Of a DNA stretch of 32,000 nucleotides, positions 1 through 32,000 are shown piece by piece. The position numbers were made by a program, and so were the translations under genes. The stretch's first letter is position 1; the number at the start of each line of letters is the position of its first letter. The notes under the pieces are model-generated. The model saw only the letters and a list, made by a program, of their open reading frames with translations, was not told where the DNA came from and did no database searches. Source of the DNA: Ignavibacteriales bacterium (GTDB lineage Bacteria > Bacteroidota > Ignavibacteria > Ignavibacteriales > Melioribacteraceae); the NCBI GenBank assembly GCA_027348115.1, contig DAIEQA010000212.1, positions 1-32,000 on the forward strand. Reading direction: 5' to 3'.

Positions 1-71
1 TGTATTTTTTTCAAAATGTTGATAATTGCCTCTCTTACTTAGCTTGCTAAGACAATGAACCGTAATATTTA

Positions 72-2021
72 CTACTCCCACCGGTTTATAATATTAAGGT
101 TTTGATGATTACAAATATCCTTTCCTTCGGGGGTAAATAAAAAATCAATCCGGTTTTTATAAAACTCCGTTATTTTACCGCGAACCATCTTTAAAGTGCT
201 GTTCAAAAATTTATTTTCTTCCGTAAACCCCTCTCCCAAAAGAGCCACTGCCGATGGAATCCATCTTTCTGGGAATTGTCCCCCATAAATTCCGTCCGGT
301 TTAAATTTTATAATTTCATTTTCCAACATTTTGAGAACCGCTTTCTGTCCGTCCGCGTTATGCGAAGAAAAGTTATTGTCTTTGAGCCATCGCAGCAACG
401 CCTCTTTGTTAGGTACAATCAGCGCTACGGTGAACGGCGACTGATTATTGTAAAGCATAACCTGATCGATATACGGCGAATGTTCGGTCAATGCTTCTTC
501 AATTCCTTCCGGATTATATTTTTCTCCGTCACTGCCTATCAACAAACTTTTAAATCTCCCGAGAACGTAAAGAAATCCGTCTTCATCCATATAGCCCATA
601 TCGCCGGTATAAAGCCATCCGTCTTTAATTGTTTCTTTTGTGGCTGCTTCATTTTGCCAGTAACCTGCCATTACATTTTCGCCTTTGACTACTATTTCTC
701 CCTTTTCGCCAGTTGGAAGCTGCCGGCCGGCCGTATTACAAATTTTTATTTGAAGATCAGCGACAATAATTCCGGATGAACCGAGTTTATGTTTACGCGG
801 AACGTTGGCGGAAATTACCGGCGCGGCTTCCGTTAATCCGTACCCTTGAAACATCGGTATGCCGACGGCATAAAAGAATCTTTGAAGTTCGATATCGAGC
901 AGCGCCCCACCGCCTATAAAGAATTCCAATTTGCCACCAAAGTTCTCTCTTATCTTACCGAAGATTAATTTATCATAAATCATATAAAGCGGTTTTAGAA
1001 ACATTCTTCTTCCCTTTCCCTTATTCCATCCCTCCGCATTATAATTATAAGCTACGTTAAGAGCCGAGTAAAAAAGTTTTTCAACTTTCGGTCCTTTCTC
1101 GCGAATTCCCTTCTCGATATTTTTTCTTAAATTCTTTGCGAGCACAGGCACGCTAAGCAGGAAAGTCGGTTTTATTTCTTTAATGTTATTCGGAACATTT
1201 TTTAATGTCTCAAGCGGAGTTTTGCCTTGTTGAACCGATGCAAGACTTGCCCCGTTTTTCATTAGCGTGTAAATACCGGCAGTATGAGCAAAGGCATGGT
1301 CCCACGGAAGAATCAATAGAGAAGTATAACGCTCCGGTATGGGCAGCAATTTTGACGATTGCTCAACATTAGCAGTATAATTTCTATGCGTCAGGATTAT
1401 TCCTTTAGGATCGGCGGTTGTGCCGGAAGTGTAACAGATATTTGCGTAATCATTCTCTGAAAGTGACTGCCATCTTGAATTGAATTCCGAAGCGTGACGA
1501 GATAGAAATTCTTTTCCCATGTTCATTAAGTCATCTATAAAAATTTCATCATTGCTAATAATATCCATCGCGTCAAGAAGGATAGTCTTTTCCAAATCCG
1601 GCAAATCGTTTTTAATTTTTCTTATCTTAATTGCTTGTGCCCTTGAAGCTACAACAACTCTGCACCCGGAATGTGCGAGTCTGAATTTAAGATCGTTAAG
1701 CTCTTCTATTTTAGTGGAGACGGGAACATTGATTGCGCCGGCGTATAAAATTCCAAGCTCGCTGATAACCCAAAGATTTCTTCCCTCGCAAATTAATCCT
1801 ATTCTATCGCCCTTTTGAATTCCGTTTGTTAATAACCCAGCGGCAAACTGATAAACCTGCTTTTGAACCTCAACATATGTAGAACCGGTATATCCGGCAT
1901 TGATTTTCTCCCAGAGCAAAATATTATTGGGAAATTTTTTTACGCTTTCTTCAAAAAGCGAGGGTAAAGTCCTTTCTTCCAAAACAATTTCTCCTTCTGT
2001 TTCCCATAAAATTGAAAACAA
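72..2021 (-). CDS. long-chain fatty-acid--CoA ligase (AMP-dependent synthetase/ligase family)
   Basis: 649-aa ORF with the AMP-binding signature YTSGTTADPKGIILTH, plus GYGLTE and YTGDMGYMDEDGFLYVLGRFK. The size fits long-chain acyl-CoA synthetases. Confidence 0.9.
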   Translation of the reverse strand: MFSILWETEGEIVLEERTLPSLFEESVKKFPNNILLWEKINAGYTGSTYVEVQKQVYQFAAGLLTNGIQKGDRIGLICEGRNLWVISELGILYAGAINVPVSTKIEELNDLKFRLAHSGCRVVVASRAQAIKIRKIKNDLPDLEKTILLDAMDIISNDEIFIDDLMNMGKEFLSRHASEFNSRWQSLSENDYANICYTSGTTADPKGIILTHRNYTANVEQSSKLLPIPERYTSLLILPWDHAFAHTAGIYTLMKNGASLASVQQGKTPLETLKNVPNNIKEIKPTFLLSVPVLAKNLRKNIEKGIREKGPKVEKLFYSALNVAYNYNAEGWNKGKGRRMFLKPLYMIYDKLIFGKIRENFGGKLEFFIGGGALLDIELQRFFYAVGIPMFQGYGLTEAAPVISANVPRKHKLGSSGIIVADLQIKICNTAGRQLPTGEKGEIVVKGENVMAGYWQNEAATKETIKDGWLYTGDMGYMDEDGFLYVLGRFKSLLIGSDGEKYNPEGIEEALTEHSPYIDQVMLYNNQSPFTVALIVPNKEALLRWLKDNNFSSHNADGQKAVLKMLENEIIKFKPDGIYGGQFPERWIPSAVALLGEGFTEENKFLNSTLKMVRGKITEFYKNRIDFLFTPEGKDICNHQNLNIINRWE

Positions 2022-2056
2022 GATAATTTATTGGCTCTTATTGGGCAATACGACTT

Positions 2057-2081
2057 AAAAAAATCCCCCGGTTAGGGGGGA
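2057..2081 (-). terminator. intrinsic terminator downstream of the OM beta-barrel gene
   Basis: Minus strand reads TCCCCCC-taacc-GGGGGA followed by TTTTTTT. It lies about 90 nt past the stop of the 2168..2806 gene. Confidence 0.7.
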
Positions 2082-2167
2082 CAATAAATTAACTTGAAAT
2101 ACAGCCGGAAGAATACGGGCGCTTACATAGCAGTATTGTTTTGTAGTTGATTCATAAATAATCTTTC

Positions 2168-2806
2168 TTAATAATAGAATCTGAATCCGATGCGCATCAT
2201 TAATCCGCTCATATCAAATTTACGTTCGAATACTTTATTGCGGCCTGTCTGGGAATCCCGAACATCGTACTGCCAGCTTGGCTGAGAATAATGGTAATCG
2301 ATCTCGGCAAATACATCGGATCTTCTGCCGAGTTCGTAGGCAACACCGCCGCCAATGCGCCAGGCAAAATCGAAAGCGGCTTTAAATTCATTATTATCCG
2401 GGTTATCGTAATTTCTATAAAATATAAGAAGGGCCTCTACGCCCGCTGCGCCAGTAAAAAATGCTCTCATGCGCGGACCTACATCCCAGCTGCCGGTAAC
2501 ATTACCCATTAATGGAACCGCGTGCAGATTTGTTTTGGCCCTAAGTTCATTTAGCGTACTGTTCGGTCCAAAGAAGTCACTGAACTGGGAAACCAATTGT
2601 TGATCTACATAATTTTTATTGAACCAATCCGCGCTCCAGCCAACCATAAAATTATCGTCGATATTCCACCCGCCTTCATAACCGATGATGAACCCGGCAT
2701 CCGTTGCGCCCGGTGTAAATACGCCGAACTTTACGCTTCCATAATGGGGCTGTGCCGAAATCATCAAGGGCATACAAAGTATCGCCAAAGCTATTATTCG
2801 TTTCAT
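2168..2806 (-). CDS. outer-membrane beta-barrel protein (porin-family/OMP_b-brl-like)
   Basis: 212 aa. Signal peptide MKRIIALAILCMPLMISAQP, alternating aromatic/Gly-rich beta-strand pattern, and a C-terminal aromatic beta-signal (RIGFRFYY). Confidence 0.7.
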   Translation of the reverse strand: MKRIIALAILCMPLMISAQPHYGSVKFGVFTPGATDAGFIIGYEGGWNIDDNFMVGWSADWFNKNYVDQQLVSQFSDFFGPNSTLNELRAKTNLHAVPLMGNVTGSWDVGPRMRAFFTGAAGVEALLIFYRNYDNPDNNEFKAAFDFAWRIGGGVAYELGRRSDVFAEIDYHYSQPSWQYDVRDSQTGRNKVFERKFDMSGLMMRIGFRFYY

Positions 2807-2972
2807 TGTTATATCCCGTTTAATTTGACAGTAGGTTTAGGCAATTCAAATGCCAGTTTTATGTATTGTATTGCCGCTTATTTGGATGCATCAAACAGGT
2901 ATTTGTTCTACAAAGTAAACAATAGGACATGAATAATGTACACCGGCTTGAAAAATTTTCATGGCTTGTTAT

Positions 2973-3541
2973 CCCCGTCGTGAACGACGTGGCAGACAAC
3001 CCATCTATCCATCCGTATCGTTTACAATACGGTTAGAAGAGAACCAATCTAAGAGTTAAGTGGCTTTTGCACTACTCTTTTTTCGGCTAAAGCCGGTGAT
3101 ACTAATTATTTTATTCGTTAACTTTTGGTCGCGCAACAGTCATGGTATTCTTCAAATATCTACTTAACCGTATCATTTAAGATACGGTTACAGCGTCATT
3201 CATTAAGCATTCATGGGCTTTAGCCCAATTCTCTCTTTCGGCTAAAGCTGTTGAGTTTCTTCTATGCCTCACTAACTCAACCGTGAACGACGGAGTGGAT
3301 ATCATTATATGTTTATCAATCACGTAACGGTATCGGCGTTCTTCATGTCTGCCAAACCGCGTCATTTATGATACGGTTACAGCGTCATTCATTAAGCATT
3401 CATGGGCTTTTTAGCCCAACTCTCTTCGGTTAAAGCCGAGTGTCACCTCTGTATGCTGCCAACTCACATAAGCTACAACCATATCGTTTGCGATATGGTA
3501 CACCGGTAACCAGCACCAAGTCTATCCGGGCTTTAGCCCAA
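2973..3541. repeat. REP/BIME-like composite hairpin-repeat block A (core block about 3076-3541, plus leader hairpins at 2973-2992 and 3013-3032)
   Basis: Three hairpin families are arranged in a fixed order. H1 is GGGCTTTAGCCC or its complement CGGCTAAAGCCG. H2 is CCGTATC-ATTTA-GATACGG. H3 is NNCCG-TGAA-CGGNN. An internal ~85-bp unit occurs twice (3166-3250 and 3355-3437). The block aligns almost base for base with 3971-4491. Confidence 0.9.
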
Positions 3542-3990
3542 CTTACTTCCCGTATCGTGAATGAAAACTTCAAACTCTTCCGAGAAACCTTTTATTCTAT
3601 GATGCTCTGCCTGATTATCAATATATCTTCTAACTTTTTCCACGTGAGCATCGCTTACCGATGCAGCGTAGTATTCATTCGCCCATTCGAATTTTGTTGT
3701 AGTAATATGATTCTGATTAATCCAATGAGAAGCTTCGCCCTTGATTAGATTTACTACCTTAGAAAGATTTTGATCCGTGCCTAACGAAACAAGGCAGTGC
3801 AGATGATCGTGGTATCCATTGATGGAATCGATGAATATATTTTTTATCCGGCTGTTTTCTTTTATGTGATTAATAACTTTTGCGAGGATTTCATTTGTGA
3901 GGAAAGGGGCTCTGTTTTTTGTTCCGAATACAATGTGAACCCAGATTTTAACGAAGGACATAAAGACCTCCTCTGTTTCGGCTAAAGCCG
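3528..3990 (-). mobile_element. minimal IS200-like unit: tnpA bracketed by inverted H1 REP hairpins
   Basis: GGGCTTTAGCCCAA (3528-3541) lies at the gene's 3' end and CTCTGTTTCGGCTAAAGCCG (3971-3990) at its 5' end. The same two arms, in the same relative orientation, form the gene-less doublets at 3215-3250, 3404-3438, 4142-4177 and 4328-4363. Confidence 0.6.
3533..3961 (-). CDS. IS200/IS605-family Y1 (HUH) transposase TnpA-like / REP-associated tyrosine transposase (RAYT)
   Basis: 142 aa. N-terminus KIWVHIVFGTKNR, HUH motif in GYHDHLHCLV, catalytic-Tyr helix VRRYIDNQAEHH. The last codons (KLG-stop) are encoded by the H1 hairpin GGGCTTTAGCCCAA. Confidence 0.85.
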   Translation of the reverse strand: MSFVKIWVHIVFGTKNRAPFLTNEILAKVINHIKENSRIKNIFIDSINGYHDHLHCLVSLGTDQNLSKVVNLIKGEASHWINQNHITTTKFEWANEYYAASVSDAHVEKVRRYIDNQAEHHRIKGFSEEFEVFIHDTGSKLG

Positions 3991-4491
3991 GTGATACTAA
4001 TTATTTTATTCGTTAACTCCGTCGTGAACGACGGAGTTAATACCACTATACGTTTTGGTCGCGCAACAGTCATGGTATTCTTCAAATATCTACTGAACCG
4101 CCTCGTTTATGATACGGTTACCGCGTCTATCAAAAGTCTTTGGGCTTTAGCCCAATTCTCTCTTTCGGCTAAAGCTGTTGAGTCTCTTCTATGCCTCACT
4201 AACTCAACCGTGAACGAAGGAGTTGATATCACTATATGTTTATCAATCACGTAACGGCATCGGCGTTCTTCATATCTGCCAAACCGTATCATTTATGATA
4301 CGGTTACAGCGTCTATCAAAAGTCTTTGGGCTTTAGCCCAATTCTCTCTTTCGGCTAAAGCTGAGTGTCACCTCTGTATGCTGCCAACACTACCGTGAAC
4401 GGTAGTGTTGCCATCACATAAGCTACAACCATATCGTTTACGAGATGGTACACCGGCAACCATCACCGAGTCTATCCGGGCTTTAGCCCAA
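3971..4491. repeat. REP/BIME-like composite hairpin-repeat block B (direct repeat of block A)
   Basis: Collinear with 3076-3541. It has scattered substitutions, two extra hairpin modules (4018-4052 and 4389-4413) and one replaced linker segment. It ends in GGGCTTTAGCCCAA 6 nt before the methyltransferase stop codon. Confidence 0.9.
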
Positions 4492-4497
4492 TAGATC

Positions 4498-5937
4498 TTA
4501 TAACTCCAATTCTTCCTGGTGCGATCTCTTCCCCTTTTTAGCCGCGGCTTTAAAAGTAATATTCACCGATGGCAGTTTCGGTCTCTTATTCAAAAAATAT
4601 TCTTTCAATGTAAGAATCTGCAGCCGCGGATATTTGTATCCCGGAACATCTACAAACCCCGAAGCGGCAACTGTTTCCATCATCGGCTTTGTGGGATTCT
4701 CTATTGTTAAAAAAACTCCAAGCTGACATTTATGTTTATCCATTGCGCCTATAAGCGCATCAATATCTTTGGATTGAATATGCGTTCCTCCTTTTACCTG
4801 GAAAGCCGCTTTTATAGTTTCGTTTGAATTCGGATCGATAAGATACTGCCCTATTCCGTCAACGCCTTTATCCGCCCCCTTTGTGCCGAACGTTGTTGAG
4901 AATACCTCAAACTCCGTAAGCCACCAGTCCTGAAACGCGTTTGGATTTTGCTTCCACAATTCTTCCGCGCTCACTTCGTCAACAGGCACACCCCTTACTT
5001 CAAACGGATTTAATGATTTGCCGTACGTATCCTTTAGTCTTCTCTTAATCAGCGATATTGCTATTGGAGAAATATCAATTCCAATCCAGTTGCGGTGAAG
5101 CGATTCCGCCGCGTCTACAGTTGTTCCGCATCCGCAAAATCCGTCGAGCACAGTATCTCCTTCATTGCTGCTTGCCTTAATTATTCTTTCAAGCAATGTT
5201 TTTGGTTTTTGTGTTGGGTAACCTAGCCGTTCTTTTGCTTGTGAATTAATCACAGGAATATCCCATACATCATCTAAAGGTCTTCCGAGTGATTCATCCT
5301 CTGTCATTTTTGTTACTAATCTAACATCACCGTCGAACTCCACCAAACTTTTTTTACCTTTCCACCTTTTCAACGTCCCAGCGGATAGTTCTCCAAAAAT
5401 TGTATTAAAAGTATTCTCGCGATATTCTTTCGAATAGAATAATATTATATCGTGCATTCTTTGAAAATTCTTCTGAATGGCAGGCCATCTTTTATAATGC
5501 CAAGCAATTTCATTTCTAAATCCTTTTGCATCAAATATTATATCAAGCACAGTTTTTAAGTAATGACTCATCGTCGGGTCGCAGTGAAGATAAAAGCTGC
5601 CGGTAGGTTTAAGAACACGATGCAATTCAATTAAACGTAAGCTCATCATTACGAGATACGGAAAAGCGTGCGGCGCAACCTTTTGGTAAGTAAGCAAAAG
5701 ATAGAACAAATGTTCCGTCTTCATCGTATTCAGTTCGTTAAGTGAATCCTGGATATTCTTTAAAGTCCATGTGTCTTCAAATGCAATTCGCTGCGTTTGA
5801 ATTTCCTTATCGTCGAAGAAAATATTGTAATCGCGTTTACTGTTAAACGGCGGGTCGATATAGACGAGATCAACAGATTCGTCTTTAATGTTCTCCCGCA
5901 AAACATTAAGACAATCTCCCAGGTATAAGTAGTTCAT
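4498..5937 (-). CDS. DNA methyltransferase (beta-class N6-adenine/N4-cytosine) fused to a C-terminal Mrr-like restriction-endonuclease domain
   Basis: 479 aa. Motif IV (VDLVYIDPPFNS) is near the N-terminus and the AdoMet motif I (VLDGFCGCGTTVDAAE) at about residue 265, which is the beta-class order. The C-terminal ~150 aa carry a PD-(D/E)xK-like pattern (GADKGVDGIG ... AAFQVKGG ... GVFLT), as in Mrr_cat. Confidence 0.85.
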   Translation of the reverse strand: MNYLYLGDCLNVLRENIKDESVDLVYIDPPFNSKRDYNIFFDDKEIQTQRIAFEDTWTLKNIQDSLNELNTMKTEHLFYLLLTYQKVAPHAFPYLVMMSLRLIELHRVLKPTGSFYLHCDPTMSHYLKTVLDIIFDAKGFRNEIAWHYKRWPAIQKNFQRMHDIILFYSKEYRENTFNTIFGELSAGTLKRWKGKKSLVEFDGDVRLVTKMTEDESLGRPLDDVWDIPVINSQAKERLGYPTQKPKTLLERIIKASSNEGDTVLDGFCGCGTTVDAAESLHRNWIGIDISPIAISLIKRRLKDTYGKSLNPFEVRGVPVDEVSAEELWKQNPNAFQDWWLTEFEVFSTTFGTKGADKGVDGIGQYLIDPNSNETIKAAFQVKGGTHIQSKDIDALIGAMDKHKCQLGVFLTIENPTKPMMETVAASGFVDVPGYKYPRLQILTLKEYFLNKRPKLPSVNITFKAAAKKGKRSHQEELEL

Positions 5938-6424
5938 GTTAGTATGGATTTGTTAATGGTAATTTGCAACTTAACATATTTTAAAATAAAATGAATAAAA
6001 ACGTTTGCCGCTTTCATTGCGGCGTAAAAAAAATGCGCGGGCGCGGGCAGCCCGCATAACCGTAAAATTATTTTTAGCGGCATTTCATTTATCCTTTTTA
6101 GAGAATGCAAATATTAAAACACGAACCCGCCGCATCATACCGAATTTTTCTATTGCATCTTACTTAAACTTTTATATTTTTATTAACAAATATATTTAAG
6201 TTTAAGCGGTTCGACTTCCAAACTGAATATTCGTTTTTTTCTTTAATATAAATTTCCTTTCCTGTTCTTTTTCTGTTCAGTTAGTAATAAGCGTTCTTTT
6301 AATTTTGGGAATGCCGCAACGGGCATCCATCTAATTACCCGCGGCCTTTATAACGGCTCGTTCCATAGCCATCTTACTCCGGCTGCGGGTAATTTTAAAT
6401 TACAGGCGGAAAGGATTAAATAAG

Positions 6425-6637
6425 TACCGGACTGTTGTAACTAAACGCCGGACTGTATTAAATACACGGCAGAAGGAATCATAGAGACAACGGAACGTAT
6501 CGTAGGAACTACGGAAAGTGTCATAGGGTCGGCGGAAAGTACTATAGGAACAACGGAGAGTATCATAGTAACCCCGGAATGTATTATAGAAACAGCGGAA
6601 CGTATTAAAGGAGGGGCGACGAACATTAAAGATGGCG
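6425..6637. repeat. tandem array of about ten degenerate 21-bp repeats (consensus CGGAAnGTATcATAGgAAC)
   Basis: The CGGA core recurs at 6428, 6449, 6491, 6512, 6533, 6554, 6575 and 6596, exactly 21 bp apart. Degenerate units sit at 6470 and 6617. The array is intergenic, between divergent genes. Confidence 0.85.
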
Positions 6638-6978
6638 TAAACTATGCCATAAATGAGGTTTTGGTAAATATTGAGTTACAGCGTCAAAGAGTATGTTCGG
6701 TAATTGAGTATGGTTGAGGCAAGCAATTATTTTAGTATCAAGCAAAAAATACGGTTTTCTTATCCATCAATTGCCGCAAACACTCTGAATTAAAAGCAGT
6801 AATTCTCTCTTATTTTGCAGGATGTAGAGTTAAACACGGTTTGTGATCCATTTTCTTTTTCTCTTTGAGGTCGGTTACTTTTTATTATTTGAGAGATGTA
6901 ATTCATAAGGATAAATAATATTTCCTTTTCTCTTCACTAATAATAAACTAATTAGCCCATAAATAAGGGATAACGTAA

Positions 6979-7683
6979 ATGGGAAAAGCGGAAGAAAAAA
7001 CACGTATTTTTTCAGGTTCCGATGCCGATATGGTACAGGCATCGCGGGTTGCACACGGTTTGTTTACTGAAGACAAACCGGCCTTCATAAGTTTCGATTC
7101 TTCGTTTGCAGATCCCTTCGGTGAAAATTGGCTTCAAAAAATTGAGAACGCCGCAGCGGTAAGCCAGGATTCGCAGTACGTAGGCGGTCAATCCGAATTA
7201 ACTGAGAATGTTGAAACAATCATGGAAAATTGCAGAACATTTTTTCAATCCATGAAATATTTTATTGAGAAAGCTTTCCCGGGTCAAACAGCAATTCATG
7301 TTCAATTCGGTTATAACGATTACGATGCCAGCCGCAAGTCCGAGACAAGGATGATTAAATTCCTCGATATGCTTCATAAAGCGGCAGTTGGCCACAGCGC
7401 AAAGTTAATTGAGGCAGGATTTCCCCAGGAAAAAATTGATAATATAGCCGCGCTTAGCAAACAATTATCCGATGCGGATTATGCCCAGGAAATGGCGAAG
7501 AAAAAAAGACCCTCCGTTACCCAGGAAAGAATAACAATTTTAAATGATTGTTATGAAGTAATGCAGCATGTATGCAAAGCCGGAAAAATTATATTTGCCG
7601 ACGACCGCGCTAAGTACGATCAATATTTATTACCGAACGAAAGAACACAGGAAAAAGAAGAACCTGCGGCTCCAGTAAATTAA
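6979..7683 (+). CDS. hypothetical protein (predicted mostly alpha-helical, no motif recognised)
   Basis: 234-aa ORF with ATG start after AAGGGA. Its composition is protein-like and no competing ORF exists. A REP hairpin follows 8 nt after the stop. Confidence 0.6.
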   Translation: MGKAEEKTRIFSGSDADMVQASRVAHGLFTEDKPAFISFDSSFADPFGENWLQKIENAAAVSQDSQYVGGQSELTENVETIMENCRTFFQSMKYFIEKAFPGQTAIHVQFGYNDYDASRKSETRMIKFLDMLHKAAVGHSAKLIEAGFPQEKIDNIAALSKQLSDADYAQEMAKKKRPSVTQERITILNDCYEVMQHVCKAGKIIFADDRAKYDQYLLPNERTQEKEEPAAPVN

Positions 7684-7690
7684 TTTAAGC

Positions 7691-7718
7691 GTAGAGACGT
7701 TCGATCGAACGTCTCTAC
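7691..7718. repeat. REP hairpin, family 2 (GTAGAGACGTTCGATCGAACGTCTCTAC)
   Basis: Perfect 28-nt palindrome immediately upstream of the second RAYT. The same GTAGAGACG/CGTCTCTAC arms recur at 8278-8347 and 8597-8622, and the GAGACG core at 9820-9845. Confidence 0.85.
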
Positions 7719-7782
7719 AACATTAGATGACAAAATATAAAAACACATATCGAATTGAATCGGCTCGTTTAGAAACATGGGA

Positions 7783-8064
7783 TTTATCCCGTGAGATATA
7801 TTATGAGATATTTTTATGTATATGTATTAAAATCGAAAATAGACGGTAAATTTTATACCGGCTATACTAAGGATATTATTAGTAGAATTAAAGAGCATAA
7901 TCACGGCAAAGTATATTCTACAAAGAATAGAATACCTCTCAAACTAATTTATTGGGAGGGGTGTCTAAATCAAACGGATGCAACAAATCGAGAAAAATAT
8001 CTGAAAACCGCCTGGGGAAAGAGGTATATTAAAAATAGAATAAAAAATTATCTCACGGGATAAA
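7783..8064 (+). mobile_element. 282-bp insertion carrying a GIY-YIG ORF, bounded by perfect 16-bp inverted repeats
   Basis: TTTATCCCGTGAGATA (7783-7798) is the exact reverse complement of TATCTCACGGGATAAA (8049-8064). The segment separates the two halves of the RAYT reading frame. Confidence 0.75.
7803..8063 (+). CDS. small stand-alone GIY-YIG nuclease-family protein (UPF0213/YhbQ-like)
   Basis: 86 aa from ATG 7803 (the track starts at GTG 7791). Motifs: FYVYVLKS...GKFYTGYT (GIY...YIG), a conserved Arg in SRIKEHN, and NREKYLK (Glu). No DNA-binding extension is present. Confidence 0.85.
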   Translation: MRYFYVYVLKSKIDGKFYTGYTKDIISRIKEHNHGKVYSTKNRIPLKLIYWEGCLNQTDATNREKYLKTAWGKRYIKNRIKNYLTG

Positions 8065-8277
8065 CTCCCTGGTGGTATTACGTAACAATATGTACAAAAA
8101 AACATCTTGAATCGTTCGGAAAAATTGCAAATGCTGAAATGCATTTAAATGAATGCGGAATGATTGCATCAAAATGTTGGAAAGAAATTCCAAGTCATTT
8201 CCAAAATGCAGATTTAGATTATTATGTAATTATGCCGAATCATCTACATGGGATAATAATTATTAATCAAATAACCA

Positions 8278-8347
8278 GTAGAGACGTTGCACCCGTCTCG
8301 ACTCGGCTGGATGCGAGTCCAGACGAGGCGGAACGCAACGTCTCCAC
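8278..8347. repeat. nested REP-in-REP hairpin inside the RAYT coding sequence
   Basis: The outer arms GTAGAGACGTTGC / GCAACGTCTCCAC enclose an inner hairpin CGTCTCGACTCG-gctggatg-CGAGTCCAGACG. The element stays in frame and encodes SRDVAPVSTRLDASPDEAERNVST. Confidence 0.75.
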
Positions 8348-8596
8348 AAATAATTTTTATTCTGAAATTTCACCACGAAAAGGAACGCTTTCTGTAATAA
8401 TAAGATCATTCAAATCGGCATGTTCCAAAGAGATTCATGGTAAGACCCTTAATAATTTTGCATGGCAACCGCGTTTTTATGATAGAATTATTCGTAATGA
8501 AAAGGAATTGTACAATGTCAGGAAATATATTGAACTGAATCCTTTAAAATGGGAAATAGAAAAATTTGTACCGGAGAATATCGATTTATTCTAATG

Positions 8597-8622
8597 GTAG
8601 ACGTTGCATGCAACGTCTCTAC
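8597..8622. repeat. REP hairpin, family 2 (GTAGACGTTGCATGCAACGTCTCTAC)
   Basis: It begins 3 nt after the RAYT stop and has the same arms as 7691-7718, with a 2-nt bulge. The long ORF-track start at 8566 reads through it. Confidence 0.8.
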
Positions 8623-8655
8623 AAAAAATTTATAAACAAATATTCCGGAGGAAAC

Positions 8656-9816
8656 ATGGCAGAGCAAACCGGAAACGAAAAGGGCCCGGAAGAACAGAAA
8701 AAAGAACCGGACAGCTCCCCCAGCATTGATACTCTAAACGCCGAATTCTTAAAAGACCTAAAAGAAAATCCAAGGTATGTTCCCTTCTTTGAGCAGTACG
8801 AAACGCAGAGTGTAAAACATTTTATTGAACATTACGCGCGTCATAAGGCTATGTTGTTAACATATGGTAATTTATATGTAAAAGGTTATCAAAAAAGAAT
8901 TTCGCAGTATGCGGAAATGGCCGAGGAAAAATTATGGGAGATACAGCAGAGAAAATTATTCGATCTGCAATGCAGATGGAGGGCGAACCAGGTTAAAGTG
9001 CCGGAAATAAATACTACGGCCGACTTTATATTTTATGAAAAGAATATACGGCAATGCACATTTCTTACGCCTATATCCCAAGAGGAGTTTGACCGCTATT
9101 TGAATTTTGTTAAATCTTCTTCTTACGAGGATATATTTTTTGAAGATTGCGCGGACTGGCAGGATTACGAAGAACTCAAGGATTATTATATATACGGGCC
9201 TGAATCCGACGAGTACATGGAAGAAATTCTGCCGTGGTATGAATACTATGAAAGCGTAACCGGTCTTTCAGAATTATATTTACTCCCGGATTTGCGCGGT
9301 GAAAAAGAGAAATTCTACCGCAAGCTTTATTTCGATACAAAGACGAAAGAAAGTAAGCAGCAAAAAAAAGAAGAACCGCGGAAAGAACCTGATAAGCGTC
9401 CTACTATTGGTTTTGCCGATAACGAATTTATTGCGCATTTTATTGAAAAATTTGAGAATCATATACTTCTGCTCTACCATAAAGCGTATGTTAACGAACA
9501 GGAACTTGAAGATGACGGGGATTTGGAAAACGCTATTGAAACATTGAAAACAGCGGACAGGCTCCTTACTCTAAAAGAAGATACGGATTGGAGGAGCGCC
9601 CTAATTTCCGCGGCAAACGATTATGTTAAAACCAGGTTGATTGAAGAACTCCCCATAGCTTATAAAAACTATTTGTTCCGTATCGAATTAAAACTTGGTT
9701 TTCATACCGAAAACGATAATTACGACGACTGGTACGAAACATATAAAAAATACTCTAATGAAGCCGTACTGGGAGGGAGAGAATTGAACGGAGAGCCAAG
9801 GGATTTTAATTTTTAA
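8656..9816 (+). CDS. hypothetical protein (acidic, aromatic-rich, central Lys/Glu-rich linker)
   Basis: 386 aa from ATG 8656, which is preceded by GGAGG. The track's upstream extension overlaps the RAYT 3' end and the REP. No motif recognised. Confidence 0.65.
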   Translation: MAEQTGNEKGPEEQKKEPDSSPSIDTLNAEFLKDLKENPRYVPFFEQYETQSVKHFIEHYARHKAMLLTYGNLYVKGYQKRISQYAEMAEEKLWEIQQRKLFDLQCRWRANQVKVPEINTTADFIFYEKNIRQCTFLTPISQEEFDRYLNFVKSSSYEDIFFEDCADWQDYEELKDYYIYGPESDEYMEEILPWYEYYESVTGLSELYLLPDLRGEKEKFYRKLYFDTKTKESKQQKKEEPRKEPDKRPTIGFADNEFIAHFIEKFENHILLLYHKAYVNEQELEDDGDLENAIETLKTADRLLTLKEDTDWRSALISAANDYVKTRLIEELPIAYKNYLFRIELKLGFHTENDNYDDWYETYKKYSNEAVLGGRELNGEPRDFNF

Positions 9817-9819
9817 TTT

Positions 9820-9845
9820 GAGACGCCCCGTAAAAGGGCGTCTCT
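9820..9845. terminator. hairpin between convergent genes (REP-like GAGACG core), possibly a bidirectional terminator
   Basis: GAGACGCCC-cgtaaaa-GGGCGTCTC forms a 9-bp stem, located between the stops at 9816 (+) and 9854 (-). The flanks are only weakly T-rich. Confidence 0.5.
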
Positions 9846-9853
9846 ATAAAAAT

Positions 9854-12244
9854 TTACGCGAGAGATTCTTTAGTTCTTCTGAAGGCGGAAATTATAAATC
9901 CCGCAGCCATTACAAGCACGCCTATCCATACAAGACTTATAAAGGGTTTAATGCTCGCCTCAACCGTCAACACTTCTCTTGGAGCGGATGAAGTATGCGA
10001 GGCGTTGAGCTTGGAAAATACAAGACTAACTTCCTTGCCGGTTGCATTCATGGAAGTTATGGATATTTTCAAATCGGCATCCTTGGATTCTGCCGGAAAA
10101 TACTGCGGGCCCTGTCCTTCATTCTGCATATACGGTTCGAGAGATTCTTCCTTGCCGTTATATTTTATTGTAAGATCGGCGCCGATCTTAAAGGTTCCGC
10201 CGCCCATCATAGCGGACATATCTTTTGGAAGATTAAATTTATTAAAGACAATTTCCTTGCCGTCGAATTCGAATTTATCGCCGCTCTTCATAGTAGCCGT
10301 TGTGCCTTCCGGTTTATCCTCGGCATTGTCGTAACCGAGAGGAGCCACATAAAAATCGTGTGTGAAGCCAACCAGTATATCGGGTTCGCGCATTAAGCTG
10401 TTGTTAAAATCCGCAACGAACATAACCGGTTTAACAACGGCGGCTTTATCGCCGGTTCTTACTTCAACATTGAAATGATATTTCTTGCCGTTATCGAAAG
10501 GTTCATAACCAAGAAATGTCAATTCATGTCCGAGCACATTAACCTTTTGACCCTTGACGAGATCAACTTGCTTTTGCGTCGATTCGCCGGCAGTGGCTAA
10601 AACTCCTATTAAGAAAAGTGCAATACCTATATGAGCAATGTAAGCTCCGAGAAAAGATTTTCTACCGGTAAAAATTTTGTACGCAATTTCCACGTTAACA
10701 AACAATGCAAATGCAGAAGAAAAGGTTAGCAGCGCGAGCATCGGCTGGTATACTTTGCCGAATATTATTACAAGCAATGTGAGAATTATTGCGGCTGTCA
10801 ACGAGAAGCGGGACTGCTTCCACAAATCTTTCCCTTCCGTGAATTTCCATTTAAGTAAAATACTCAAGCCGTTCAACAATCCGATAATAATTGCCAACGG
10901 AAGATTTAATTCGTTATAAAAACTTGTTTGCACCGTTTGGCCAAAGATTGGAGCCGAGGTACCTACGGCAACAATAATAGCGGAGGCAATTAAAGCAACG
11001 GAGCCGGTAAACAGGGCAAGCTCTCTCGACAAAACATTTTCTTCAAAAGTAAAATGTTCGGTTAGATATTTCCATCTGTATATTATTCCGCCGATGCCGA
11101 GAATTGCAAAAGCAGATAAGAAAATTATAAGGAAGAGATAAACCGCCATGCCTGGATCAACAAAGGAATGCACCGATGCGTCGCCGAGTATTCCGCTTCT
11201 TGTTAAGAATGTGCTGTAAAGAACAAGAACGTAAGTCATAATGCTTAAGATAAGATTCATCTTAACAAACCTGCTTCCACCGCCTTTTTCCTGCGTCTTC
11301 TTCTGCACAAGCATTGTATGAATAGAAGCAACTCCAACGAGCCACGGAACAAGACTAGAATTTTCTACGGGGTCCCATCCCCAGTAACCGCCCCATCCCA
11401 AAACTCCGTAAGCCCAGTAACCGCCGAGCATGATAGCGAAACCGAGTATACACGCGCCGGTTAGAATCCACGGCAAAGCTTGCTTAACCCAATCGCGGTA
11501 TTCGTTTTTTAAGATGGCGGCCATTGCAAACGCAAACGGAACGGCGCTCATCGAAAAACCTGTGAACAGCATAGGCGGATGAATCTGCATCCAAAAATTT
11601 TGCAGAAGCGGGTTTAATCCTTTCCCCTGGATAATAAAATTGTTCATGGAAATATTATTGGCCGTAAGCGTAGCGTATAATTCCTTTCCCATTTGTATGA
11701 ACTGCTTGTTCGATTGCGGATCGGAAAAAATAAAACTCTGCAATGCAGGCAAACTCAGATATGCCGAATTAATATTTTTTAGATCGAGAAAGTCTTTCTG
11801 CATCCAGATATAATTAAACGGCGACTTAAGCAGCGGACTTACCATAACAAGCAATGCGGAAAGAGATAAAGTAAAAACCATCATTACGCGCGGTTCAAGG
11901 TCGCCACGTTTAGATGTATAATCCAAAAGTATCAAACCGATTATCGCGGTGAAGAAAGTCCAGAGCATAAAGCTTCCTTCCTGGCCGGCGTAAAAAGTAG
12001 AAATTAACAAACCCGTAGGAAGACCGCTGCCGCTGTAATCATAAATATATTTGTACTCATATTGATGGGTTAGAACTGCGTAGAGCAGCATGGCCGCCGC
12101 CGCAATAACCATTATTGCCGTTGTGTGGTAACCGAAACGCGCAAGCTGCAAAGTATTTTTATAACCTTTGTAGGTTAGAAAATACATTACAACGGTAAAC
12201 ACTCCGGCCATCAATCCCAGAGTGAGAATAATATTTCCGATCAT
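9854..12244 (-). CDS. ccmF: cytochrome c-type biogenesis protein CcmF (heme lyase, System I), long form
   Basis: 796 aa and polytopic. WWD motif WGGYWGWDPVENSSLVPW. It lies downstream of ccmE in the same orientation. CAGGAG precedes the ATG. Confidence 0.9.
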   Translation of the reverse strand: MIGNIILTLGLMAGVFTVVMYFLTYKGYKNTLQLARFGYHTTAIMVIAAAAMLLYAVLTHQYEYKYIYDYSGSGLPTGLLISTFYAGQEGSFMLWTFFTAIIGLILLDYTSKRGDLEPRVMMVFTLSLSALLVMVSPLLKSPFNYIWMQKDFLDLKNINSAYLSLPALQSFIFSDPQSNKQFIQMGKELYATLTANNISMNNFIIQGKGLNPLLQNFWMQIHPPMLFTGFSMSAVPFAFAMAAILKNEYRDWVKQALPWILTGACILGFAIMLGGYWAYGVLGWGGYWGWDPVENSSLVPWLVGVASIHTMLVQKKTQEKGGGSRFVKMNLILSIMTYVLVLYSTFLTRSGILGDASVHSFVDPGMAVYLFLIIFLSAFAILGIGGIIYRWKYLTEHFTFEENVLSRELALFTGSVALIASAIIVAVGTSAPIFGQTVQTSFYNELNLPLAIIIGLLNGLSILLKWKFTEGKDLWKQSRFSLTAAIILTLLVIIFGKVYQPMLALLTFSSAFALFVNVEIAYKIFTGRKSFLGAYIAHIGIALFLIGVLATAGESTQKQVDLVKGQKVNVLGHELTFLGYEPFDNGKKYHFNVEVRTGDKAAVVKPVMFVADFNNSLMREPDILVGFTHDFYVAPLGYDNAEDKPEGTTATMKSGDKFEFDGKEIVFNKFNLPKDMSAMMGGGTFKIGADLTIKYNGKEESLEPYMQNEGQGPQYFPAESKDADLKISITSMNATGKEVSLVFSKLNASHTSSAPREVLTVEASIKPFISLVWIGVLVMAAGFIISAFRRTKESLA

Positions 12245-12272
12245 AGTGAAAACTCCTGACTGCTAAACAAAG

Positions 12273-12659
12273 TTAGCTTGTTTTTTGCTGAGCCTGGTCC
12301 TGATATTTTGACGGGCATTTTGTGAGAATATCGGTCGCTTGAAAATTTCCGTTATGATATTTACCTGTAACAACTATGCTTGTAGACGATTCAAAGTTGT
12401 TGGGAATAGTGCCGTGGTAAACAACTTTCATAATGTCGCCATTGTTATCCTTCATATAAAACGAAAAGATATTGTTGGCTTTATCAACCTCGTAGTTTCT
12501 TTCTTTAACCCATGTGCCGGTAGCCCTAACTGTTTTACCGGATTGCATTACGGTCTCAAAATTCTGTTCGTACGAAACATTGGTTTGCGTAAAAAGGTAG
12601 ATCATTATGGCAAGAAACACTACAATTATTGCGCCGCCGAACATATATTTATTTTTCAT
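12273..12659 (-). CDS. ccmE: cytochrome c maturation heme chaperone CcmE, Cys-type (CxxxY) variant
   Basis: Start chosen at MKNKYMF (AAGGAG upstream). Single N-terminal TM helix, OB-fold-like body, and C-terminal LTKCPSKY in place of the canonical HDENY heme-binding motif. Confidence 0.8.
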   Translation of the reverse strand: MKNKYMFGGAIIVVFLAIMIYLFTQTNVSYEQNFETVMQSGKTVRATGTWVKERNYEVDKANNIFSFYMKDNNGDIMKVVYHGTIPNNFESSTSIVVTGKYHNGNFQATDILTKCPSKYQDQAQQKTS

Positions 12660-12663
12660 CTTG

Positions 12664-12834
12664 TTATTTCTCCTTTGTCTTGGAATCGGCAATGCCGATT
12701 TCCTTTTCAATTTCCTTGAGGCGCTTGTCTGTGTTAATCATAAACATAAAAATTCCGAACCAAACGACAAGGACAATAAATAAAACTATATAGATTGAAT
12801 TTCTTTCCAGGAATCCTAACAGGCCGTTATCCAA
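12664..12834 (-). CDS. CcmD-like small membrane protein
   Basis: 56-aa ORF missing from the track because it is under 60 aa: LDNGLLGFLERNSIYIVLFIVLVVWFGIFMFMINTDKRLKEIEKEIGIADSKTKEK. One TM helix followed by a charged tail. It fills the ccmC-ccmE gap. The start is a putative TTG. Confidence 0.45.
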   Translation of the reverse strand: MDNGLLGFLERNSIYIVLFIVLVVWFGIFMFMINTDKRLKEIEKEIGIADSKTKEK

Positions 12835-12841
12835 AATTACC

Positions 12842-13540
12842 TCAGTTTAATTTTTTCGTTAAGTTTTCTTTAATGATAATTGCTCTGTACCGCAGTTTGA
12901 GCATCCACAAATAAAGTATAGTAAAGGCAGTTAGAGATACATAAAATACCAACTGCATGTTTCCGTTCATTTTGAAATTCACAACCGGGCCGGCATTGTC
13001 GTCGTTTGCCGAACCGGGATGCAGACCGACCATGACTCTAGGCATTATGAAAATAAAAAACGGAACAGTTAAAAAAGCTATAATGGAGTAGACCGCAGAA
13101 AGTCGTGCCCGTTTATCTCCATTTTCGATTGCGGAACGTAATGCGAAAAGAGAGCCGTAGATGAGCAAGAGTATAAAGATGCTCGTCTCGCGCGGATCCC
13201 AATTCCAGAATGTTCCCCAATTGAATTTGGCCCAGATGGAACCGGTAACTGTAGCAAGAATGCTGAACATCATACCGAGCTGCAAAGCGGCGGCGGACTT
13301 TGAGTCGTCATCCAAATTTTTATTTCTAAGATATTTGATGCCATAAACCATAGCCATTAAAAATGCCAGCACCGAAAGCCAGGCGGTTGGAACGTGGAAG
13401 AAAATTATTCTTGCTTTATCTTCCAAGCCGGGTATGTTGGGAAATTCATACCATGCCGACGGATGTGGAACTATCGGAAATGTAATTCCGGCAATAATTA
13501 CCAACGACATCAATATAAAAAGAATTGTTTTCCAGATCAT
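12842..13540 (-). CDS. ccmC: heme exporter protein CcmC
   Basis: 232 aa, six predicted TM segments, WWD motif WGTFWNWDPRET. It is the first gene of the ccmCDEF run. Confidence 0.9.
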   Translation of the reverse strand: MIWKTILFILMSLVIIAGITFPIVPHPSAWYEFPNIPGLEDKARIIFFHVPTAWLSVLAFLMAMVYGIKYLRNKNLDDDSKSAAALQLGMMFSILATVTGSIWAKFNWGTFWNWDPRETSIFILLLIYGSLFALRSAIENGDKRARLSAVYSIIAFLTVPFFIFIMPRVMVGLHPGSANDDNAGPVVNFKMNGNMQLVFYVSLTAFTILYLWMLKLRYRAIIIKENLTKKLN

Positions 13541-13740
13541 AAAATAAATTTGATTGTAATTTAAATAAGATATTGCGCCTCGAAAATATGAAACGTATCG
13601 ATGATTATCAACGAGTTAATTAGTGACCATATTCAAAGCTCACAACAAATTATTAAAGAAATTAATTCCGAAATCTTTTTTAAGTTTATAACCAAATTGT
13701 TCAAAAAGACGTCTAATTCTCAAAAAGAACGGTACATAAT

Positions 13741-14823
13741 TTGGCAAAGTCTAATCCTATAAAACGAATGTTCGATCTTTACACCAGCGATTTAAGCTAC
13801 CAGGAGATTGAAAGACTTATCAAACGCGAAGCCGGAGAAGTTTATGAGTTCTTCGCAAAAGAAATTCCGAAACCGGACCACAACAGAAACAGAATTACTC
13901 GAGGATTAATATTCGCAAGAAGTCTCTTCAATGCGTTTATAATGAAGCTGACCCCGGCAAGAAGATTTTTTTATTTGGTAGCGCTATTATTTTTTATTGT
14001 GGGTTACGCAAACAACAAACCGGGATATGTTATACTCTCTTTTGTAATCTTTAATCTTTTACTGGCTTTTGAATTAGCCGATAAACTCTCTGCCAGGGGC
14101 GAATTAGACGTGGCGAGAAAAATTCAATCGGATATTATTCCGAAACATTCATCAAAACTTTTCAACTACGAGGTAGTTTCATTTTATGAACCGGCGCGCG
14201 AAGTTGGCGGCGATTACTTTGACATTATCGAAGGAGATGAACGTTCCTACATTTTTATCGGAGATATTTCCGGCAAAGGAATGGCGGCGGCTTTATATAT
14301 GGTACGGGTTCAATCCATACTTCATCTGCTTCTCGAAACAATGAAAGATATTAAGGATGTTGTGATTAATCTGAAAAAATATTTTTCAAAGAATTTACGG
14401 CGGGAATATTTTCTTACGCTCATCAGCGCTGTCGTTGAAAGCGACGGCACAATTGAATTATCAAGGGCCGGTCACCTGCCGGTCTTCTGGTTCAAATCCT
14501 CGACAAAAGAATTTGAAATTATTTGTCCCCAGGGTATAGGCATTGGATTTAACGACAGGGGTATTTTCGAAAAGACTCTTGAGATTGTAAAATTCCAGCC
14601 GTCGACACAGGACATTGTTTTCTTTTACACAGACGGGGTTTCCGAAACCATGAATGTTTTATTCCAGGAATACGGCGAAGAAAATATTAAGCGGGTAATA
14701 AAAAATTACGCAGAGAAATCCGCTACTGATATTAAGAATGCTTTGCTAAGGTCACTCGCCTCGTTCCGGGGAACAGCCGATCAACACGATGATGTTACAT
14801 TTGTAATTCTTAAAGCCGATTAA
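13741..14823 (+). CDS. PP2C-family serine phosphatase (SpoIIE/RsbU-like) with N-terminal membrane segments
   Basis: Motifs EVGGDYFD, GDISGKGMAAALYM, FFYTDGVSE and DDVTFVILK, plus two hydrophobic helices near residues 75-110. The start is uncertain (TTG 13741 or ATG 13768). Confidence 0.85.
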   Translation: MAKSNPIKRMFDLYTSDLSYQEIERLIKREAGEVYEFFAKEIPKPDHNRNRITRGLIFARSLFNAFIMKLTPARRFFYLVALLFFIVGYANNKPGYVILSFVIFNLLLAFELADKLSARGELDVARKIQSDIIPKHSSKLFNYEVVSFYEPAREVGGDYFDIIEGDERSYIFIGDISGKGMAAALYMVRVQSILHLLLETMKDIKDVVINLKKYFSKNLRREYFLTLISAVVESDGTIELSRAGHLPVFWFKSSTKEFEIICPQGIGIGFNDRGIFEKTLEIVKFQPSTQDIVFFYTDGVSETMNVLFQEYGEENIKRVIKNYAEKSATDIKNALLRSLASFRGTADQHDDVTFVILKAD

Positions 14824-16364
14824 TCGGGCGGCTCGTAAATCTTAAATTCATCGTCGTAGGGGCGGATTTCATCATACAAGCGTTTAAGAGAGTTATATGC
14901 AGTTTCATTTCCGCGCTGGGCGCCTTTTCTATAATACATTACCGCTGTTGCTTTATTTTCTTTAACGCCCATACCTTTCTCATAACATAAACCGAGAGCG
15001 GTTTCGGCAAACACCGAACCTTCATCCGCAATTTGTTTGATGACTTTTATATCGGAGGCAATATTTGTAGAAGTCGAATCGACAATATGGCTTAAAGCAA
15101 TTCTAACTTCAGCTTCTTTGCTTCCTAAATTTTTCGCCATAGTCCAATATTCCATGGCTTTATTCAAATCTTTCTTAACAAGTTTTCCGGATGAATATAA
15201 AAGGCCCATTTCTATCATAGAAGGAATATGTTTTTTATCAACGGCTTTTTTCAAAAAGTCGAGCGCTTGCTGGTTGGTAATTTCGTTGCTGAATCCCAAG
15301 GCAGAAATTGCCGCCCACGCATAAAGCGCGTCCGGATTATTTTCCGTTACTTTCTGTTTTAAAACTCCTTCAAATTCTTTTGACTGAATTAGAGTAAGAA
15401 GATATTCGCCCGCTTTGTAAGAGCCAAGCCGATATGCTCTTAGATAATCCACAGCGGCAAGAACCAGGTTTTTTTCCGTAATTACTCCTTCTTCATAACT
15501 TCTGGCAAAAATTAGCAGGGCTTCAGGACTACCGCTTTCAGCGGCAAATTTTAAAAGACTCATGCCGCTTGTATCTTTGGGCATAAGGTCGGAAGTAAGA
15601 TCATCCAGACCTAAGTAGCGTTTTAACTCCTGCGGTTTTTTGTTCAGTAACTCACTTATCTCTTTACTGCTTCTTGTAGTCTTTTCCTTTTTATTATCGA
15701 AATCGTAGAAATCGACATCCCAATTCGGATTCATCAGGGGAGAAGTATCGTCTACACGGCTGACTATTTTTTCGCTTTCACTCTTGCTTAAGGAATCGGT
15801 TGGAGGAATGAAGCCGTTCTTAACCATTTGCTGCAAAGCTTCGGTTGCCGGTTTATAACCTGTTGCTGCAGATAATTTAAAGTAATGATACGCTTTATTA
15901 AGATCGCGGTTGAGTGTAAGATTATCAGTATAAAGTAATCCCACAGCATATTGAGCTTCGGGTAATCCGGCTTTAGCAGCGTTTTTAAAATTCTGATATG
16001 CATCGTATGGATTCCAAGGAACGCCGATGCCGTTATAAAGTAAAATTCCGTAATTAAAACGGGCAGCAGGAAGATTTTGATCCACAGCTTTTCGAATCCA
16101 ATAAATTGCTTTTACCGTATCCGCAGGAAAGCCGCTCCCAATTAAATAACGAATTCCCAATTCATGCTGTGCAAACGGGTCGCCGCGGTTTGCCTCGGTT
16201 ACAAGAAGGTAGCCGGCAAGCAACGAGTATGAAGGATATTTAGTTGCTACACGGGGAATTTGGGGCGGACGATTATCTTTAAATGCCTGACTCTTTATTC
16301 GTGTAGAATCTTGAGCGCTAATTGAAATGCAAAGGATTAAAAAGATTAAAAATATTCTACGCAA
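14820..16364 (-). CDS. secreted Sel1-repeat (SLR/TPR-like) protein
   Basis: 514 aa, signal peptide MRRIFLIFLILCISISAQ, and repeated Sel1-type units (A..LG..Y..G.GV..D...A..W..KAA..G...A). Its stop overlaps the PP2C stop in the sequence TTAA. Confidence 0.85.
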   Translation of the reverse strand: MRRIFLIFLILCISISAQDSTRIKSQAFKDNRPPQIPRVATKYPSYSLLAGYLLVTEANRGDPFAQHELGIRYLIGSGFPADTVKAIYWIRKAVDQNLPAARFNYGILLYNGIGVPWNPYDAYQNFKNAAKAGLPEAQYAVGLLYTDNLTLNRDLNKAYHYFKLSAATGYKPATEALQQMVKNGFIPPTDSLSKSESEKIVSRVDDTSPLMNPNWDVDFYDFDNKKEKTTRSSKEISELLNKKPQELKRYLGLDDLTSDLMPKDTSGMSLLKFAAESGSPEALLIFARSYEEGVITEKNLVLAAVDYLRAYRLGSYKAGEYLLTLIQSKEFEGVLKQKVTENNPDALYAWAAISALGFSNEITNQQALDFLKKAVDKKHIPSMIEMGLLYSSGKLVKKDLNKAMEYWTMAKNLGSKEAEVRIALSHIVDSTSTNIASDIKVIKQIADEGSVFAETALGLCYEKGMGVKENKATAVMYYRKGAQRGNETAYNSLKRLYDEIRPYDDEFKIYEPPD

Positions 16365-16395
16365 TTATCTATCCAAACTTTGTAACATAAATTTA

Positions 16396-16812
16396 CTAAT
16401 AGAACCACTTTTTTAAAGTGAAATAATTTTTCCCGTTGACAGAATAATAATTCATCTCATCCATCAACTGTTTTATAATGAAAAGTCCCATACCGCTTTC
16501 CGGAAGATTTTGTATATCGTTTGGGTCAAAATCGAGATCATGAACGACAAGACTTTCACGCGGTTTACCTTCGTCAACCATAAGTAGTTCCAGGTAATCG
16601 GAATTTTTCCTGACGGATATATCAATAAAACTGGAATGATCTTCCTGATATGCGTGCTTGATAATATTATTGAGGGTTTCTACCAGGCAAATTTCAGCCG
16701 CATTGCATATATGCTCTTCAACTTCTTCGCCTTTTAAAAAATCCCTTATTGATCTGCTAATTTCGGGAACGACAGCATAATCGCTGATTATATTTACGTT
16801 AAGTTCAATCAA
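16396..16812 (-). CDS. anti-sigma-factor-type serine kinase (RsbW/SpoIIAB-like, HATPase_c_2)
   Basis: 138 aa. N-box ETLNNIIKHAY, then DEGKP and SGMGLFIIKQLMDE. Confidence 0.8.
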   Translation of the reverse strand: MIELNVNIISDYAVVPEISRSIRDFLKGEEVEEHICNAAEICLVETLNNIIKHAYQEDHSSFIDISVRKNSDYLELLMVDEGKPRESLVVHDLDFDPNDIQNLPESGMGLFIIKQLMDEMNYYSVNGKNYFTLKKWFY

Positions 16813-16996
16813 ATGTAAATTAAAAATGATTTTAAATTTATCTGAGTATCATAACTTTGCAGTTCAATATAGAGATTATTTGGATATGTTGAAAATTGAG
16901 CCAGCTAAATTTAATACTTTTGATGGGTGTGAATATTTTAGGAATTGTACTGCGGAGCTGAGCCAGCCAGCAATTATGCCGACCGGCTCATTTAAT

Positions 16997-17197
16997 TTAT
17001 TTTTTCTCTTCGGTTGTAGTCTTGCATGTGGATATTCCAAACGGAACGTAAGCCGGGCAATAACCAACCGCTGCGGTTAAAAGTGGAACAATACCGATTA
17101 ACCCCCACCAGCTTTGGTAAATTAAACCGAGAGCTATAATTACAAGACCTAAAACTACTCTTACAACTCTATCTGCACTGCCGACATTTTTTTTCAT
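16997..17197 (-). CDS. DUF2892/YgaP-like small membrane protein
   Basis: 66 aa, MKKNVGSADRVVRVVLGLVIIALGL...LLTAAVGYCPAY. This is the typical two-helix DUF2892 pattern. Confidence 0.75.
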   Translation of the reverse strand: MKKNVGSADRVVRVVLGLVIIALGLIYQSWWGLIGIVPLLTAAVGYCPAYVPFGISTCKTTTEEKK

Positions 17198-17350
17198 GTT
17201 ACCTCCTTAATGAAATGTTGTGCTAGTTAGATGTTCAAACCACATCATGGATTCATTCGCAATATAATGATAAAGAACTAAAATATTTCCTCGCACCGAT
17301 ACGGGGATGCTAAACTATTATAATCCTAATAACTCCCGGGGATAATCAAT

Positions 17351-18625
17351 CTATTTTATTAGGATTAATTTTTTTACTTCTGAAAAATAACCCGCTTCGA
17401 GTTTATAGAAATACGTTCCGCTGCTTAAATAACTTCCGTCAAAAGTAACTTCGTACCTGCCAGCTTCTTGAAAGCTATTTACAAGTTCGGCAACTTCTTT
17501 AGCGAGCATATCGTAAATTTTTAATCTGACAACCGTCCCTTGTGGTATAGTGTAGCTAATTTTCGTAACCGGGTTAAACGGGTTTGGAAAATTTTGATCG
17601 AGAATAAATTGATTAACATTTTCAAGCAACGCCGAGACCGTCCAGGAATATTCGTAAGCACCGTTAAAGTCGATTTGCCTAAGTCTATATTTAAACTCTT
17701 TTCCGCCTTTGGGTTCGTCCGTAAAAGAATATTCTTTGGGAGAATTACTATTTCCGCTTCCCTGGATAAATCCAATCCTCATCCAATTTTCGCTGCCGGT
17801 TTTTCTCTCAACACCAAAACCGAAATTGTTTACCTCGGTTGCAGTTTGCCAGTTAAGATGTACTTTGTTACCTGATACAGTTGATTCGAAAGAAGTGAGT
17901 TCAACAGGAAGTGGAGCTTGAGACCAATCGGTAGCAACTCGAATACCATCGATGAAAACAATATTTGAGGAAACATCTTGTCTCAAGATAACAACATCTA
18001 GATTTGAAGGATCAGAAGATGTAGTTTCTGTTGTTACGGATAATGTTGGATTCGAATCATCAACAGGTATTGTATTACTTAAAATGTATAGGTAGGCTAG
18101 ATCATTTTTGGCTTCTGCGACAATTGTATACTTTATTACGACTAAATAAGTAGTATTTAGACTATAATCATATCCAGTATAAATTGGGATTCCCGAAGTT
18201 TTACTTAATCCAAAAGCCAGGCTAGATCCGCTTCTTCGTATGTACACCCTTCCGCCAGGAGTATTTGCGCCTGTAGATCCTAAAGCAAATATATAGTAAT
18301 CACTTGACGTCCCTGAATAGGAACCAATAACGTTTACTAAAAATGATGCATAGAGTGTGCCTGAAGTTGTTGTCGTTCCAATTTGTTTATAATAATCATA
18401 ACCAGAACCATTCTCTTGAGCGCATTTTCCTTGATTCGAAGGGTAACTAGTAAAGCTTAAATTATTATTTAGCACATACAGTTCAGTCGGTCCAGAATTA
18501 TAAGCGGTCCAGCCGTTATTGCTTAAAGTAGTTCCCTCTGTGTAATCAAAATTTTCTTCTAGAAGTAATTGACCAAACGAAAGCGAACTTGTCGCTAAAA
18601 TCAAAACTACCAAAATCCTTTTCAT
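17351..18625 (-). CDS. secreted protein with a T9SS C-terminal sorting domain
   Basis: 424 aa with a signal peptide. The C-terminal ~80 aa (NFPNPFNPVTKISYTIP...GTYFYKLEAG...KKLILIK) match the Por_Secre_tail pattern. A mid-domain reads LPVELTSF...W.T.TEVNNFGF.VER. Confidence 0.8.
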   Translation of the reverse strand: MKRILVVLILATSSLSFGQLLLEENFDYTEGTTLSNNGWTAYNSGPTELYVLNNNLSFTSYPSNQGKCAQENGSGYDYYKQIGTTTTSGTLYASFLVNVIGSYSGTSSDYYIFALGSTGANTPGGRVYIRRSGSSLAFGLSKTSGIPIYTGYDYSLNTTYLVVIKYTIVAEAKNDLAYLYILSNTIPVDDSNPTLSVTTETTSSDPSNLDVVILRQDVSSNIVFIDGIRVATDWSQAPLPVELTSFESTVSGNKVHLNWQTATEVNNFGFGVERKTGSENWMRIGFIQGSGNSNSPKEYSFTDEPKGGKEFKYRLRQIDFNGAYEYSWTVSALLENVNQFILDQNFPNPFNPVTKISYTIPQGTVVRLKIYDMLAKEVAELVNSFQEAGRYEVTFDGSYLSSGTYFYKLEAGYFSEVKKLILIK

Positions 18626-18801
18626 ATCTCACCCTCTGATTTGTAAGGAATGCATTAACTGTTCGTCAATACAATAAAGGGAGGACAATAATTTCAATTT
18701 CAATTTAATAAATCTTAGCTAAAAAGAAATAGGAATTATTAAAAAAATTTTTTTGTTCAATAGATAAAGGGACTTTGTGCCCTAATATGAAAGAGGTAAA
18801 T

Positions 18802-19485
18802 ATGAACGTTCTTGAGATCAAATTTAAAATTATCCTTTCGGCAATCGCATTGCTTTCTATGGCATTCGGTTCAAATGCCAATAATAAATTGCACAAGAAC
18901 AACCATGAAGAAAAATTAGAGGCGTTAGGAAATAGTATGAATACAGACAAATATGAAGTGGCTACGTTTGGAGAAGGATGCTTTTGGTGTACCGATGCAG
19001 TTTTCCAAAGACTAAAAGGAGTTGTAAAAGTTGAAAGCGGTTACAGCGGAGGCACCGTACCCAATCCAACGTACGAAGCTGTGTGCACGGGGAAAACCGG
19101 TCATGCCGAGGTAACACAAATTACTTATGATCCTTCTCAAATTTCTTATACAGAACTTTTGCGCGTGTTTTGGAACACTCACGATCCAACAACGCTTAAC
19201 CGGCAAGGCCATGATATAGGCACGCAATACCGTTCAATAATTCTGTACCATAACCAAGGACAAAAAGAACTCGCAGAGAAATATAAACACGAACTTGTTT
19301 CAGCAAAAGTTTGGAGTAATCCGATTGTTACCGAGATTGTTCCATTTAAAAAATTCTACAAGGCAGAAGACTACCATCAAGATTATTACAACCGCAACGG
19401 GAATCAACCTTACTGTTCTTTCGTAATCACTCCGAAACTCGAAAAGTTTGAAAAGGTATTTGCAGATATGTTAAAGAAAAATTAG
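18802..19485 (+). CDS. msrA: peptide-methionine (S)-S-oxide reductase MsrA, with signal peptide
   Basis: Active-site motif [13 protein letters not shown] plus conserved GHAEV and YHQ(D)YY. The start is taken at ATG 18802, after GAGG. Alternatives are ATG 18787 and TTG 18775. Confidence 0.9.
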
Positions 19486-19727
19486 GAACAGAATTTTTGT
19501 GAAGCCAATAATTAATATCAGTTCCTCTCATTAAAAATTTTTTAAGGTAATTTTGATGAATCCACTTGATAATTTCGGTTATAATTTTAAATTGACTCCA
19601 CAATTTTAGAGACTTATTCAAAATCCTTTAAAATGTAGACTACGTTTTGTTTTTTATCCTGTAATCTTGAATTATTTTCCATTTGAAGTAAGTTGAAAGA
19701 GGACCTTTTCAGCAGGGAGTATTACAT

Positions 19728-22700
19728 ATGTCCATACTTAATGATGAGCAGAGCAACTTTATCTTGGATGATAAAGAACCTGAAATAAAACAAACCGGAA
19801 TGTATCATTCCTCTTTTGAGCACGATGCATGCGGAATGGGTTTTGTCGCGGATGTTAAAGGAAGAAAATCCAGATCGATTATTGATAAAGGTCTGGACAT
19901 TCTAAAAAATCTTGAACACCGGGGCGCGGTTGGTGCGGATCCCAATACAGGCGATGGTGCCGGCATTCTAATTCAGATGCCCGATGAATTCCTGCGAAAA
20001 GTAACCGCTGAAAAAAATATTAAACTACCTGCCGAAAGACGATACGGCGTTGGTATGGTATTTCTTCCACAAAATGCAATACTTCGTAAATCTGTTGAAA
20101 ATATCATTGAGAAAATTATTATTGATGAGGACCAAAAATTTTTGGGATGGCGCGATGTGCCAGTAGATCCAACGGTACCGGGTAAAGGTGCTCAATCTAC
20201 CCAACCGTTTATAAGGCAATGCTTCATCGGTGCAAATAAAAAGTTGGCAACTCATGACGACTTTGAAAGAAAACTTTATCTTATAAGAAGAATGATCGAT
20301 CAGCGCGTCCGCGCGGAATTAAAACTCGATCGAAGCAAATATTATGTGCCGTCTTTCTCCAGCAAGGTTTTAATTTATAAAGGAATGCTTCTCGCTCCGC
20401 AGATGCTCGCCTTCTATAAAGACCTTAGCGACCCCGATATGAAATCGGCGATGGCTATGATTCACATGAGATTTTCCACAAACACTTTTCCTACATGGGA
20501 TTTGGCTCATCCGTTTAGAATGATTGCGCACAACGGAGAGATCAACACTCTCCGCGGAAATAAAAACTGGATGGCTGCACGCCAGCACGTTATGGAATCT
20601 CCGTACTACGGAAAAGATTTGAGAAGAATGCTTCCGATCATTATGGAAGGGCAAAGCGATTCCGCAACTTTCGACTCCGTACTCGAATTATTGGTAATGA
20701 GCGGAAGAAGTCTGCCGCACGCGATGATGATGATGATTCCCGAAGCCTGGTCAAAAAATGATTTGATGGACCCGGATAGACGAGCTTTTTACGAATACCA
20801 CGCAACAATGATGGAACCGTGGGACGGACCTGCGGCAGTTGTGTTTACAGATGGAAACATTATCGGCGCGACATTAGACAGAAACGGTTTGCGTCCATCC
20901 CGTTATGTTGTTACCAAGGACGACTTGGTAGTTCTTACTTCCGAAGCCGGCACGTTCAGCGTTGACGCTGAGAATGTAGCCGTAAAAGGAAAACTCCAGC
21001 CTGGTAAAATGTTCATACTCGATTTGAAGCAGGGAAGAATTATTTCCGACGAAGAAATTAAGAAAGACATTGTTACCCGTCAGCCCTATAAAAAATGGGT
21101 TAACGAAAACATGATTAAGTTAAGCCACCTTCCTACACCGGATTATATCTACAATGCCGATTTCGATACACTTTTAATTCGCCAAAGAATTTTCGGTTAC
21201 ACCAAGGAAGACCTGATGCAGGTAATGCTGCCTATGGCAGTTACCGGTCAAGAAGCTGTCGGATCGATGGGAACTGACGCCGCACTTGCTGTACTTTCGG
21301 ATAAACCTCAGATGCTGTTCAGATATTTTAAACAGTTGTTCGCGCAAGTAACCAATCCTCCAATCGATGCAATACGCGAAGAACTTGTAATGGAATTAAC
21401 TACCTATGTAGGACCGGAACAAAATCTTTTAGGCGAGACACCGCAGCATGCTCATCGGCTGGAACTTGAGCATCCGTTGCTCTCAAATTCCCAGATGGAA
21501 AAGATTCGCCACATAGCGAAAGGACATTTTAAATCAATTACGATTCCGCTACTTTTCAATCCGTTTGAACGCCACGACATGCGTGACCGCCTCGACGCCA
21601 TTTGCCAGGAAGTAGTTGATGCGGTAAAAGCCGGCAACTCGCTTATAATTCTTTCGGATAAAGGAACAGATAGAGGTCATGCGGCTATTCCGAGTTTATT
21701 GGCTACGGCTGCAGTTCATCACGCTCTGCTTCGCGCCGGATTGAGAACAAAAACCGGAATTATTGTAGAAAGCGGCGAGCCGAGAGAGGTTCATCACTTT
21801 GCGTTACTTTGCGGTTACGGCGCTAACGCAATTAATCCATACGTAGCTTATGAAACGCTTGCTTATCTAACAGAAAAAAAATTCCTGCCTGAAGGAATGG
21901 ATTACAAAAAAGTGAAAGACAATTTTGTTAAAGCGGTGAGCAAAGGTCTTTTCAAAATTTTCAGTAAAATGGGAATCAGCACGCTTCAATCTTACTGCGG
22001 AGCGCAGATATTCGAAGCTGTAGGATTGGATACCGAAATTGTTGAAAAATATTTTGCCGGAACGCCGACGCGCATCGAAGGATTGAGTCTTGAAATGTTG
22101 GAAGAAGAAACTGTACGGCGTCATAAGCACGCTCTCGATCCGCAAATTGATCAGAGTACGTTGGATGTAGGAGGTCTCTATCAATACAGAAGAGACGGAG
22201 AAGATCACCTGTGGAATCCTCTGACAATTTCAAAATTGCAGTTGAGCACTCGACGGAACGACTACAAAACTTTTAAAGAATACACCGAGCTAATCAACAA
22301 TCAAAACAAAAAGAGAGTTACACTGAGAAGTTTATTCGAACTTGATACGGCCGGGAAACAAATCCCAGTTGAAGAGGTCGAACCGGCTTCGGAAATAGTA
22401 AAAAGATTTTCTACCGGTGCAATGAGTTTCGGGTCGATATCCCGCGAAGCGCACACTTCGCTTGCGGTTGCAATGAACAGAATTGGCGGAAAATCAAACA
22501 CGGGCGAAGGCGGCGAAGAAGAAGAAAGATTTAAAACACTTCCTAACGGCGACAGCATGAGATCTGCCATAAAGCAAGTTGCATCCGCCCGCTTTGGTGT
22601 AACTGCCAACTACTTGGTCAATGCCGATGAACTTCAAATCAAAATGGCTCAAGGCGCAAAACCGGGAGAAGGCGGACAACTGCCGGGACATAAAGTAGAC

Positions 22701-24335
22701 AAGATAATCGCCAGGGTTCGTCACAGCACTCCAGGTGTTACGCTGATTAGCCCCCCGCCACATCATGATATTTACTCAATCGAGGACTTGAAGCAGTTAA
22801 TCTTCGACTTGAAGAATATTAATCCCAAAGCGCGAATAAGTGTTAAACTTGTTTCAGAAGTAGGAGTAGGTACAATTGCTGCCGGTGTTGCAAAAGCTCA
22901 TGCCGATCATATTTTAATAAGCGGACACGACGGCGGTACCGGCGCAAGTCCAATCTCATCTATTCAATATGCGGGAACGCCTTGGGAATTGGGCCTAAGC
23001 GAAGCTCACCAGACTCTTGTTCTGAACGGATTGCGCGACAGAGTTTACCTTGCAACCGACGGCCAGTTGAAAACGGGTCGCGATGTAGTTATAGCAGCGC
23101 TTCTTGGCGCCGAAGAATTCGGATTCGCAACAGCGCCGCTTGTTACTCAAGGATGCATAATGATGCGCAAGTGCCATCTCAATACCTGTCCGGTAGGAGT
23201 CGCAACTCAAGATCCCGAGCTAAGAAAAAAATTCACCGGCAAACCGGAATATGTAATCAACTTCATGTTCTACATTGCCGAAGAAGTAAGAGAGTTGATG
23301 GCTCAGCTCGGTTTTCGAAAGATGAATGAAATGATTGGTCAAACCGATAAAATTATTCCGATCAGACTTCATGATCACTGGAAAGCCCGCGGCCTCGATC
23401 TTTCAAAGCCGTTGTTCAAAGCAACATCGTTGTATGATACTAATCTTTATAGAACACGCGGGCAAGATCACGGCATTGATAAACAGCTCGATCTCGAATT
23501 TATAAATGAGGCAGCGCCGGCACTGGAAAACAAAACTCCGGTTAATATTAAAACGAGAATAAGAAACATTCATCGTACAGTTGGCGCTATGCTCTCAAGC
23601 GAGATAGCCAAAAAATATGGCGAAGGAGGTTTACCGGACAACACAATCAATATTCAATTGCGCGGAACAGCGGGACAAAGCTTCGGCGCATTCCTTGCAA
23701 AAGGAATTGAACTGGATTTGACCGGCGAGGCGAATGATTATCTTGGCAAGGGTCTTTCCGGAGGAAGATTAATCGTAAAGATTCCTCCCGAAGTTACATT
23801 CGATCCGGCAGAAAATATTATTGCAGGCAACACATGTTTATACGGCGCCACCAGCGGCGAAGCTTATGTCAATGGTGTCGTAGGGGAAAGATTCGGCGTT
23901 CGAAATTCCGGCGCGTATGCCGTTGTTGAAGGAGTCGGTGATCACGGTTGCGAATACATGACCGGAGGAAGAGTTGTGGTAATAGGAAAAACCGGAAGAA
24001 ATTTCGGCGCGGGCATGTCCGGCGGCATTGCTTATGTCTGGGATCCTTCAAAGGAAGGAACAAAATATATCAACCGGGAAATGGTCGACGTTGAATATTT
24101 GATTTACGACGAAGACGTTGCCGAAGTTAAAAACATGGTTGAGAAACATTTCAAATACACGGGATCCAAACGTGCGGAATTTATTTTGAACAACTGGGAT
24201 AAAGAGAAAGATAATTTCTGGAAGATAATTCCCGGCGAATACAAGAAAGCGTTGGCAAGGATGGCTAAAGAAGAAGATGCAAAAAAATCCAACGCCGGTA
24301 AAGAAATTGAGATGGAGGAAACATTACATGGGTAA
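19728..24335 (+). CDS. gltB: glutamate synthase large subunit
   Basis: 1535 aa. N-terminal Ntn amidotransferase Cys ([10 protein letters not shown]), an FMN/Fe-S central domain, and a C-terminal GXGXG beta-helix domain (GQSFGAF...[11 protein letters not shown]). Confidence 0.97.
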
Positions 24336-25785
24336 ACCAACCGGATTCATGGAATATAAAAGAGAAATTCCTAAAAAAATTGCAGTTCAGGAAAGAATAA
24401 AAAATTACAACGAGTTCGAGTTTGAGTTCACACAGGAAGAAGCAAAGACTCAAGGCGCCCGCTGTATGGAATGCGGTATTCCTTTTTGTCACGGAGAAAC
24501 CGGCTGCCCGGTTCAAAATTATATCCCGGAATGGAATGATCTTGTTTATAAAAATCATTGGAAAGAAGCGCTTGAGAACCTTCACTCAACGAATAACTTT
24601 CCGGAATTTACCGGACGGCTTTGCCCGGCACCGTGTGAATCTGCATGTACACTCGGCATAAACGAGTTACCTGTTACAATAAAATCGATTGAGCGGACAA
24701 TCATTGAAAGAGGATTCAAAGAAGGATGGGTTAAACCGAGAATGCCTCATGTAATGAGCGGTAAATCCGTTGCGATTGTCGGTTCGGGACCAGCTGGATT
24801 GGCTGCGGCTCAGCAGCTTGTTCGCGCGGGCCACTCGGTTACTGTTTACGAAAAGAACGACCGCATCGGCGGACTGCTTCGTTACGGCATTCCCGATTTC
24901 AAACTCGAAAAAAATTTCATCGACAGACGCATGAAGCAGATGGCCATTGAAGGAGTTGTATTCAAAACAAAAGTTAATGTTGGAAAAGATATCTCCGCCA
25001 AAGAATTAATTGACACACACGACGCCGTAATATTAGCCGGGGGTTCCGAGCGGCCGCGCGATATTTCTGTTCCCGGAAGAGATTTGAAAGGCATTCACTT
25101 TGCTATGGAGTATTTAACTCTTCAAAATAAATTAAATGCCGGCGATAACATTACGCACGTTATCAGCGCTAAAGACAAGGATGTAATTGTTCTTGGCGGC
25201 GGCGATACGGGTTCGGATTGCGTTGGAACTGCTAACCGGCAGGGCGCAAAATCAATTACTCAAATAGAATTACTTCCGCAACCGCCGGCAGAAAGGCCGG
25301 AATTTACTCCCTGGCCGTACTGGCCGATGATACTCCGCACTTCATCAAGTCATGAAGAAGGCGCAGAAAGAAAATGGAGTATCAACACAAAAGAATTTAT
25401 AGGTAACGATAAAGGCGAAGTATCCGGATTGAAATGTATTCAAATAATATTTGAAGGCGGAAAAATAGTTGATGTGCCGGGAACCGAATTTGAATTGAAA
25501 GCGGATTTGGTTTTAATTGCAGCAGGTTTTGTTCATCCGGAAAAGAACGGATTAATAGATGAGCTTGTAAAATTAGGAATGGAGCTTGATTCAAGAGGCA
25601 ACGTAAAAGCCGATTTCGGTGATGACGATTGCGCACATGTAACTTCATTACCAAAAGTATTTGCTTGCGGCGACATGAGGCGCGGGCAATCGCTGGTTGT
25701 CTGGGCAATAGCCGAAGGAAGAAAATGCGCGGCGGCAGTTCATAAAGCATTGACTGAAGTATATTCAGACGCAAGCGGCGTGTAG
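24328..25785 (+). CDS. gltD: glutamate synthase small subunit (NADPH)
   Basis: The start ATG at 24328 overlaps the gltB stop (ATGGGTAA). Fe-S Cys clusters [10 protein letters not shown] and CPAPCESAC, and dinucleotide fold [14 protein letters not shown]. Confidence 0.95.
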
Positions 25786-26144
25786 CAATAATAATATTTA
25801 CGATACAGGATTAAATCCTGCATCAATTAACTCATACATACGATTCTGAATTTTCCTTTCACGGAAGGCTCCATCGCATTCTGTTCCTAAAATATACAAA
25901 CTCCAATTGTTGAAATCACTGTTTAGTTTTTTCACCATTTAAAATGGTCACAAATTTTTCCACGAATCTTTTCAGTGTTTCAAGTGTCAAAGCAATAGAA
26001 ACAAAAAAATGGTGAAGCCAGCCGTGACCTCGTTAAAACATATAAATATTTTAATTGCAATAAATCAAAAGTTATCTCGTAATCAAGCGGAGGAACGTGC
26101 ATAAAATTTTCTACTGTCTATTATAATTAAAAGGAGGTATTATA

Positions 26145-27179
26145 ATGTTCAGAGAAGATAATTCGCTGCGCGGGGAAGAAATACAATCCGTTAATAATAA
26201 TTTATGGGGAGTTATTCTTGCCGGTGGTGAGGGCAAGAGATTGAAAAACCTGGTGGAACGTATGTACGGCTATCATAGACCAAAACAGTATTGCACTATT
26301 GTGGGATCGAAATCGTTAATTCAACATACTATAGAACGCGCATCGATGATAATACCTCACAGAAGAATTTTAACCGTAGTCAATAAAAGTCATTCAAGAT
26401 ATATTAAAGAAGAATTAAACCTTAGACCGGAAGAAACAATCATTGTCCAACCTTGTCCTCGCGAAACAAGCGCTGGGATTCTTCTTCCGGTCTCGAAAAT
26501 TTATAGATCCGACCCGGGTTCGACAGTGACAATTTTTCCTTCCGATCATTTTATCTTGGAAGAGAACAAATTCATTAACTATGTCAAGGAAGCGAGCATC
26601 TTCGTCGAAAAGAACCCGGAATTAATTGTAATGATTGGCGTTCGCCCGGACCGGATTGAATCCGGTTTGGGATGGATTCAGCAGGGGGAAGAAATAAGTT
26701 ACGGCACAGAACATAAATTTCATAAGGTAGATAAATTTTGGGAGAAGCCGGATTTAACAACAGCGGCTTCTCTTTTTAAGAATGGAAGTTTAATCAATAC
26801 ATTTATTGTTGTTGCTAAAAGCGGAACCATTCTTCAACAAATGCATTTCCGCCTTCCTCATTTAATGCAATCCTTCGAACCGATATATGAAAACATCGGA
26901 ACGGTAAACGAGGAAATAGCTATTGACAAATATTTCAAATTCATTCCCGAAATAAATTTTTCCAAAGATTTTTTGGAAAAGATCGGACCAAATCTTGCGG
27001 TGCTGGAAATTCCGGATATTTACTGGAGCGACTGGGGCGAAGAACAAAGAGTTGCTTACGATATCGAAAGGTTTAATCTTTCATTTGCAAAAAATATTGA
27101 CCGGCAAGCAGATGATTCCGAACTGCTTTATACGGTTATAAAATCCGAACCGATTGATAATTTCCAATTAAGCCGGTAA
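26145..27179 (+). CDS. sugar-phosphate nucleotidyltransferase (mannose-1-phosphate guanylyltransferase-like)
   Basis: 344 aa. N-terminal NTP-transferase signature GVILAGGEGKRL. A strong AAGGAGG lies upstream. Confidence 0.8.
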   Translation: MFREDNSLRGEEIQSVNNNLWGVILAGGEGKRLKNLVERMYGYHRPKQYCTIVGSKSLIQHTIERASMIIPHRRILTVVNKSHSRYIKEELNLRPEETIIVQPCPRETSAGILLPVSKIYRSDPGSTVTIFPSDHFILEENKFINYVKEASIFVEKNPELIVMIGVRPDRIESGLGWIQQGEEISYGTEHKFHKVDKFWEKPDLTTAASLFKNGSLINTFIVVAKSGTILQQMHFRLPHLMQSFEPIYENIGTVNEEIAIDKYFKFIPEINFSKDFLEKIGPNLAVLEIPDIYWSDWGEEQRVAYDIERFNLSFAKNIDRQADDSELLYTVIKSEPIDNFQLSR

Positions 27180-27197
27180 AAAGCCGGTTTTCTTATT
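27170..27197 (+). terminator. putative intrinsic terminator of the nucleotidyltransferase gene
   Basis: AAGCCGG-taaaaag-CCGGTTT followed by TCTTATT. The stop codon lies in the loop. Confidence 0.5.
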
Positions 27198-27326
27198 AAA
27201 TGATTTCGCTTCATGGAAAATTTTTCTGCTAAAAGCGGAAGAATTATACGTAAAAATTTACCTGCCAATTATTAAATTTACCCGTCGAAAAATTAGTTAC
27301 AAACTTTTAAACCGTGAGAAAGAATT

Positions 27327-28037
27327 ATGGGTAGAATTTTTGAAACCAGGAAACACGTAATGTTTGCTCGTTACGCACGAATGTCCAAAGCGTTTAACCG
27401 GGTAAGAAAGGAAATAGAAATTGCAGTTAAGTCCGGCGGTTCCGATCCTAACGGGAATTCAAAACTTAGGAACGCAATACAAAATGCCAAAAGCGTTAAC
27501 ATGCCTAAAGATAAAGTTGAAGCCGCTATTAAAAGAGCTTCGTCAAAAGATACAACCGGGTACCAGGAAATTTTTTACGAAGGTTATGCCCCGCACGGAA
27601 TTGCAGTTCTTGTCGAATGCGCGACCGATAATCCTACGAGAACAGTTGCAAACGTGCGCCACATTTTTCGAAAAGCCGAGGGCTCGCTTGGTAATGCCGG
27701 TTCTATAGCGTTTATGTTCGAACGTAAGGGCTTATTCAAAATAGCAAAATCGCAGGTTAAAGATTTGGAATCGTTCGAACTGGAATTAATTGATTTCGGA
27801 CTCGACGATTTATCATACGACGATGAAAACATATATATCTATACTCCCTTCCAGGAATTCGGCACGATGCAGAAAGCTCTTGAAGAAAGAAAGATTGAAA
27901 TAGGCGGAACCGAACTTCAGTACATTCCGGTTAACTACAAAGAATTGAACGATGAACAGAAAAAAGAAGTTAACGATTTGATCGAAGCTCTCAACGAAGA
28001 CGACGATGTGCAGTCGGTCTATCATAATATGCAATAA
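27327..28037 (+). CDS. yebC: YebC/PmpR-family DNA-binding transcriptional regulator
   Basis: 236 aa, with the family-typical N-terminus (RIFETRKH...KLRNAIQNAKSVNMPKDKVEAAIKRA) and C-terminus (DDVQSVYHN). Confidence 0.93.
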   Translation: MGRIFETRKHVMFARYARMSKAFNRVRKEIEIAVKSGGSDPNGNSKLRNAIQNAKSVNMPKDKVEAAIKRASSKDTTGYQEIFYEGYAPHGIAVLVECATDNPTRTVANVRHIFRKAEGSLGNAGSIAFMFERKGLFKIAKSQVKDLESFELELIDFGLDDLSYDDENIYIYTPFQEFGTMQKALEERKIEIGGTELQYIPVNYKELNDEQKKEVNDLIEALNEDDDVQSVYHNMQ

Positions 28038-28054
28038 ACTTTTCCGATAATAAA

Positions 28055-28079
28055 CATAACCGGTTGATAGCCGGTTATG
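28055..28079 (+). terminator. stem-loop downstream of yebC
   Basis: CATAACCGG-ttgatag-CCGGTTATG forms a 9-bp stem 18 nt after the stop. There is no clear U-tract. Confidence 0.45.
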
Positions 28080-28408
28080 CTCAATTCGTGACAATTTTTT
28101 ACAACTCGTGAAGTGTGTGTGACAATTTCTAATTCACGCACTGCTAATTTGCATTAGGCAAAGTGATTTTTACGGATTTTCAACGTATCTACCGATGCAT
28201 TGATTAATAATCCATCACATAAAGACAGCAATCGCTTAGGGTGAAATGCATTTTAATGCTTCGATAAATTCTACACAACGAGTAGTCTGGTCAGTTTAAA
28301 TATTTTTAGAAAATTTTTTTTGATTTAAACCAGGATTCGAACATCACTGTCTGATAAATGCCGAGTTATTTAATTTCTCGAAACACGATAAACAAAGGAC
28401 AGGATCAT

Positions 28409-30868
28409 ATGAGATCTAGATTTTACTCTTCCCTAACCATTTCAATTTTTTTTCTTTTAATTGCCAGCGCAAATTTTTATTCACAGCCCAAAAACAACAC
28501 GCAGAATAATTCCGTTACCGGTAGGGTTGTCGATTTACAAACAAACACTCCGATAGAATTTGCAACAGTTGTTCTTATAAGAAGAGCCGACAGCACCCAG
28601 GTTACCGGCGCAGCTACAGATACGAAAGGACAATTCGTTTTGGAAAACGTTCCGGCAGGAACTTACTTTATGAGAATAAGCTACGTCGGCTATAAAAATC
28701 ATTTGGTTAAAAGCTTTAAGAAGGAAAACGGCAAACCGGTTAGTCTTGGAAAAATTTCATTGACGCCAAGCGATATGAAGATGAACGATATTGTTGTCAG
28801 CGGAACCCGTTCTCCTATTTCATATCAAATAGATAAGAAAGTTATCAGTGTGGGAGAAAACCTTTCAACGATATCCGGCACCGCGGTTGATGTGCTTGAA
28901 AACGTGCCCTCAATCACTGTCGATATCGACGGCAACGTAAGTTTAAGAGGAAGCGGCAACTTCCAGGTTCTAATTGACGGACGACCGACAATTCTGGATC
29001 CCAACGAGGCGCTACAGCAAATTCAAGCAAGCTCGATAGAAAATATTGAAATCATTACCAATCCCTCGGCTAAATACGACCCCGAAGGTACAGCCGGCAT
29101 CATCAATATTATAATGAAGAAAACAAACAAGTGGGGCATTACAAGTCTGTTTAATTTGAATCTCGGTGTTAGAAATAAATACGGCGGAGATGCTACCGCA
29201 GATTTCCGGAATAATTTTATTCAAGCTAACTTAGGCATCGGCTATAACAACCGCGTGTTCTTTGGCACTCAAAACGAAAATAACTGGAACAATGCAGACG
29301 GGCAAACTTATTATTACAAGTCAGACGGAACTTCGAACCACGGCAACGAATCTTTTAATCTTCGCGGTTCAGTTTCATTCGACTTCGGAGCTAAAAGACT
29401 CTTAACCTTGGGCGGCAGATACAACAACCGGTCGCACAGCGATAACTCGGCACTTAATTACAGTCAATGGAATACAATGGATCCGGCTCAGCAATATTTC
29501 ATCAGCAAGTCCGAGGGAAGCAGATCCGGTCATGAAATTTCGGTTTTCGGAAATTACAAACACCCGTTCAACGACAGCGGTCACGAGCTTGTTGCCGAAG
29601 TTCATTACGATGCGGAAACATCGGATGAAAGTTCTACCAATAAATTATTCAGCGGCGAAATAATTACAGACGGTAAAACTACAACGGAAAACGGACCCGG
29701 CAACGAGCTACAAACAAAGCTGGATTATACGCTTCCCTTCACTTCCGTTTCTAAATTCGAGGCGGGCTACCAGGGTACTCATGAAAATTCCGATGATAAA
29801 ACCGGGCTGCTCACTTTTAATCCGGCAACACAATTGTTCGAGAACAATTCTCTATACGACAACCATTCCAAGTACGCCAAAAACGATTACGCGTTGTACT
29901 CCATCTATACGAGCAAAATAGACAGTCTCGGTTACAAACTCGGTGTACGAACCGAATATACCGGCCGCGATATCGAGGTGCCGGAGATGAACGAGAAATT
30001 TTCCATTGATCGATGGGATTATTTTCCCTCGGCGCATTTTTCTTTCGGCATCGGAGCGGGTTACCAGTTGATGGCAAGTTATACAAGAAGGATCAATCGC
30101 CCACGCGATTGGCAGATGGAACCTTTCCAAACATGGATTGACGCTTACAATGTTCGCGTCGGCAACCCCTCACTGCAGCCAGAGTACATCGATTCTTACG
30201 AACTCGGTTTTCAAACTCTTATAGGCAACAGCGTTTTCTCAATCGACACATATTACAGGCAGACGAAAAATAAAATCGAAAGAGTGCTTTCGGTTTATTC
30301 GGAGACCGTCACGCTCCAAACTACAAAGAACATTGGAAAGGATTATTCGCTGGGAGTTGAATTGTTTTCCAACTTCGACCCGATTAAAAATTGGAATGTA
30401 AACCTGATGGGCAATATTTATAATTATAAGATCGAGGGTTCTCCGGCAGACAATATAGAAACCAACCAGAGTTTTAATTGGAACGCTCGATTTAACAACA
30501 GCATCAAGATCGCCGAAAACACGCAGGTGCAGGTTAATGTTTGGTACAACAGTCCTTCGGCAACATCTCAAGGAAACCGCGAAGGATTCTTTATTACCAA
30601 CTTTGCTATAAAACAGCAGTTGTTCGATAAATTAATTACAGCCACTCTTCAAGTTAGAGATATTCTTGGAACTGCAAAATTCCAAATTGTAAATCAGTCG
30701 CCCGACTTTTATAGTTTACGGCATTTCGAACGAGAATCTCCGATGGTAATGCTGAATTTAAGATTGAACCTTAGCAACAATTCAAACAACGACCACGGCG
30801 AAGAAGGAATGCAGAACAATAATGGTGGAGACGACCAGGGCGGAATGAACGGCGGCGGCGAAGGATAA
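28409..30868 (+). CDS. TonB-dependent-receptor-like outer-membrane beta-barrel protein with N-terminal CarboxypepD_reg domain
   Basis: Start at ATG 28409 gives the signal peptide MRSRFYSSLTISIFFLLIASANFYSQ. It has a CarboxypepD_reg-like segment (VTGRVVD...GTYFMRISYVGYK), a plug-like segment (DVLENVPSITVDIDGNVSLRGS) and a long beta-barrel body. Confidence 0.85.
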   Translation: MRSRFYSSLTISIFFLLIASANFYSQPKNNTQNNSVTGRVVDLQTNTPIEFATVVLIRRADSTQVTGAATDTKGQFVLENVPAGTYFMRISYVGYKNHLVKSFKKENGKPVSLGKISLTPSDMKMNDIVVSGTRSPISYQIDKKVISVGENLSTISGTAVDVLENVPSITVDIDGNVSLRGSGNFQVLIDGRPTILDPNEALQQIQASSIENIEIITNPSAKYDPEGTAGIINIIMKKTNKWGITSLFNLNLGVRNKYGGDATADFRNNFIQANLGIGYNNRVFFGTQNENNWNNADGQTYYYKSDGTSNHGNESFNLRGSVSFDFGAKRLLTLGGRYNNRSHSDNSALNYSQWNTMDPAQQYFISKSEGSRSGHEISVFGNYKHPFNDSGHELVAEVHYDAETSDESSTNKLFSGEIITDGKTTTENGPGNELQTKLDYTLPFTSVSKFEAGYQGTHENSDDKTGLLTFNPATQLFENNSLYDNHSKYAKNDYALYSIYTSKIDSLGYKLGVRTEYTGRDIEVPEMNEKFSIDRWDYFPSAHFSFGIGAGYQLMASYTRRINRPRDWQMEPFQTWIDAYNVRVGNPSLQPEYIDSYELGFQTLIGNSVFSIDTYYRQTKNKIERVLSVYSETVTLQTTKNIGKDYSLGVELFSNFDPIKNWNVNLMGNIYNYKIEGSPADNIETNQSFNWNARFNNSIKIAENTQVQVNVWYNSPSATSQGNREGFFITNFAIKQQLFDKLITATLQVRDILGTAKFQIVNQSPDFYSLRHFERESPMVMLNLRLNLSNNSNNDHGEEGMQNNNGGDDQGGMNGGGEG

Positions 30869-30897
30869 AAATTAATTCACCGTTAAAATTATTTAGC

Positions 30898-30929
30898 AGA
30901 ATGCCGGATTTGATCCGGCATTCTTATTT
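30898..30929 (+). terminator. intrinsic terminator between convergent genes
   Basis: AGAATGCCGGA-tttga-TCCGGCATTCT forms an 11-bp stem followed by TATTT. Confidence 0.75.
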
Positions 30930-30997
30930 GAAGCAATCTTGAACCCTATTTGGATAAGTAGTGTAAATTGTTTTCGGCACTTTCGTGTGAATATTTT

Positions 30998-32000
30998 TTA
31001 TTCAGGAATAGATTTCTTTCCGACTAACATCAGCGCAGTTAATCCGCTTACCGCCGAAACAACCGATGCAAACAAAATACTAAGTTTGGAAGAAACTATT
31101 ACTTCCGGTTGATCGAAAGCAAGATTGGAAATAAAGATTGACATTGTAAAACCAATGCCTGCAAGAACAGCCGCACCGCCGAGTAATTTCCAGTTCAAAT
31201 CCGACGGCAAAGAACTTAGACCCGATTTTACACTTAAAAATGAAAAAGAAAATATACCTAGAAATTTGCCGGCTACGAGTCCCAGAATTATACCGAGCGA
31301 ATTCAATTCCGTTAAGCTGGATATAATATTTTTCGGCAATACTACAGCCGTATTGGCAAGAGCAAAGAGCGGAAGAATTATAAACGCAACCGGCCAGTGA
31401 AGTTTTTTCTGGAGTCTGTAAGAAATGTTTTCGTCATTGTTTTTATTAAAAGGAACGGCGAAAGCCAAAAGGACGCCGCTTATTGTAGCGTGGACACCGG
31501 ATTTAAGCATGCAGTACCACATTACAACACCGAGGATTAAATATATCGAAAGTTTGTTGACACGCATCCGGTTTAGAAACACTAGAAGTATAAACACAAG
31601 CACTGCCGAAAATAAATAACCAAGGGCAAGATTTTGGGTATAGAACACGGCTATCAAAATTATGGCGCCGAGATCGTCAATAATAGCAAGTGCAGTTAAA
31701 AATATTTTAAGCGATAACGGAACCTTGCTACCTGCTAAGGAAAGGATTCCGATGGCGAACGCAATATCGGTTGCCATGGGAATTCCGAATCCGCTTTGCG
31801 TTTCGGTACCAGCATTCAATACAAAATGAATTATTCCGGGAATAAGCATACCGCCGATTGCGGCAATAATTGGCAAAGACGCTTTCTTTATTTCTCTAAG
31901 TTCTCCTACATAAATTTCTCTTTCAATCTCTAAACCGACGAGAAGAAAAAACACCGCCATAAAGCCGTCGTTAATCCAATGTTCGATGCTGTACTTTAAT
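30998..32000 (-). CDS. nhaA: Na+/H+ antiporter NhaA (5' end beyond the window)
   Basis: Conserved MAVFFLLVGLEIEREI, ATDIAFA and IIDDLGAI motifs. The frame stays open upstream of the listed Met (..KYSIEHWINDGF) to the window edge. Confidence 0.93.
   Translation of the reverse strand, partial: LKYSIEHWINDGFMAVFFLLVGLEIEREIYVGELREIKKASLPIIAAIGGMLIPGIIHFVLNAGTETQSGFGIPMATDIAFAIGILSLAGSKVPLSLKIFLTALAIIDDLGAIILIAVFYTQNLALGYLFSAVLVFILLVFLNRMRVNKLSIYLILGVVMWYCMLKSGVHATISGVLLAFAVPFNKNNDENISYRLQKKLHWPVAFIILPLFALANTAVVLPKNIISSLTELNSLGIILGLVAGKFLGIFSFSFLSVKSGLSSLPSDLNWKLLGGAAVLAGIGFTMSIFISNLAFDQPEVIVSSKLSILFASVVSAVSGLTALMLVGKKSIPE

What the first reader, a model, noticed from the sequence alone, without database searches (positions are those of the whole stretch)
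3528..3990. IS200-like tnpA sits exactly in the spacer of a REP doublet, so the gene-less doublets nearby look like its deletion derivatives
**Seen in sequence.** Four gene-less doublets (3215-3250, 3404-3438, 4142-4177, 4328-4363) share one form: GGGCTTTAGCCCAA-ttctctcttt-CGGCTAAAGC. Their two arms are reverse complements of each other.

The tnpA gene is bracketed by the same two arms in the same order. GGGCTTTAGCCCAA (3528-3541) overlaps its stop codon, and CTCTGTTTCGGCTAAAGCCG (3971-3990) lies just beyond its start. The whole unit is only about 463 bp.

**Established knowledge.** IS200/IS605 TnpA enzymes act on subterminal ssDNA hairpins. REP doublets (REPINs) have been proposed to derive from IS200-like ends.

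**Inference.** This locus shows a putative parent and its miniature derivatives side by side. The putative autonomous unit is unusually small.
Basis: partly seen in the sequence, partly recalled or inferred. Interest (0 to 1): 0.65.

Follow-up and report, generated by a model that had tools for sequence, protein, structure and literature searches.

The report
Domesticated IS200-like transposase with cognate repeats
A single-copy, vertically inherited IS200-like transposase gene sits between two arms of a short palindromic repeat. It is surrounded by gene-less copies of that repeat, much like known REP/RAYT loci, but it uses a transposase subclass previously reported to have no such repeats.

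Summary
**Observation: confirmed.** GGCTTTAGCC and its complement occur 7 times in the window (0.01 expected), all between 3085 and 4488. One arm overlaps the tnpA stop codon and the other lies 18 nt before the start. An independent assembly agrees at 99.85%.

- Each arm is only the inner half of a two-part unit. Its partner is an 8-12 bp hairpin, about 22 nt further out, with a T(A/G)AA or TTYA loop.
- The locus is a direct duplication of a three-unit block (3075-3541 and 3970-4491) on either side of tnpA.

**The pattern holds across the family.** In 60 genomes the arm 10-mer is 80-fold denser within 700 nt of the homologous gene than elsewhere. Hairpin stems covary.

**The gene is not an active IS.** It is single-copy in all 60 genomes. 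Its neighbours are conserved within several clades, for example 18 Mucilaginibacter-type loci. The "463-bp autonomous IS" reading therefore fails.

**Gene-less doublets are scattered, but rare.**
- There is roughly one per 250 kb.
- At least 120 metagenome loci carry the arm-pair pattern and none has tnpA. 39 of them show the full hairpin-plus-arm architecture.
- None was detected elsewhere in the source organism.

**Best reading:** a REPtron-like locus built on TnpAY1 subclass 1.2, which the literature lists as having no REP. This is a new variant of a known kind. Whether the enzyme acts on these sites is inferred, not shown.

The parts
3533..3961 (-). tnpA: a 142-aa HUH/Y1 single-strand DNA transposase of the IS200-like class. 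Key motifs are HDHLH, Y113-IDN-Q117 and EHH.
   Evidence: - Pfam Y1_Tnp, E 3.6e-27.
- NCBIfam IS200 scores 67.6 bits (cut-off 55). REP_Tyr_transpos scores 32 bits (cut-off 80).
- The sequence aligns to IS608 TnpA with the HUH and catalytic Tyr/Gln columns matched.
- The AlphaFold model (pLDDT 87.8) best matches ISDra2 and IS608 TnpA.
- H53, H55, Y113, Q117 and H121 are at least 98% conserved across 53 intact homologues and invariant in a 38-sequence alignment.
3977..3990 (.). Inner arm B. It reads CGGCTTTAGCCGAA on the gene strand, and its 10-mer ends 18 nt before the ATG.
   Evidence: Exact B lies at -40 to -10 of the ATG in 25 of 60 family loci.
3528..3541 (.). Inner arm A. It reads TTGGGCTAAAGCCC on the gene strand, and the tnpA stop codon TAA is the loop of this mini-palindrome.
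   Evidence: The same stop-in-arm arrangement occurs in L010, L052, L054, L055, L058 and L062.
4013..4040 (.). Outer hairpin upstream of tnpA: TTAACTCCGTCG-TTCA-CGACGGAGTTAA on the gene strand. It has a 12-bp stem and lies 23 nt from arm B.
   Evidence: Inverted repeat I12, 100% complementary. The ssDNA fold is -16.2 kcal/mol, z -4.9.
3478..3499 (.). Outer hairpin downstream of tnpA: ACCATATCG-CAAA-CGATATGGT on the gene strand. It has a 9-bp stem and lies 29 nt from arm A.
   Evidence: (I8).
3215..3250 (.). Gene-less doublet (arm A and arm B head to head around an 8-nt spacer), in block 1.
   Evidence: As ssDNA, the two arms of a doublet (folded: the copy at 4142-4177) pair into one 12-bp hairpin at -9.4 kcal/mol, z -4.8.
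3404..3438 (.). Degenerate gene-less doublet in block 1. One arm has a 2-nt insertion, the other a G>T change, and the spacer is shortened.
4142..4177 (.). Gene-less doublet in block 2.
4328..4363 (.). Gene-less doublet in block 2.
3082..3095 (.). Solitary arm B that ends the array on the side away from the methylase.
   Evidence: (D9).
4478..4491 (.). Solitary arm A that ends the array, 7 nt from the stop codon of the methylase gene (4498-5937).
   Evidence: (D6).
3075..3541 (.). Block 1: three two-part repeat units (c, b, a when read on the + strand), located downstream of tnpA.
   Evidence: Direct-repeat families D1, D2, D5, D6, D9 and D10. In the alignment to block 2, two clean deletions (25 and 35 nt) remove exactly the TTCA-loop hairpins.
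3970..4491 (.). Block 2: the same three units, located upstream of tnpA between the gene and the methylase.
3165..3189 (.). Outer hairpin of the AACCGTATCA-TAAA-TGATACGGTT type. Copies, some imperfect, also lie at 3355-3379, 4096-4120 and 4282-4306.
   Evidence: (D3, I1-I5).
4379..4416 (.). Outer hairpin CAACACTACCG-TTCA-CGGTAGTGTTG. It is present in block 2 only and is deleted from block 1.
   Evidence: (I9).
2930..3075 (.). Degenerate remnant of older units. It holds hairpins at 3013-3035 and about 2975-2995 but no arms.
   Evidence: D3, D11, D13.

Best explanation
**What it is.** This is a REPtron-like locus. tnpA encodes a catalytically intact HUH/Y1 single-strand DNA endonuclease-ligase of the IS200-like class. 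It carries the signature of TnpAY1 subclass 1.2 (Y---Q--HH). The gene no longer moves as an insertion sequence: it is kept as one vertically inherited copy per genome.

**The cognate DNA site.** The site has two parts:
- an 8-12 bp hairpin whose loop reads T(A/G)AA on one strand and TTYA on the other;
- about 22 nt to one side, a mini-palindrome GGCT-WW-AGCC, called the "arm" here.

Two such units placed head to head with the arms inside form a gene-less doublet. The gene sits in exactly that central position. Units also stack tail to tail into BIME-like arrays.

**What happened at this locus.** A three-unit block was duplicated directly across tnpA. The copies have since diverged by about 6% in their aligned stretches and lost two hairpins by palindrome deletion. 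Within each block, spacers have become alike.

**Inferred mechanism (not shown).** When the DNA is single-stranded, for example on the lagging-strand template, TnpA binds the outer hairpin through its conserved loop and foot. It cuts and rejoins at the arm, which contains a CT dinucleotide at a fixed distance. This occasionally copies or moves a unit or a doublet. The result is local arrays next to the gene and a sparse scatter of doublets elsewhere in the genome.
For: **The enzyme looks active**
- Y1_Tnp, E 3.6e-27.
- The HUH, Tyr and Gln columns align with IS608 TnpA.
- H53, H55, Y113, Q117 and H121 are at least 98% conserved in 53 intact homologues that share only 45-68% identity with the window protein. 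They are invariant in a second 38-sequence alignment.
- The fold best matches ISDra2 and IS608 TnpA at E about 1e-8. TnpA-REP (4ER8) scores 2e-6.

**The gene is domesticated**
- There are 60 loci in 60 different genomes, never two in one.
- There is no second copy in the window.
- Flanking genes are conserved in 18 Mucilaginibacter-type loci and in five further clades.

**The site belongs with the gene**
- The arm 10-mer occurs at 1.49 per kb within 700 nt of the gene and 0.019 per kb elsewhere, an 80-fold difference.
- Its position is fixed: B at -20 to -30 of the ATG, A from -5 to +45 of the stop.
- Two Ignavibacteria loci carry a compensated variant, GCCCTTTAGGGC/GCCCTAAAGGGC, in the same positions.

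**The site is two-part**
- 81 of 106 A arms and 57 of 80 B arms have a hairpin at a median of 22 and 21 nt (interquartile range 20-24).
- Loops are TAAA or TGAA in 58 of the 81 A-side hairpins, and TTTA or TTCA in 49 of the 57 B-side hairpins.
- There are 47 and 32 distinct stems. Only 27% of random 75-nt windows have any hairpin.
- All 8 stem pairs show changes on both sides. The covariation score is 0.95, against 0.22 when shuffled and at most 0.19 when the pairing is slid.

**Doublets are dispersed**
- L049, L055 and L060 carry doublets 2-5 kb from the gene. In L049 and L055 the outer hairpin is the same genome-specific one that flanks tnpA.
- The L055 doublet is absent at the orthologous site in L052 and L058.
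- At least 120 metagenome loci (714 kb) hold the arm-pair pattern and none has a tnpA homologue. 39 of them have the full two-part architecture.

**Precedent.** Marinomonas REPtron Mb uses 5-bp-stem REPs with a TTTA loop that cluster beside their tnpA. TnpA-REP enzymes cut at CT (PMC8266576).
Against: - No biochemistry or excision data exist. Binding and cleavage are inferred.
- Dispersed copies are rare: 1 extra unit in 231 kb around metagenome doublets and 3 real sites in about 0.8 Mb of genome flanks. Classical REPIN populations number in the hundreds per genome.
- In the source organism, every contig that matches the units comes from this one locus. The other 30 kb of the window has no arm.
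- 11 of 60 family loci have no exact arm within 700 nt.
- The protein fails the NCBIfam REP-associated tyrosine transposase model, with 32 bits against a cut-off of 80. It also lacks the Y---NP motif and a GTAG tag.
- The covariation alignment was built from hairpins that had already passed a pairing filter, so its 96.5% paired figure is by construction.
Confidence: 0.6

Rival explanations
1. **First reader's view.** An unusually small (about 463 bp) but autonomous IS200-like insertion sequence whose ends are the two 14-nt arms. The neighbouring gene-less doublets are its internal-deletion (MITE/PATE-like) derivatives, made recently and locally.
For: - The protein passes the NCBIfam IS200/IS605 equivalog cut-off (67.6 against 55 bits).
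- Structurally it is closest to IS608 and ISDra2 TnpA.
- The arms bracket the gene tightly, and gene-less doublets have the same arms.
Against: - One copy per genome in 60 genomes, and none duplicated.
- The chromosomal position is fixed within clades.
- The two ends are inverted relative to each other, not direct on one strand as in IS200/IS605.
- The conserved unit extends about 50 nt beyond each arm to an outer hairpin.
- The four local doublets are two pairs created by a single block duplication.
- 0 of 120 doublet-bearing metagenome loci carry the gene.
Confidence: 0.06
2. **Host structural elements, not TnpA substrates.** The hairpin-plus-arm units are host elements that do not depend on TnpA for spread. 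They might be bidirectional terminators, mRNA stabilisers or protein-binding sites. The gene lies inside a doublet only because an ancestral IS200-like element preferentially inserted into such sites, as some ISs target REPs, and then became fixed.
For: - The dispersed doublet in L055 lies between convergent genes. REPs in other bacteria are known to affect transcripts (PMC3733652).
- Copy number is low.
- The scan pattern also picked up unrelated GTAG-tagged REPINs that contain the same 10-mer. The mini-palindrome is therefore not unique to this system.
Against: - The arms and hairpins accompany the gene in at least six different chromosomal contexts and three phyla. Arm-to-start and arm-to-stop distances are the same throughout.
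- Genome-specific hairpin stems are shared between the gene's flanks and the distant doublets.
- There is no T-run after the hairpins.
- The number of units beside the gene varies among syntenic genomes, which suggests local turnover.
Confidence: 0.2
3. **Artefact.** The repeat array comes from assembling a repetitive region, or from a chance cluster of short palindromes.
For: One Logan contig in run X3 joins a block-1-like sequence to block 2. This shows the repeats can confuse assembly or recombine.
Against: - Two independent assemblies agree at 99.85% with no gaps.
- The two blocks differ by about 6-11% and by clean indels, so they are distinct loci.
- The motif count is 7 against 0.01 expected.
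- The same architecture occurs in dozens of unrelated genomes.
Confidence: 0.01

Closest known systems
REPtrons / RAYT (TnpA-REP) with REP, BIME and REPIN elements (E. coli yafM, Pseudomonas, Stenotrophomonas, Marinomonas Mb)
   Same: - A single-copy, vertically inherited Y1 gene.
- The gene is flanked by its own palindromic repeats in inverted orientation.
- Head-to-head doublets and alternating arrays.
- Repeats concentrated beside the gene, as in Marinomonas Ma and Mb.
- Small stems with a TTTA loop are tolerated in Mb (PMC8266576; PMC6006769).
   Different: - The enzyme is class 1 (IS200-like, Y---Q--HH), not class 2 (Y---NP). It scores below the REP_Tyr_transpos cut-off.
- There is no GTAG tetranucleotide.
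- The repeat is two-part: a hairpin plus a mini-palindrome at a fixed spacing of about 22 nt.
- Genomic copy number is far lower, about 1 per 250 kb.
TnpAY1 subclass 1.2 (Quentin et al. 2018, PMC6006769); possibly the same group as "IS200 Group 3" of Bertels et al. 2017 (PMC5581495)
   Same: - The Y---Q--HH motif (YIDNQAEHH here).
- About 148 aa, with a tail of about 30 aa after the Tyr motif.
- Low copy number.
- Bacteroidetes distribution.
- No IS behaviour.
- Bertels' Group 3: no duplicates, none on plasmids, and flanking 16-mers repeated about 21 times per replicon.
   Different: [quoted passage not shown] Here, conserved flanking arms and hairpins are found in most of 60 genomes.
- The window protein has DHLH and W-A where the published consensus has DH[IV]H and WQ. 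The Mucilaginibacter members do have WQ.
- Equivalence with Bertels' Group 3 is my inference and was not tested.
IS200/IS605 insertion sequences (IS200, IS608, ISDra2) and their gene-less PATE/MITE derivatives
   Same: The closest sequence and fold. Hairpins at a fixed distance from a short conserved site recall the hairpin-plus-cleavage-site ends of IS608. The gene-less forms resemble PATEs.
   Different: - The ends are inverted, not direct.
- Single copy at a fixed locus.
- No tnpB.
- No identifiable target tetranucleotide or element boundary.
CGTC-tagged REPs (Di Nocera et al. 2013, PMC3733652)
   Same: 8-9 bp stems with 4-5 nt loops, mostly head-to-head dimers. They are present in Bacteroidetes and Chlorobi and are reported to lack a dedicated transposase. 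Many hairpins here begin CCGTC.
   Different: In the published families CGTC is an unpaired tag, and the first stem positions are A/T. Here CCGT(C/T) is base-paired, and the stem foot is C-C/G-G. I could not compare consensus sequences because the figures are not held. This is a lead only.

Membership tests
IS200/IS605 insertion sequence (active, autonomous) | Encodes a TnpA with an HUH motif and a catalytic Tyr (Y1_Tnp). | tested here: met
IS200/IS605 insertion sequence (active, autonomous) | Several near-identical copies per genome, at variable locations. | tested here: not met
   One locus per genome in 60 genomes. Conserved synteny within clades. No second copy in the window.
IS200/IS605 insertion sequence (active, autonomous) | Left- and right-end subterminal hairpins alike and in the same orientation on one strand. 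| tested here: not met
   On the gene strand, the upstream hairpins and arm carry TTYA loops and the downstream ones carry TRAA loops. The ends are therefore reverse complements of each other.
REPtron (RAYT/TnpA-REP plus REP) | A single-copy, chromosomally stable Y1 gene. | tested here: met
REPtron (RAYT/TnpA-REP plus REP) | The gene is flanked by palindromic repeats in inverted orientation, including doublets. | tested here: met
REPtron (RAYT/TnpA-REP plus REP) | The same repeats are dispersed through the host genome in many copies. | tested here: inconclusive
   Dispersed doublets exist in L049, L055 and L060 and in metagenomes without the gene. However, they occur only about once per 250 kb, and none was found elsewhere in the source organism. 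Whole genomes could not be scanned.
REPtron (RAYT/TnpA-REP plus REP) | The protein belongs to the TnpA-REP class (Y---NP motif, REP_Tyr_transpos model). | tested here: not met
   32 bits against a cut-off of 80. The motif is YIDNQ, not Y---NP. 4ER8 ranks below the IS608 and ISDra2 structures.
REPtron (RAYT/TnpA-REP plus REP) | A GT[AG]G tetranucleotide at the foot of the REP hairpin. | tested here: not met
   Hairpin flanks read TTAn on the 5' side and CAAT or TTAT on the 3' side.
REPtron (RAYT/TnpA-REP plus REP) | The enzyme binds and cleaves its single-stranded REP. | not testable with these tools
   This needs purified protein and oligonucleotide assays.
TnpAY1 subclass 1.2 (Quentin 2018) | The Tyr motif Y---Q--HH. 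| tested here: met
   YIDNQAEHH. Y113, Q117 and H121 are at least 98% conserved and invariant in a second alignment, where H120 is at least 90% conserved.
TnpAY1 subclass 1.2 (Quentin 2018) | About 148 aa with a conserved C-terminal tail; low intragenomic copy number; Cyanobacteria and Bacteroidetes. | tested here: met
   142 aa, with 29 residues after Y113. Single copy. The genomes are Bacteroidota, Ignavibacteriota and one Acidobacteriota. The authors' own HMM was not available, so assignment rests on the signature only.
TnpAY1 subclass 1.2 (Quentin 2018) | No associated REP or terminal hairpins, as described in the paper. | tested here: not met
   Conserved arms and hairpins flank the gene in most loci. 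This is where the present result departs from the published description.

The most novel reading that the evidence does not exclude
An unrecognised REPIN/RAYT-type partnership exists in Bacteroidota, Ignavibacteriota and some Acidobacteriota. It is founded on an IS200-like class-1 enzyme (subclass 1.2) rather than a class-2 RAYT. It uses a two-part substrate: a hairpin with a conserved loop, plus a GGCT-WW-AGCC mini-palindrome at a fixed spacing of about 22 nt. That would make subclass 1.2 either a second, independent domestication of an IS200 transposase or the surviving intermediate between IS200 elements and RAYTs. It would also show a transposase gene still sitting in the centre of its own doublet, which is the arrangement the REPIN-origin hypothesis predicts.
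Probability: 0.45. Interest if true: 0.7.

Novelty: new variant of a known kind. Interest (0 to 1): 0.55.

Why it matters
**Link to REPIN origins.** REPINs are thought to descend from the ends of an IS200-like element that lost its gene, but the known RAYTs are already far from IS200. In this family the enzyme is still IS200-like in sequence and fold. It behaves like a domesticated gene and sits exactly where the lost gene of a doublet would have been. The origin hypothesis can therefore be tested directly, by asking whether this enzyme cuts at the arms and whether hairpin plus arm is sufficient.

**Correction to the literature.** The published description lists subclass 1.2 as lacking REPs. 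That search relied on GTAG-tagged descriptors, which these repeats would not match.

**Practical value.** The strictly conserved 10-mer and the fixed spacing give a simple search pattern for annotating these elements in Bacteroidota genomes.

Tried and rejected
- **Rfam:** no family matches anywhere in the window at gathering thresholds. A known structured RNA is not the explanation.
- **Literature search for the 10-mer:** it appears only in primers and unrelated constructs.
- **Xer/dif-like or lox-like recombinase core site (12-8-12).** The doublet has that geometry. I rejected this because tnpA splits the "site" in two, no tyrosine recombinase is adjacent, and the spacer between arms varies from 8 to 30 nt in length and in sequence.
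- **MITE with terminal inverted repeats and target-site duplications** (units read as arm ... arm). The inter-unit spacers are not duplications of each other and extend the arm consensus. The hairpin-plus-arm reading fits the fixed spacing better.
- **Copy number from read depth.** Logan contigs of four mine-drainage runs give only 1-2x the organism's baseline over the units. All matching pieces trace to the two local blocks.
- **Metatranscriptomes of the same study:** they hold none of the sequence, so transcription could not be assessed.
- **A remnant of a second tnpA**, expected from a simple tandem duplication: none found.
- **CGTC-tagged REP membership:** considered and left as a lead only.
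- **Whole-genome counts:** not possible.
Full report
**1.

Reading 2800-4800 confirms every coordinate in the finding.
- GGGCTTTAGCCCAA lies at 3528-3541. It contains the stop codon of the minus-strand ORF 3533-3961.
- CTCTGTTTCGGCTAAAGCCG lies at 3971-3990, 18 nt beyond the ATG.
- Doublets lie at 3215-3250, 4142-4177 and 4328-4363, with a degenerate one at 3404-3438.

The 10-mer GGCTTTAGCC occurs 7 times on the two strands against 0.01 expected, and only between 3085 and 4488. The 14-mer with up to 2 mismatches gives 9 hits against 0.24 expected.

An independent ENA contig from another sample (L001) is colinear with window 2805-5454. It shows 4 mismatches and no gaps, so the architecture is not an assembly artefact.

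The source is a low-abundance organism in mine-drainage metagenomes. Its GC content is 40%. The nearest TnpA relatives are in Melioribacter MAGs.

**2.

- Two more solitary arms close the array, at 3082-3095 and 4478-4491.
- The doublets are not four independent elements. A block of three units is present twice in direct orientation, at 3075-3541 and 3970-4491, with tnpA between the copies (D1, D2, D5, D6, D9, D10; alignment).
- The blocks differ in three ways:
  - scattered substitutions;
  - two clean deletions of 25 and 35 nt that remove exactly two hairpins;
  - a 22-nt spacer that is the same in two units of one block but different between blocks, which indicates homogenisation within a block.
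- No remnant of a second tnpA exists in the window.
- Each arm is accompanied, 23-29 nt further from the gene, by a much stronger hairpin. Upstream of tnpA this is TTAACTCCGTCG-TTCA-CGACGGAGTTAA (4013-4040). Downstream it is ACCATATCG-CAAA-CGATATGGT (3478-3499). AACCGTATCA-TAAA-TGATACGGTT recurs in the other units.
- As single-stranded DNA these hairpins fold strongly (z -3.3 to -4.9). A doublet's two arms pair with each other into one 12-bp hairpin at -9.4 kcal/mol, z -4.8.

**3. The protein**

- The ORF is a Y1_Tnp protein, E 3.6e-27.
- NCBIfam places it above the IS200/IS605 cut-off (67.6 against 55 bits). It falls well below the REP-associated tyrosine transposase cut-off (32 against 80 bits).
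- It aligns to IS608 TnpA with HUH (HDHLH), the catalytic Tyr (Y113) and the Gln four residues later in register.
- An AlphaFold model (pLDDT 87.8) best matches ISDra2 and IS608 TnpA at E about 1e-8 and TM 0.65-0.72. E. coli TnpA-REP (4ER8) follows at 2e-6.
- Across 53 intact homologues that share 45-68% identity with the window protein, H53, H55, Y113, Q117 and H121 are at least 98% conserved. They are invariant in a second 38-sequence alignment.
- The motif YIDNQAEHH is the Y---Q--HH signature that Quentin et al. use to define TnpAY1 subclass 1.2. [quoted passage not shown]
- Bertels et al. describe an "IS200 Group 3" with no duplicates, no plasmid copies and flanking 16-mers repeated about 21 times per replicon (PMC5581495). 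That the two groups are the same is my inference.

**4. The gene is not a mobile IS**

A scan of one genome per species found 60 loci, each in a different genome. These genomes are Bacteroidota (Mucilaginibacter, Chitinophagaceae, Flavobacteriales, Paludibacter, Sediminibacterium), Ignavibacteria/Melioribacter and one Pyrinomonadaceae.

I clustered the flanking ORFs to test for synteny. The gene lies between the same neighbours in 18 Mucilaginibacter-type loci and in five other clades. In the Melioribacter clade it follows a Type ISP/Eco57I-like gene. In the window it follows a different N6/N4 methylase with an Mrr-like C-terminus.

Single copy plus conserved position is the profile of a domesticated transposase.

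**5. The arms and hairpins belong to the gene family**

- In the 60 loci the arm 10-mer occurs at 1.49 per kb within 700 nt of the gene and 0.019 per kb elsewhere, an 80-fold difference. 49 of 60 loci have at least one exact arm nearby.
- The position is stereotyped. GGCTTTAGCC lies 20-30 nt before the ATG (25 exact cases). GGCTAAAGCC lies from -5 to +45 of the stop. In seven loci, as in the window, the stop codon is the TAA inside the arm.
- Two Ignavibacteria loci have GCCCTTTAGGGC and GCCCTAAAGGGC in the same positions, a compensated version of the mini-palindrome.
- Outside the arms, 81 of 106 A arms and 57 of 80 B arms are followed or preceded by a hairpin at a median of 22 or 21 nt (interquartile range 20-24).
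- The hairpin loops are TAAA or TGAA on one side and TTTA or TTCA on the other. There are 47 and 32 different stem sequences. Only 27% of random 75-nt windows contain any hairpin of that size, and almost none have these loops.
- On an ungapped alignment of 61 distinct hairpins, all eight stem pairs change on both sides. The covariation score is 0.95, against 0.22 shuffled and at most 0.19 with slid partners.
- Caveat: these hairpins were selected for pairing, so the percentage paired is by construction. The diversity of stems under a constant loop and spacing is not.

**6. Gene-less doublets elsewhere**

- In L049 and L055, doublets 4-5 kb from the gene have the form hairpin - about 25 nt - B - 18-20 nt - A - about 25 nt - hairpin. 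They use the same genome-specific stem that flanks tnpA in that genome. L060 carries a related cluster of arms and hairpins about 2 kb from the gene.
- The L055 doublet lies between convergent genes. It is absent from the orthologous site in L052 (the genes overlap) and L058 (43 nt). This is a presence/absence polymorphism.
None of these loci (714 kb) encodes a homologue of the gene.
- 39 of the 120 have the full two-part architecture, including a GC-rich, Acidobacteria-like series.
- Others are ordinary GTAG-tagged REPINs that happen to contain the 10-mer. I exclude these.
- Density is low: one further complete unit in 231 kb around those 39 doublets. In the tnpA-bearing genome loci, three real dispersed sites fall in about 0.8 Mb lying more than 700 nt from the gene.
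- In the source organism I found no other copy. The remaining 30 kb of the window has none. All contigs of four runs that match block 2 derive from the two local blocks.

**7. Interpretation**

The locus works like a REPtron: a stable Y1 gene embedded in its own palindromic repeats, arranged as inverted pairs and alternating arrays.

It fails membership of the RAYT/TnpA-REP family on three tested features: the protein class, the Y---NP motif and the GTAG tag. It also fails membership of active IS200/IS605 elements on copy number, mobility and end orientation.

It fits TnpAY1 subclass 1.2 by signature, but it contradicts the published statement that this subclass has no associated repeats. That statement rested on a search built around GT[AG]G-tagged descriptors plus manual inspection of other subclasses.

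The proposed mechanism is inference:
- TnpA recognises the hairpin on single-stranded DNA.
- It then cuts and rejoins at the arm, about 22 nt away.

The inference is modelled on IS608 and on TnpA-REP enzymes. Those enzymes cut at CT near small hairpins, including a 5-bp-stem, TTTA-loop REP in Marinomonas whose copies also cluster beside the gene (PMC8266576).

**8.

The central intuition, that the gene sits where the spacer of a doublet would be, is borne out across the family. The "unusually small autonomous unit" is not. The functional unit is larger than the arms, the gene does not move, and the neighbouring doublets largely reflect one block duplication.

**9. Also in the window**

A second, class-2 RAYT-like gene lies about 4.2 kb from tnpA, with its own different, GTAG-tagged palindromes. 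This fits the rule that each Y1 gene keeps its own repeat family.

Noticed in passing
window 7691-8622: **A second Y1 gene.** ORF 8139-8594 (+) is RAYT-like, with NHLH, WQPRFYD and YIELNP. It scores 54 bits against NCBIfam REP_Tyr_transpos (cut-off 80) and matches 4ER8 at E 1e-3.

It is flanked by "double-foot" GTAG...CTAC palindromes at 7691-7718 and 8596-8622. Their centres differ by compensatory changes (TCGATCGA against TGCATGCA). The pattern matches 3 times against 0.02 expected.
   Followed up: partly
window 7791-8138: The RAYT-like gene's N-terminal strand (YYVTICT) is encoded in frame at about 8067-8138 but has no start codon. It begins directly after the stop codon of the 90-aa GIY-YIG ORF (7791-8063). 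This is either a GIY-YIG/Y1 fusion split by a stop codon, or a RAYT truncated by insertion of the GIY-YIG gene.
   Followed up: partly
window 3437/4363 (run X3): One 238-nt Logan contig joins a block-1-like b/a junction to the a unit of block 2. This could be a deletion allele lacking tnpA and one block, produced by recombination between the direct repeats. It could also be gene conversion. The contig is too short to tell which.
   Followed up: partly
window 4017-4053 and 4389-4413 compared with block 1: The two indels between the blocks remove exactly one hairpin each (35 and 25 nt) and leave one stem arm behind. This is the signature of palindrome deletion by slippage. Contigs from block 1 show the same skips when laid on block 2.
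   Followed up: yes
window 4498-5937; L005, L007, L008: In the window and in three Melioribacter-type genomes, the tnpA lies just downstream of a restriction-modification gene. Here that gene is an N6_N4 methylase with an Mrr_cat domain; there it is a Type ISP/Eco57I-like enzyme. The enzymes differ but the neighbourhood is similar. The reason is unknown.
   Followed up: partly
L179 745-1332: A metagenome contig carries three tandem units of about 280 bp. Each has a hairpin-B-A-hairpin doublet, so it forms an array like the one in the window but without any tnpA on the contig.
   Followed up: no
L027 and L063, around 9970-10450: Two Ignavibacteria family members use GCCCTTTAGGGC/GCCCTAAAGGGC instead of GGCTTTAGCC/GGCTAAAGCC. 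The downstream copy lies inside the coding region just before the stop codon. This is a natural compensatory variant that would be useful for specificity tests.
   Followed up: partly

What the first reader, a model, noticed from the sequence alone, without database searches (positions are those of the whole stretch)
6425..6637. Ten strictly 21-bp-phased degenerate tandem repeats in a 1-kb gene-free gap
**Seen in sequence.** The CGGA cores lie at 6428, 6449, 6491, 6512, 6533, 6554, 6575 and 6596, with degenerate units at 6470 and 6617. They keep an exact 21-bp register while the unit sequence drifts (consensus CGGAAnGTATcATAGgAAC).

Twenty-one bp is two helical turns, so every unit faces the same side of the DNA. 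A very AT-rich stretch (about 6160-6300) lies just upstream.

**Alternative readings (all inference).**
- An iteron-like or cooperative binding array, for example a replication or partition site of an integrated element, or an operator for the divergent methyltransferase and 6979 genes.
- A protein-sponge sRNA. Each unit carries an A/C-GGA motif like CsrA/RsmA-binding RNAs, though I could not place the GGA motifs in hairpin loops.
- A heptad-repeat micro-ORF on the minus strand (6441..6626, repeat xIxSxVx). It lacks a ribosome-binding site and is almost uniformly hydrophobic.
Basis: partly seen in the sequence, partly recalled or inferred. Interest (0 to 1): 0.65.

Follow-up and report, generated by a model that had tools for sequence, protein, structure and literature searches.

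The report
Phased 21-bp repeats guarding unknown gene
The 21-bp repeat array is real, non-coding, and is the conserved upstream partner of an uncharacterised all-helical protein gene in Ignavibacteria, Bacteroidota and Cloacimonadota, which makes it a new two-part module of unknown function.

Summary
Window 6404-6637 holds 11 units in exact 21-bp register, nine of them with a + strand CGGA core.

The array belongs to the downstream gene 6979-7683, not to the methyltransferase. That gene encodes a 234-aa all-alpha protein with no Pfam family and no fold match. Of 55 distinct homologous loci with enough upstream sequence, 46 carry at least 4 units of a 21-bp array upstream of the gene. These loci share only 30-70% protein identity and span three phyla.

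The period never changes: 81 of 87 core spacings are exact multiples of 21. A short + strand core (G)GCGGA(A), often followed by N5-TCA, recurs across lineages. The rest of each unit turns over quickly and in concert within an array.

No coding signal was found, and there is no Rfam match. No terminator lies between array and gene, no DnaA box is nearby, and no plasmid or phage homologue exists. No RNA-seq data cover any locus.

My best reading (about 0.4) is a helically phased, iteron-like protein-binding DNA array that controls the partner gene. The main rival (about 0.3) is a transcribed multivalent repeat RNA. The function of the module is unknown.

The parts
6153..6180 (+). Conserved promoter-like block, TTGCAT-N14-TATATTTT. 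It is the candidate promoter of the module. This is inferred, not mapped.
   Evidence: TTGCAT and ATATTTT are invariant in the alignment of W with L014, L019, L021 and L026. The block is also present in L087. It lies inside the 22-nt palindrome 6163-6206.
6160..6300 (+). A+T-rich, pyrimidine-rich leader between the promoter-like block and the array.
   Evidence: 77% A+T. Partly conserved in close relatives. Not conserved in distant loci.
6333..6394 (+). Local inverted repeat just upstream of the array: 14-nt arms, AATTACCCGCGGCC / GGCTGCGGGTAATT.
   Evidence: 93% complementary. It forms the only stable helix in the RNA fold of 6187-6700. L087 has a different hairpin at a similar place.
6404..6637 (+). 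The array: 11 direct repeats in exact 21-bp register. Unit consensus is CGGAAaGTATCATAGgAAC plus 2 variable bases. Nine units carry the CGGA core on the + strand.
   Evidence: Homologous arrays in relatives.
6638..6978 (+). Spacer of 341 bp between array and start codon. Its last ~60 bp, which include an AAGGG ribosome-binding-like motif, are conserved in close relatives.
   Evidence: No + strand terminator here.
6979..7683 (+). Partner gene: a 234-aa acidic, all-alpha protein of a family known only from uncultured FCB-group bacteria.
   Evidence: - No Pfam family.
- Weak, sub-threshold similarity to NCBIfam PQLLE_fam.
- 39-107 homologue clusters, all from MAGs or metagenomes.
- AlphaFold pLDDT 88.7, helices only.
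- No fold or PDB match.
- pI 5-6.8.
7691..7718 (.). Perfect 28-bp palindrome, GTAGAGACGTTCGATCGAACGTCTCTAC, 8 bp after the stop codon. It is probably a REP-like hairpin or terminator that closes the module.
   Evidence: Self-inverted BLAST match. Sequence.

Best explanation
The array is a non-coding set of helically phased protein-binding sites on double-stranded DNA. It is iteron-like or operator-like. It belongs to the upstream control region of gene 6979-7683 and is inherited together with that gene.

**Proposed mechanism.**
- Each 21-bp unit (two turns of B-DNA) presents one short asymmetric core, (G)GCGGA(A). In many lineages a second contact, TCA, follows five bases later.
- All cores therefore face the same side of the helix, and a bound protein can polymerise or bind cooperatively along it.
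- The rest of the unit is spacer. It is homogenised within each array by unequal exchange.
- The number of units (3 to 27) would set the strength or threshold of the response.
- The binder is most simply the product of the linked gene (autoregulation or nucleoprotein assembly), or else a dedicated regulator.

**Shown.** The array is real. It partners with the gene family. The period is invariant and the core is strand-specific. The spacer turns over in concert. There is no coding signal.

**Inferred.** That the relevant molecule is dsDNA rather than RNA, who binds it, and what binding does.
For: - **Partnership with the gene.** 46 of 55 distinct loci of the family have at least 4 units within 1 kb upstream. 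In 320 kb of locus DNA, 25 of 26 lag-21 runs of 100 bp or more are this array. Lags 17-20 and 22-25 give 0-1 runs each.
- **Register exact to the base.** 81 of 87 spacings between consecutive CGGA cores are multiples of 21. None is 20 or 22. This holds even in old, 66%-identical arrays such as the window's. Such rigidity fits a stiff lattice like duplex DNA better than a flexible single strand.
- **Short conserved core.** CGGA is in the unit consensus of 19 of 46 arrays on the gene strand. That compares with 3 on the other strand and 3.5 in shuffles. GGCG gives 13, 1 and 2.6. Ten arrays share CGGA-N5-TC(A).
- **Core kept, spacer replaced.**
  - L014 and L047 have 93% identical flanks but arrays that differ in concert, keeping only GGCGGA..TCA.
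  - Three paralogues in one MAG have 92-95% identical proteins but units that share only the (C/T)GGA core.
  - The strain SNPs restore the consensus.
- **Not coding.**
  - No three-base periodicity of conservation (Fisher p=0.46).
  - Stop codons in all frames in many arrays.
  - The frame that is open in the window is closed by TAA or TAG in each unit of L087, L025 and L020, while the nucleotides are kept.
- **Not a structured RNA.** z-scores are about 0 for the window and there is no Rfam match.
- **Both orientations occur.** Some loci carry an extra inverted arm of units (<<< >>>). That is natural for DNA sites but would sequester single-stranded RNA sites.
Against: - No transcript data exist for any locus. 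Whether the array is upstream of the promoter or inside a long 5' leader is therefore unknown.
- In the window's clade the only conserved promoter-like block lies about 220 bp upstream of the array. If it is the gene's promoter, the array is transcribed.
- In several Bacteroidia loci only 45-64 bp separate the array from the ATG. No Bacteroidetes-type -7 box is recognisable there.
- The partner protein is acidic to neutral (pI 5-6.8). It has no recognisable DNA-binding fold.
- About 60% of arrays lack the CGGA core.
- Nine of 55 loci fell below the 4-unit threshold; two of these keep about 3 units and the rest have no clear array.
- Exact unit length could be kept partly by concerted evolution rather than by selection on helical phase.
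Confidence: 0.4

Rival explanations
1. The array is transcribed with, or just ahead of, the gene and acts as RNA. It would be a multivalent repeat RNA in which each 21-nt unit offers one GCGGA site to a protein. The array would then titrate, assemble or neutralise that protein. The protein could be the gene's own product, as in a type III toxin-antitoxin pair where repeat RNA neutralises the adjacent protein, or as in a sponge.
For: - The array always sits on the gene's strand side, directly upstream, and the core is strand-specific (19 versus 3).
- The conserved promoter-like block lies upstream of the array in the window's clade.
- Gaps of only 45-64 bp to the ATG, with no recognisable promoter, occur in several loci.
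- The + strand is purine-rich and unstructured in the window.
- In the Melioribacteraceae clade the module sits beside defence genes: cas9, Gabija and MTase-REase.
- Several genomes carry 2-3 copies.
- A short 4-5 nt motif is typical of RNA-binding proteins.
Against: - No terminator lies between array and gene in W, L014, L028 or L033.
- A 21-nt unit has no predicted fold.
- The protein is all-alpha, with no match to ToxN/AbiQ or any PADLOC model.
- Exact spacing with no +/-1 variation is not expected for sites joined by flexible single-stranded linkers.
- Inverted arms in some loci would base-pair with the sites.
- There is no expression evidence at all.
Confidence: 0.3
2. The array is, or recently was, protein-coding heptad repeats (21 nt = 7 codons). 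One candidate is the + frame (T/A)(T/A)E-x-I-I-(G/E). The other is the reader's 61-aa minus-strand ORF 6441-6626.
For: - The period is exactly 7 codons.
- The + frame is open from 6445 to 6717 and reads as a heptad pattern.
- L014 has an ATG in that frame.
- The minus-strand ORF has an ATG and was called by a gene finder.
- In the window, second-codon-like columns are the most conserved (reading).
Against: - The window's + frame has no ATG, GTG or TTG before 6659, and it has TAA stops in the first two units.
- The same frame is closed in every unit of L087, L025 and L020.
- L017 units have stops in all three + frames.
- Many arrays carry stops in every frame.
- There is no three-base periodicity across 24 arrays.
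- The minus-strand ORFs of W and L087 are in different frames and are dissimilar.
- An exhaustive HMMER search found only unrelated repeat ORFs with E of 2e-7 or weaker.
Confidence: 0.05
3. The array plus the A+T-rich stretch is a plasmid-type iteron origin, and the 234-aa protein is its initiator. The whole would be a minimal replicon integrated in the chromosome.
For: - Direct repeats phased at two helical turns lie next to a 77% A+T stretch and directly upstream of a single ~230-aa gene. This is the layout of pSC101- or pPS10-type replicons, which I cite from established knowledge.
- DNA-run contigs hint that block 6183-7739 is a discrete unit.
Against: - No DnaA box.
- The protein has no strands and no winged-helix or Rep family match.
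- There are no homologues in 72,556 plasmids, 50,697 phages or IMG/VR.
- Loci lie in chromosomal contigs up to 1.9 Mb, with ordinary neighbours and no other plasmid genes.
Confidence: 0.07
4. The array has no function of its own. It is a fast-evolving minisatellite that hitch-hikes in the long upstream region of this gene, perhaps modulating expression by copy-number change (contingency locus).
For: - Unit number ranges from 3 to 27, and unit sequence turns over quickly.
- Some arrays are nearly perfect copies, for example L028 at 0.97.
- Nine loci fell below the 4-unit threshold.
Against: - A neutral satellite would not reappear with the same 21-bp period and the same strand-specific core in 46 loci of three phyla.
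- It would not stay free of indels at 66% unit identity.
- Four co-occurring strains show no copy-number variation.
Confidence: 0.1

Closest known systems
Plasmid iterons (pSC101, pPS10, R6K, P1, F) with their Rep initiators
   Same: - Asymmetric direct repeats about 20 bp long, phased at two helical turns.
- Placed directly upstream of one linked gene, next to an A+T-rich stretch.
- Repeats occur in both orientations in some loci.
- Array and gene are inherited together as one module.
   Different: - The period is 21 rather than the usual 22, and there are up to 27 units.
- There is no DnaA box, and the partner protein is all-alpha with no Rep or winged-helix signal.
- The loci are chromosomal and absent from plasmid and phage collections.
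- Only a 5-7 bp core is conserved.
Type III toxin-antitoxin systems (ToxIN, CptIN, TenpIN): repeat RNA antitoxin upstream of its toxin gene
   Same: - A tandem direct-repeat array lies immediately upstream of, and co-oriented with, a single protein gene.
- Array sequence differs between systems.
- Several copies can occur per genome.
- Some loci are in a defence-island setting.
   Different: - Units are 21 nt, not 34-45 nt, and have no predicted fold.
- No terminator separates array and gene.
- The protein is not a ToxN/AbiQ-type endoribonuclease.
- Transcription and processing are untested.
Phased operator repeats with 21-bp centre-to-centre spacing (paired ARG boxes of ArgR; 9-bp direct repeats with 12-bp spacers of LytTR regulators such as AgrA and ComE). 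Cited from established knowledge.
   Same: The two-turn (21-bp) spacing puts successive sites on one face of the DNA for cooperative binding upstream of a regulated gene.
   Different: - Those operators have 2-3 sites, not 4-27.
- ARG boxes are palindromes, whereas these units show no dyad symmetry beyond chance.
- No ArgR or LytTR gene is linked.
Centromere-like repeat arrays that double as operators (parC of R1, 10 x 11 bp; heptad arrays bound by omega of pSM19035)
   Same: Many contiguous short direct repeats lie upstream of the operon that encodes their binding protein. The repeats are bound cooperatively into a higher-order complex.
   Different: - No partition NTPase is present.
- Unit length differs.
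- The partner protein is not a ribbon-helix-helix protein.
- The loci are chromosomal.
CsrB/RsmZ-type sponge RNAs
   Same: Many GGA-containing motifs occur in one short stretch (window and about 40% of the arrays).
   Different: - No hairpin presents the GGA motifs.
- The spacing is exact instead of irregular.
- There is no own terminator and no Rfam match.
- Many homologous arrays have no GGA.

Membership tests
Iteron origin plus Rep (iteron-containing plasmids) | Tandem direct repeats of about 17-22 bp phased at about two helical turns | tested here: met
   11 units, exact 21-bp register
Iteron origin plus Rep (iteron-containing plasmids) | Adjacent A+T-rich unwinding region and DnaA box(es) | tested here: inconclusive
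   Positions 6160-6300 are 77% A+T. No DnaA box with one mismatch or fewer lies anywhere near. The A+T-rich part also carries the promoter-like block.
Iteron origin plus Rep (iteron-containing plasmids) | Linked gene encodes a Rep initiator (winged-helix domains; Rep_3, RepA or similar) | tested here: not met
   No Pfam or NCBIfam Rep hit. The AlphaFold model is helices only. No PDB fold or sequence match.
Iteron origin plus Rep (iteron-containing plasmids) | Resides on a plasmid or other autonomous replicon | tested here: not met
   Contigs up to 1.87 Mb with chromosomal genes. No tblastn hit in PLSDB, INPHARED or IMG/VR.
Type III toxin-antitoxin (ToxIN-like) | Tandem repeat array directly upstream of, and co-oriented with, the toxin gene | tested here: met
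   46 of 55 loci. The core is on the gene's strand in 19 arrays versus 3.
Type III toxin-antitoxin (ToxIN-like) | Intrinsic terminator between repeats and toxin gene | tested here: not met
   No + strand terminator-like site in W, L014, L028 or L033
Type III toxin-antitoxin (ToxIN-like) | Toxin is a ToxN/AbiQ/CptN-type endoribonuclease | tested here: not met
   No Pfam or PADLOC hit. The all-alpha model has no fold match.
Type III toxin-antitoxin (ToxIN-like) | Repeat RNA is transcribed, cut into units, and neutralises the toxin | not testable with these tools
   No RNA runs cover any locus
CsrA/RsmA sponge sRNA | Multiple GGA motifs presented in hairpin loops or single-stranded linkers of an independent sRNA | tested here: not met
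   The GGA motifs are present, but no hairpins form (z 0.06 and -0.49). No + strand terminator. No CsrB/Rsm Rfam match even at E of 10 or below.
CsrA/RsmA sponge sRNA | GGA motif conserved in homologous elements | tested here: not met
   GGA is in only 24 of 46 unit consensuses, and several arrays have none on either strand
Coding heptad repeat / micro-ORF | An ORF with a start codon spans the array and is kept in relatives | tested here: not met
   The window's + frame has no start codon. The - ORF occurs only in near-identical strains. Frames are closed in relatives, and the ORFs are dissimilar.
Coding heptad repeat / micro-ORF | Codon-position (three-base) pattern of conservation | tested here: not met
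   24 arrays, combined p = 0.46
CRISPR or TIGR-type guide arrays | Conserved repeats alternating with unique spacers; Cas or Tas (Nop-domain) partner | tested here: not met
   Units are variants of one sequence with no unique spacers, and some arrays are 97% self-identical. The partner has no Nop or Cas match. The neighbouring cas9 in relatives is a separate, divergent unit that is absent from the window.

The most novel reading that the evidence does not exclude
The 21-bp array and the all-alpha protein together form a self-contained two-component system of a kind not yet described. The protein would assemble on its own repeat array, as DNA or as RNA, one subunit per 21-nt unit. The system would sit in defence or variable islands of FCB-group bacteria and act as a selfish or defensive module. 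One possibility is a helical-protein analogue of type III toxin-antitoxin systems. Another is a nucleoprotein switch.
Probability: 0.2. Interest if true: 0.8.

Novelty: new variant of a known kind. Interest (0 to 1): 0.6.

Why it matters
A non-coding element whose only deeply conserved properties are an exact 21-bp period and a 5-7 base strand-specific core is unusual. It is tied across three phyla to one uncharacterised protein family.

It gives a concrete, testable handle on a protein family with no annotation, no fold relatives and no cultured representative. One can ask whether the protein binds the array, as DNA or as RNA, and what spacing it requires.

If the pair proves to be a self-recognising module in defence islands, it would add a new architecture beside iteron/Rep, type III toxin-antitoxin and CRISPR-like arrays. 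If it is an ordinary operator array, it still documents a clear case of concerted evolution of binding sites under a helical-phase constraint.

Tried and rejected
- **Rfam.** Searched at gathering thresholds and again at E of 10 or below. Only chance matches came back. No tRNA or tmRNA.
- **Coding in the + frame.** An exhaustive HMMER search of the 90-aa + frame gave only unrelated 21-bp-repeat ORFs with E of 2e-7 or weaker. One of them, L013, is a different 21-bp array next to unrelated genes.
- **Function of the partner protein.**
  - Pfam, NCBIfam, PHROGs and PADLOC gave nothing above threshold, only weak PQLLE_fam and DUF4473 similarity.
  - An AlphaFold model with Foldseek against PDB and BFVD returned only generic coiled coils, with E of 0.04 or worse.
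  - A profile search against PDB sequences found nothing.
  - Two further homology searches did not reach any named or cultured member.
- **Expression.** All four run searches and one read-laying run were used. The metatranscriptomes of the source study hold no contig of the locus, and no RNA runs were found for L036 or L060.
- **Bacteroidetes -7 box (TAnnTTTG).** Position scanned across 45 loci. Too few exact matches to place a promoter.
- **Internal dyad symmetry of units.** At first it looked present in L030, L035 and L037, but it is no more frequent than in shuffled units. I therefore dropped the argument that palindromic cores indicate DNA.
- **RNA structure of arrays.** z-scores are mixed (mean -1.3 and -0.9). 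The strongly negative ones are explained by inverted arms, not by unit hairpins.
- **Conserved flanking motifs.** None found across distant loci.
- **Conserved neighbour genes.**
  - No neighbouring gene is conserved across all loci.
  - cas9 lies divergently upstream in five loci.
  - T9SS-cargo genes are frequent neighbours in Bacteroidia loci, but this was not tested statistically.
- **Literature.** Searches for PQLLE and for 21-bp repeats in Bacteroidota found nothing relevant.

Full report
**1.

Laid out in 21-base rows, window 6404-6637 shows 11 units in perfect register. CGGA occurs at 6407, 6428, 6449, 6491, 6512, 6533, 6554, 6575 and 6596. Degenerate cores lie at 6470 (CAGA) and 6617 (CGAC).

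Lag-21 autocorrelation is 0.65-0.66, with harmonics at 42 and 63. Other lags give about 0.25, and in 2000 shuffles the maximum over all lags was at most 0.42. TRF finds the best 6.4 copies and no other period-21 array in the 32 kb window. The gap between the divergent methyltransferase-Mrr gene (4498-5937, -) and gene 6979-7683 (+) is 1041 bp.

**2. Setting.**

The window is chromosomal DNA of an Ignavibacteriota (Melioribacteraceae-like) MAG from mine-drainage metagenomes. It carries ccm genes, glutamate synthase and T9SS cargo.

Positions 2800-9850 form a patch of accessory genes: IS200-type tnpA, MTase-Mrr, the 234-aa gene, a small GIY-YIG gene, a RAYT-like gene and a 416-aa orphan.

Near-identical strain contigs keep all 11 units. 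The only two substitutions in the array (L004) both restore the consensus.

**3. The array belongs to the 6979 gene family.**

The 234-aa protein has 39-107 homologue clusters, all from uncultured Ignavibacteria, Bacteroidia, Flavobacteriales, Chitinophagales, Sphingobacteriales and Cloacimonadota.

I fetched 31 loci from species-representative genomes, 40 from metagenomes, and several more by exact protein look-up.
- Of 55 distinct loci with at least 400 bp of upstream sequence, 46 have at least 4 units of a 21-bp-period array within 1 kb upstream of the gene. The median is 9 units and the range 4-27. Two more loci have about 3 units.
- As a control, across 320 kb of locus DNA 25 of 26 lag-21 runs of at least 100 bp are this array. 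Lags 17-20 and 22-25 give 0-1 runs each.

The left neighbour is not conserved.
- It is cas9-cas1 with a tracrRNA-like element in five loci.
- It is GajA/GajB-like genes in the P0004 locus.
- It is a DNA methylase in W, L087 and L024.
- It is T9SS cargo or other genes elsewhere.

The array is therefore the partner of the downstream gene, not of the methyltransferase.

**4. What is conserved and what is not.**

The period is invariant. Among arrays that have CGGA cores, 81 of 87 successive spacings are exact multiples of 21 (61 are exactly 21), and none is 20 or 22.

The unit sequence is otherwise lineage-specific. Examples are CCGGAACGAATCCCAGGGATG in L015, AGGGGATCGCCCGATGATGAC in L028 and TGGCGAAGCAGGAGCGCGGAA in L033.

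A short core recurs on the gene's strand. Counts are for the gene strand, the other strand and shuffled units:

| Motif | Gene strand | Other strand | Shuffled |
|---|---|---|---|
| CGGA | 19 of 46 unit consensuses | 3 | 3.5 |
| GGCG | 13 | 1 | 2.6 |
| CGGAA | 13 | 2 | 1.5 |

Ten arrays share CGGA-N5-TC(A).

Turnover of the remainder is fast and concerted.
- L014 and L047 have 93% identical flanks. Their arrays differ at the same spacer positions in every unit and keep only GGCGGA..TCA.
- Three paralogues in one MAG encode 92-95% identical proteins. Their arrays have 19, 3 and 7 units that share only a (C/T)GGA core.
- The closest syntenic relative, L087 (67% protein identity, same methylase neighbour), has 4 units against the window's 11.

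About 6-8 loci also carry an inverted arm of units to the left (<<< >>>). Flanking non-coding sequence is conserved only among close relatives.

**5. It is not coding.**
- The + frame that reads (T/A)(T/A)E-x-I-I-(G/E) is open in the window from 6445 to 6717. It has no start codon before 6659 and has TAA stops in the first two units.
- The same frame carries TAA or TAG in the units of L087, L025 and L020, while the nucleotides (ATCAACTAA) are kept.
- L017 units have stops in all three + frames, and many arrays have stops in every frame.
- Unit conservation has no three-base periodicity (24 arrays, combined p 0.46).
L087 has a different minus-strand ORF in another frame, with no similarity. The openness of the minus strand follows from its pyrimidine richness.
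- An exhaustive search with the + frame peptide found only unrelated repeat ORFs.

**6. It is not a known RNA, origin or guide array.**
- There is no Rfam match.
- The array and the putative leader have no significant fold: z is 0.06 for the array and -0.49 for 6187-6700.
- There is no + strand terminator after the array or before the gene in W, L014, L028 or L033.
- No DnaA box lies near it.
- The protein has no homologue in PLSDB plasmids, GenBank phages or IMG/VR.
- Units are variants of one sequence without unique spacers, so this is not a CRISPR or TIGR-type array.

**7. The partner protein.**

AlphaFold gives a confident (pLDDT 88.7) all-helical, elongated model with two long helices, 64-99 and 150-205. 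Foldseek against PDB and BFVD returns only generic coiled coils, and the profile search against PDB sequences finds nothing.

The family is acidic to neutral (pI 5-6.8) with one conserved basic stretch, KKKRP..TQERI..LN. It has no signal peptide that I could see. Many Bacteroidia members add one or two C-terminal CarboxypepD_reg-like beta-sandwich domains.

The family is remotely similar to NCBIfam PQLLE_fam, with E down to 5e-11, below the family cut-off. I found no literature on that family.

**8. DNA or RNA?**

No expression data could be obtained, so this step is inference.

For DNA:
- The register is exact to the base, with free spacer sequence.
- There are no indels even in an old array.
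- Both orientations occur in some loci.
- 21 bp equals two turns of B-DNA.

For RNA:
- The core is strand-specific.
- In the window's clade the only conserved promoter-like block lies upstream of the array (TTGCAT-N14-TATATTTT, window 6153-6180).
- In some Bacteroidia loci only 45-64 bp separate the array from the ATG, with no recognisable promoter.

I put the DNA reading at about 0.4 and the RNA reading at about 0.3. The remainder is spread over a neutral or contingency minisatellite (0.1), an integrated iteron replicon (0.07) and coding repeats (0.05).

**9. Comparison with known systems.**

In layout the module is closest to iteron/Rep units and to type III toxin-antitoxin loci. In geometry it is closest to two-turn operator repeats (ARG boxes, LytTR sites). 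It fails defining features of each.
- Iteron replicon: no Rep fold, no plasmid context and no DnaA box.
- Type III toxin-antitoxin: no terminator, no ToxN-type toxin and no 34-45-nt folded unit.
- Two-turn operators: no dyad symmetry and far more units than those operators have.

I therefore file it as a new variant of the phased direct-repeat binding array, partnered with a new protein family. I do not file it as a member of any named family.

**10. Verdict.**

The feature is real and conserved, and to my knowledge it is undescribed. Its biochemical role is open. The experiments in the next-steps field would settle DNA versus RNA and identify the binder.

Noticed in passing
window 6007-6056 (- strand) and 6163-6206: Two tandem intrinsic-terminator-like hairpins lie on the minus strand, just upstream of the methyltransferase start codon. 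A 22-nt A+T-rich palindrome carries a + strand TATATTTT and a - strand TATATTTG box back to back. Together they suggest a short minus-strand transcript (about 6180 to 6010) divergent from the module.
   Followed up: partly
window 6182/7740 (run X1): A DNA-run contig joins 6182 to 7740 through 19 unrelated bases, at depth 12.7 against about 9 for the full form. There are loose ends at 6165 and 7763. The block made of leader, array and gene may be present/absent polymorphic, or may sit in a second context in the community. It could also be an assembly effect of the REP-like GAGACG motif.
   Followed up: no
window 7691-7718, 8139-8594: A perfect 28-bp palindrome, GTAGAGACGTTCGATCGAACGTCTCTAC, follows the gene. 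A RAYT-like (REP-associated tyrosine transposase) gene lies 420 bp downstream. The GTAGAGACG motif recurs in loose read ends near 8264. This is probably a REP/RAYT system of this genome.
   Followed up: partly
window 4498-5937 versus L001, L002: The N6/N4 DNA methylase fused to an Mrr-like nuclease domain is 99% identical between strains only from 5494 rightwards. Further left it drops to 88% or is unalignable, which indicates recombination within the gene.
   Followed up: no
L014, L018, L020, L021, L026; P0004 locus; L024; L087: The slot to the left of the module holds different defence genes in different relatives: type II cas9-cas1 with a tracrRNA-like element, GajA/GajB-like genes, or DNA methylases. 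The module may mark the edge of a defence-gene hotspot.
   Followed up: partly
L015, L016, L017 (one MAG); L023 (tandem pair): Several genomes carry 2-3 copies of the gene. The three copies in MAG JASFMY are 92-95% identical in protein but have unrelated unit spacers and 19, 3 and 7 units. The tandem pair in L023 (92% identical) has no clear array.
   Followed up: partly
L013 1440-1640: This is an unrelated 21-bp array (AACCGCAGAAAGAATTATTGC, about 9 copies) from another metagenome. It was called as a 125-aa ORF and lies just upstream of a 186-aa ORF that is not related to the family. 21-bp arrays therefore also occur outside this module.
   Followed up: partly
L087 1240-1620: The intergenic region of the closest syntenic relative holds two other repeat families with hairpin cores, for example CACCGAGATGAATCTCGGTG in units of about 60 nt. 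These are absent from the window.
   Followed up: no
window 8566-9816: A 416-aa ORF overlaps the end of the RAYT-like gene. It has no hit in Pfam, NCBIfam, PADLOC or PHROGs.
   Followed up: no
L033 5922-5986 (- strand): Two strong sigma-70-like promoter matches (11/12 and 10/12) lie between array and ATG but point leftwards into the array. This organism may not use that promoter type, so the significance is unclear.
   Followed up: no

Follow-up and report, generated by a model that had tools for sequence, protein, structure and literature searches.

A 282-bp GIY-YIG nuclease gene with 16-bp terminal inverted repeats: a probable undescribed minimal mobile element in RAYT and integron integrase genes

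Our comparative data indicated that a RAYT gene in a 32,000-nucleotide stretch of Ignavibacteriales DNA (hereafter, the window) is interrupted by what is probably an undescribed minimal mobile element, whose cleavage chemistry is inferred. The reading that we favor, by a modest margin, is that of a minimal selfish element composed of an 86-aa Slx1/UPF0213-type nuclease gene and ends forming a 16-bp stem, which spreads mainly in a homing-like manner. Before any comparison, the preliminary description had read the locus as a homing-type mobile element, minimal in size (about 280 bp), that disrupts a gene belonging to another mobile element; the comparative data supported this reading, the "autonomous" status of the element being presumed.

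Anatomy of the element and its terminal repeat

The whole element, as delimited by homology across the family, occupies positions 7783 to 8064 on the plus strand of the window, a span of 282 bp that includes both repeats in full. The left terminal inverted repeat, TTTATCCCGTGAGATA (7783 to 7798, plus strand; consensus across the family, TTYACCCCGTGAGATA), has its exact reverse complement in the right repeat, TATCTCACGGGATAAA (8049 to 8064, plus strand), and this perfect 16-bp pair encloses the open reading frame (ORF) of a GIY-YIG nuclease (86 aa plus stop; 7803 to 8063, plus strand). Both the repeat and the ORF filling the intervening DNA had been claimed at these positions in the preliminary description, and both claims held. 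With up to three mismatches allowed, 0.42 inverted-repeat matches would be expected in the 32-kb window, and a perfect inverted pair of 16-mers no more than 300 nt apart would be expected about 0.002 times per 32 kb by our own arithmetic. The ORF starts with an ATG at 7803, a GTG lying further upstream at 7791, and the right arm encodes its final Y-L-T-G, the TAA stop, and one extra A. When the element was folded as single-stranded DNA, the terminal stem was present in both the MFE and the centroid structures (z = -4.4). No Rfam family matched the stem or the element at gathering or permissive thresholds. Scanning for sigma-70 promoters gave nothing beyond the level of shuffled sequence, and the nuclease gene is likely to be promoter-less.

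The repeat was analyzed in 71 to 73 related copies from GTDB genomes, and the same 16-bp terminal repeat (family consensus, TTYACCCCGTGAGATA...TATCTCACGGGGTRAA) bounded the GIY-YIG gene in 65 to 73 of the 73 copies, from many phyla. Pairing reached 90 to 100% at 15 of the 16 repeat positions, compared with 23 to 34% immediately outside (71 to 73 copies); both pairing and conservation spanned 16 positions and were at chance level at -1 and +17. The covariation score was 0.124 versus 0.082 in shuffles, none of 500 of which reached the observed value, and compensatory two-sided changes were found at repeat positions 5, 8, 9, and 11. Stem position 3 is a conserved mismatch, with C.A rather than G.U dominant on the sense strand. 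The distance from the left arm to the ATG ranged from 0 to 37 nt across copies, and the right arm lay 23 to 41 nt beyond the ORF stop codon in five of them (L025, L038, L045, L051, and L056). Because the arm is downstream of the stop in these five copies and is also kept by ORF-less copies, its conservation is not merely a coding constraint. Among copies at unrelated sites, homology ended exactly at the repeats, as required of terminal inverted repeats; a disagreement between the two boundaries, which the preliminary description had named as a refuting outcome, was not observed.

The encoded nuclease

The 86-aa protein matched the Pfam GIY-YIG family (PF01541; E = 1.2e-13; 51.6 bits against a cut-off of 22.6), and NCBIfam gave no match for this ORF, the only one in the element. 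No known transposase class (DDE, HUH, or Ser/Tyr recombinase) is encoded by the element, its only ORF being the GIY-YIG one. The nearest solved sequences in phmmer were 1ZG2 (3.7e-7) and 1YWL (2.1e-5), which places the protein in the UPF0213/YhbQ-Slx1 branch. The AF2 model (pLDDT, 91.2) was nearest in Foldseek to 1ZG2 (E = 2e-4), followed by Slx1 (7CQ3; TM-score, 0.66; rmsd, 1.7 Å), and UvrC (1YD6) and I-TevI (1LN0) ranked behind both. The Pfam match and the AF2 model indicated that the protein is the catalytic domain alone, a long sequence-specific recognition module being absent.

The dN/dS ratio among 58 nuclease copies was 0.14, indicating purifying selection on the ORF. An alignment of 46 homologues contained 27 invariant columns; Y7, Y18, R28, H32, E52, R63, E64, and R79 were invariant, and Y5 and N33 were conserved in at least 90%. 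The motif residues of the family (the Tyr of GIY, the Tyr of YIG, Arg, Glu, and Asn), to which catalytic roles are generally assigned, are conserved. The protein is UPF0213/Slx1-like with a structure-specific nuclease fold, its nuclease activity being inferred. The preliminary remark that small YhbQ-like GIY-YIG proteins are common and often multicopy was borne out for the UPF0213-type group.

Distribution, host genes, and junctions

A total of 251 relatives were found in GTDB species genomes, in Ignavibacteria, Bacteroidota, KSB1, Planctomycetota, Verrucomicrobiota, Acidobacteriota, Patescibacteria, and others, and elements with the same ends occur in more than 10 bacterial phyla. Three to five copies are present in several genomes, and contig ends are a frequent location; nearly all of these data come from metagenome assemblies, where repeats may collapse. 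No match at E ≤ 1e-10 was found among PLSDB plasmids and INPHARED phages, and IMG/VR yielded a single distant match, so these vectors show no visible sign of carrying the element.

The copies occupy more than 25 unrelated insertion sites. They split integron integrase genes (TIGR02249, 436 bits) at no fewer than 10 positions, RAYT genes at 5 or more, and other genes; about two thirds of the copies lie inside genes for hairpin-processing recombinases. Occupied sites fall in conserved motifs of conserved genes. Element and host gene run in the same direction in 55 copies and in opposite directions in about 3. A single host gene can hold two or three elements, and the host ORFs flanking the element are long and intact in most copies, even with two or three inserts. 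IS insertions are present in these integrase genes as well.

Integrase site A is filled at eight loci (L007, L008, L009, L012, L029, L089, L101, and L103) and empty at L108 and L109 (83 to 84% protein identity). With a slash marking the insertion point, the nearest intact integrases read GTT/AAAAC, compared with GTT[CATCCC...GGGATA]AAAAC in the filled alleles, and the empty-site sequence is ...GGACATAGTAGTGTT/AAAACGACC... A gapped-pattern search for the empty integrase site A in JGI metagenomes gave no match. In RAYT genes, the occupied sites are WDYS and KYI/EQN (the window, L030, and L099). At most resolved sites, the left junction comes after a host TT. The empty integrase alleles L108 and L109, together with L048, in which the first base of the repeat is supplied by the C of a host AAC codon, indicated that repeat positions 1 and 2 are of host origin; in the window, the outer TT of the left repeat (7783 to 7784) is accordingly likely to be host-derived and the remainder to belong to the element. 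The preliminary description had counted the 7 outermost nucleotides of the left repeat as part of the RAYT target, and this assignment failed because TTYAYCC recurs in copies within unrelated genes; the T5/A5' repeat variant of the window is also present in relatives inside integrase genes. The complementarity that it had noted between the 3' tail of the element and the flank is real, but its cause is the family-wide repeat and not copying from the locus.

The right junction varies by 0 to 4 nt between sites, and the host-frame offset is evenly distributed over 0, 1, and 2, with 2 to 8 repeat bases needed to restore the frame. No single cut-and-rejoin rule can therefore apply to every copy, and none fitting all sites could be derived by eye, only the left side (after host TT) being consistent. 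A fixed splice or excision rule was rejected for the varying frame offsets. Under five boundary definitions, a direct repeat of 3 nt flanked 0 to 3 of the 71 copies and one of at least 4 nt no more than 2 of the 71; there is no target-site duplication of 3 nt or more. A TTAA-type duplication was considered and rejected, none being present.

The interrupted RAYT gene

The interrupted gene meets the criteria for a RAYT: an HUH motif (H80 and H82), a catalytic Tyr (Y159), and REP palindromes on both flanks. The HUH residues and R157/Y159 are invariant in the RAYT alignment. The palindromes, to which no strand was assigned, lie upstream at 7691 to 7718 (GTAGAGACGTTCGA / TCGAACGTCTCTAC) and downstream at 8599 to 8622 (AGACGTTGCATGCAACGTCTCTAC) and match the REP half-site, for which 6 matches were found versus 0.11 expected. 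Profile scores were under the curated cut-offs (55 bits versus 80 for NCBIfam REP_Tyr_transpos; 17.8 versus 23 for Pfam). The 5' fragment, MTKYKNTYRIESARLETWDLS (7727 to 7789, plus strand), aligns to residues 1 to 21 of intact 170- to 200-aa RAYT homologues, and its final 5 to 7 nt overlap the left repeat. The 3' fragment (T-PWWYYVTICTK ... ENIDLF, then stop; 8064 to 8594, plus strand; 176 open codons) continues from 8064 in a different frame and is open to 8594. The earlier claim that the RAYT frame is split at 7789 and resumes at 8064 in another frame thus held, and the claim that removing 7790 to 8066 (277 bp) restores the expected spacing did not, this deletion being in frame but one residue short. 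Removal of 7790 to 8063 (274 bp) restores both frame and spacing, giving WDLS-T-PWWYY, and is favored because the spacing WDYSxPWWYY is read in all 14 of 14 intact RAYT homologues.

Among the intact alleles returned by a protein search of databases, none came closer to the window's RAYT than 63 to 69%, and since the databases hold no empty allele of this gene, its exact junction is unresolved. Under the left TT rule, the gene may have lost 3 to 6 nt; alternatively, 8 repeat nt could coincidentally replace host bases. The same filled RAYT locus was found in four more independent assemblies and is therefore not an assembly artifact. The closest relatives of the window's element are located in integrase site A and in a different RAYT site. 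On the reading that we favor, the element has inactivated the RAYT gene of the window.

Homing signature and ORF-less derivatives

Ten contigs from different samples carried the P0070 element without a single difference across 284 nt, compared with 16 segregating sites in 280 nt of its flanks (Poisson P, approximately 1e-7). Between L007 and L089, host dS was about 0.5 versus 0.13 for the element; host alleles had a low dN/dS of 0.05 to 0.1. L091 and L089 are 100% identical over a tract that begins at the right end of a second, upstream element, spans the element itself, and reaches +13, and are about 80% identical to the left of it, so that the conversion tract ends at the neighboring insertion. 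The identical element in diverged integrase alleles, together with the conversion tract, is a homing signature, based on one well-sampled population. Two criteria for homing were met: the same site is occupied in diverged homologous hosts, with intact empty homologues, and the element is younger than the host alleles, with co-conversion of the flank, the latter in the single population. A candidate case of one element in two contexts (P0003) was rejected, L103 and L106 being the same locus.

ORF-less derivatives of 41 to 110 nt keep the same ends and occur both dispersed and in tandem, and one such hairpin is a clear internal deletion of an ORF-bearing copy. Since amplified ORF-less hairpins retain the termini, these 16-nt sequences would be the cis-acting sites in the model that we favor. 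A CRISPR-like array at L019 was considered for tandem units and rejected, their interiors being repeated and not unique.

Proposed mechanism

In the model that we favor, the nuclease gene would be expressed by read-through from the surrounding host gene, and the main spread would be homing-like, with recombination copying an occupied allele into the same codon position of diverged homologues. The targets would be dispensable, conserved, and widespread genes, namely, integron integrases, RAYTs, and a few others. The element would occasionally land at a new site directly 3' of a host TT, without target duplication, where 0 to 3 nt of its A-rich 3' end (TRAA) would overlap host bases and the host TT would pair with its terminal AA to give a longer stem. 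Internal deletions would then yield ORF-less hairpins with preserved ends, which would be amplified. The nuclease would act on the stem, its branched or cruciform DNA, or an equivalent empty-site structure, and the predicted cut would leave a 2-nt 3' stagger, which is typical of GIY-YIG enzymes. The anatomy, distribution, boundaries, lack of a duplication, population identity, and conversion tract rest on direct observation; the cleaving enzyme, the cleaved substrate, and the single- or double-stranded nature of the intermediates are all inferred. Several points count against the model. A catalytic domain of 86 aa without a DNA-binding module is unlikely to recognize more than 25 different sites as a sequence-specific homing enzyme, and strand transfer is not known for hydrolytic GIY-YIG nucleases. 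The variable right junction, the missing empty allele of the window's RAYT, the metagenomic origin of nearly all the data, the single population behind the homing signature, and the conserved mismatch at stem position 3 also weigh against it.

A bolder reading, which is possible but less likely than not, is that the element represents a new class of prokaryotic DNA transposon, hairpin-ended and the smallest autonomous one known (about 280 bp). Its sole protein, the Slx1-like GIY-YIG nuclease, would be a structure-specific "transposase" that cuts the stem base to leave a 2-nt 3' stagger. Pairing between the 3' AA tail and a host TT would determine new sites, and the element would be specialized in colonizing and disabling genes for recombinases of folded single-stranded DNA (integron integrases and RAYTs).

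Alternative explanations

The strongest rival, which remains possible, is an ordinary free-standing homing endonuclease gene that moves only by double-strand-break repair between homologous genes, its inverted repeat having no part in DNA movement and acting at the RNA level (mRNA stability, RNase III processing, or translation control). The homing signature and conversion tract, the location of occupied sites in conserved motifs of conserved genes, and the co-orientation and 0- to 37-nt arm-to-ATG gap, which suggest reliance on host transcription, are in its favor. However, ORF-less hairpins consisting only of the ends are dispersed and amplified, which is unexpected for an mRNA-stability signal, and homology at unrelated sites ends exactly at the repeat with no donor flank carried over. 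The lack of an Rfam family match and the predominance of C.A over G.U at position 3 on the sense strand also argue against it.

A second rival, which we consider unlikely, holds that the hairpin is the mobile unit, moved in trans by another enzyme acting on folded single-stranded DNA, either a RAYT/TnpA-type HUH transposase or an integron integrase, with the GIY-YIG gene as loop cargo. The REP-like layout of a tetranucleotide followed by a palindrome, insertion 3' of a short sequence without duplication as in IS200/IS605, the residence of about two thirds of the copies in hairpin-processing recombinase genes, and the abundance of ORF-less hairpins would fit this explanation. However, one repeat sequence is found across more than 10 phyla and within at least three RAYT families that have their own differing REPs (GTAGAGACGTT... 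here), and a unit that landed in the ORF of the very enzyme mobilizing it would defeat its own purpose. The right arm is also fused to the last codons of an ORF that is under purifying selection with invariant catalytic-type residues, and the repeat lacks the attC cores RYYYAAC/GTTRRRY.

The weakest rival, an insert precisely removable at the DNA or RNA level (intron-like or a reversible switch) that leaves the interrupted integrase and RAYT genes functional, is supported by the long, intact host frames on both sides in most copies, including genes with two or three inserts, and by the host dN/dS of 0.05 to 0.1, but is very unlikely, since no fixed excision or splice boundary repairs all hosts when the number of frame-restoring repeat bases differs by site (2 to 8, all three phases being even), the low host dN/dS predates insertion because the element is younger than the host divergence, IS insertions also occur in the same integrase genes, and Rfam gave no ribozyme or intron signal.

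Relation to known systems

GIY-YIG homing endonuclease genes (T4 Seg, I-TevI, and I-BmoI) share with our element a GIY-YIG catalytic domain, selfish copying into the same site of homologous genes, flank co-conversion, and targets in conserved motifs. The element differs in that its protein is only 86 aa, lacks a DNA-binding domain, and has a fold nearer Slx1/UPF0213 than I-TevI; it also has a 16-bp inverted repeat, ORF-less derivatives, and more than 25 sites, and it lies directly in bacterial chromosomal ORFs without an intron or intein. The closest sequences and folds to its protein belong to UPF0213/YhbQ and eukaryotic Slx1 (1ZG2, 1YWL, and Slx1 7CQ3). In the literature searched, neither mobility nor terminal repeats are reported for UPF0213 genes, and Slx1 is distinguished by its partner Slx4 and its RING domain.

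IS200/IS605, palindrome-associated derivatives, and REP/RAYT systems resemble the element in being very small, hairpin-based, and free of target duplication. They also share plentiful, sometimes clustered, miniature derivatives and insertion 3' of a short host sequence able to pair with the element, which for our element is seen at the left junction of most resolved sites, the right junction being variable. Unlike these systems, the element has no HUH/Y1 transposase, the local RAYT being a host gene; one stem joins its two ends instead of separate subterminal hairpins, its target is only about TT, and it inserts into RAYT genes and is not mobilized by RAYTs as far as is visible. TnpB/IscB homing of IS200/IS605 similarly combines transposon-like ends with a nuclease possibly cutting unoccupied sites for copy-back, but the element has no guide-RNA scaffold, RuvC, or HNH, and any guiding would be limited to 2-nt tail pairing.

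MITEs, Correia/NEMIS, and Rickettsia palindromic elements are likewise short, bounded by terminal inverted repeats, scattered in genomes, and sometimes within ORFs. The element differs from MITEs and in-gene palindromes in that its presumed autonomous partner is known and is itself only 282 bp, its enzyme is a GIY-YIG nuclease and not a DDE transposase, and it makes no TA or other duplication. Integron cassettes with attC sites also combine a small promoter-less ORF with a folded imperfect palindrome in integron-bearing genomes. The repeat of our element, in contrast, flanks the ORF instead of following it, lacks RYYYAAC/GTTRRRY cores and extrahelical bases, and is conserved in sequence across phyla, and the element lies within the intI coding sequence, outside the cassette array. 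No comparable vehicle was described in the literature searched, in agreement with the preliminary statement that no transposon-like vehicle is known for such proteins; one paper with GIY-YIG and an integron integrase was unrelated.

Significance and further observations

If confirmed, these findings would add the GIY-YIG (Slx1-like) enzymes to the short list of those driving bacterial DNA mobility and would set a new lower size limit, about 280 bp, for a self-sufficient mobile element. The element offers a concrete reason for the frequent multicopy occurrence of UPF0213/YhbQ-type genes. It also shows a parasite of parasites at work across many environmental phyla, systematically inactivating their integron integrases and RAYTs, which bears on the decay of sedentary integrons and REP systems. 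For annotation, the 16-nt ends allow the repair of truncated integrase and RAYT calls in metagenome-assembled genomes. The conserved stem and tiny protein form a tractable system for structure-specific cleavage and, possibly, a compact DNA-insertion tool.

As a separate observation in the window, a REP copy lies within the RAYT ORF at 8278 to 8347 (plus strand), outside the GIY-YIG element and of contextual value only, and is interrupted in turn by a nested, in-frame 42-nt hairpin (8292 to 8333).

A GIY-YIG nuclease gene with inverted-repeat ends splits a RAYT gene

In our reading of positions 7500-8900, the left arm of the repeat, TTTATCCCGTGAGATA, occupies 7783-7798, and the right arm, at 8049-8064, is its exact reverse complement. 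The nuclease ORF (7803-8063; 86 codons plus TAA; Pfam GIY-YIG, E = 1.2e-13) opens with an ATG that begins 4 nt past the end of the left arm, and its final four codons (Y-L-T-G), the stop codon and one extra A make up the right arm. The 5′ part of the RAYT gene, consisting of the first 21 codons, ends at 7789, and the 3′ part (8064-8594) begins T-PWWYYVTICTK in a different frame. The 16-bp inverted repeat, the GIY-YIG ORF and the split RAYT gene claimed in the preliminary description were thus all confirmed at these positions. A protein search with the rejoined RAYT product returned 1,804 homologues; the majority are 170-200 aa long and cover 94-100% of the protein, and several bear the name 'REP element-mobilizing transposase RayT'. 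In an alignment with 14 homologues, the HUH histidines and the Tyr were invariant and every intact protein read WDYSxPWWYY. On the basis of this shared reading, taking out 7790-8063 (274 bp) restores both frame and spacing as WDLS-T-PWWYY, whereas the 277-bp removal (7790-8066) originally proposed makes the protein one residue too short. The filled RAYT locus was also found in four other independent assemblies.

The inverted repeat is conserved and co-varies across phyla

The 282-bp unit, with its exact, co-varying 16-bp ends, is distributed across phyla in multiple copies and is accompanied by miniatures, ORF-less hairpin derivatives that keep its ends. Close relatives of the nuclease protein number 1,658 (E ≤ 1e-5), almost all 85-90 aa long. 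When one genome per GTDB species was scanned, 251 relatives turned up; the best 80 were in Ignavibacteria, Bacteroidota, KSB1, Chlorobi-like bacteria, Cloacimonadota, Calditrichaceae, Planctomycetota, Verrucomicrobiota, Acidobacteriota, Anaerolineales, Atribacteria and Patescibacteria. Of the genomes scanned, several carried 3-5 copies, and many copies lay at contig ends. Printed flanks showed the ends 5′-TTYACCCCGTGAGATA ... TATCTCACGGGGTRAA-3′ in almost every copy. By the preliminary description's own criterion, a mismatch between repeats and homology boundaries elsewhere would have refuted its reading; a comparison of 73 copies showed that the two agree.

Watson-Crick pairing was present at 15 of the 16 repeat positions in 65-73 of these 73 copies, with position 3 forming a conserved mismatch (C.A in 34, T.A in 15, T.G in 11). 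One base beyond the repeat, whether outward or inward, pairing was no better than chance (0.22-0.25). Among 71 distinct rows, covariation was 0.124 versus 0.082 in shuffles, none of 500 shuffles reached the observed value, and only 23-49% of cells paired in slid-partner controls. Two-sided changes occurred at positions 5, 8, 9 and 11, for example GTTAGATA/TATCTAAC, CATGAGATA/TATCTCATG and CCACGTG/CACGTGG. Conservation of the right arm does not merely reflect coding of YLTG-stop, since the arm is displaced to 23-41 nt past the stop of a diverged ORF in five loci (L025, L038, L045, L051, L056) and is kept in ORF-less copies. Position 3 corresponds to 7785/8062 in the window, which has T.A; the C.A combination would read as a G.T wobble on the opposite strand.

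Insertion junctions are precise on the left and fuzzy on the right

Whichever of five boundary definitions was applied, the ends showed no direct repeat of ≥3 nt; there is no target duplication, and the left junction lies 3′ of a host TT at most resolved sites. A protein search recovered intact integrases 83-84% identical to a filled one at integrase site A, a recurrent insertion position in integron integrase genes. Comparison of intact (...GTT AAA ACN...) and filled (...G TT[CATCCC...GGGATA]AA AAC...) DNA established that the insert lies between host TT and host AA at this site. For three further sites, in a second integrase type, cross-comparison gave TT|AC, TT|CG (or T|A) and TTC|AA. The left arm in locus L048 starts with an aberrant C, which is the third base of a host AAC codon. 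By hand, host TT was found at the left end in about 16 of 20 resolved sites; on the right side, 0-3 (rarely 4) bases of the final RAA overlap the host, the total overlap being evenly spread across the three reading phases. The left junction is therefore precise and the right junction fuzzy.

The nearest relatives of the window's element, P0002 (81%) and P0003 (80%), both at integrase site A, share its T5/A5′ variant (TTCATCCC...GGGATAAA), and P0005 (83%), at the KYI|EQN site of a RAYT gene, has the usual C5/G5′ pair. Since this variant is shared, its A5′ falls within a nuclease Gly codon, and the outer TTYA is found again in unrelated hosts, ATCC at 7786-7789 is likely to be element sequence. 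The seemingly perfect WDLS-T-PWW restoration may therefore be partly coincidental. By the TT rule, the RAYT gene could have lost 3-6 nt, and no empty allele of it was found in the databases.

Copies are co-oriented with integron integrase and RAYT hosts

Flank translation indicated that most copies interrupt a gene, integron integrase and RAYT genes being strongly favored, and that the element is mostly co-oriented with its host: 55 copies were co-directional, about 3 antisense and 14 unclear. Integron integrases host about half of the copies, at no fewer than ten codon positions, and one rejoined integrase scored 436 bits on TIGR02249 (cut-off, 265); the second, related integrase type holds six copies at three positions. 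RAYT genes, from three subfamilies or more, hold about a dozen copies at no fewer than five positions; the window's WDYS position was used independently in L030, and the KYI|EQN position is filled in L030 and L099. Other hosts are an AlbA_2/HATPase-like regulator family, DinD/Bro-like genes, a GxxExxY protein and an Avd-like gene. Single genes with two or three elements occur in L030, L018, L020, L068, L077 and L091. No copy was found in plasmid or phage collections, and hardly any in IMG/VR.

Several minor features were observed in these hosts. The two elements in the one RAYT gene of L030 lie at 2296-2580 and 2975-3253, and integron integrases hold up to three each. A variant lineage with ends CCACGTGAGATA/TATCTCACGTGG occupies the KYPNA..WQYVFP position of integrases. 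The rare antisense insertions of L013 and L016 lie opposite an integrase gene (..DLRFVQKYLGH, minus strand) and adjoin a run of miniatures. In some copies the stop codon is lost and the nuclease ORF continues into the 3′ part of the integrase (right end in L012, GGGATTAA); the 127-aa protein P0086, which matches both PF01541 and PF00589, might be such a read-through product. In L090 and L094, an ISL3-like IS end also cuts the integrase about 117 nt upstream of site A, which makes these integrases pseudogenes that several mobile elements have invaded.

Identical elements occupy diverged host alleles

In 10 contigs, drawn from different samples, the element encoding nuclease P0070 occupies integrase site A. 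All 284 nt were identical in the 10 contigs, and 280 nt of flank contained 16 segregating sites, of which the closest lay at -56 and +14 (naive Poisson P about 1e-7). Between L007 and the P0070 group, integrase dS was about 0.5 (dN/dS 0.05) versus 0.13 for the nuclease ORF, and in four more distant site-A copies element similarity did not track host similarity. In L091, another and different element lies 242 nt upstream of the P0070 element. From the right end of this upstream element, across the P0070 element, to +13, L091 matches L089 with 100% identity; to the left of that stretch, identity is only about 80%. Within this one population, identity of the element over diverged host alleles is thus established, and the L091/L089 tract probably reflects gene conversion halted by a large heterology. 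These observations point to a homing-like mode of spread.

Miniature derivatives retain the termini

Searching the loci for 12-nt cores revealed many arm pairs just 20-90 nt apart. These miniatures are hairpins of 41-110 nt that lack the ORF but share the TTYA-core...core-TRAA ends of the full element, dispersed in L005, L036, L075, L082 and L084 or arranged in tandem runs of 37-nt (L066, 3256-3466), 61-nt (L019, 555-805) and 95-nt (L013, 1722-2014) units whose neighbours share one 4-nt linker. A 68-nt ORF-less copy at integrase site A (L017, 1086-1153) still encodes the nuclease tail ...KRYIKNRIKN and is an internal deletion of a nuclease-bearing element. An autonomous element and miniatures with only termini in common are a classic sign of cis-acting termini; as that is the arrangement here, the termini are likely cis-acting sites, an inference from sequence alone. 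The linkers in tandem runs are TTTA, TTCA, TGAA or TAAA, and a right arm and the following left arm also form a tight palindrome.

The nuclease resembles Slx1

Among 46 homologues, 27 columns were invariant, including the family-expected Tyr, Arg and Glu, and dN/dS was 0.14 over 58 copies. The nearest solved sequences were the UPF0213 proteins BH0048 (1ZG2) and EF2693 (1YWL). The AlphaFold model was confident (pLDDT 91), and its best structural matches after 1ZG2 were Slx1 structures (TM 0.62-0.66; rmsd down to 1.7 Å), which outranked UvrC and I-TevI. Slx1 cuts branched and stem-loop DNA in a structure-specific manner, so the likeness would fit, by analogy, a nuclease acting on the element's stem. 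A protein of 86 aa leaves no space for a sequence-reading domain.

Proposed mode of spread and alternatives

We lean towards regarding the element as a selfish nuclease gene with transposon-like, hairpin-forming ends. In this model, the nuclease would be expressed via read-through and would cut the stem, branched DNA formed by the stem, or the empty site; the element would be copied into homologous genes by recombination and now and then may land at a new TT, overlapping the host by a few A-rich bases, and the host TT would pair with the terminal AA of the element. The balance of evidence slightly favors this picture as a whole.

Of the alternatives, a plain homing gene, with the stem as an RNA feature, remains possible but unlikely. 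It is more unlikely still that an HUH enzyme or IntI moves the hairpin in trans and that the nuclease is its cargo. A removable, intron-like insert can be all but dismissed, as a fixed excision or splice rule was considered and rejected: none would repair all hosts, the overlap being evenly spread across reading phases. As for the selfish nuclease gene that we prefer, it works like a free-standing homing endonuclease gene, but lacks a recognition domain and any intron or intein. It looks like a TIR transposon with MITEs, but differs in target duplication and transposase class. Its hairpin logic, and its apparent insertion after a short sequence without duplication, recall IS200/IS605 and REP elements, but it has no HUH enzyme. 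It is not an attC cassette. No description of such an element was found in the full-text literature searched, and the bolder reading of a categorically new transposon class is possible but less likely than not.

REP palindromes around and within the RAYT gene

REP palindromes (GTAGAGACGTT...AACGTCTCTAC) at 7691-7718 and 8599-8622 flank the RAYT gene on both sides, the usual REP-RAYT layout, and are unrelated to the repeat of the GIY-YIG element. An extra copy lies within the RAYT ORF (8278-8347), translated as ..SRDVA..RNVST; homologues have RDVACNVST (an unbroken REP) or VETGHAPSLQ at this loop. The window's internal REP is split by a 42-nt in-frame hairpin (8292-8333) with nested arms at 8294-8305 and 8314-8325 (11/12 paired), yielding a 14-aa PVSTRLDASPDEAE insert.
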